Assembly: GCA_024679065.1 (NCBI GenBank)
Contig: JAGIQG010000012.1
Location: 54,560,001-54,624,000 of the forward strand
Source: Sphyrna mokarran
Taxonomy: Eukaryota
DNA: 64,000 nt
Direction: 5' to 3'
The position numbers and the translations under genes were made by a program. The notes beneath the pieces were generated by a model that saw only the letters and a list, made by a program, of their open reading frames with translations, searched no databases and was not told where the DNA came from. Position 1 is the first letter of the stretch. Each line of letters starts with the position of its first letter. Positions 1 through 64,000 of this stretch are shown here, piece by piece.

Positions 1-340
1 AGTTGGCTGTTGGGATGCTCAGATCAGATTTCTAAGTACCTTTCGCTTTTGGGTAAAGGTTATGTCCACTAAGTCAAAAGCTAGCATTACCAGAGAGTGG
101 AAGAGTTTTCAGTCAAGCACTTCCAAGACAAAGCACAGCGAGGATTAATTCAGGATCAAATTCCCAATTCACTGCTCCATTAAAATGCCACAAAATCAAC
201 CTGAAAAGAGCAAAAACCATACGAAAAACAAGCAACTTGGATTCAAACTGGTTCACCAAAATGGCAACTTTATTTGTGAGCTATGCCAATGAGTAGAGAG
301 CTCAGTTGCAGGCACTGCTTATTTTTTACTGATATTTTCA

Positions 341-1037
341 GGGGGCGATCTTGCCAAAAAAAATTCAAAGTGCCAAACCAGCATAAAAATGGGAGAGAGT
401 AATGCTGATTTTTTTTTGGGTGAGTTAGAAATGCAAACTTAGTACACTCTGAGGAAAAAATGGAGCAAGACCTATTTCCTGCCAGCAGAGGAGGAGGGTG
501 AGACCTAAGCTCGCCTGAAAGCCAGCAACTTACAGCAGAGGGCACCACTGTGCATGTGCAGGGTGCACAATATCACCCCTCAATCCTAGTTACATAGGGT
601 ACAGTATCCTCCTGTCTGCCTTCTCTTAGGGCTCACTCCCACTCAGTAGATCCTACCCCTTAGCCCGTCACCCGGCACTGACTGGTGCTTGGTGTACACT
701 GCCAATGTGCCAGGCTGGCAATGCCAGAGTGCCTAGATTGCACTACCCAAGGGGCACTGCTCCTTCTCCTACTTCCCAGTTGGAGGGGGCCTCAATGGCT
801 TCTGGTCCTACCGGTGATGTCCCTGGGCTTAACTGTAATATTTAAATTCTATTTACCATTGATTTTAAATATTCTAATCAGTCTCATGTCTTTTCGGGTG
901 CGAGGCTGATCTCACTGGATATTCCATGTTTGTAAGTTCACATGGAGCAAGAAATTGGGCACAAACCTGATTTTTCAGTTCTCTCGCAATTTACCAGCTC
1001 ACTCTGCCAGGCAAGGCGATAAGGTAAGATCACCCCC
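341..1037. mobile_element. Non-autonomous DNA transposon (PIF/Harbinger-type MITE)
   Basis: Terminal inverted repeats GGGGGCGATCTTGCC / GGTAAGATCACCCCC (13/15 match), flanked by a 3-bp TSD TCA at 338-340 and 1038-1040. Confidence 0.7.
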
Positions 1038-1771
1038 TCAGATTTCGATGGTATTTGCAAATCAGGATGGCATTAGGCCAATCTGCCAACTTATCAGTAG
1101 AGAAAATACAGGCATAACTAAAGGTATTATCTTTAGATAATGCCTTACCTGCTGGAGACCTTCGTACTCATGTAGCAAAGCTGACGAAAAGTTATCAACC
1201 AATCAAAAACCAAGATGAGATCAAAGGCAGGATTTTTTAGTCCACCCGAGGACCTTTCAATTGTCCATCAAATTACCCACCTCATTCCCTGTGGCATCAC
1301 TACATGTCGCTAAAGGATCACCAGATTACTTCAAACAAAGGTTTCATTCTTTTAAATAATTCTTTGAAATGTTTTACGCCTTCGTGCCTACTATCACATC
1401 ATAACATGTTCAAAGTCAAATTGCCTTGTGATGTCAAGTACAAATTGTTAAATACCGTGGAATTATAGATGGTTTGTTCAGTTCTAGAGAACTAAAATCA
1501 TGTCACATTTTGCTCACGATGGTAGGGATAGCTGATGAGAATAACTACTCTTGATGACTACTGGAGCACTTCGCATGACAAGTTACCTTCACAAATAATT
1601 TTCTCCTGTCAATGAATATTGCTGTAATTCCCATGTTCAGCTGTAGTTACAAATAAAATATAACCTGCCAATGTTTTACATTTTTTGAGATGATGTCGTA
1701 TTGCTGGATTAAAGCTTAAATTAGACTATGAAGATATTTTAGTACAGCTACAACAGGTACTTAAGTCACCT

Positions 1772-1932
1772 GCGGAATTTTTAGCACACCCTGTTGCATG
1801 TTTCTCAACAGCAGGATGTAGCCCACCATTAGTCAATGGTGGGATCTTCTGGTCTCACTGGTGTCAATGGGATCAACCCATTGAATCTATCACTTGCCTT
1901 GGGAAAACCACGCCAGCGGCAGGACCCGAAAG
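1772..1932. mobile_element. Short palindromic MITE-family fragment
   Basis: Shares ggatcttctggt and ggaaaa motifs with the copies at 4421-4652 and 28120-28314. Confidence 0.45.
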
Positions 1933-1944
1933 TAATTGTGTGAG

Positions 1945-2180
1945 AATGGGAGGAGGGAATGGATAGATAGAAAGTGGCTCAGGCGAGTACAGTCCTATCC
2001 AGCTAGGCAACAAGAGGAGTTGGTGGGGAATGATGAAGTCAACCATGTCAAAGATTGCAGAAAGATTGAGAAGGAAGAGGAGAGATGGTTTGCTTTATTG
2101 CAATCGAACAGGACATCGTTCATGACTTTGCTAAGAAATGTGCAGCAGTGAAGGAAGCTGAACGGGAGGGATTCAAGCAA
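1945..2180 (-). mobile_element. Degenerate L2-clade LINE reverse transcriptase fragment
   Basis: Minus-strand translation gives LSKVMNDVLFDCNK, then after a frameshift SLLFLLNLSAIFDMVD, resembling the L2 RT motif KVTNDIL...LLDLSAAFDTVD. Confidence 0.7.
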
Positions 2181-2529
2181 GTTATTCTGACCCCTTTTAT
2201 TCTGCTCTTTTTCCTCTAAATTTTATCTTTCATATGCTTATCTCAGTTAGTCAATGTTTCTGGTTCTTTGAGTTACTTCAGTGACTTCTACAAACTGAGT
2301 CTTTTTCCTTTGAAAATGGCTGGGATCAAAAGTGGAGAAGGTCAGGTGAAGAGAATTAGGGAAAAACTAAGACATTTCGTCCAAAATTGCTGTATTTTTG
2401 TTTGGATTCCTAAGTGGTAAGATTGATTATTTTGGGAAATTACATACTCTGCACCTTAGAAATGTTTTTGCAGCAATATGATTATATTAGAAGCCTATTG
2501 AATACTGATGCAGATTCATGATGTTCAAC

Positions 2530-3960
2530 AATCATAAAACAGGATAAATAGATAAAGTAATCAGTTGAAGTTGACAAGTCACTAGGGCTGGATGAATTGC
2601 CTCCAGGGATACTAAGGGAACTCGTGGAAATAGTGAAAGCACTGGTCATAATCTTCAAATCCTCCCTAAATATGGAGTTAGTACCATAAAATTTTAATGG
2701 TACACCCTAGTTCATGAAAGGGCGTAAGGATGAACCAAGCAACAACAAGTTAATCATAATTCAGAACCAAATGAACAAATGGACAAAGGTGAATTAATTA
2801 ACAAGACAGCAATGACTTGTTACAGGCAAGTTGTATTTAACCAATTTGATTGAGATTCTTGAAGAGATAACCGAGGGGGTTGATGAGAGTAAAGTGACTG
2901 ATATGGTGTACAATGGACATCAGAAAGACCTTTTGTAAAGTGCCACATAATAGGAGTCCACAGAATAAAAGGAACAGGAGTAACAAGGAAATAAAATTAG
3001 CAGAGTGACAGGAAAGTAGTAAGTAGTGGTAAACAGCTGGTGTTCGGAATGGAGGCATATAATAGGGGGGGAGGGGGTTCGTGTGTTTCCAGATATGTAT
3101 TAAAGACTTAAAGCTGGCTGTGCAGCTCACTATTTCGAAATTTGCAGATGACACAAACTTGGAGGTATGATGACAAATTTCAAGAGGTCAGTAAAATGGA
3201 TGGGCAAATTGCAGGTGACCTTTAACATACAAGGAGTGTGAAATGATTTATTTTTGCAGGAATATTGAGATGAGGAAATATAAAATAAAGGCACAATTCT
3301 GAAGGGAGTGCAGGAACAAAGGCATTTGATGGTATTTGTGTACAAAACATGAAAGGTGGCTGAGAAGGCTGCAAAAGCAGCTAATGAAGTATTTTGGATC
3401 ATGGGTTTTATATAAGGGCCTAGAATACAGAAACAAGGAAGTTATGTGAAATCTGTATGAAACACTTATTCAGCCTTAACTGGAGTATTGTGTCCAGTTT
3501 TGGGACACCACATTTTGGAAAGGATGCAAAGACATCAATGAGGGTGCAGAACAAAATGAGGTCAATGGTTCCAGGGTTGAATGCGCTAAGTTATATGGAT
3601 AAGGTGGAGCAGCTCAGAATGTTTTCTTTGGAGTACATGAAAAGCAGGTTTGATAAAGGTGTTCAAAATGATGAGGGCCCTCAACAGAGTTTAAAGGGAG
3701 AAACTGTTCCTGGTTACTGAAGGATAGAGAATCATAGAATACCAATTTAGGGTGACATGCAAATGAAGAAAGAAAACCTCTTTGTTGCAGTGAGTGGTTA
3801 GGATCTGGGTTAGACTGCCTGAGAGTGTGGTGAATGCTGAGTCAATCATGGCTTTCAAAGAATATTGGATAATTATCTGAAGGAAAAACAATTGCAGGAA
3901 AAGGAGGGGAATAGGATTAGGTGAGTGGTTCTTTGGGAGAGTGCAGTAATCATTCAATGG
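2530..3960 (+). mobile_element. Old, degenerate CR1 LINE 3' fragment (RT C-terminus)
   Basis: Remnants of SKFADDTNL (3134-3160) and LEYCVQFW (3479-3502) with many stops and frameshifts. Confidence 0.88.
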
Positions 3961-4420
3961 TTGTTTTTGCAGAAATATTGTTGCAAGTCTGCCAAGAGTA
4001 AAATTTACCAGTAAATTTTACCAGTCTTGTTTCATTACAAAAAACAAAATAGCATCCAGTATAACTCAGTAATGCAGCACTAACCTAGGAATGGTAACCC
4101 TCAGGATTATGTTCACAGACTGAGTGAAATAACGGCAATCATTTCTTTTTGACACTCCAGGCATTTTTTCCAAAGATTTAAAGGGAAAAACTTTTAAATG
4201 CCTTAATAATCTGACAGCTCCGTTCGACAATTGCTTCTGACTGTTTTTATAGTTAATATTGATAGGTCTGTTATCATTTCCAATTAACTTGACATTAATG
4301 AATTTATGCACTTATGCCCACTTGTAACTATTCCAATGGACACCTGAACTTCATCAAAGATGTCCCAGGACCAAATCAAAAGGGACACCTTATCTCTCTG
4401 AATGTATATCCGGGACACTT

Positions 4421-4652
4421 GAGTCAGGATTTTCTGCACTCCCCCACTTCATCCCCAGTTCCCGCTCCTCCAAGTTGTTTACTGACAACAGAGGCAGCAT
4501 ATCATTCGCTGCCAGCAGGATCTTCTGGTGCTACTGATGTCTACACTGTTTTCCATGACCTGCTCGTTCTGCCACCACAGATCGCCTTTCACGGGACTGG
4601 AAAATTCCACCCCCCCCCAAACCCCAGTGGGAAGGGCCATAAAATCCCATCC
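4421..4652. mobile_element. Palindromic MITE-family copy
   Basis: Ends caggattttct...aaaatcccatcc with internal ggatcttctgg and ggaaaattcc; similar to the copy at 28120-28314. Confidence 0.55.
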
Positions 4653-4898
4653 TTCGTGCTTCACACACCTGGCTCAGCAGGATCCCACTTAAGTGGAAGA
4701 AGATAGTGATTTAAAGTGCCTCTGTTACCCACACATGCCTTAAACATGCCCAACACCCAATTCCCATCCTGCAAAAGTGGGAAGTGCCACTTTTGGAGGG
4801 GGGTGTATAAGGGGAGACTTGGGGATTTGGGGCATTTCTTCAACTGTTTCTGTGATGGAGAGCCTCCCTGCCGTGTTGAAAGTCCAGGCCATAGTTTT

Positions 4899-6441
4899 AG
4901 AACATAGAACATAGAAGGTAGAACATTACAGTGCAGAACAGGCCCTTCGGCCTTCGATGTTGCGCCGACCAATTATGAAAAAAAAGCAATGACCCTCCAA
5001 ACTAAACCATTCCCTTCTCTTCCATAAACTTATCAACTAACTCTTAAACGCCACCAAACTTGGCGCATCTACAACTGCCGCAGGCAGGGCATTCCACTCC
5101 CTAACCACCCTCTGGGTAAAGAACCTACCTCTGATATACGTCCTATAACTATCACCCCTTAATTTAAAGCTGTGTCCCCTCGTGCTAGCTTTCTCCATCC
5201 TAGGAAAAAGGCTATCACTGTCCACCCTATCTAAACCTCTAATCATCTTATGTGTTTCGATAAGGTCTCCTTTTAGCCGCCTTCTTTCTAATGAAAACAA
5301 CCTCAAATCCCTCAGACTGTCCTCATAAGACATGCCCTCCATACCAGGCAACATCCTGGTAAACCTCCTCTGTACCCTCTCCAATGCCTCCACATCTTTC
5401 TTTATAATGTGGGGACCAGAACTGCACACAATACTCCAAGTGCGGCCGCACTAGAGTTTTGTACAGTTGCAACATGACTTTGCGGCTCCGAAATTCAATC
5501 CCCCTACCAATAAAAGCTAAGACTCCGTATGCCTTCTTAACAACCTTATCGACTTGACTGCCTACTTTCAGGGATCTATGCACATATACAACAAGATCCC
5601 TCTGTTCATCAACACTATTAAGAATCCTACCATTAGCCCTATACTCTACACATTTATTATTCCTGCCAAAGTGCATTACCTCACACTTTTCCACATTAAA
5701 GTCCATTTGCCACCTCTCGGCCCAGCTCTGCAACTTGTCCAAGTCTCTCTGCAAACTATAACACCCCTCTTCACTATCTACCACTCCTCTGACTTTGGTG
5801 TCATCCGCAAATTTACAATCCATCCTTCAATACCCTCATCCAGATCATTTATAAAAATTACAAACAGCAGGGGCCCCAAAACAGATCCCTGAGGTACACC
5901 ACTAGTAACCGAACTACACGATGAATATCTCCCATCAACCACCACCCTCTGTCTTCTATCTGCTAGCCAATTCCTAATCCAATTAGCTAATCACCCTCAA
6001 TCCCATACATCTGCATTTTCTGCAGAAGCCTTCCATGGGCCACCTTATCGAACGCCTTACTAAAGTCCATATATACCACATCAACTGCCTTACCCACATC
6101 CACCTCTTTGGTCACTTTTTCAAAAAACTCAATAAGGTTAGTAAGGCACGACCTACCCTTCACAAAACCATGCTGACTATCCCCAATCAATTCATTTCTC
6201 TCTAAAAAACTATAAATCCTATCCCTAATAATTCTCTCCAATACTTTGCCCACAACAGAAGTAAGACTCACTGGCCTATAATTCCCTGGAAAGTCTCTAT
6301 TCCCCTTCTTGAACAATGGGACCACATTCGCTATCCTCCAGTCTTCTGGAACTATACCCGTAACCAACGATGACCTGAAGATCAGAGCCAGAGGCTCTGC
6401 AATCGCCTCTCTTGCCTCCCAGAGAATCCTAGGGTAAATCC
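4899..6441 (-). mobile_element. 5'-truncated, relatively young CR1/HER1-type LINE
   Basis: ORFs 5987-6367, 5323-5823 and 5037-5429 give RT motifs [29 protein letters not shown] and LEYCVQFWSP. 3' tail ggccgaagggcctgtt followed by (TTCTATG)-like repeats. Possible TSD GTTTT at 4894-4898 and 6442-6446. Confidence 0.95.
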
Positions 6442-7340
6442 GTTTTCTTCAGCTCAATCAGAGCCACGAGTCATGAGACAGCAGATGTGTTGTACAAATG
6501 AACATTGCCAAAATAAATCTTGATTACATCAGAAGTGTGTTAACTAGTCGTGCTCATTTAGCTGAATAATTTGATAAGAGTGAAAGCTAACCCACTTGAA
6601 AGTTTTCATAATCCACAAACCAGAATGAAGATTTTGATCAGAGAGATACCTGAAATCTCCACGCCAGGAATGATCTTCGTGATTCCCAAGGTTGGAAGAA
6701 GCAGTTTAGCCACTAGACCCCCATCCCAGGAAGAGTATCTAGGTCAACCACTTGCACCCAGTCAAACCCCAGGACCCTTGGAGAACCCTGTCACTGCAGC
6801 CTGGCAGTGTTAGAGAGGCACGTAGGAACTGCATCTACCTGCTTGATGCTGCCACCCCACAACCCCACATCACCGCCCCCCCCTCCCAATCCACCACCAC
6901 TCGTCAGTCCCCCAACCCTGGGGTCCACTGTGCCAATTCCACGATACTCATGAGCAGCACCAAAGCCCACCCAGTGCAGATCCCACTGGCAAGGCGAGTG
7001 ACTGGTGGGAGAGCTTTGAATCCAGCTTCAGCCTGCTAATTACATTCAAACTGGCAGTCTTGCATAATTAGGTTCTCACTGGGTGACAACCTGATAGGGG
7101 CTCATGGGGAGAATAGTGACACATTTGATGCCTGTCGGGAATACCACTTTAGCCCTCATGTCCCTTTCAACGGGCACTGGGATTCATGCCAGCAGCAAAA
7201 AGGACTGGTGACCTCCGACCTCCTGTCATAACATCTTTTTTGTGGCTTCGCAATTGTGAAAAATTCAGAACCAAATACAAAAGTAAAATGTATTTCATGA
7301 CATGCTTGACAGCTGCTTTAGTGTGGTTTTCTTTTTGTAC

Positions 7341-7502
7341 CTGGAATATGCTTTGCCCATCCAATGATGACCACTAGCTCCCGATCAGCCAAGTCGCACA
7401 GTGTAGTGAGGGCTTTAATGTCACTCTCCGGAATGGTGGGATCAGGCATGGCGTAGATCTTCTCTGGCTCAGCCACAAGCAAGTGTGAGACAATCTTGTT
7501 GA
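7341..7502 (-). CDS. ESRRG: ESRRG coding exon: start of ligand-binding domain (F)[53 protein letters not shown](G)
   Basis: Lies within ORF 7318-7524. Polypyrimidine tract, CTGAC branch-like motif and acceptor TTCCAG|TC; donor CCAG|GTAC; 162 nt. Confidence 0.96.
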
Positions 7503-8404
7503 CTGGAATAGAAGGCCCGGGCAAAAGAAAGAAGAAATGCTTGCGTCAGTTTAGACAGCCTCATCACTCAGGGAATTGAGTAGCTGCAAGCGGTATCTCT
7601 TGGTAAATCTTATTTAATGTTGCCTTAATTAGAATCAATACAACCCAATTTTCATCAGAAAGGCTTTGTTATGCACAAATAATCAATCAGGATCCAGAAA
7701 ATCTCTGAGCCTACACCCAAGGTACAAGACATGCTGCACTTCTTGACACAAGTTGAAAATTGACCATATATTTTATAAATGTGTGTTTTGTTTTTAAGAA
7801 AAAGCTGTTAATTAAATAACTACCGAAAATTAACACAACAGCTCTTCAATAACAAGTAATGATCGGTGAATGTTAAGGCTATCCAAAATAAGCACACAAA
7901 ACAGTTGCAATCTTATTCACGTTCAGATGTCTTGCAGAGTGGAAAGAATTGTGTTAAAAAATTAGAATTTAGTAAAGCCCAATCCTTTTAAGCTAAGTTT
8001 TTTTTTTAAATAAGTTTTAAAAACATTACCTAGCAATTTTAACATGGAGGGGGAGGGGTGATTTTATGCATGATTCATGTCAGGTTAAATCTAATCATGG
8101 ATAGCTCCGAAGGTCTGTGTGGGTCTTTGTACTTTACAACAAGTCGAGGTGTTTAGTCAACTGGTATGATAGACAGTCATCATAATTAGTGAAAGATAGG
8201 AAAATGACTCCAGATTTTAAAAATAACACAATGGCATAGAAAATTGACTGCAATATTCTTTTATTGTCAGAAAATGTTTTAGAATCTATATGTTTTGAAA
8301 AGGAAACTTGTTCTGACTTTTTTCTATGTATAAAATCCAGGGTAAGCTTAAAGTGTTGTCCCATCCAGTGAAGTAAAAAGTAAATTTATTACTCAGTCTT
8401 TCAT

Positions 8405-8620
8405 GTGTGTTCTGCCCAAAGGCAGGTCCTCAGCTCATTGTCCATTGATGCTTTACCTTGAGCTGCTTTCCCTGGCAATTTTTTGTCAGTGGTACCATTG
8501 CCTTCCACTCTCAAGTGTGGGGTGCAAAGCTTACCTCAGGCAGAGCGGGAATTAAACCTATGCTATGCTGTTAGTATTATTCAAAACCACATGCCAGCCA
8601 TCTAGCCAATTGAGCTAACC
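8405..8620 (-). mobile_element. Old tRNA-derived SINE fragment
   Basis: Minus strand begins ggttagctcaattgg (A-box-like), followed by ggtttaattccc (B-box-like). Confidence 0.55.
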
Positions 8621-10039
8621 CAGCTTAAATGCACTTCACTTTTATTAACTTTGTGTTGTTTCCCCTGGAGTCCACTAAATTACATTCTTGTATATTTCCA
8701 CCAGGAAATCTGACAGATAGCTACACACCCTTAACAACTACACAGATCTACTTTGAATGTTTAAGGTGGATTAAATAAGCCCTTGTTTTAAGTCAAAGGG
8801 AAAAAAGCTAAAGAGTTTATCAGATTTCATCATGCCAACTATTTAAGGACTTATATACTCAACATGTTCTGCCATTTGGATATCAGTCTTAAAAATTTGG
8901 TTCTGACAGACAAGGCTTCATTGCAAAATATTAATATAATGCGATTCACAGAAATGTAAATGCAACTAGAATGTTTCATCAATGTGAATATTACACATAG
9001 TGCCCACTTGTGTAAAAGTGAGAGCTCTAGTCCGATTAGCATCTGAGATTCCATAAATTGCTTTCAGCTATACTTAATTATTTATTATTTAATAGAAGAA
9101 ATGTGCTGGAAAATACAAACAGCTGACTTGTCCATGCCCAATTGTGCTGAAAAGACACACAAAGCCATGCATTAAATTCCTCGTAGTCTAAAGAGGAATT
9201 ATTAATATGGGTCCATACAGTATGTGTGTTTTGATGTGCTTGCCAATAAAAAGAAATGTAGTCAACTCAAAATAAATCATCTAATTATTGAATGAGTGTT
9301 GCAACACAAGGTTGATGATATTTTGTGCCATATCTATTCTTTACAGTCTTCCTTAACAGTCAAATAAAAGAGAAAGGAGAGAAAGTAACCAAAATTTAAG
9401 ATACACTCTTTTGATGGCAAAGTCTCATCATAAAAGCTTAAAGATTTAAAAAGACAATATCCAGCTTATGCAGGATTTGTAATCTTCATTCTAGTGTTTT
9501 GAGTTTAACACTATGGTTAGCTTACAGGCTCAGAAAAAACATACCACAGATGTGTTTAATACTGTCAATGTTCCACATTGTTTCATAATCCTCATTTTAA
9601 ATCACAGTCATGGGACACAACTGTAAACAAAATTACAATTTTAAAGGGATTTAGAACTTTTGTAAAACACAAAATTAAAAAAGAATTGCTGGCATTGACA
9701 CTGCTATAAGAAGCACTGTCACTTTATCTGAACTATACAGAGGAAAAAAAATGGACTCGTCAAAATATTTCTATGTGGCTGTATATATTTTTTCACAAAA
9801 TAACACCAGGCTATTCTTGATGAAGAATAAATTCTGGTGATTTCTAAAATGGAGACTGGATTAGCTCTGCCTATTATCACTCCCATCTGTCTGCGAACTC
9901 TTTAACTATGTGCAGGGTGACTATACTGAAATAGATAAGACATGCTAGTGTTTCATGGGATTGTAAATTAATGTGCTGAAGCTTTATATGTTAATGGACA
10001 TCCTGTACAATATAATATAAATTAATTTGTTGTCCTCAC

Positions 10040-10150
10040 ATGGCTTTTTGGCTGGTTGAACCAGCTGAGGGTTCAAGTAAGGGCTGTTCTCTGCATCTAT
10101 CCTGCGCTTATACTTCTGCCGTCCTCCACGTACTCTATCCAAGCGCACGC
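10040..10150 (-). CDS. ESRRG: ESRRG coding exon: C-terminal extension and hinge (G)[36 protein letters not shown]
   Basis: Lies within ORF 9984-10196. Acceptor TTTTCCAG|GC, donor CCAT|GTGAG; 111 nt. The hinge sequence is ERR-gamma-like rather than alpha or beta. Confidence 0.96.
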
Positions 10151-12518
10151 CTGGAAAAGAAGAAAAATTGCATTTAAAAATACAACGAAAATACAAATGC
10201 TCATTGTTAAATCAATGGCTCTTGTGATGGATGGCTTGAATTAATATCAAATTATTTTTTTTAAAAGGGACTGCTCGATTGGCATATAGTTTAAAATGTA
10301 AAAATGATTTCATAGGACTATAACTTGACAAGAATCAATAGCTGCTTGTACATTTGTACCTCCTATAATACAGGTTAAAACTGTTGTTGAACCACGATAG
10401 CAGTAAAAAACATCACATTCAATGCATTGCTGGCATATATGCAACAAATCCAACAAAACATTTTAACGACAAAATACTATGTATGATATTACGTTTCCAT
10501 ATGACTCCCTCTGGTAGAAAATACTTCAATTAGTAACCAAAATCTCAGGTAGCTTGTCTGTTTTATGAAGGGATGCACACTAATATAGATTACTGTGATA
10601 GCAGGAAGACTTTTGAACGGATATTCTCAGCAAAAATACGGGAGGCACATTGATGAAAAGGAATTTCTATTGGGAATATTTTGAAGCCAAATCATAATGT
10701 TCAGATGCTTCAAAATAAAGATATTTTAAAAATGCAAATTAAGATATTTCTATCATTTCATGATGTTGATAACATTTTTCATTTTAAATTATATTTAAAC
10801 AGATGTTCAGTGTAAACAAGCCCTTGCCAATTTTCAATTACTTTGCCAATAATGTCCGAACTTTTCTATCAATAAAGAGGAGGATGTGCGTGAATATTTA
10901 GGGGGCGGTAAAGAGAATTATAATTTTAAGTAGCATTCCACAACTGCTATACAAAACATGAAATTGCAGTTTATACTAAATCCAAGTGGGATCACTGCCT
11001 TAAGGACAATCTATCCTTTTAATTTATTGACATCAAAAGAAGCCTAATTTAATTATATCAAATTTCTCCCGGGAATATGTGTCACCACGGAAACCAGCTA
11101 ACAGGAAGTGTCAATGATTTTTTTGTTGCTCTGAATATAATAGTAACTTTGAAAAATGTTGCATGGTGCAAAACTGTCTAAATTTTGCCAATCACTCACA
11201 TCACCAGCATGAAATGGGCTGCCTCCAGGAGCCCACAACAGGTCAGAGGTTTTAATTGAACAACATCTCTTTCTGTCGTTCCGACAAAAGGCAAGCAGGA
11301 AAAATGACTCTGGCAAGATAGCTCAGAGTCTAGCAATGTCCAATTTCTCATTAGGTCTAAGCAGCTATCTAGCTGCTAATGCTGACAAGCCTTGAACCTT
11401 TTATTTTTGCTCAGAAATTACTTTGGCAGGAACAGGAATACAGCTTCATCACAGACGCCTGACTGCTGTTGCATTAACCTGAATGAGACCTCATAGACTG
11501 GCGTTTCGGTGTGGTGGAAATGTGCCCGAATGCAACATGTATAAGTCTTTTGTTATCCTGGCAGACGCTCGGAGCAAGAGGAAGGCACCACAAAGCTGTG
11601 CACATTAATAACCTGATTATTTGTGTCTCTGCACACTTGTATCAATTGTGAGCGGCATGGGGAGAAAGCAAACCATTTACTAAGCTGAAAACAAAAGGCA
11701 ATTACTAAGCAAGTAGGTTAATGCATATGATATTGTATGTGCCAAGACTGTCACACTCAAGCTTCAAGGCAAGTATACACTGAAGTGAGGAAACACCAAA
11801 ATGGCTTATCCTGATTTATTTGGATCTCATTTCCTCAGTGGTCCATAACAGAGATCTACGGTACTGATTGGCTGTGTCTTTAGACAGGAGAAGTAGGTTT
11901 ATGCCTAAGAATTTGAAGTTAAAGAGAACATATGGAAAAACTGACATCAGCTGCCACTTTCCATAACATGGATCTTTTCCATGGATCTTCCACTTACATC
12001 TTTAGCTCCACTTACGTCTTACTTTTATTTGCTGGGTTCTTACTTTGACTTTATTTTGACTCTTTCAATGTGACGATGAAATTGAGGTATGCCTATACTG
12101 ATGCAAATTGCATTGTTCAGTATCCGAGCTCAAAGATACTGAAATAATAGTTCAATGAAATTGAGTTACGCAAGTCTCAAATCTGATTTGGATTCTACCA
12201 TCTTATTGCAAAAGACTATATTGCCATTCTGCCCAACACTCAACCTGTAATTAATCAAGGCCTTAACACTGAGCGTCTTACAGCATTACACGGGTCCAGA
12301 AATTGTGCCTAAAAATAATGCCATATGCTGCCATCAGAGGAGGCTAAGTCCACCAGCACATCCTCTACCCCTCACGAATGCCATCGTGTGAAGGAGCTAG
12401 CAACGTGGAAGGTTTCATACCTTACCAACTTTTGTTCTTATTCTATCTTACCCTATATGATAGTCTAGTCAACTTGCACTGAGTGGTCTGCTCAATTCAC
12501 ATCTCTCGCATTTGCAAT

Positions 12519-12600
12519 GGAGATCAGTCATGATCTTATTGATAGCAGAGCAGGCTCGAGGAACCAGATGGCCTAGTCCTGCTCCTAATTCTTATGTTTT
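12519..12600 (+). mobile_element. CR1 3'-tail fragment
   Basis: gatcagtcatgatcttattga...gagcaggctcgag...atggcctagtcctgctcctaattcttatgtt is a typical CR1 terminus. Confidence 0.7.
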
Positions 12601-15600
12601 AATGGAAGGTAAGTAGTTAAAGTTGACGGAGCTTTAGTCGAGGATCCTTATTTAGATAGGTTATTAATTGCTGTAAACAGTTCTGGGTGCCTTTGGAGGA
12701 GCCCAATCCAAAATGTGGATGGTGAACTTCAGGGTTGAAATGGGTATGTGCTGCTTTCTCAAGTCATCGGTAGCTCATGTGCCTGTTTTGCATCTGAAAT
12801 TCCTAGACCACAATGTCCAACCAATACTCAGCAAAATGATTCCATTTTGAAACACAGCACAGTAATTTGGACTTTTATTTCTGCTACACAACAGAATGAT
12901 TAACTAACTGCAATCATAATCGGCATTTAATGTTTTTTTACATACTTAAATTTGGTTTAATGATTAACGTTAAAGGCTCTAAATTTAACTGAGACCCTCC
13001 TATTGCTGGACTACACTTGAAGGAGAGTTGATTATAAATGTCAGAGGGAGGAACACGTTACATGAATGACTTTTAAAAATTGTTTAATGGAATAACATTA
13101 ACTGAAGTAACAATCACATTTAACCATGATTATCTGGTCTTTTATACATGTAAAGAATCATTTGGTTCGCTAAAGTATGTGATTTAGTCCTTATTGAAGC
13201 GTGAACAAACTTAGAAGCCAAATTAAGAGGACAGTAACCATCCTTTCAGCACCATGACTTTAAAATTAATTGATACTTTATCCGACAAAAAAAAGTATTT
13301 GCATCTGTAAACAGCCTCAGAATTGACTGATTCACGGGTTCTTATTTGCAGTGAGATCATATTACTAATACTACAGCTGTATTTAGGCTATCCAGACTTG
13401 TACACACACTTTCCCTAAAGCATCTACATTACTGTGGATGTCAATCTAAGTAACATCAGCAAACTATAGCTCTGTTCACTCATTAACCCTCAGAGGCCTA
13501 TGACGATTATTGTTGGAACTGCCGGGTGAATTTGGCACTATGCACAACTTGAGTAGAATGATGATCATTTGAATAAGTCTGTGTTAAATCTACTGGACTA
13601 AAGAGGTGATTTAATGCTTTGAATGCACTGACCTACTTTTACTACTAACGTACTGTACTGTTGTTAAAAGTAATGGTTGACCTTCTGCCCTCAGTGAAAG
13701 GCATATCTCTTTTTCCCATCCCTCATATAAAAAAGTATAAAACATCATTCGCTTAATTTTTGGGATGTTTCCTGATAAGGCCAAGTGGTTAGTTTCATGT
13801 AAAGAATGTAGTACAATGTAATTTAAGCACATTAAGCAGTTGTTTATTACCATAACCCAATTTTGAGACTTACATTTCACGTGGGCACAAGTTGACTTGT
13901 GTCACCATTGTTTTGATTGCTATTCTACAACGGGTTAGAAACCAGGCAAACAATCATCCATTGCTTTCAAATAGTGAAAAGTTTGTACCACTTGGCATCG
14001 ACAAATCATCAATCACTGTTGGGTGCCATTTACAAGGGTTAGGTCCTTTCTAGCTCCAGTGACCTGAACAACAAAGCAACTCAGCAGCTTGCCATCTACA
14101 CCAATATGCCTCCCCCTTGATCCTCAATTTTGTTCCTTTTCCTAGTCTCCTGCAGTCTGCAATACCAAGCGCATGTCATAGCTCTTCCTGACTAAATCCA
14201 GGGAATCACAGCTGAAAACAATCCGCTGTCTAAATTTTAATTTTAGCTTTACTGATTAAATTCAGACCACCAATTTTGAATTGGTGAAATTAAATGAAAC
14301 AAGTCAAAAACTTTTGAAGCTTTGTGAAATGTGAAGAAGTTAAAGAAGGACATTTATTATGAGGTTTACGTGGCATATTATTGAAGTAATTAGGAAGATT
14401 GAAACAGCTCATTTCAAGTGCTTTAAGTTAACCATGCCTATCAATACTATTCTGTCCAGCCTGGTTCTGTCATTAATAATAAGCATCTTGTTGCGATTGT
14501 TCAATTTTCATATATAAAAACATACAAGGGATACAGGACTGAAAATGTCATTTAGAGATTTTTTGACTAGTTCAAATACCATTATTTGCAATATTAACTT
14601 CAAAACTCAATTAGCATTAGTAGAATTCCAGCTCGAAGTGTACAATTAAAAGTGTACAATTAAACCTGGTTAAGCATGAAAGCTACTTCTGGGAGGAGAG
14701 GATTACTGGAACTTTAACATTCTCCTTGATGTACTGACATGTACTGGCAAATCTTGATAAACTGGAGCTAGAATTCATTGCTTAAAGCTTTTGTAGAAAA
14801 CAAAAATTCACATAGTACCCAGGGAGGTAAGAGTTGCTATAACTGGAATAGACCAGGCTGCACATAAACTCATAATGATTCACAAAGTCAAAAACTTTAA
14901 GAAGCATGTGAAAGTCCTTGAATCACTGTTCTAACAGCTATAAAAGATATTTCATTGTTAAAAAAAATAAATTTCCATAAAATCTATCACTTGGTCTCAT
15001 AATTTGCAAAAAACTATTTTGGCTCACAACTTTTAATCGAGCATATCTCCACTTTTCATGAAGTAATGATACACACTGTGTTTCACTGTCAGTCTACATT
15101 AACAATAAGATTGGTAAAGGAATGTGGTTTGAAAAGACAGCCTTTTTGCTATTTTGATGAAATACATTTCGCTAGTTCACTTTATCTGATATTGCAGAGT
15201 GTTAAGTCAGACCTGGTTTATATTTTAAATTATACATTTTACAGGAGGCATACAGTTGACAGTAAAATTGTTATTAGGCTGTTTTTAATTTCATAGGTCA
15301 CATGGAATCCTGCAAGGCATCTACAAACAATTTCTAATCAACAAGCACCATCAGATTCTAGTCCATGTTTAGCTAATGCCCCACTTTGCGTATTGTTTTT
15401 GTTGCAGATGGAATTAGGCAACGATAAACAAATGTGCTTTGCATTTTAATTTTCATGTTATTCAAATAGTGCAATTTAGCAAATGCAACTTCTTCTTTCT
15501 CCTTTCTTTCCCCCTATCTATTCCCTAAAGGTTTATCAGTTCCCTTTGGGAAAAAAAATCTATGGCTAGCTAAAACAGCTTGCCTCTGTATCCTAGGGCT

Positions 15601-15937
15601 TAGCTGCAACAGCATTAGAACCACCAGATGTCTGCCCAGTCCCTGTCTTACAAAATGACTAGTCTTTATTCTACCCTTTTTACCTGATATATATTCTTAG
15701 AGGATTGTGACCACATTGCTGCCTGGCTGCATGTATTCTTATTTCTTGCTATGTCACAGTGTGTAATTTTTTTCTACTAATATTTTTACTTACTGTTTTA
15801 TCTTGAATTATATAATTCATCTTTAATAAATATGGCAGCATAATTAATGCATGGATCATCCCCAGCAAGTTTCTTCACTTATAAAATATACCAAACTTCT
15901 TCCAAAATTTCTATCCGGGTATAAAGGCAGTACTTGC

Positions 15938-16250
15938 ATCACAGAATTCTACAGTGCAGGAGGAGGCCATTCAGCCCACTGAGTCTGTGCTGAACACAAT
16001 CCCACCCAGGCTATCCCCTTAATCCCGTGCATTTACTCTAGCTAGCCCCCCGTCACTAACGGCCAATTTAGCACGACCAATCCACCAAACCAGCACATCT
16101 TTGGATTGTGGGGGGAAGCCAGAGTACCCGGAGGAAACCCACGCAGGTACAGAGAGAATGTGCAAACTCCACACAGACAGTGATCCAAGCTGGGAATCGA
16201 ACACAGATCCCTGAAACTGTGAGGCAGCAGTGCTAATTACTGTGCCACCC
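15938..16250 (-). mobile_element. HE1-like V-SINE with CR1/HER1-type tail
   Basis: tRNA-like head (gtggcacagtaattagc...gttcgattccc), V-domain (cactgtctgtgtggagtttgcacattctc...tgggtttcctccggg) and tail gggctgaatggcctcctcctgcactgtagaattct. Confidence 0.9.
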
Positions 16251-17009
16251 AGTATTGACATGAAGCTATGAAAAAATGTGCAAAAGTTCTATACTTGATT
16301 TACATTGTAGTTTTTAAGTATTGCTTTCTAACCTTACAGGATGTCAGTATGATGGTGTCACAGACTGGGAAGCCATCAGTGACCCAGAGAAAATACAGAT
16401 TACCATGTAAGAATATATTGTGAACAGAAATTAACCACACTGGGTCAGGGTGAAAAATGATAAATAAAAATATTTCAGTCCATCATTAGTTTAAACTAAA
16501 ACAGTGTTTCATCATAAACCAACTGTAGTCACAAATGCTTTTCATTTAATTTATGTATTCAGATATCTTTGAATATGTTCTGTTGTCCTAAACTATTATT
16601 ACAGTGAACATACCAATATATTGCTGCCAGTGTTTGAACAGGGACTTGTGCTGAGAGTCAGGGTTACACTGTCCACTTGAATCACACTGGAGCTTAGGAT
16701 GACAGAATTGCAGGCATGCAGGCAGGGCACTTGGCATATCGTACATGGATCAGTCATCTAGTGATTGGAGACTGTTGACACAAAAGCTTCACTTTCATTC
16801 AATGCAAAATGCCCCTTTTACCATCAAGGTTTAAAAAGAAATGTTGGACATCACACTGACAGTCGTTGTATTGCGATGTGTAGTGTAGCATTAAGTCCCT
16901 GGATTGCCATTGCAATGTAGGCATTTGAGGTATAAAAGTCTCAAAATGGCACCATGAAAAAAGGTATGGTGTAAGTAATAGTTTTATAGATGAGAAAGTT
17001 CCATTTCCA

Positions 17010-17383
17010 GGGCTGGAAGTTTCCCTTCTCGCCTGCCATCGGAATTGCAGTAGACAGCACAGAAAATCAAACAGACCATTTATAGATCCATTGAGCTCAG
17101 ACAGGAATTTCTGGTTTGGGTGTGTGTAATGAATTCAATCAGGCCACTGAGATTAGCCTACTGGAGTATGGCCTCACTGATTAAGGATCTAATTGATGGG
17201 CGAATTTGGGAATCTTAGTACTTAACTGGGATTGTCAGTTCCTCTGACGCTCCTGGAGGTAGACTGCTGACTGATAGCACTCTATGTGCTGCTGTTAGAG
17301 TTTATAAATAAAGGGATTTTGATGAAGAGACTTCTGCCTCTGAAGACTTACTATACGGTGCACGCAACTGGAAAATCCTGCCC
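17010..17383. mobile_element. MITE-family copy interrupted by a ~230-bp insert (17125-17355)
   Basis: TIRs GGGCTGGAAGTTTCC / GGAAAATCCTGCCC; the homologous uninterrupted copy at 58478-58598 lacks the insert. Confidence 0.6.
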
Positions 17384-17759
17384 CAGGTAATCAAAAGGTA
17401 ACGCAGAAACAAAATGAGAATAAAGACATTTTGAGAGCAGGTAAATGTTGAATGAATTAGAAATTAGTTTAAGTTAACACAGATAGCTGCACCAAAGACT
17501 AGCAGGATTTTACACACAATCTGCTATATGTTTCACAGTCGCAGGGACAGCTCGCTATTGGTAGATTGTAGAACCTTCTGGTCCCACCATTGTAAAAGGG
17601 GGTTTTCCACTGAATACCCTCGTCATTACCATTAACCCCACGGTAGGGGTGCGCAGTGGGCAGGACCGGAAGAATATTGGTGTATGGGGAATTGGTGCTG
17701 TAGATCTGGATATCATACTTGGATAAGATCTTTACGTACACTCAGACAGGGACTGTCCT

Positions 17760-19310
17760 TCTTTCTTCTTCCCTTTTTTCTTCTTCCACCTGTTTCTCCT
17801 ATTCCCATGCTCAAGCTGTTGGCAAAGGCTATCATCTCATGGTGAGGTTATGTAGCTTGTGGCAGGCTACCACTAACCTTGAAGATCACTCAAGCTGAGT
17901 GCTGCAGGGCTCCTTCAGATCAGTCCAGGCAGTGGAAGCATTGTTTCAGTACACCAGTGGTCTACTCAATTATATTTCATGGGGCAGCTTGATTTTCATT
18001 GTATGCAAGCTGTGAGTGGGTTACACACTACGGCTGTGTTGTCAGTGGATAGTCCTCATCAACACTAGCCACATTTTGACTTGTTGTGGTGCCTCGACTG
18101 CAGCTGGCACAGGAGAACGTCACTGAATGAAGGCATTTTAACTGCTGCCAGGATACTAGGCATTGGCCTGCATGATTTTCTCAGTATGGTCACACACCAG
18201 CTGGATGTCAAGGGATGGCATCCTTTCAGTTCCAATTGAGGGCAGATGTGGCACATGCACATCAATATCTTTGACATCAGTGGCAAACTACAGCATGGGA
18301 AACTCTGCAATCCTAGCAAAGCCACTTGCTCACTTCATGGACCTGTCTTTGACAAGACAGAATGAAATGTAGCTAGCTCTCACTAAGTAGACAGAATGTT
18401 AGTGACTGCCTTTACCCAATAGCAACCAGCTAGCAAACTGTGTGATGTTGCAAAGATCTCCAGTTTTAGCCTGAAAGAAGCCAAAAAACTTTTATTGTCA
18501 CATCACTGTCCCATTCACAGCCAAGTATTGGGATTGCTACCCTGTTCTGGGGTTGTAGCAGTAGCTGCAGCAATTGACAGATTTTAGCGAGGGCTTCCTT
18601 ATGTAAATACATATGTTTGACACATTATTCCTCATTGAAATTCATGTAGGAAAGTTGCTCCCAAACAGTTTGGATAGATATAATCTCCTGCTCAAGCCCT
18701 TCCTCCCCCTCCCTCTTCTAGCAGCTTGTCCTACTCCTGCAGCTCTTCTGCTCATTTTCCAAGTCACAATTAATCCATGGGGCATGCCTACTCAGTGCAG
18801 CCATGTCTGGAAGCAACTGGATTGTGCAGAAGCTTGAAGTCAGCAAAGAGTTCTTCAGAACCTGCCACATTGTACTGTACAGACTTTGGTAATTTGAAAC
18901 AATTACAGAAAAGATTAACCACTTTTGAAATCAAATAACAACCAGAAGAAATCAACCAACAACTAACTTGTAATTAATTGATGATTCATTTAAATAGCAT
19001 GTTAGCGGGTGGGTGATGTTGTTGAATGTATATTCAGGCATGCATGGTTAAGAACAATATTAATTTTAAAGCATTAAAGATCTAAACTGGCAGTGTTGGT
19101 GACTGCGATGGCATTGCACTCTGATTGACTTTATGATCTACTTACTCTGCTAACCTTTAGCCCATGTCTGTTATTCACATCAATGCCCTCACCAATCCAC
19201 CCACTGGATGACTTGCCCATTGAGATGTAGTGTATCTCATAAGGCCATTTGGAAACTCAAACGGAACCAGGAATACCCAAAGAGTGAGCACCATTGAACC
19301 AAATCGTGCA
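17760..19310 (-). pseudogene. Fossil Harbinger/PIF (HARBI1-like DDE) transposase with upstream flank
   Basis: Minus-strand translation AYNENQAAP*NIIE*TTGVLKQCFHCLD*SEGALQHS (18006-17896), plus GFARIAEFP, IQLVCDH and YPGSS remnants. The upstream motif gaagaaatcaaccaacaactaac...tttaaatag is shared with the copy near 58900. Confidence 0.85.
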
Positions 19311-19702
19311 CGTACTTGATTCAACGAAATCTATTCTATTTGCAGGTTACTATGAAAGACAAACACTACTTGGAATGAAACTTTAAAATTACAAGTCTAC
19401 ATCTAACGTTGATTGCACCAGAAAGATCGCTGTCATCCAAACATAATGAAACGCGATCAATTAATAAAAAGTTGTTATTGGAGAGGGACTGTTACTCAAA
19501 GGTTTTATCCATTTTGGAAATAATTTGTATTGGAAATTAAAACAGGAATTTATTTGAGGAAAAAAAGCTTACTATGAAGAATATGAGTGCTTAATAGGAA
19601 GACTGTGAGAAAACATGGGTTCTACATTTTATGATAAGGGTTGGATAAAGACAGATGTCTTTAAAAAATCCCTGCTTTTTCACACCATGTTTTGCATCAT
19701 TC

Positions 19703-21505
19703 TTTGACTTGATTTATTGTTACATGTATTGGAATACAGTGAAAAGTAGTGTTTCTTGCCACTATACAGACAAAACATACCATTCATAGAGAACATATCT
19801 TACGAATCTGGTGGAATTTTTTGAAGAAGTGACAAAAACAGTTGATGAAGGACAGGCTGTTGATGTCGTCTACATGGATTTCAGTAAGGCGTTTGACAAG
19901 GTTCCTCATGGTAAACTGATAGAGAAGGTGAAGGCGCATGGGATACAGGGTCGGGTATGTAGATGGGTCGAAAACTGGCTCGGAAGGAGGAGACAGAGGG
20001 TAGTAGTGGAAGGCTCTTTTTCCGGCTGGAAGCCTGTCACTAGGGGAGTGCCACAAGGCTCAGTACTAGGTCCTCTTCTATTTGTGGTCTACATAAACGA
20101 CTTGGAAGTAGGGGTAGGTGGTGAGATCAGCAAATTTGCTGATGACACCAAATGCTTGGATTGGCGGGTACAGAAGAGCAGTGTCAGGCAATACAACAGG
20201 ACATAGACAGGTTGGTAGATTGGGCAGATAGATGGCAAATGGAATTTAATCCGGAAAAATGCGAGGTGATGCACTTTGGCCAGAAAAATGTAGAAGAGAA
20301 TTATAGGATAAAAGGTAAAACTATAAGGAGCATAGAGACGCAGAGAGACTTGGGGGTGCAGGTTCACAAGTCTCTGAAGGTGTCCTCATAGGTGGAGAAG
20401 GTGACAAAGAAGGCGTATAGTATGTTAGCTTTCATAGAAAAGGGTATAGAATATAAGAGTAGGAGTTTGATGTTGCAGTTGTATACAACTTTGGTTAGGC
20501 CTCACTTGGAATACTGCGCCCCGTTCTGGTCTCCGTACTATCGGAAGGATGTGGAGTCCTTGGAGAGAGTGCAGAGGGGGTTTACCAGGATGCTGCCTGG
20601 TATGGAAGGACTGTCCTATGAGGAACGATTAGATAGACTGGGGTTGTTTTCCCTTGAAAGACGTCGGCTTAGAGGGGATCTCATAGAGGTGTATAAGATT
20701 ATAAGGGGTATAGATAGAGTAAATGGAGGTAAACTTTTTTCACCTTTAGAAATGGATAGGACGAGAGGTCATGGCCATAGGGTGAGGGGGGCTATGTATA
20801 GGACGAATATTAGAGGGCAGTTTTTCACACAAAGGGTAGTGGGGGTGTGGAATGCACTGCCGAGTAAGGTGGTGGGAGCAGGCACGCTGGGGCTGTTTAA
20901 GGGTCTCTTGGACAGCCACATGAGCGGTATGCAGATAGAGAGATATATTAGGACTGTTTAACTACGGCTTTTTTCCACAGGTAATTCGGTCCATAATTTG
21001 AGCACGCATTCGGCAGGTGGTGCGGGTACAGCTCTTGGATGTTGATTCATGGGTTGCCTGGTACCTCATGTCGTATATGAGTGCTTTATGTGGACCACCT
21101 GAAGGGCACCATGCCAGCTCAGAGACTATCGATGTGGCTGTGCAGACACTTGGAATTGGGCCGGTGTCTGCGGGAGTTTGCGCGTTCTCCCCGTGGTTGC
21201 GTGGGTTTTTCTCCGGGCACTCCGGTTTCCTCCCACAACCCAAAAATTCGCTGTTAGGCTGATTGGGTAACAAATTGTCCCTATGGTGAAAATTTTCCAA
21301 ATTAGGATTAATATATATATTATTATATAGGAATATTAAAATAGGATAATGATTTGGTATTACGGTGGCGCGGGCTCGTTGGGCCGAAGGGCCTGTTTCC
21401 CGTGCTGTGTTGCTTAATAATAATAAAAAAAAACATAGGGGAGAAAGACAGAAGAGGGTGCAGAATATAGTGTTACAATCATAGCGAGGGTGGAGAGCAA
21501 TGTCA
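19703..21505 (-). mobile_element. Short retroelement 3'-end fragment (19703-19797 and 21432-21505) split by the CR1 insertion
   Basis: tttgacttgatttattgttacatg...cattcatagag continues after the insert as catagg...gcagaatatagtgttacaatcatag; resembles an L2-like shark repeat terminus (recognition only). Confidence 0.55.
19798..21431 (+). mobile_element. Young 5'-truncated CR1 LINE with long 3' UTR containing a V-SINE-like core
   Basis: RT ORFs 19811-20206, 20152-20391 and 20392-20961 ([17 protein letters not shown]), stop at 20961. V-domain at about 21159-21285; tail gggccgaagggcctgtt + (TAA)n/polyA. TSD AACATA at 19792-19797 and 21432-21437. Confidence 0.93.
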
Positions 21506-21550
21506 ACATGGAATTTATAAGGGTTAGAGTATAGTTTTAAAAGCATGGAA

Positions 21551-21642
21551 TGTGAATATATATATGTGTGTATACATATGTGTGTGTATATATACACACA
21601 TACACACACAAATACATAAATATAATATATATATATATATAT
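21551..21642. repeat. Compound (TA/TG/CA)n microsatellite
   Basis: Directly visible dinucleotide runs. Confidence 0.9.
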
Positions 21643-21671
21643 CATCAGAACCCAAGAGTATTCAATAGGCA

Positions 21672-24250
21672 TAGGAGCTCTGGGTGTACAAGTACACAGA
21701 TCTATGAAAATGACAATGCAGATGGGGGGAGGTAGTCAAGAAGTTATACTTATCTTCATCAGCCAGGGCACTGAGTTTAAAAATTGGTAGGTCATGTTAC
21801 AACTTTAGAGCAAAGAACAAAGAAAATTACAGCACAAGAATAGGCCCTTCAGTCCTCCTAGCTTGCACCAACCATGCTGCCTGACTGAACTAAAACCCTC
21901 TACGCTTCCAGGGACCATGTCCCTTTATTCCTATCTCCTTCATGTACTTGTCAAGACACCCCCTTAAAAGTCACTACTGTATCTGCTTCCACTCCCTCCC
22001 ACAGCAATGAGTTCCAGGCACCCACCATTCTGTGTAAAAAAAAAAAATCTGTCTCGTTCATCTCTTTTAAAACTTGCCCCTCACACCTTAAACCTATGCA
22101 CCCGAATAATTGACTCTTCCATCGTGGGAAAAAGCTTCTGACTATCCACTCTGTCCATGCCCCTCATAATCTTATAGACTTCTAAATCAGGTCTCCCCTC
22201 AACCTCCATTGCTCCAGTGAGAACAAACCAAGTTTCTCTAACCTCTCCTCATAGCTAATGCCCTCCATACTTGGCAACATCCTGTTAAATCTTTTCTGTA
22301 CCCTCTCCAAAGCCTCCACATCCTTCTGGTAGTGTGGCAACCAGAATTGAACACTATATTCCAAGTGCTGCCTAACTAAGGTTATATAAAGCGTCAACAT
22401 GACTTGCCAATTTTTAAACTGAATACCCGGCTGATGAAGGCAAGCATGCCGTATGCCTTCTTGACTACCTTCTCCACCTGCATTACCATTTTCTGTGACC
22501 TGTGTACCTAAACACACAGATCCCTTTGCCCTTTGATACTCTTAAGGGTTCTGCCATTTACTGTATATTTCCTATCTGTATTAAACCTTCCAAAATGCAT
22601 TACCTCACATTTGCCTGGATTAAACTTCATCTGCCATCTCTCTGCCCAAATCTCCAATTGATCTATATCCTGCTGTATCTTCTGATAGTCCTCATCGCTA
22701 TCCACAAATCCATTAACCTTTGTGTCATCCGCAGACTTACTAATCAATGGTTACATTTTCCTCCAAATCATTTATATATATTACGAACAGCAAAGGTCCC
22801 AGCACTGATCCCTGAGGAGCACCACTGGTCACAACCCTTCATTCAGAAACGCACTCTTCCACTGTTATCCTCTGTGTTCTTTGACCAAGCCAGTTTTGTA
22901 TCCACCTTGCTAGCTCACCTCTAATCCCATGCAAGTTCAACTTCTGCACCAGTCTGCCATGAGGGACTTTGTCAAAGGCCTTACTGAAGTCTATGTAAAC
23001 AACATTCACTGTCTACTCTCATCAATCACTTGTCATACTTATATGACAATCATTTGTCACTTCCTCAAAAAACTCAATCAAGTTCATGAGACAAAACTTC
23101 CATAAAACCATGTTGCCTCTCATTAATACGTCCACTTATTTCCAAGTGGGAATATGTCCTGTCTCGAAGAATCCTCTTTAATAATTTCCCTACCACTGAT
23201 ATATGGCTCAGCAGCCTGTAATTACCCAGATTATTCTTGCTACCCTTTTTAAACAAAGGAAGAACATTGGTCATTCTCTAATCCTCTGGGATCTCCCTTG
23301 TAGCCTTGAAAAGATTTTTCCCAAGGCCCCAACAATTTCCCCTCTTGCCTCTCTCAGTAATCTAAGGTATATTCCATCAGGTCCTGGAGACTTGTCCACC
23401 TTGATGTTTCTCAAGAACTCCAATACTCCTCCTTTTTGATCTCAACATGACTCAAACTATCTACACAGCCTTTCCCAGAGTCATCATCCATCACATCCTT
23501 TTCTTTGGTAAATACTGATGCAAAATACTCACTTAATACCTCACCCATTTCCTCTGACTCCACACATAGATTTTCTCCCTTGTCTTTGAGTGAGCTAACT
23601 CGTTCCCTGGCTACCCTCTTGCTCTTTGCATATGTGTAAAAAACCTTGGAATTTTCCTTAATCCTGCTGGCTTTATGGAACCTTAGTTTGGCCATACTTG
23701 GAATACAGTATTCAATTCTGGTTGCCACACTACCAGAAGAATGTGGAGGCTTTGGAAGGGGTGCTGAGAAGATTTGCCAGGATGTTGCCGAGTACAGAGG
23801 GCATTAGCTATGAGGAGAGGGAGAAACTTGGTTTGTTCTCACTGGAATGCCAGAGGTTGAGGGGCAACCTGATAGAAGTCTACAGGATTGAGGGGCATGG
23901 ACAGAATGAATAGTCAGAAGCTTTCTCCCTGGTTGGAAGAGTAAATTACTAAGGGGTATAGGTTTAAGATGTGAGGGACAAGGTTTAAAGGAGATGTACG
24001 AGGCAAGTTTTTTTTTTACAGAGCGAGTAGTGGATGCCTGGAACTCGCTACTGGGGGAGGTAGTGGAAGCAGATACGATAGTGAATTTTAAAGGCTATCT
24101 GGACAAATACATGAATAGGATGGGAGTAGAGGGATATGGTCCCCAGAAGGGTAGGGAGGTTTAGTTCAGTCAGGCAGCATGGTTGGTGCAGGCTTAGAGG
24201 GCTGAATGGCCTGTTTCTGTGCTGTAATTTTCTTTGTTCTCTTTGTTTTT
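21672..24250 (+). mobile_element. CR1 3' fragment (host; 21672-21807 and 23671-24250)
   Basis: The reading QL|YGTLVWPYLEYSIQFWLPHYQK is continuous across the insert; tail ggcctgtttctgtgctgtaattttctttgttct. Confidence 0.88.
21808..23670 (-). mobile_element. CR1 LINE inserted antisense into a closely related CR1
   Basis: ORFs 23411-23728, 23074-23274, 22508-22747 and 22182-22517 are CR1 ORF2 fragments. TSD CTTTA at 21803-21807 and 23671-23675. Confidence 0.92.
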
Positions 24251-24305
24251 TGGAAGTAAAAGAGATAATTAGAGCGCATGTTGGGGACAGCTCGCAAGAA
24301 GTTTT

Positions 24306-24585
24306 AAGTTTATTTATTAGTGTCACAAGTAGGCATACGTTACTTTAATGAGGTTATTGTGAAAATCCCCAAGTCACTGCATTCTGGCACCTGTTCAGGT
24401 ACACTGAGGGAGAATTTAGCATGGCCAACGCATTTAACCTGCACATCTTTTGGATTGTGGGAGGAAACCCACACAAACACAGAGAATGGGCAGACTCCGC
24501 ATAGACAGTGATCCAAGCTGGGAATTGAACCAGGGTCTCTGACACTGTGAGGCAGCAGTGCTAACCACTGTGCCACCATGCAGCC
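24306..24585 (-). mobile_element. HE1-like V-SINE with alternative (non-HER1) tail
   Basis: tRNA head and V-domain as at 15938-16250, but the tail is gattttcacaataacctcatt...cctacttgtgacactaataaataaac. Confidence 0.88.
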
Positions 24586-24764
24586 ACACTCCAGCGTCAT
24601 GAGAATGTAGGTAACTGACAGCCTAGCTCACTATGCACCACTCAGCCACTCAGGAACTTTCAATTCACTTCAATGATATCATAAAAGTGAAGGCTCCAAT
24701 ACTGCATCTATAATCTTACATATGGGAACCACTCTTAATGACCATCCACCAGTATGCTTATGTT

Positions 24765-25060
24765 GTGATTATGTTACTGGGTGAATAATCCATAGGTCTA
24801 GATTAATAATCTGGAGAATCTGATTTCAAATGCACTATGGAAGCTCGAGAAGCTGAATTACATTTTTAAAATCTGAAAACAAAAAACCAGTATTAGCAAA
24901 AGTTCACCAATTGAGTGAAAGCTTCCATCATTAAATGACTTGGTCTGCGTGTGATTTCAAACATATACCAACGTAGTTGACTTAGCTGCCGTCTAAGACA
25001 GACTAGACAGTCATTCAGTTCAACTGCGGGACCTCAGAGGGAGACAATAAATGTATCCAA
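24765..25060 (+). mobile_element. Ancient degenerate SINE-like repeat
   Basis: ttactgg...aataatcc...ttcaaat head and caataaatg terminus resembling the tail at 25880-25952; recognition only. Confidence 0.4.
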
Positions 25061-25879
25061 TGATCCAGAAAATAATGAAAATAAATGGTTGACAGTCAAC
25101 AAGAGAAATGTACTTTGAACTCAATCTTCAAATGTACCTGCAGACATAGTCTGCTTGCTAAAAATCACGAGAAGCTGCTAATCTTTGGGTTGTAGGACAT
25201 TATTTGCAATTATATAAAAACGGATGTCCCTTGCTCAGTGCACAACCAATCTTAAAGGGGGAAAGCTGTGGGGTCAGGGGTTGTAGTACTGCAATCCTCT
25301 GCCAGCTTCTGAATGGCATCCACTCAGTGCACCTCCTCCTTTACTGTAGATTTCCAGCTCGACCCATCTATGGAACAGTCTCATTTCCATTCCCTGGTTT
25401 GATGGATTATTAAGCGGTTAGCAGCTCCCCCAGATTAAGACTGAAGACCCCCCCCCCACCAAGCCCAAGGTTGTTTGCAGCCTTCTGTGACCAGTTTAGC
25501 GCAATTACTTTTGCCAAACCCATACCAACTGTGGATGAGAGCTAATCCCATCATTTCATTTAAAAGTCATGCCACCGGTCGATTAAATTATTTTTCCCTT
25601 TTCACTCAAGATATACAAAGTGCCCAACTCTTGGGTACAGAAATCACTGACTTTGCCTTCCACTCCGATTTTCACAAGCAGTTCAATTGTCTTCAATAAA
25701 GAAAAATGAAACAAGACAGAACAACTGGTATCGCTCTAGGCACTGGAGATGACAAGTGCAAAACAAGCAGCCCTGTTGACCTTGCATGTGCCTCCTTCCC
25801 TGACATCTGGGGGCTAATGCCAAAATTGGGGGAGCTGTCTTCCTGCCTAACAGCGGGTCAACCCATGGCATGCGTTTCA

Positions 25880-25952
25880 AAAAGGCAGCTCACCACCACT
25901 TTCTCGAGGGCAACTTGTGATGGGCAATAAATGCTGGCTAGCCAGCGACGCC
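25880..25952 (+). mobile_element. LINE (CR1/L2 group) 3'-terminal fragment
   Basis: aaggcagctcaccaccactttctcgagggcaac...gatgggcaataaatgctggc...ccagcgacgcc, recognised as a common shark LINE terminus. Confidence 0.65.
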
Positions 25953-26483
25953 AATCTACCACAGGTTTGATTCTGTTCAAAAGAGTGAGGGTTAATAATT
26001 TTCAACATGCATGAAGAGATTCAATTAATACTAATGAACAGTGCAATTATTTCAATTTATACCACTGATTAATTGGGAAACACAATGAATATCAATAGAA
26101 TAAACAAACATGACAGCCAAACCTTTAATCAAGTGAATGATCATTAGTCAATTAAATTTGTAATCGATTAATATATATCATCAGTTGATCACCTCGTTTT
26201 ACCCCAATAAACAACAAGGCTGTTTCCGATTTCAGCCAAAGGGGAATTTTAGCTTCCATTTTGCAAGACAAATGACCACTAAAACCCTCATCTAAATAAC
26301 ATTTCACTGCAGAAGTAATTTTTGGCTTTTTTGAAACTACATGGTCTGAATTTCTTCATGTATTCAATCTGACCATAATTTTACAAACTCTTACAGACAC
26401 ATTCACAGACCCTTCCGCTGTATTTCTCCCTGTTACAAACACATCTCATGAGGCAAAATTTCACCAAATGTGCTTAAAATCAT

Positions 26484-26611
26484 GGGTGGGATTTTCCAGA
26501 ATTCCCCCCGCCCCTTCCCCTCAGGACTGGAAATTCCCACCTAAGCTCTGCCCAACTTCCTGTCTCGCCTGCTATGAATTGCGCGGCGGATGAGATGGGA
26601 GAATTTCAGAT
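26484..26611. mobile_element. Short MITE-family copy
   Basis: GGGTGGGATTTTCC start, internal ggactggaaattcccacc and gagaatttc end; CAT on both flanks. Confidence 0.5.
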
Positions 26612-27240
26612 CATGACTTTTATTTGGCTACAGAATTCGTTTCATCAAAGCAACTGGCCACAAGATGGAGAATACCAAATTGGTAATACTGTCACAGGTA
26701 CTTACACAAGACAGCAAAAATTTTGCGTGGAACTTCATGTTCCATGAGTTTGAAAACAATGGAGGGGGTGGATTTGATCCAAGTGAGGGAGGGTGCGATC
26801 TGGGAATGCCATCACCTCCCCAAGGCATCCGAGGAAAGGTTTGCCAGCCGTCGATCGGGAGGAACCACTCAATCACTGGCATTCTGCGCCTGATCAAGAG
26901 ACTTGCCATAACACAGAGTCCCCTGCAAGATGCCAAATCCCTGCCACTGAAGTCAATCCCATTCCCCCTGCCTTGGCTGGCAATCTCTCCCCGTGATCCC
27001 TATCCTAATCACATTCGCCTATATCTCGGGATCCATGACTACCCCCTACAGGTCACCACTCCTGGTATTAGAGCGGCTGGTTTCTAATTGGTGGGCAATT
27101 CTTAGAGACCAGGATTTCTGCCCTACTAGGGACTGAATCAATTGGGAAGCTGACACTGTCTAGGGAAATGCCTGAATATCTTGTAATAATGTCTTTTCTG
27201 TCCCAGCTTTGCATTTGCTCTCCCCAATTCTGTATTGCAT

Positions 27241-27680
27241 TTAGGAGCACAAAATACAGGAGCAGGAGTAAGTATTTGGTGCTTCAAGCCTGCTCTGCTA
27301 TTCGATAACAGCATGGCTGATCTTCTTGTAATCTCAACTCCATTTTCTGGTTTTCCCACCCTGCCCATAACCTAAACTCCCTTGTCTGTCAAAAATTTAT
27401 CTAACCAAACATTAAATTCATTGATCCAGCTTTCACTGTTCATTGAGGGAAAGAGATCTGCATACTAATAACCCTTTGCAAGAAAAGATTTCTCCTTAAC
27501 TCCGTCATAAAAGGGAAAATTCTTATTCTTAAAATGTAACCCCTAGTTCTCGTCTCTCCCACAAGGTGAAACAGTTTAAGTATCCAACCTGCCAAGTTCT
27601 CTTAGGACCTTCTATATTTTGATAAGATCACTTCTCATTCTTCCAATGGGTATAGGTCCAAACCATTCAACCTTTCTACT
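27241..27680 (-). mobile_element. Old CR1 3' fragment
   Basis: aggagcaggagtaag...caagcctgctctgctattc...catggctgatc is the reverse complement of the tail type seen at 12519-12600, followed by degenerate ORF2 end. Confidence 0.75.
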
Positions 27681-27719
27681 ATGGTCCATCCAGCTTTGCA
27701 CCCATTTTGCTGCTTAAAT

Positions 27720-27920
27720 ATAGGTTGGATAGATTGGCCATGGCAAATTGCCCCTTAGTATTCCACCATGTGTAGATTAGATGGATTAACCATGTGAAAT
27801 GTGTGAGGTTACAGGGATAGGATGAGATAGAGGATGTGGGTAAGCTACTCTGTCCGAGAGTCAGTGCACACTCAGTGGGCCGAATAACCTTTCCTGCGCC
27901 GCAGGGATTCTATCCTATGA
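27720..27920 (+). mobile_element. 3' half of an HE1-like SINE
   Basis: gattggccatggcaaattgccccttag...gggccgaataacctttcctgcgccgcagggattctat. Confidence 0.75.
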
Positions 27921-28119
27921 ATAATACAACATTCAAGCATTAAATAAAAAATGGCCAGAGTGCTCGACATTAAAATGGGGATAGGATTGTATCTGAGTGC
28001 ACCATTCCAATTATCCCCCCTTTCCCCAACTTCCACCATTCTCACTTGACGAACTAGGCTATGGGAGATATGAAACAATCAAGCTTCTCAGACAGGTACA
28101 AGTCTCCAATAGAAATGCT

Positions 28120-28314
28120 AGGTGAGATTTTGTCAGTTCTGCAACGACATGTTTTCCAGTGAAGGAAGCGGTTTGCTATTGGCCTCTGGCAGGATCTTCT
28201 AGTCCCACTGATATCTATGGCATTTTGCATGGCTTGCCCATCCTGCCACTGCGGGGATATCACTTTCAGCAGGACTAGAAGATCCTGCCAGTGGGAAGGA
28301 TGGAAATCCCATCC
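28120..28314. mobile_element. Palindromic MITE-family copy
   Basis: Internal inverted repeat tggcaggatcttctagtcc / ggactagaagatcctgcca; ends ggaaatcccatcc. Confidence 0.65.
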
Positions 28315-29555
28315 ATTATTTACAGACATAACCACAAAAGTTTCTAATTTTAATGCACTGGAAATCTGATTAATAAGTTTTTGGTCTCATGGAGAAAATG
28401 AGATGGTGATCAAAAGGATGATCAAAAATATTTTGAATTGTTATTTTGCCAATTTATTCCTGATCAAGATTGCTTATTTTCTTATCACTTTAGTGCTTTT
28501 AATTGAATATTTATCTATATCCTTTCTGCTATTCAATTAGAGAAAATATATCGAAGGAAAATTGCTTTATTTTCTTAAAATTGGTAATCATCTGTGTAAA
28601 GTTGATTAAACATTATAAACCTAGCTGAAAATGGCACTGGCTTTTATCTCTCCGATAAAATTCATCCTTTTCTGAACATTCCCCTTGTGGTCATTTACCT
28701 CTTTCTACTGCAACAGCAAACTGAACAGAACTTGTATTTAATCTCACTTCACAGTAATACAGCAGAAGGACTGGCTGCAAAAGGGCAGATTAGGATAATG
28801 TGTTTACTGCTTTTCATTTAAGACAATGTGAAGCTTTCTTTCTAGTCGCCTGGCTAGAAGCTGACAAAATGCATCACATTTGAGGTTGGCAAGAGTCAAG
28901 TGTCAGGTGGCCCTTGGGCTCTAACCTGCAACCTCTGAATCCTTATCACTAGACCACTTGGTTACTCTCAATACATCTTCCCCAATCAATACTTGCTAAT
29001 TTTGTTGCAGCAAGACTGTCTTCTTAAAGTATGAACTCAAATTCTAATATTACCCACTTAGAAAATGCCATGTTTTCAATGATTTCAACAATGGATGGAT
29101 GCATATTTAATATGCGAGCCGCAACTTCTGTTTAACTTTTTATTTTGGGGAGGGAGGACAAGAAATGTTGAGTGTCTGTGTGGACACAGACACCATTAGA
29201 TCTGAAGTGAATTGGATAAAGAGCTGTACAAAATGATTATCCAAAGCTTATTCTGCTGTCACTCTTCTGTTTAAATAGCACTTTTAGAATTAACATAGAA
29301 ATAGCCTTTGGAATGTTAATCTTCCAGTATGATTCTTTATGAACTCAATACGGATTCAAAATGCTTCTTTTCATTACTTTTGTAGCATCTCGGGAAAAAA
29401 CACATTAGTCAATATTTCTTTCCATGTCCGTACCGGGTTTGCTAGCCTTCACGAGCAATTATTTTCCATGCTAGCATGAAGCAAATGGAATTAGAACAGC
29501 GAAATTGTGCATTAGAAACAAAACCTTGCATGCACTGCCACTCTAACTCAAAGTT

Positions 29556-29930
29556 GCGACACAGTGGCACAGTGGTTAGCACTGCTGCCTCACAGCACCA
29601 GGGACCTGGATTCGATTCCCGGCTTGGGTCACTGTCTGTGTGGAGACTGCATATTTTCCCCATGTGCTCTGGTTTCCTTCCACAGTCCAAAGATGTGCAG
29701 GTCTGGCTGATTGGCCATGCTAAATTGCTCTAGTGACAGGTGCACAAGCTGGGGTAAATGCATGGGGATAGGGTCTGGATGGGATTGTGGTCGGTTCAGA
29801 TTCAATAGGCCAAATAGCCTCTTTCTGCACTGTATGGGTTCTATGATTCTATGAATAGAGGATTTTCACAGTAACTTCATTGCAGTGTTTATGTAAGCTT
29901 ACCTGTGACGTTAATAAATAAATAAACAAA
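29556..29930 (+). mobile_element. HE1-like V-SINE carrying two tails in tandem
   Basis: Head cagtggttagc...ggattcgattccc, V-domain, HER1-type tail ending ttctatgattctatga (about 29854), then the second tail gattttcacagtaacttcattgcagtg...aataaataaataaac. Confidence 0.9.
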
Positions 29931-32900
29931 TAGGAATAAGGCAAGCTTGTGAATGAATGCACTTGTAGAGCTTTCCTCTGGCTAGAATAACTGAGGTTTC
30001 AGCCAGGCAATTTGCCATGAATACTGGCTAGCTAAAATCCAAACAGCAGCTACTGATTTGATATTGGCAGTGGCAGTCTAATTACAGTATTAAAGACGTA
30101 TAACTGTTCGGGGGGCGATCAGTTGAGCAAATTTTCTGGGGATAAAAATATCGACAGTATAATCACTTTGTTGTAACCTTTTGCAGAACTCAAATTGTGT
30201 GGTTTCAAAAGGAGAGAATTGGTTGCAACTGCTACTATTAAAAAGGAAGTCTGACTGCATAAAAAAGTTGTGCTTTTCCAACATGCCTTTTAAGAGCGGA
30301 ACGAATTTGCATTCTCAGTTACTAATATGTTATTGGTGACACTGCAGATTGGTCCACTGATACAACGATTTAACGTTACCAGTTTTTGAATACAGACCAG
30401 TAAACTAAGCTACCCATCTTTGGGTTAAAAAATAGCAACCAGATACTGTACAATATGTTAGACTACTGGAGAGGCGAACTTGGTACTTGCACTGAAACTA
30501 AAGTTTTGGCAGTACACTCATTCATTACACACTACTGTTGTGATGTCACTCAATATATCCTGTATCCACTGTGCATTACCACAATGACACCATCTGGTGT
30601 CTTTCTAGGATGGGTGACTGCAGAGGCAATGACACAAAATGCTATACTTAGTAGTCACCAAGTTTAACAATATGTCTGCCTGTGTTCCTGTCAGCTTATT
30701 TCCTGCTACTTATACCTCGCTCAGTGTAAACTTAACAGAGCTAACCCACATTGCTCAGTTTATTTTCCAGAAAATTAACTCCAAACTAATTAATGATTTA
30801 ATCAAATTGGATCAAATTAAAAATTGTAAATTATATTTCAAAAGCCTGAAAAAATTGACCATTTACAATGAACAAATATTGCTTTCAAACAGTAAAGAAT
30901 GACCATGAAGTGCTTCTGATGATAATGAAAGCTGTCGAGCCCTCCTGCTTATCAAGGATTCACCAAAGAAAAAGTACACATTGTTAACATTAAATCCCTA
31001 TAGGGGACCTGAAATAGCTTTCACTTAGCATTCCATTTTAATTGCTCGGCTGAAATAATTCCAATCTGTTTTTTTGGCGTGCCACTAATTAAAACTGCAA
31101 GATTACACAGAGAAAAATAAATACATCATCTCTGCTTGAAAATGAAAGTTTTCTTGAATGACAAATATTTTTAATCAGAGCCATATGCACAGGAGCTTGG
31201 AGGGCGAGCTTAATCTCAAAACCACTCCAGCAGCATAAAACAATTCAGTGAGTTATAATTAATGTCACAGTCATAACAGCAAGCTCAAGCCACTGTTTTT
31301 CTTTCTACTTAAGGAGAAATAACTAGCTGTTATCTCTGTGCCTGCAGAGCCTCCCCATTGTAGATTCAATAATACAAGAGGTTTCTTATCACCATTCGAG
31401 GTGAATGATTGTAACTGTGATATGTTTAGACAATGTGTTGTATTTAACCCAATTTACAGGTGCCCCAGCTTGGCCACAGCAGTAAACACTGGGGACTAAT
31501 AGGGAATTAAACATGTACAATAGACTAACTCCATTTACTCTCAAAACTGAAATGCATTTAGTAAACTCACTTAAAGAGACAGCAGCCTCCTTCAGGGCAT
31601 GTGCTGTCATTTGTTATTTTCATCATGGGGGAGGGGGAAAATCTGCTTTTGGTTGCATTTATCTTATCTGGTGTGGTGACCAAGTTTGTCGCTACCGCAC
31701 TCCACAGTTTTTTTCCCTTTTGTCGCTCAAATCTGCCCATTAAAAAAAAATGATAATGTTTCTTCATGCACAAGAGCTGCTTATCCTACTTTGCCCAAAG
31801 AGCAGGGGAGAAAATAAAAATCTGCGCCAACCCCATTTCCATCTCAACCTGCTCAGGAAATTCTTTCGCCAGACATCAGTTAGAAAAGCAATAACTGCAA
31901 GACAAATCTAAAGTGTGAGAATCCCACTAGGCTTTGATTTTTCAGGGGTGTTAAACGCTGCCTACCATGGGCCTTCAAAAAAAATGTGTTTTCTAACGCT
32001 GCAATATCACGGAAAAAAATATACTGCCAGTGGAATCAAAGGAGACGATTTATGATTTCATTCCGATTGACGGCCGATTAAATTAAAACAGATCAGTGTT
32101 GCAATTCTTAGGCAGGTGGCTCTAGTCCGGTGACAGCCTCAGAACTATTAAATTGGTGCAGAGATGGAAAGCCTTCCGCTTGCATTCACGCACTTACTGA
32201 TCAAACTGTGACAAATGAGATGTTACTGCTCTTGTAAAGCAAGGCTACAATCTGTCAAACCTGAACATAATTTGTGACCCTCTGTGACATCTTTTTTTTC
32301 CCTTCTTAGTTTGAATATGGGAACAGTTGCAGAATTCCCCAATACACAGCGCGTCAGGAACACAATCTAATGCGCTGACGCAAAAATGCTAACTTTGAGT
32401 CGCTGCGCTATTCAATGATATTAATAATCTGACCAGGTTCGACACAATGGCGTTTATAAATTATTACGAATCCGTATCCCACTCAGCTTTTCTGAAATTT
32501 CTAATCACCGGTAATTCTAGTGGGACGGTCGCTAATTTCCATTAACAGCTGTCACCTTGCCACGTTTTGAAATAGATTTGAGGCACCTTAACACAGCTGA
32601 AAGCAATTTTTATTTCCTTAACTTATTTTCCCTTTTTTCATGAAGTCAGATTCTCATCTGGGTGATTCAGATGATATTACCTCAGCAGTACACAAAAAAA
32701 AAAAGAGCTGCTGGAGTAAGTGACTTCAAATTCTAATAGCTGGATTTATCATGGCAGCTAAAATAACTGTACAAGAAGAAACATCCTTCCAGGTGCAGCT
32801 AGCATAGTTTGCATGATGGATAACCTAACATGTATAGAAAGGCGACTGCAATACTGTGTCCGTATTTGGCAAATGGTGCTGTAATGTGCACTAATCCAGT

Positions 32901-35900
32901 CTATCACGATGAACTTTTGAGCCAGCTTTTGAAATGCCCAGACATCAGGAGCTGTCATCAGTCTTTTGTTCTCCCCTTTATGCATTAAGAGCTTTGGTCA
33001 CTGCACTGAGAAGAAGCCTACACCCTGCTAACCTTGCCTATTAAAGGCAGGGTCTTAACAGCTGTCTAGAGTGCTAAGAGGTCACAAACACTGTTTGCTA
33101 TGCCAACAACTACTACTCATCCCTGGTGAGCACGCATGAGACTCCCGGTCAGGCTAGTGTCAAAAGTGCATTGCAGGCATTTGCAGTTGTTAATGCTTTA
33201 AGAGGAAAGGAAGACTATGTTGTACTAACAAGCTATTGTACGAAGCAATAAAGTATCGCATTTTCCTGCAGCCATCAAAATCTTATTAACTCATGACCCA
33301 TTTGTCTGCTCTTCAGCTTTCTCACTGTTACACTTACTAATCCGAGCTTCTTAAAAGGTTACTTGAGAAACTACGTGGGATATTTTGTGATTGATACCAT
33401 GTAGAACTGTTGCGTAATAACAAAACAATGTAAGGAGCAATTTGCCTCTATATAATTCTCTTGCCTTTGCATTTGCAGTCATACACAAATCTGTATGGGC
33501 AGGAAAATATTGAGTTATCTTGGTTAAAAAAAAATTCTGTCTGGATTGAATAGTAGGCATTACAAGTCAAAACCATTTTAATGAACAATTTATTCAGAGG
33601 CAATCAGAGTATTGACATCAAATTATCATACACTATGTTTAACCAGAGCCAATGTTAAGATTACCATGCAGAGATCACCACATTCCACTTGTGTCTTGTG
33701 ACAACATTTTGACACTCGGAATGCAGAACCAGAGGTCTTAGCCAGACTTCATTTGCTACTGGAAGGTTAATCTTATCTCCATACTTTAGCAACTCCCATA
33801 TATAGTCCAAATTAGACATTTAAACAGCTTGTGGGGCTTAGGTGAATATTTTAGGCAGTGATAGGACTATTTTCCTTTCACAAATCAGTTAAAACTTTCT
33901 GAGAGGCTACATTTTTCAAAGCGTGCATGTATTTACTGTGCTTATGTACATAAAGAGTATTGTTCAAAATGCAAAAAAGGAAATAAACACCTGACTGTAA
34001 AGATGAAAGAAATGTGACGGTTTGCATTTATTGATGGCTCAATTCTGGTAATAATATTTATACATTTAAACATTTCCTAGCTTACATAATGGATTTTAAA
34101 ACGTCACCTAATATTGTATTTCAAGAAATAACACTACATAATTGAAGATCAAACCAAATTCATTACTTTAACCTTTAACTTTTAATTAAATCTGCTGAAA
34201 AAAATAGAATTATTAAGAATTGAAGGATAATGAGAGTTTGGCTAATGTAGCTACAAATTCAGAGTCTTAAGGCTGCTTAGGACTTGCCATCAATGCTGTT
34301 CTTGAATTTATTTTAGCATTGCAAATTAATTCTCAAGAAAGTGGTTTCTCAAAATGATAAACATGCTGATCCATCAGTAATATAAAAATCAGAGTTATCA
34401 TTCGGATATTCAAATTCCTATGCATACGTTTTTAAATATGTTCCTAAAGATCCAGTCCAATTCATCATTTTGTTTAAAGTTAACCATGGAGTTAAAGTTT
34501 TAGACTGTTGTTGGCTAACCAGCTTCTGAAAGTGAAAGTTCTATTTCTGTGGAAATTATTAATATAAAGCCACAGCAGATGAAAAAAATAATAAATTCTA
34601 CACCTTTCCGAAATGTAAATACCACCATCTTAAAACTAATTAAAATATTTATAGCAACAGGATGAAAAATCTCTTAAGATGACCAAGGAATCAACAGAGA
34701 TATAATTCTGAGCCGTATTTACAGTGCTGTTTTGCTTCGGTTCGTCATGTGTTCGTGAACCAGAGGCGACAATTTACATAAATGTAAGTAAACAGAGTGG
34801 AATTCAAGAATGCTTCGTCCATCTGCCACTAAGCTACACTCAGAATCTAAGGAACTATTTTATCATCTGGTGAATGGATGGTGGCTCCGGCAATGATGAC
34901 ATTCACATAAAAATACACGAGCTGCCATATGTATTTTACTCTGATTAATATAGTGACTTTTTAAATGTTACTACATAAAAAAACTCGTGGCCAAGAAATC
35001 TAACATTGATATTAATTGCATGGTAAAATATGTTTGTTGGGCTCCTTTGGTTGTTAACCAACAATAAGATTCCAAAATCTTGTATCTAAATACCTGCAAA
35101 TTTGGATGAATAGAATGCTTATTCTGCAAAAGATTTATTTCAGTAATTTAAGAACTTTAAAGCAATTGATCTATTTGAATAAAAGAAGGAAATCAAGGCA
35201 ATAGGTTCCAACCCTGTGCAAGTACAGAAGGCAAATGTTCAACTTACTTCACACTGGACACAAAATAATAAAAACATCTTTCGGCAGGGAAATAGCGTGA
35301 GGGGATTAATTCTCCATTTCTGAATTCAAACAAGGAAGTTATTTTGGAAGGCAGCCAGTCAGAAGCGGTATTGTTTTAAATGCTACTTGTGGAGAGCGTA
35401 GTGCAGCTGGAAGTGACTCGTGTCCCTCGCTAGTTCCTCCCTGGAGACCTCTAAAGGGTACGAAAATATTCACCAACACTTACCCCTTAATTGTATTCAA
35501 GCTCCCAGAAGGCAACACTTGACAAAAATCACCATTAGCTCCTGACAGTACAACATGTTCAGGAAATGCTTACCTGATCAATAGTAAATCTATGGGGACT
35601 TACTTTACAACTTTGGAATGGTTTAAAAAAAATCTTCTTTTTGTCCAATATGATAAAGTATGTAGTAGCATTTGTTTTTTTTTCTCTCTTTTGCTTTTAT
35701 CTATCAGAATTGCAAAAGGCCACCAGCTTGTCATTATGGAAAGCTTCTGCTAAATTAACAAGTAAATGTCAAAGAATAAGAACTAAAAAAAATTCTCATA
35801 TTAAATACTTATTTACATTTTGATTTTAGGGTTTCATAAATGCAAATGTGCTTTCCAACATAACTAACGAGAACAACAAATAGGGATACAAAGAAGTAAT

Positions 35901-36427
35901 TGGCAATGAACTCCATGTATGTGAACAAGCTAAAACATTTGAGAAAAGACCTTCTTAAAAGATGAAGTAAAGGTTGACCGGAAATATTACATCAGTTACT
36001 TCTTCATCAATTTGTAATTGGAATGCCTCTATGTATTTTACTACGCAAATTGGTTTAGTCAGAAGCTATTCATGGCTGGTGCCTTTTTAAATTAAAATGA
36101 GATTTTAGGGTCTCTGCTTCATAGAAATGTCTGAAGTATAGCCGAAATGTCATTTTAGTGAAATGGAGATTGTGCCATGTTTGGTAATGCACAAGCACAA
36201 TGAAAAAGTAATCAAATATAGATGTATAGTTTACAACAAGCTCAACTGAGAGTGGCATTCATTCTTTAAAGTATGTTACATGGGGCCACTACATTAGCTG
36301 CATTTTCAAATAAAACATCATTACTGCTCTGGTTCACTAATGTAGGTAACCTCATGCTCCAACTGACTGAAGCATAAAATATGGTCCAAAATTCAGAACT
36401 TGCCTTTCTACGATTGCAGACACAAGA

Positions 36428-37035
36428 GTCTTGATTTTAGCCAGGTAGATGGGTGGAGTGCCAAAACCCAATCAGCTGGTATGATTTTAATTCCAAGGCC
36501 TTATCTATGCATCATTGATCAGCCTCCGCTGTAAATGGATGATACGTAGAGCTGATCGATGAATGGGAGTGGAAATTTGGATGTCAAGAGGTCGCCAGCA
36601 CTGAGGTAAGTTGTTGGGAAAGGGTTTTGAGAGGGTCCTGTGAGGGAGAAGTAGAGAAGCCCAGGGCAGCTTCTGCTGCTCCTACACCTGCAATGCAAGT
36701 AAAATATATGGACTTAGATTAAGAACGGATCCTCTCTCCTACTGACTTCACTTGACAGGAAAGCCAGTACTGCTGCTCCTTCGGGCTAGAGTTAAATGTC
36801 TGAATTCTCTGGTCTCACACTCCCTATTTTGAGAACGGACAATTCGGTGCTCAGCCAAATCTTCATTCAGAGCAATGGGACTGAAGAATCCCAGCCACGG
36901 GCGAGGTCAGAGAATGCCAACCCCCAAAATTGCAATCGGGACCCAATGGCAAAATCAAAGTCTGACCAGCCTGTTAACAAAAGTTTCAGGTGACTGTTTC
37001 AGCTACTTGATCAGAAGAATAGGTTAAAACAGGAC
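36428..37035. mobile_element. Possible old non-autonomous DNA transposon
   Basis: GC-richer block bounded by imperfect inverted ends gtcttgattttagcc / ggttaaaacaggac. Confidence 0.35.
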
Positions 37036-38805
37036 AGTGGAAACAAGGCAGAATGCTGACAGACAAGTTTAGCTGCTGCTTGCTTGGTTTCTGTCAGCTA
37101 GAGAGGGGGAAACTCCCCATTAATGTCTGAGGTATATCAATTCCGTCAAAATATAATCTGCACCAAACAACTATTTGGACAGACGGTTATATTAAACAGC
37201 CCTTAAATAATGCGGTCTGAATTACAATAGTGTACTAATAATACTAAAAATTAACAGATATTGACTTCAGTAATTCTAATACTGTACCTTACTGGAGGTG
37301 TTACTGCAAAACAAAAAAGTAATATGGTTAAAATGTATGAGGAGAAATCTTTTTAAGGTTAGTCAACATGTATCCTTATGTTCCAACAGCTCCATATGAA
37401 TTTCGGCATTGCATAATACAGAAACCAAGAGCTAGTGACAAGACGATGATTTATGCCTCCAGCCAGGAAGATTCAGAGGGCCCACGGAGGGTAAAGTGCA
37501 AAAAGGGGAGGCTAGACAGCTGCTCTCAGTGGGCTTGCTTTGGCAGCCAGGCTGCAGTTACCTCTTGTGAAACCTGTACCTGCAGACGAGCTAATCCACA
37601 ACTACTCTCCACTAGCAGATGGGGCGAGGAAGAAACTGTAGATGAATATTAAAGGAGTAGAACAGTCCCTCAATCAAATAATAGATTTGAACACTGCAAA
37701 CGAACTCGCAGCAACAAAAAAATAACAGGTGCTGGCATCAATATGACAAAATGATGCAGATTCTCTTCCACTTTGCTGTAAGACGAAACTAAATCTAAAA
37801 AACAGTTCACATGGGGGTAAAAAATGAAAAAAAGAAAATAGGAGGAGTAGCCGAGCTGTATGATTGCTCCCAAATGGCAATCATCTCCCCAGAGGCTGAC
37901 GCCAACTTCAAATACCTTCATGTTCTGCATCCAAATTTGTGCTTCATTAGGCTACAGAGATTTCAAGGTTTCCATTGTAGACACTCTAATTGCCTATTTG
38001 AAGCAGTAATTCAAGTGTAAGGAAGGACCCCAATATCAAATTCAACCACATCACAACAAATGGGAGTGCCATATTGATATATGTGTATATGGGTGGCTGG
38101 GAGTAGAACAAAAGGCTGCTATTTGTCTGAAGGCTCATGGGGAAAGATGCCATATCAAAACCAGCACAACATCCGTCAGGCCTGTCTCTAACTTCCCTTA
38201 TCAATTACTGAGCTGTCATCTAAACTCTTGCACATAAGCAAATGTTAAAACATTTAAAACAGGCCTGCATAATGAATGCTGCTGTAGGGGCAGAGGTATA
38301 TCTTGGCAGATGTGAGGAAACAGTAGCTACCAAAGGCATTACTGCGCTACGTTTTGTATGGGAACAGAAGCTACTGATTCCACTATTGAAGAGTTTTATT
38401 TCTGAAGAAAAGGATATACAACATTGATCATATTACATTAGAACAATTATAGTTCTGAAGACAGTGCCACTGGGATAATTCCACACTTGCTGGTACATAC
38501 TAGTACCATAAGTGCAAGTGGAAAATATCTAATTATATTGCCTGATTATGTTTTCTATTCAGGGGTGGGTGAAAGAAAGCAAAGTTGGAGGGGTGGGGTC
38601 AGGGGTCAGGGGAGGTGTCAAGATTTGATGAGTACAAGTTACGACATTTAACATCATATTTTCTAAAATATGAAAAGCACATATAAAGGGAAGAAAAATT
38701 AAGGTAAGTTGTATTTTAAAATGGGTTTTGACATAACTGCTGTTGGCTATGGTTGCTACGAAGCAAGGTCCCTGCTTTGGAATTAGTCTGACATATCCTG
38801 GTATG

Positions 38806-38860
38806 AAAGCAAAATACCGTGGATGCTGGAAATCTGAAAGAAAAACGGAAAATGCTGATG
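38806..38860 (-). mobile_element. Fragment of the repeat family also seen at 58050-58188
   Basis: gatgctggaaatctgaaagaaaaacggaaaatgctg is complementary to the ...ttctattttcatttcaga type terminus. Confidence 0.55.
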
Positions 38861-40109
38861 CTTCTGGGGCTATTCGTGTACCAAATGTTTTAAAGTGCAT
38901 TTTTGGTAGCAGAACAGAGCAAACCTCGGTGAGGGAATCAGTGCAACAATGACATTACAATGACAGTGTCCCTTTAGCTGTGTCAGCATACCACAACATT
39001 TTTGTTTTGCAAATTCTTGACATTAAACATTTCAGGATACATTAATAAATTGAATTATGTCGTAAAATGACCCATGTCTTCTGTTCAATGTGGTACCTGA
39101 AGTGGATTAGCTCAATTTCTTATTTATTTATTCTGTGAAAGATGGCCACATTTGAAAAGGTAGGTCATATGGATTTGATTTGTGGTGGTTTTAAAATGCA
39201 GTCTAGTAGAAGGTGATAAAGGGGATTCTCTCTCTTTCAAGAGCCATTACTATTAACATTTAATTACAAAGTACAGTGAGTGCTCCTCTTGGAGGAGTCA
39301 GGTTTACCAGTACTGTATAAAACATTGAAGTATTACCCTTCCAATTTCCACGTACTATTCATTTTAATAATGTATTTTTTATTGAAAGTTCTTCTTCTCC
39401 CATCACTTTCTTTCTATTTTCTGTCACTTGTTGGCTGTCCAAGATCATCCATTCTCGGATGCTTAGAAAGATGGGGAGGGGGCAGTCACATTTCTACGTG
39501 CCTATGACAAACACAGCTTTGTGAATGATTGGTTCTGAGATACGATTCAGGCTGCGAGAACCCAGCCTGCATCAGTTCTTTCCTTTCCCAGCACAAGGAC
39601 CTTTCCACCCTCACCAGCTCAAGATTGAACGTGTCATTTTCATGGGCAATCTTCCATCCAGTGGGTTTGGCTAGAAATTGAGAAGCAAGTTGAAATAGCA
39701 CTTTGCAATTTGAACTCATGCACCTTTGCAATTGGCAGAACAACATTTGATTAGGAGCTTCCTTATTCAGTCTGACTCTTAAACATGCGGAGAAAAAAAG
39801 TCAGACACTCGATTATCATAAAGTTTTGCTTTTGAAATGATCAACTGGAGTTTCGCAAGATCCCACTGTGGATTATGAGCATGCTATTCATATTTTCTGA
39901 ATTTTGTGCACATCACCTGCATCTAACATTACTCCCAAATATATCAATTTGAATACATTAAACATTATGAAATAGGTTTTAATGAAGTAAGACTTCCAAA
40001 TCAGGTAGTCATATGCCAAATGCCATAAATATAAAACCGACTTATGCATTTTATTTAACTTATCTGTATGTAATACACATGATATATTTATTAATGTTAA
40101 AATTTATCA

Positions 40110-40595
<486 letters not shown>

Positions 40596-42857
40596 TTAAA
40601 TACATTAGTGCCTTAATGAAAATGCATTTTGTTTATTGTCCTCTGGAGAGGAGGGTCATCACACAGAGTGCATAAATTGCTAGTGCAGACAAGGCAGGTT
40701 GGCAGTGAGTGTAATTGTAACCTTGATACTACATGTTAGCAGTACTCAGGGTCCATCACATTCCCCTAGAAACATATGCAACTCCCTGTAATTAGCACCG
40801 CATCCACCTGGGACAGCAGCTCTGATGAAATATTTCAGAGTTAATCACACTTTGTAAACACTGATTTATATTGACTACCCTTCTCTGAGCCGATGCTTCC
40901 TCATTAAGTAACAGATTAGTGGAACACTAAGAGACTAAATACTGAAAACTCCTCATTCAATGCAAAATCTTGTGTAAAACAACAGATCTGGGAAAGAAAT
41001 CTATTCACATATACATCCCATTCACACAACTGCTTCACAGAAAACATTACAATACAACTTGTATGCAGCAGATGCAAATTATGCAATCTCTTCTACGGAA
41101 AAGGAAACTTAATTTTCAAAATATCTGACTGTTTACATACACAAGGAATGAATAACATTCTTCAAAATGTATTTTTATCTTAGAACAGGGAAGATCTAGC
41201 AGAAAACTGACATATGGTCCAGAAGTTTTATCTTTATTTTTCCTTTTGGAATAAAATGCTCTCTTCCTCTTTCATTTATATTTGCCTAATTGAGGATATT
41301 AAAAATTAGAAAAACCTACTGGGGTCCATTTACGGAAACAGTTATGGCTAGATGCAATCTGTAACTTGCTGTAAAAATGTCTTGATCGTCACATAAATGA
41401 GAATAGCGATTGGTCTGCATAATGTAGCATATGGGACAATGATTGTGCATCTAAGAGGCCAGTATTGCTGAGCACAGTAGCCACTGATGCATTATGAGAT
41501 AGGAACTACACGGCAACAAACAAAATTACTGACCAAATACTGATTCCATTATAACCTAATTACTTGCAGATACTCTGAGAAATTAAATGGTGATGCACTA
41601 CCACAAATGCAGTAATCTAATGGATTTAGGTATTACTGGAGAGTAGGAGTTTAGTTGCAATCGTTTTATGTTATGTTGTGTATCATGCTTCTACACGCAC
41701 TGCAAGGCCTCAGTGAAACTCCAAGGAAACTCCTGTCCGCTTTGGTGTAACCATGAGATCAGATAGGGAAATCGTACTGCAGAAATCACAATAATCATAT
41801 AACTTGGCTGCAACTGAACAAATATTCTACACATGATGCAAACTATACAAAAACAATTCAAAACTGTGGGCCTGGTCTATTGTAGCTCATATGAATGCCT
41901 TGCGCAAAATCATACAAATGAAGGCATAAACTGAGCAGGTAATTACTGCTAATAGTGACACTTACCTGTGCAAAAGATGGTTCAAAAAGTATTATTTCAA
42001 AAATTATCTTCAAGTTTCAATCTCCCCATCACCTTCATTAATTACTATATGCGTCATTAACTAGTCATTAATTACTGTACACACCATTAACTGCTCATTT
42101 TCATCTTGGATAATAGAAAAAAATGCCTAAGTTTCACCACAAAAGGAAGATATTTACATTATAATTTCAATATTTATTCACCTGAAATGAGTGTTAGACA
42201 TTTGAGTTAACAGAAACCTGAGCATTTAAATGAAAGGAGAAATATCTGTGCTTTTTCAGAATTACCAGGAGTTGGTCAAATTCTTGTTGTAACCTAGATA
42301 ACTGCTTTATCTACAAACAGTGGTTAAAGAATATTGCCACACAGAAAATCCAGTCAACATCTGTCTTTAAAAACATTTTTCCTCTAAATATGGGGAGGTA
42401 GTGACTGAATAAAGCATTTGTTTGAATATTTAAGTTATTTTTCTTTCTTTATGAATCCAACTGAAAATAATCAGCTGGCTCCGACTAAAATTAGTGGAAA
42501 TGATTAAAGTTAGTAATAGAACAATGAAAATTCTTGGCATTCCTCAGGAAATATCTAGTTTGACACTGTTTTCTGTGCACAGTTGCTGGCCTCTCTATAT
42601 CATCTGCGGAATGTCTTTTAAACTAGGTTTGTTCTTCAAATAACTTAGTGATCAATCTGTTATTTTGCCCACTGATAACTACATCTAATTTGGAGTCATC
42701 AGTTAGCCAATTAGAAACTTAATAAAGTAAAGTTCTTCCATTGGTATTGAAACTAAGAATGGGGCCCTTACCTACTGTGTGTACCAAAAGCGTACTTTTT
42801 TACCTCAATGACAAATAACTTGCAAGAATATTTGGCAGAATAGTAACGAGGTATTAC

Positions 42858-43270
42858 CTTGTATAGTACGCTTGAAGAATGCTTTGCAGGCCTCACAGGA
42901 AGCAACACCGTAATGATATCCTGATGCTATGTCACCGCAGACCAAACACAATCTTTTGGGCATGGAGTTCAACATGTACTCGCACTTGGTCTGCGAGTCT
43001 TCAGCTATAGTGCTCGAACAGTCGTCGTACCGCTTACGGGAGCTCCCGTTGCTGCCCAAGCTGGTCGTTGTATAGAGTGGGGGAGAGTCCAGGCCATTCT
43101 GGTGTCCATTCATAGTGGAGCTGTAGCTCCCACTGGCGTCCGATGAGCCACCTGGACTGTGGTGATTGATACTATCTGTCAGCGAGGCAGGGCTGGACGG
43201 CTCTGTCTTAATGTATGATGAGCAGCTCGAATCAATGTGTCGATCCTTGGCTGACATTCTGCAGAGAAGC
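42858..43270 (-). CDS. ESRRG: ESRRG coding exon (equivalent of human coding exon 2): A/B region and first zinc finger, [16 protein letters not shown]...[30 protein letters not shown](G)
   Basis: ORF 42805-43257 closely matches the ERR-gamma N-terminus and has the ERR-type P-box CEACKA. Acceptor TTTTCACAG|G at 43271/43270, donor CAAG|GTAAT at 42858/42857; 413 nt. The internal ATG at 43255-43257 corresponds to the short-isoform start. Confidence 0.97.
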
Positions 43271-46200
43271 CTGTGAAAAGCATTGAATTAAAAACAACAT
43301 TCTTTAGGGGCTTTCTGATAGGCAAGGGACCAGGCATCATTCATTCGTTAGTCAATACAAGTTGTTCTACACGAACATAATCAGCATAAGGGCATGACAG
43401 AGGTTTATCAAAGCGGGAGACAGGTGGTAAACAAAACTTAAAAGTGGGGGTGGGGGGGGGGGGGAAGAAGAGGAAGCGAGGGAAAAGGAAAGAAATTGTC
43501 CTCAAAACCATTCCTATCCTCCAGAATAATTTCCCTCCTTCAAATTCAGCCTCGCAAACGTATTCTAACAGTCGTTGCACAACAGTTACAAATAGGTACT
43601 ATCAGAATATAATTTGGTCAAGCCCTCCTGCTAAAAAGATTTTAGAAATACCAGATACATTGGGCAAAATAGGCACAACTAGGCTTGAAGCAATCATTGT
43701 GGTGAATACTTTGAGATTTAAATGCGAGTTGTCTCAAAAATGCTAATAGGAAACTTGTAACAAAAAAAGTACAATGACAAAAATCCCTGAAGATTGATTT
43801 AATAATTTTTCAATTGACACAAATTAACCCCCATTTGAAAAACACAACCAAATCTCTCAGTGCAGGGTGACATCAAATTTTGCATTGACAGCACAGAATG
43901 GAATGAAGTCAATTCTTCACCCACAAAAGGATAAGATCATAACCTCCCAAATAGCTTTTTTTCTGACAGAAAAGGTTTTCTTTGTTAAATATAGTTTTTA
44001 GAATTCCATTGCTCTTGCTGCTAATGTGAATTTTAGTGCCTCTAATTTTAAATTCAACTGCAGACCAGAATAAAAATCAGCATCTGACAACTGAATTTAT
44101 AGATAGTTGTGCATGTTCCAATCCCACATTAATAGTGCCATGGAATTTCAAGGGGAGAGAGGGAGAGTGCACTAATAATTTCCGACTGAAGTCTGTGAAC
44201 ATAATGTATTGGAGAGCAGTAATTACAATGTAATAAGTGGAAGAGTAAGTACTCTAAATTAGAGGAATTCACAGAGCTGTTGTAAGTCAACGCACATTCA
44301 GCTCTCTCTAATGTTGACTTGGGAAAAATTTAATCCCCACTCTTTGCCCCGAGTGGTAGTCAAGGGATGGGAGAGATATCAATTAATTACTGCTCTCATT
44401 AACAGCACTGGCTGCAAGGAAAATTTGTTGCAGGCAAGGTCCTTGACTCATGCAGTCTGGCAAAGAATGTCCCTCCGATACCACACCGGAGCTGGACAGA
44501 AAGAGCCGCTTGACAATTTAACACCTTTTCACACGAGCAAAGGGAAATCTACAACACACTATTTATTAAGTTGAAAAAGATGACTGATAACCAATTGAAG
44601 ACAAATTCAAAAACAACCTTACGATCCTCGAATTAAATGAATGATCAAATGCAATTAACTAATTGCAAGGTATATGACAGGACACGTTCTAATCAAAAAT
44701 GATTAGTGTATTTCCAGGCTTACTGTTAGTTAACTGCATTCTGTTAAGTAATAGAAGGGTATGAATATTGGTGTGACCATTATTTTCTTAGTTTTGCCCC
44801 GTGTGTGCATACTTACTTTACCTACGGATAACAGACCTATTCTATCTCCAATTACACAAAATATATTTCCACAAGATTTCAAACTAAATATTTTGGAAAA
44901 AAAATACAGAGACAATGACAAGATTAAAAATTAAGGATTAAAAAAATCTTAAATGCCTTGTTGGTTACCCCTATATTCCGTTGATGTAGAAGTAACACTC
45001 TACCAACACTTGAAACTTTCCAGATTTTCCATTATGTTTACTAACAACTAGACAATTTTAACATATATACTGCATTGCAGGTTCTGTATGAGTTATCAGT
45101 TTTGGAGCAATATAAACAAAGTTGGTGACTACAACAGTTTATAAATGAACCTTAAGTTTGGAGGTTTGCCTACAAACTCAGCTAACACTGCATTTTCTCT
45201 TTTGACATGGTAGGTCATTAACGGAAGTGATGGCCAGTGCTAGAACTTGAATGTTCTTGCCTCAGTTGAGTGAGCTTGGTTGCTTCTTTGTTGGGCCACA
45301 CAGAAAAGAAAATGGCATCACCCAGCTCATCGCACTTCAGTGATCTCCTCTGGTCATGCGGAATCCTACAACACGGACCATGATACCTTACAAAGCAGCA
45401 ATTCATCCATAATGAAGCAGACAAATGAAAGAAAAAAAATCTTCCCAATTTTCCTTGCATCTGATCCAACTAATGCCAAGTCAAAGTAGTCATCAAAACA
45501 TGGCCGCTCTGCTTGTCAAACCGATCCCCTCTTTAAATGAGACATCAAGCCATTAAATTTTTTACAACCATGATAACATTTTTAAGCTTACAAATCAAAA
45601 ATGCCTGCGCATAAACAATGGCTGGCAAACCATGTGGCACACAACACATATTAAGACAGCATTTTCAAACTGATCAATATAATTTCCATGGTGAAAATTA
45701 GCATGGCTGCCTTCACTTTTGATTTTCCAACACGTCAACAAAACTGTAAGCACTACTTTGCAATTCGAAATTTCCTGCCTGCAAACCACAAACCCGAGAC
45801 AATAATACAGCTTTTTAAAAATGTATCCTCTTAGCTGATCCTCTCTGAACGCATGATAGTAAATTAGCTTTCACTCAATACTGCTATTTTTAAAAAATAT
45901 TATTAAAAATTTAGTCTTAGCGTAGAGTATTTTCAAAATTGTGATGTTTACAATAGATTTGGGAAAGACTGCTTTTCCTCTGAGAATCACCAGACTTTGA
46001 GCTTGTAGCGATGTGCAACTAGAAAGTTATTTTATCTGAACTGAATGTTATTTGAAGACATTCTTATGAATCAATTTCCTTTTTCCACCTCATTTTTTTT
46101 TGCTCTGAAAAGATTTTGCAAACTGAGGGAGCAACCTTCTCTGAATTTAGATTAGTGGTTCTGAAAGTAATCACTGTAATTCTTTTGTGCTCCAGCAAAA

Positions 46201-47448
46201 GAATCCAGCTACAATGTTAACGTTTCTGCTTTGAAGAGCACACTGTAATTCACTTTTCTGCTTGAACTAATTGTACTCTCTACACAAGGTGCCAAAATAT
46301 GGATCAGTCAATAGGAAAATGGCACCAAACGGCATTCAACTCGGACGGGGGGGTGGGGGGTAAAAGCACATCTAGATGATACAGTGTGTCAGGAATCAAC
46401 ACTGTAATGTATGATTTGGGAAAACATGACCATTTCAGTGTGACAAGGTGTCATTATGGAATCTAAATGATACAATGGCTTGTCAACTGTCGGAGCAAAC
46501 ATATCATCATTGCATTAAGGCATAGTGGTGAGGAGAGAACACTTTATACTGGCAACAACAGCATTTTGTAGCTGTATTGGAGATTTCTATAGGTTAGGAT
46601 TAAAATCCAGGGCATAGGTGAAATGGGAAACAAAGTGGAGTGTGCTGTTCTAGAAATGTACTGACTTTTCTTTTAAATTGTGTATATAATTTTAAAAAAA
46701 TACAGTGAATTTTGGTCAGAAAATAAAATATTCTATTAATAAACATCATTGCGAGGGTGCAGGTGGTCTGTTGGAATTCAGGGAGTTAAAAGTGGCAAAG
46801 TGCAGATATTACAATAAGAGTTAAGAAGAAAACTAGGAGCTTCACACTGCAACCACTCATCAGACTTTGACATAATGTCACGTAGTCCTCTTAATAGCAT
46901 ACTGCAGTCCTTTACTCTCCTGGCAAGAAAGTGGCTATTGAAATACAACAATAAAGCAAACTACATATGTTATAATGGAGCTGAACACATTGTCTGAAAG
47001 AGATAAATTAAAAAGGGTCGAGTGCAGACAGAAAGAATCTTGCATAAAAGGACAAGGCAAAAATTCTCCAATCTATGCTGAGTGGAGAATCTGTACTTTG
47101 AGAATGGATGTAATTTTGTAACAACTCTTCCTTCAATCTATGTTTTCCAGTTTAATTTTTGTCTTACCAAGTGTTGTTAAAAGTTGAATATAGTCTTTAC
47201 ATTCATTTATGCATATATTTTTGTCCTAATGTTAGTCCTCAACACCATTTGTTGTCAAACCATGCAACATATTCAAAAAACAAATGCTTAAAATGTATTT
47301 TGAAGTTGGATCCTAACTCTTTTCATGATACTAATATGACTTCTGATTAAACAGTCCAGAGAGACAAACAAATATCACTCATCTTAACGTGTGAAGAGTT
47401 TGCAATACAACAGCACTAACTTTAATTTAGCAAATTAAAAATAACAAG

Positions 47449-48623
47449 ATTTCATCATGCACTCGCAGAGCTGGAGAGCAAATAGAGAGTCTTTGAGCAA
47501 TTATTTTCTGCACACAATTCCTTCTACAAAAGAATTTGGAAAAACTAGATAGGGAGGTTGGATTTATTTTATCTGGGCCATTCTCTTAAGGCTTAGAATC
47601 TGAAACCAGTTTCACCAGCAGAAGAAATTTTATTTTCATCTGATTGACAAAGAAGAATAATAATTATTGTTGTATGAAAGTGGTGAATTAATGCACAGGG
47701 AAAGTGAAATTTACAGAGCTGGATTTTCCAGCCATGCTTGCCTGAAAACCGGAAAATTCTGGTCAACAGAACTTTGTCGCCCTGCTATGGTTTTCCCTGA
47801 CACGCAGAATGGGAAAACTCATAAGAACAAATGCAACCAACTTGATCTGATGATAGCTGTTGTAAAATCCCCATTGTTTATCAAATGTTTATGTAGCTTG
47901 GCAGATTGTGTCCTTTTCCCTGCTCCCTAACTATTCCTCCTATTCAATTTTTGTTGCACCTCAATTATGGAACGTCCTGGTGTTGATGGAAAGATATTAA
48001 GTGGTCGACCTGTGGAGCTCACAAGCCTTTATCTCGTGTAACTGCCAGTTTACAGAGGACAGTCACGTTCAATTATCTAAACTCGAAGTGTCACCATTTT
48101 TATAGGGAGCAACTTCATTTTGCTTCTTCTTTAAGCAAAAACAGTGGTGAGCAAGTCAAGACTCCACTGCATATGTTTTAGAAAAAAAGTCAGAATTTCT
48201 ATTCGGAAACATTATGGGGAGAATTTTCACATCGTGCTCATCATGGGAACTGTAGTGGGAGAAGGGAGATAATGCAAAGTTCCACTGGCCTTGGATAGGA
48301 TTTTCCGGTTTTCGGGTGAGTGTGGCCGGAAAATCCCGCTCTGTGCGTTCAATTTCCCTGTGCATTAATTCTCCACTTTATTTCCTTTCAGCCAGCAATA
48401 ATTACTATTCTTCTTTGTAAATCAGACAAAAATAGAATTTCGCCTGCTGGTGAAACTGGTTTCAGAATCTCAGCCTTGAGTAGAGAGAGAAGGGGCCGGA
48501 TAAAATAAATCCAACCTCCCTATCTAGTTTTTCCAAATTGTTTCGTAGAAGGAATTGTGTGCAGGAAATAATTGTTCAAAGGCTTCCTATTTGCTCTCCA
48601 GCTCTGCGAGCACATGATGAAAT
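47449..48623. repeat. Long inverted repeat: arms about 47449-47825 and 48210-48623, spacer about 390 bp
   Basis: Arms align throughout by eye, including a perfect 41-bp reverse-complement match between 47533-47573 and 48499-48539. The inner ends of both arms are MITE-family copies. Confidence 0.93.
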
Positions 48624-49384
48624 GTGAATAAAAAGAAGCTTTCAACAATACCAGTTACTAATGGAGTTGCTCCATATGCCTGCACTCTCATAGGCTTGTG
48701 ACTGCAGCTCATCAGTGCCAGCAATGGTTGAAAAGCAGCAACCTACTCTCCAGATTTACTACAATCACTTGCGCCAGTGCAAAGCCAAGGCAGCTTGGTT
48801 ACTTTGCATCTTTCCCGGTTTTGGCACACTTCCCTGGTCGTGTAGTGTAACAGTAGTTGAACAGAATAGAGGAGCGGGGGGCCTGGTCTATCAGGAAGGA
48901 ACATGCTTGAGTCTTAACAGTGTCGAAGTTATAATGAGGGAAGGAAGACTCAGGAAGATAAGGCATTAAACACAAAGAGAAGAAGAGATAACTTTTACGA
49001 GAAGGCAGACTGCAAGAGCAATGCTCAACAGTAGCATTTTCAAAGAAGATCACGCCATGACACAAGGCTTATTTAGGAACATAGCCATTAATCTTCAAAT
49101 CGATGTCAGCAAAAAGACAGGAAAATATACCTTTACATTGGTAATGATACTTTAACCTCTGCTATTTGTCTCTCGCACTAAAAGCTGTAAAAACAGGCTT
49201 GAAATTTATTTAAAGGGATACACTAATAAAAGTGAGTGTCCCTTATATCCAGTTGTCCTCATTAAACAGAGATTGCAGGCAATCAATTGATGTCTGCGAA
49301 AATGGCCCCTAATAAAAAAGCATTTTCCCACAAAATACATTTCCACTCAGCTAAAAATATAAACTGGGCCCCACTGTTAACTGG

Positions 49385-49922
49385 GGGTGGCACGGTGGCA
49401 TAGTGGTTAGTAAGTTTTTTTTTACACAGGTGGTGGGTGCCTGGAACTCACTGCTGGGGGAAGTAGGAGAAGGATATAAGATAGTGACTTTAAAGGGGTA
49501 TCTGGACAAATACATAAATAGGTTGGGAATGGAGGGATATGGTTCCCGGAGGACTGGGGGTTTTAGTTCAGTTGGGCAGCATGGTCAGTGCAGGCTTGGT
49601 TGGCCGAAGGGCCTCTTGCTGTGTTGTAATTTTTTTGTTCTATACTACCTCACAGCGCTGGCGACCCAGGTTCAATTCCCAGCTCGGGTCACTGTCGGCA
49701 TGGAGTTTGCACATTCACTCTGTGTCTGAATGGCTTTCCTCCGGGTGGTCCGATTTCCTTTCACAATCCGAAAGATGGGCAGGTTAGGTGCATTGGTCAC
49801 GCCGGATTCTCCCTCAGCATATCCGAATAGGCACTGGAGCACAGCGACGAGGGGATTTTATAGTAACTTCATTGCAGTGTGAATGCAAGCATATTTGTGA
49901 CTAATAAATAAATAAACTAAAA
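49385..49922 (+). mobile_element. V-SINE (alternative tail) with a CR1 3' fragment (about 49413-49641) inserted in its tRNA-like head
   Basis: gtggcatagtggttag | CR1 end (ttttacacaggtggtgggtgcctggaac...ggccgaagggcc...ttgttct) | ctacctcacag...ggttcaattccc, then V-domain and tail gtaacttcattgcagtg...aataaataaataaac. Confidence 0.9.
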
Positions 49923-52900
49923 CTTTTTTCACCAATTTCCAAACAAAAAAGTTTTTTTTTCCCTAAAATGGACTTCAATTGTGCTGCAGATTTCAATAAA
50001 CACGTGCAAGACTTGCTGCGTGGTCTTGTTGGAGAGTTTCATTCACACTTCCACTTACCTCAGAAATAAAATGCACAGGACGTCTTTCACTGTCATATTC
50101 CTGCAGTCTGCGAGAAAAAACGCCAGGCTCTACACCTGTTCAGTTTTTGTGCTAAGCATAGAGTGGCATTTCATCACAATCACTGTTTAACTGAATGTTT
50201 AGCCTTAGCATCTTGCACCATGCTGTCAGCTAGCAGCGGGGAGTCATGGAGTTGTTGGCACATTTGATTTTACTGCCATTAAGAAAGCGACTTTATACAC
50301 TGATTGTCCCAGGGCCCGTTTCAGAGACTCCACGGTAACCACCTTCGCTTTTTTTTATGATGACACTGTGACAAGGTGATTTTATACACTTGGATTCAGT
50401 AATAAAGATGTCAGTCAGACTAAGAACCATCAGGGCTCCTAATGAATTCATCTGGGGGTGGGGGGTTGGGGGGGGGAGTTGCGGGGAGCTGCTGGGGTCT
50501 TCTCACACATGTACATTTAAAGGGTCACAGAGAAATGGAACTAAAGTGTAATTAAAGCGTATTTCATTAGGAGGGGAAGCTGATAGGATATAACAAGACT
50601 GTAAAAAAAAAAGCCTATTTCCTGTGGCTTGAGTATGAAAGACATGTCTTTAACCAGATCAGATTCTATAAATTGGTTGTCAAGAAAGGATTGTTGAGAT
50701 TTATACCCATCTATCAACCTACAGAGGTAGCTGTGGCAGGGCAGGCTGCTGCGACTCCCATCTGTAAAGCATCTTAAATCTGAAGAAGGCCATCTGCTAG
50801 AACAAATGCCTCAAAAGCAAATTTGAGTTATTGTTTATTGACTTAAAAAAATTGCAGTGCTCAAATGCTAACTCAGTGAGTAGTTTTGAGACAATTTCTA
50901 AATAAAGCTGTTTAAATTCTACCGCAAAAGATCTGAAATCTCATTCCTATAAGTGGCAGGACCATTGCATTACTTGCAACATGAATCAGCTCAGCTCTGA
51001 GTAATTCATAACATATTTCATTGTGAGCCAGGATGAAAATACATAAGGCACACACACATATACATAAAATACAATGTGTGCTGCCTTTATCACAAGTCCA
51101 GATTTCGTATAATTTTGCTAATTGACCCACTCAGTTGGCATTGATGCTTTAACTTCCTTCCTTATATAATTGACAAAGCACAGGGAGGAATGGCTTCCTC
51201 CCTGCACCACAGGCAATACTGGAATTTTTTACACATTTGATTCACAAATAAAATGCGCTCATTTAACGAACAAGGGTCTTTGCTTGCAGAATTCATTTGG
51301 TAGTTACAAAAATAAGTAACAATGCACTCTCCACACAGCACATGGGCGATAAATGTTAAAATGCAAGCGTTACAAAAGTAGAAAATAACCTGAGAAAATG
51401 GCTCAAAATATGAATCATCCAAGATGGCTAGGAACTCAGCACCATGAGCAGCATTTCTGATGAAGCTCAAGTATGTATGTGCTAGTTTACATGCTGCAAT
51501 TCAGTTCAGTGTATCACTAAGAAAATAAAGTGGGCCCCATTGTTAACTGGGGCATAGAAACAATGGGCAGCATCTTGGTTTTTGGTACAAAATTAGAATT
51601 AACTTAGTTTTTGCAGCTGTATGCGATGGCTTCCTCTTTCCAATTAAATCCCATCAAGTTTTGTCATTGCAAAATATCGCTGCTACTGTACTTAGTTTCG
51701 TGAAGAATCTTGCCATCTAATTCAGTCCAGAAGATTTACCCCAATATATAATCAAGTGGCCCCTGCTGAAAGTGCAAATTATTAATGGAGGAGTGAGGGG
51801 TATTCGAATCCCCACCACTATGCTGTCAAATATTGGTCAAGATGAAGCATGCATACTCAATAGCTATCTGAAATACGGACCAACAATGAAAACAATTGTT
51901 CTCATAATCTTTCTTCCTTCTGGACAACAGAAAAAGGGCACTTCCAATAGTTTTATACAGAGTTTACGTTTAGGCATTTCATTTCACACATAAATAATTG
52001 AATAAGTGTTACAGGTTGACTATTCGATGAAAGGAAGAGAAAAACAGGTTCAGCTTCAATTGCTGTGAACAGCCCTTTAATTTGAAATTACAGCAGGATT
52101 TTATGGGATGGCAGTGGTTCCATCCACTGGCTGGGAAGTCAGGGGGTGGGTGGGGTATTGCAGCTTCCACTAATCCCAGAATAGTGGAATTAATTGCCTG
52201 CAGTCGGGGCTTCCGCTGCTCTTGGGGATGAGGCCCCACCCCTAAGAGCTGCCTACCAATCGAATATTTGACAGTTCTTCAGGCCCAGCACTACAGCAGC
52301 AGACCCAGACCAGCTGCTATGGTGATGGTCCTGGAGTACAAGCAAGTTTGGGAAACTCTCAGGTCTGATCAGGCAAGCCCTGGTGAAATGTCTAAACGTA
52401 AACTCTGTATAAAACTATTGGAAGTGGACCACACGGATGGAACCTCGGCCATTTTGTATTGGTACGAAAGCTACTCTCTTATTCACCCACAGACACCACA
52501 CAAACACACACATTTAAGAAGTAGCTTCATTCATGGGGTGTTGTGTTTTGTGGGGGGGAGGGGGGGTAAGGGACAGGGTGCTGTAGATCTTTCAACGTGA
52601 ATAAACATTATAAACATTGCCACGGTGAGTGGCGGGAGGAGTTGTTGGTTTGGGGATCTTCAGTAGGCCACAGGATGCCCCATCAGAATAGTCCAATCTC
52701 TGAGCATGCAAGGAGGCTGCCAAGATCTTCCCAACTGCTCATGTCCCCATCTGCCTGCTGCTGGTATAAACTAGTGAAAGGTGGGGGGGGAAGGATCCAC
52801 TGGTTGGTCCTTAAGTGACCACTTATGAGCTTCAGTTAATCCAAGGACAGGTAGGCTTCCTCACCACCGATAAAATGCCAAATTGGGAAGGAGAAAGGCT

Positions 52901-53143
52901 CATCAGTCCTGATATTCCACCTTATTTAATACCTCCACTATCCAGCCACACTGTCTCACAGGTTACTCCTGACCAATGGTTTTGTACTCCTTGGAAGATT
53001 CTGGATGTTAGACTGAACTGATGTTTCATTGCATTGAAATATTAACTGTGAATGGCGTTCTGGAGTTTCACGCAAATGGAAATAAAGATGGATAAGATTG
53101 CGCATGCAGATTTCCAATTATCTAAACAATGAAAAAAGCACCC

Positions 53144-54511
53144 AGGCCTGAATTTTACCAAGGAGAGAGAGCCTCTCCTTCATTGCGAAAGCAATAGAAC
53201 AAGCCAAAATCACGATGTCCTACCACCAAACACGACACTTACTATAACCGCAGGGGTGGGAATGGGCCCAGACCAGGATTGCACATCTGCATTTTGTGGA
53301 AGCAGTTGGCCATATAAAACAGCAATTGTTTGCAGTCACATTTGATTTTTGTTGGCCAAGAGTGGGAAACATGACATGTGCAGATTAAACCTGGTAAAAG
53401 TAGGTCTAAACTTTGTGCAGTTGGTGTGTCCTTTTGGGAAGGTAGTCTACCCCTTTGGATATGGCCCCATGACATTGTTGGGGGAGGTAAAGTGTCCTTT
53501 CAAAAATATCCTTTAGGGTTGTTAAAAGTGTGCAAAAGTACAAAAACCCTATTGCAACTATCAAGAGATTTGTCAAGAGGAACAGGCAAGAAGAACTGTC
53601 AAAAGCAACTCAAAGAATATCAAGGCTTTTAAAATTCCTGCCCTTTAAATCTTTGAAAAAGCAGTACAGACAGTTAAAATAATGTTGATTGTTATTTCAC
53701 TCTGTCCATTGACATAAGCCTAAGGACTTTCATTACAAGATGTGCCGCATGACCAATTTCATAACCTTCCATTGTCATGTGGGATGCTTCCCATTTCAGT
53801 TTTATTGACAGCTCCAAGTGCCTCCAGACTCAGGGACTTTGAATGCCAATGATTTGTTTTTATATAAGGGACTAAGCATTTTAATGAAATGTTTGTTCTT
53901 AATAAGATTTGTAAATTTTAGTGAATGGATTAAACAGGTGAGAATTCCTTAATAGAAAGTCTGAAATCGACACTTGGAACTTTATCTTGTTTAATACCAA
54001 CACGGTTTTTGAGGTTTGCCATGATGGATACTGGATGAGTTGGCATGGTAGGTGTAACAGCAAGGGGAACATGGGTTGGCACTAAGTTAGCACTAACTTG
54101 ACATGGGGTGATAAAGGCCATAGGAGTGGTGAGAGGGCCTTATGTTTACATGGAGAGTATGAGGGGTTATGAGGGGTGGGTGGAGATGAGAGGAGTTGGC
54201 ATGGATGGAGAATATGTAGTGGCCAGGGTGGCTTAAGGGACGTGGAAAGTCAGGATTGAGTGCTGCTTATTGTTTAAACACGTCTTGAAAAATCTTTGAC
54301 GAAGTGCCAGTGCGCTGAGGCAGGCTTTCCATGTAGTTCACCTCTGTATCTGATGGCCTCTGCACTTGTTCCAGGATCACTCGTTCTGACAGATCCTACA
54401 ACCCCAAAACAAACATTCCAACTTCCACGGAACTTTCTCCTGGGTTAGGTTTGCAGAGCCGAGAAATGCCCTAACTCTGCCTTCCCAATCCAAGAACAAA
54501 AATTCATGCCT
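53144..54511. mobile_element. Old non-autonomous DNA transposon (Harbinger-like termini)
   Basis: Inverted ends AGGCCTGAATTTT / AAAATTCATGCCT (12/13 match); no coding remnant recognised. Confidence 0.5.
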
Positions 54512-54656
54512 CACTTCCACTTTTACAAGAGGTGTACTTGTACTTTGTATAAGTTTGATTGGAAATCCAATGGAACAATTTATATGTCCTAACACAAACA
54601 AAGCTGTATTGTGTTCCAGTTCACAATGTGATCACTATTACTACATTATTTATTAC

Positions 54657-54705
54657 TTCACAGTAACTTCATTACAATGTTAATGTGACTAATAAATAAT
54701 AAACT
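54657..54705 (+). mobile_element. Isolated copy of the alternative SINE tail
   Basis: ttcacagtaacttcattacaatgttaatgtgactaataaataataaact matches 29865-29930 and 49860-49920. Confidence 0.7.

Positions 54706-64000: not shown

What the first reader, a model, noticed from the sequence alone, without database searches (positions are those of the whole stretch)
19798..21431. CR1 LINE carrying a V-SINE core domain in its 3' UTR, mobilised as one unit
Seen: after the RT stop codon (20961) come about 200 bp of unassigned sequence, then a CpG-intact V-domain (gtgtctgcgggagtttgcgcgttctccccgtggttgcgtgggtttttctccgggcactccggtttcctccc, about 21159-21285) with no tRNA A/B-box head, then a single CR1-type tail. 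One TSD (AACATA) brackets the whole element. The other CR1 copy at 4899-6441 has a short 3' UTR with no V-domain. Known: HE1-type SINEs share only their 3' tail with the partner LINE, and the origin and function of the V-domain are unclear. Inference: this may be a LINE family that captured, or donated, the SINE core.
Basis: partly seen in the sequence, partly recalled or inferred. Interest (0 to 1): 0.75.

Follow-up and report, generated by a model that had tools for sequence, protein, structure and literature searches.

The report
Shark LINE carrying a SINE core
A jumping-gene copy in a shark-like genome carries in its tail the ancient conserved core normally found in short parasitic repeats, which matters only if other copies share this build, and that could not be checked here.

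Summary
The anatomy is confirmed: a 5'-truncated CR1 LINE (19798-21431) whose ORF2 stop is followed by 194 unassigned bases, a complete 120-bp V domain (21164-21283) without tRNA head, an AT-rich linker and one CR1 tail hairpin, all between AACATA repeats. New here: the unassigned part holds a sense-strand 46-pair hairpin (z -5.1, window chosen after the fact); the tail has a compensatory pair change; the V domain lies about 20% from the four local SINE copies, though the copy has decayed only a few percent; its linker matches neither local SINE linker tested. This favours a CR1 subfamily that captured a V domain and carried it for some time (0.65) over a one-off chimera (0.22). Donation of V by the LINE is unlikely. 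The decisive test failed for lack of data: no shark genome or repeat library was reachable, three peptide searches across the junction found nothing, and ORF2 relatives (up to 88%) come without DNA context. A headless V-SINE inside another transposon is already known (MER6); one paper states such domains are not found in LINEs. Verdict: probable new variant, shown for one copy only.

The parts
19792..19797 (+). 5' target-site duplication AACATA; its last bases overlap LINE homology (microhomology at the truncation point)
19798..20961 (+). 3' third of CR1 ORF2 (RT domain from mid-way, C-terminal region); frameshift near 20152-20157, premature stop at 20389-20391, natural stop 20959-20961
   Evidence: relative P0013 is 88% identical and ends at the same residue
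20978..21101 (+). long unbranched RNA hairpin in the unassigned 3' UTR: 46 pairs (23 GC, 15 AU, 8 GU), mean pair probability 0.93
   Evidence: z -5.1 for 20975-21105, -2.9 for 20962-21155, +0.7 for the antisense strand; 1 of 200 control windows reached -5
21102..21155 (+). rest of the unassigned UTR; 21142-21149 is the perfect reverse complement of 21164-21171, a stem across the junction
   Evidence: 46 of 2000 shuffles reach 8 bp; the same stretch gives 6-7 bp with local SINE starts: weak
21156..21283 (+). SINE-homologous block: 8 bases of head/body boundary plus the complete V domain (21164-21283); T5 run at 21206-21210
21284..21360 (+). AT-rich linker (about 84% AT), no significant match to two local SINE linkers or four CR1 ends
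   Evidence: 203-821 of 1000 shuffles score as high
21361..21412 (+). CR1-type 3' tail stem-loop; one outer-stem pair is G-C here and A-U in the other 7 of 8 tails
21413..21431 (+). terminal (AAT)3 plus A run
21432..21437 (+). 3' target-site duplication AACATA

Best explanation
This is a fairly young, 5'-truncated, now dead copy of a cartilaginous-fish CR1 subfamily whose 470-base 3' UTR contains a V domain captured from a V-SINE. One target-primed reverse transcription event started at the terminal tail hairpin, copied through V, the long hairpin and ORF2, and stopped inside the RT domain, leaving a 6-bp duplication. Inferred origin: an ancestral CR1 came to lie directly 5' of a V-SINE body in the same orientation (insertion into the SINE head, or a template switch); its Pol II transcript read through V to a downstream tail, that tail became the RT recognition site, and the old tail and head remnant were lost or overwritten. 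V is then cargo or an RNA-structural element of the LINE RNA, no longer dependent on Pol III. Shown: anatomy, single tail, missing head, divergence pattern. Inferred: family status, capture route, any function.
For: (1) The tail loop lies 471 bases after a conserved codon near the ORF2 end, against 82-98 in 4 of the 5 other CR1 ends examined (the fifth missed the pattern but has its tail in the same place); no leftover tail in the first 120 bases. (2) The ORF2 subfamily exists elsewhere with the same C-terminus (P0013 88%, P0072 79%, P0001 76%; grouped with P0013 and P0072 at 95/93 but only 89/84). (3) Own decay is low: 1 stop and 1 frameshift in about 1150 bases (2%, 95% range 0.06-13%); 19 of 162 residues differ from relatives; 9 CG to 2 TG/CA at 18 V sites against 0-7 CG to 8-10 TG/CA in SINE copies. 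Yet V is 21.5-28.8% from the four SINE copies at non-CpG sites while they are 18.1-21.1% from each other, so it has a separate lineage history. (4) The linker matches neither local SINE linker tested. (5) Sense-only long hairpin and compensatory tail pair point to selection on the RNA. (6) The T5 run in V would stop Pol III (established knowledge); local SINE copies have at most T4. (7) The window holds a snapshot of the proposed route: a CR1 3' fragment inserted into a V-SINE head at 49412-49643.
Against: No second copy was found: 0 hits for junction peptides in three searches; the 2 loci from the genome scan are ordinary CR1 ends without V in the 223 and 147 bases available; none elsewhere in the window. 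These searches have low power (they did not even return ordinary V-SINE peptides), so they neither support nor refute. Only four SINE copies were compared; a young unseen V-SINE family could explain points 3, 4 and the tail pair equally well. The upper decay bound (13%) narrows the divergence gap. The TSD has a 1-3% chance level. The hairpin window was chosen after seeing the fold, and V itself is not unusually structured (z -0.27). T5 could be post-insertion mutation.
Confidence: 0.65

Rival explanations
1. One-off chimera: reverse transcription began on the RNA of a young V-SINE of a family not seen in this window, then switched to a CR1 RNA (with its own long hairpin UTR) at the head/body boundary. 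One insertion, one TSD, no family.
For: Explains TSD, single tail and missing head; RT stalling at the tRNA-like head is plausible (inference). One-off SINE/LINE chimeras between co-active elements are documented: 113 Alu/LINE-1 cases (bioRxiv 10.1101/2025.02.02.635956, passages). LINE-SINE abutments are common here.
Against: In those documented chimeras the LINE is the 3' part; here the order is reversed. It needs an unseen SINE family and a CR1 with an unusually long UTR. The T5 run in V and the weak junction-spanning stem fit long co-residence better.
Confidence: 0.22
2. Sequential insertions at one site (SINE and LINE separately, then a deletion removing LINE tail and SINE head); AACATA is coincidental or belongs to one event only.
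For: Nested CR1-in-SINE insertion occurs in this window at 49391-49912; the TSD has a 1-3% chance level.
Against: At 49 kb the first head half, the LINE tail and the second head half all remain; here none does. It needs an exact deletion and leaves the 194-base structured region unexplained.
Confidence: 0.08
3. The V domain originated in the 3' UTR of this LINE lineage and was donated to SINEs.
For: SINE bodies can derive from LINE UTRs (RTE and Vingi 5' UTRs; PMC5786205). V is complete here and headless.
Against: V predates vertebrates and occurs with CR1, L2 and Nimb partners (passages). This ORF2 sits among fish CR1 lineages whose 3' ends, where seen, lack V. Homology extends 8 bases into the SINE head/body boundary, and the V here is derived relative to the consensus.
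Confidence: 0.03

Closest known systems
HER1 LINE / HE1 V-SINE pair of sharks and rays (Ogiwara 1999, 2002; seen only as table rows and citations in PMC3747384 and PMC4824008; originals not read)
   Same: CR1-clade ORF2, CR1-type tail stem-loop, V domain, cartilaginous-fish host
   Different: In the known pair only the tail is shared; here V is inside the LINE's UTR with no tRNA head. Identity to HER1/HE1 consensus sequences was not testable.
MER6/MER6A MITE (PMC6887750)
   Same: A V-SINE body that lost its tRNA head at about the same boundary and was spread by a different transposon
   Different: Carrier is a non-autonomous Mariner DNA element, not an RT-encoding LINE; proven multi-copy family
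Bipartite LINE-derived SINE bodies (PMC5786205)
   Same: LINE and SINE share more than the tail
   Different: There the shared part is RTE/Vingi 5' UTR and flow is LINE to SINE; no V or CR1 3' UTR case in the 4 of 5 parts read
Alu/LINE-1 and U6/LINE-1 chimeric insertions (bioRxiv 10.1101/2025.02.02.635956)
   Same: SINE and LINE sequence within one TSD
   Different: LINE is the 3' part; U6 chimeras are described as single events that do not propagate
BovB LINEs carrying SINE or CR1 pieces at their ends (Walsh 2013; recalled, paper not held)
   Same: LINE lineage that picked up another retroelement's sequence
   Different: RTE clade, no conserved SINE domain; recalled only, not confirmed

Membership tests
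CR1-clade LINE | ORF2 RT domain closest to CR1 elements | tested here: met
   RVT_1; named hits are bird, turtle, shark, ray and fish RT proteins and the tree places it among fish elements. The label CR1 rather than a sister clade rests on my recall of the motifs.
CR1-clade LINE | 3' stem-loop tail followed by short repeats | tested here: met
   terminal repeat is (AAT)3 plus A run
CR1-clade LINE | ORF1 and endonuclease domain | not testable with these tools
   copy is 5'-truncated inside RT
V-SINE superfamily | V highly conserved domain | tested here: met
   full length against the published consensus (hand count 65 of 80 core columns)
V-SINE superfamily | tRNA-derived head with Pol III A and B boxes | tested here: not met
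V-SINE superfamily | short and non-coding | tested here: not met
   1164 bases of ORF2 are continuous with it
HE1 SINE (local copies as proxy) | V-to-tail linker collinear with local V-SINE copies | tested here: not met
   naming the local copies HE1-like is from recall
LINE family bearing V (the proposed kind) | single insertion event (TSD, one tail) | tested here: met
   TSD support is modest
LINE family bearing V (the proposed kind) | several independent copies with the same junctions | tested here: inconclusive
   0 found; no eukaryote genome searchable
LINE family bearing V (the proposed kind) | absent from Repbase/Dfam | not testable with these tools
   no repeat library available; consensus set of PMC13343379 is on an external archive

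The most novel reading that the evidence does not exclude
An autonomous elasmobranch CR1 family carries a complete V domain, kept by selection in its 3' UTR beside a long RNA hairpin, and has not been described in print. It would be a SINE conserved domain inside a LINE, maintained without Pol III, and would let the domain's function be tested by deletion in a self-mobilising element.
Probability: 0.45. Interest if true: 0.72.

Novelty: new variant of a known kind. Interest (0 to 1): 0.55.

Why it matters
Why SINE core domains stay conserved for hundreds of millions of years is open. [quoted passage not shown] A V-bearing CR1 family would remove that argument, give SINEs and LINEs a shared internal homology block for module swapping, show flow from parasite to host element, and allow a clean test of V in an autonomous retrotransposition assay. 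If it is a single chimera it is a curiosity.

Tried and rejected
Degenerate tRNA head in the unassigned UTR: rejected (135-342 of 500 shuffles score as high). Vestigial LINE tail just after the stop, suggested by the alignment: not significant (319-493 of 500 shuffles). LINE inserted into a SINE at this locus: no head upstream of 19798. Empty-site check against the window: no second copy of the host repeat spans the site. Finding other copies through spurious peptides across the junction: 0 hits (antisense 92 aa; antisense 150 aa against 1.84 billion; two sense frames, 2 candidates, none E<=0.1); low power. 48 of 120 ORF2 hits checked for read-through into the UTR: best E 0.014, none collinear. 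Genome scan: 2 of 39 stretches confirmed, both ordinary. Plasmid and phage sets: no match. One search used a structure string that I had misregistered; disregard it, one search is the valid one. The grouping of the 22 kb CR1 copy with this element is a long branch and was dropped, where support for the remaining group fell below the starred level; rows under 86 aligned residues would have been dropped but none was. Bacterial promoter scan is irrelevant. Shotgun metagenome and viral contig collections stayed unchecked, as did shark assemblies, Repbase and Dfam. One supplementary file of PMC4824008 could not be searched and may hold V alignments.

Full report
Setting. The window is vertebrate DNA rich in CR1 copies and V-SINEs. 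Short motifs of a nuclear receptor lie on the minus strand at 42939, 40379, 10130 and 7359-7392, so the element sits antisense in a 30-kb intron; I read the gene as ESRRG and the host as a shark from recall and from the cartilaginous-fish RT hits, not from a direct test.

Observation. ORF2 homology runs 19798-20961 with a frameshift near 20152 and a premature stop at 20389. Homology to the four local V-SINE copies begins at 21156 (0 of 500 shuffles for each). The published V consensus in the supplement of PMC6887750 aligns by eye over 21164-21283, the whole domain, 65 of 80 core columns by hand count; three short V motifs from the window occur 12, 27 and 26 times in that supplement, a junction motif 0 times. 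No tRNA head is detectable in the UTR or 5' flank. There is one tail hairpin, which scores higher against the four CR1 tails (32-43) than the two SINE tails (27-28). AACATA brackets the element exactly, with a chance level of 1.4-2.8%.

New anatomy. The 194 unassigned bases match nothing in the window or Rfam but fold into a 46-pair hairpin at 20978-21101 (z -5.1 for the chosen window, -2.9 for the whole stretch, +0.7 on the opposite strand; five ORF2 windows gave -1.6 to +0.2). Of 200 control windows 1 reached -5 and 2 reached -4. The V domain itself folds no better than shuffles. An 8-bp stem spans the junction (46 of 2000 shuffles), which is weak. The linker between V and tail is AT-rich and matches neither of two SINE linkers nor four CR1 ends. 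In the tail, one pair is G-C in this element and A-U in the other 7 of 8 sequences. V contains a T5 run; local SINE copies have at most T4.

Age and lineage. One stop in about 1150 coding bases gives 2% decay (0.06-13%); 19 of 162 residues differ from the majority of relatives, some of which may be subfamily differences. CpG sites in V are largely intact. Yet V is 21.5-28.8% from local SINE copies at non-CpG sites, while these are 18.1-21.1% from each other; in leave-one-out comparisons it is 19-22% from the majority against 14-17% for the copies. So it is a young copy of a V lineage distinct from the four resident copies. The ORF2 subfamily exists elsewhere: among 120 listed hits three unnamed proteins end at nearly the same residues (88%, 79%, 76%), grouping with the element at 95/93 or 89/84. 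They carry no DNA context. Other CR1 ends have their tail loop 82-98 bases after a marker codon, this one 471.

Family or single event. I could not search a shark genome. Three peptide searches across the junction returned nothing, a scan of bacterial assemblies gave two stray CR1 loci without V, plasmids and phages nothing. These negatives have little power. The indirect evidence (no leftover tail or head, structured UTR, distinct V lineage, own linker, T5, compensatory tail pair) favours a family at about 0.65. A template switch between a CR1 and a young V-SINE family unseen in this window explains most of it too (0.22); documented SINE/LINE chimeras have the opposite order.

Mechanism. Shown: target-primed insertion hallmarks and modular build. 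Inferred: capture by read-through. At 49391-49912 a CR1 3' fragment has inserted into a V-SINE head in the same orientation, splitting it into profile positions 1-21 and 25-73; a full-length CR1 in that position would transcribe through V to the SINE tail, and loss of the inner tail would give the present structure. Donation of V by this LINE is unlikely because V is far older and broader than this subfamily and is derived here.

Literature. Read: PMC5786205 parts 1-4 of 5; PMC6887750 parts 1-3 of 5 and supplement passages; passages only of PMC4824008 (supplement search 77, one file unsearched), PMC5499810, PMC3747384, PMC5804259 (supplement 76), PMC11481361, PMC4758252, PMC13343379 (supplement 57, 59), PMC6036668, PMC7245038, bioRxiv 10.1101/2025.02.02.635956 (72), PMC8303610. 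Ogiwara 2002 and Walsh 2013 were not held and are recalled. Ten searches showed no report of a V domain inside a LINE; the library lacks most subscription papers and all repeat databases. MER6 is the clear precedent for a headless V-SINE carried by another transposon. PMC5804259 states that such domains have not been found in LINEs.

Verdict. Real, well-formed composite element; probably a new variant (V-bearing CR1), proven for one copy only. Interest 0.55; 0.72 if the family is confirmed and undescribed.

Noticed in passing
window 49391-49912 (+): A 230-bp CR1 3' fragment inserted into the tRNA head of a V-SINE, same orientation, splitting the head between A and B box; a natural model for LINE-V fusion.
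   Followed up: partly
window 21809-23289 (-) and 23670-24240 (+): Two related CR1 copies (83%) in inverted orientation right after the element; a third fragment of the same type at 49415-49641.
   Followed up: no
window 15938-16248 (-), 24309-24577 (-), 29564-29925 (+), 49645-49912 (+): Four V-SINE copies with two tail types; the 29.6 kb copy carries both tails in tandem, and two copies have overlapping 22-base deletions inside V.
   Followed up: partly
window 47449-48623 and 51939-52426: MITE-like elements with long terminal inverted repeats (about 310 bp at 83%, and 43 bp at 98%).
   Followed up: no
window 18702-19001 and 58671-58960: A 300-bp dispersed repeat pair (69%), unidentified.
   Followed up: no
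window 7359-42939 (-): Exons of a nuclear receptor gene, by recall ESRRG; the element lies antisense in its intron.
   Followed up: partly
window about 19700-19797 and 21438-21520: The flanks look, from recall only, like one older antisense LINE 3' end split by this insertion, which would strengthen the TSD; no second copy in the window to test it.
   Followed up: partly
L002 1-547; L001: Vertebrate CR1 contigs inside two prokaryote assemblies (Aeromonas cavernicola; a Nitrosocosmicus MAG), probably contamination.
   Followed up: partly
window 28161-28291: Strong hairpin on both strands (z about -6 and -4), part of a repeat also at 4504-4575.
   Followed up: no
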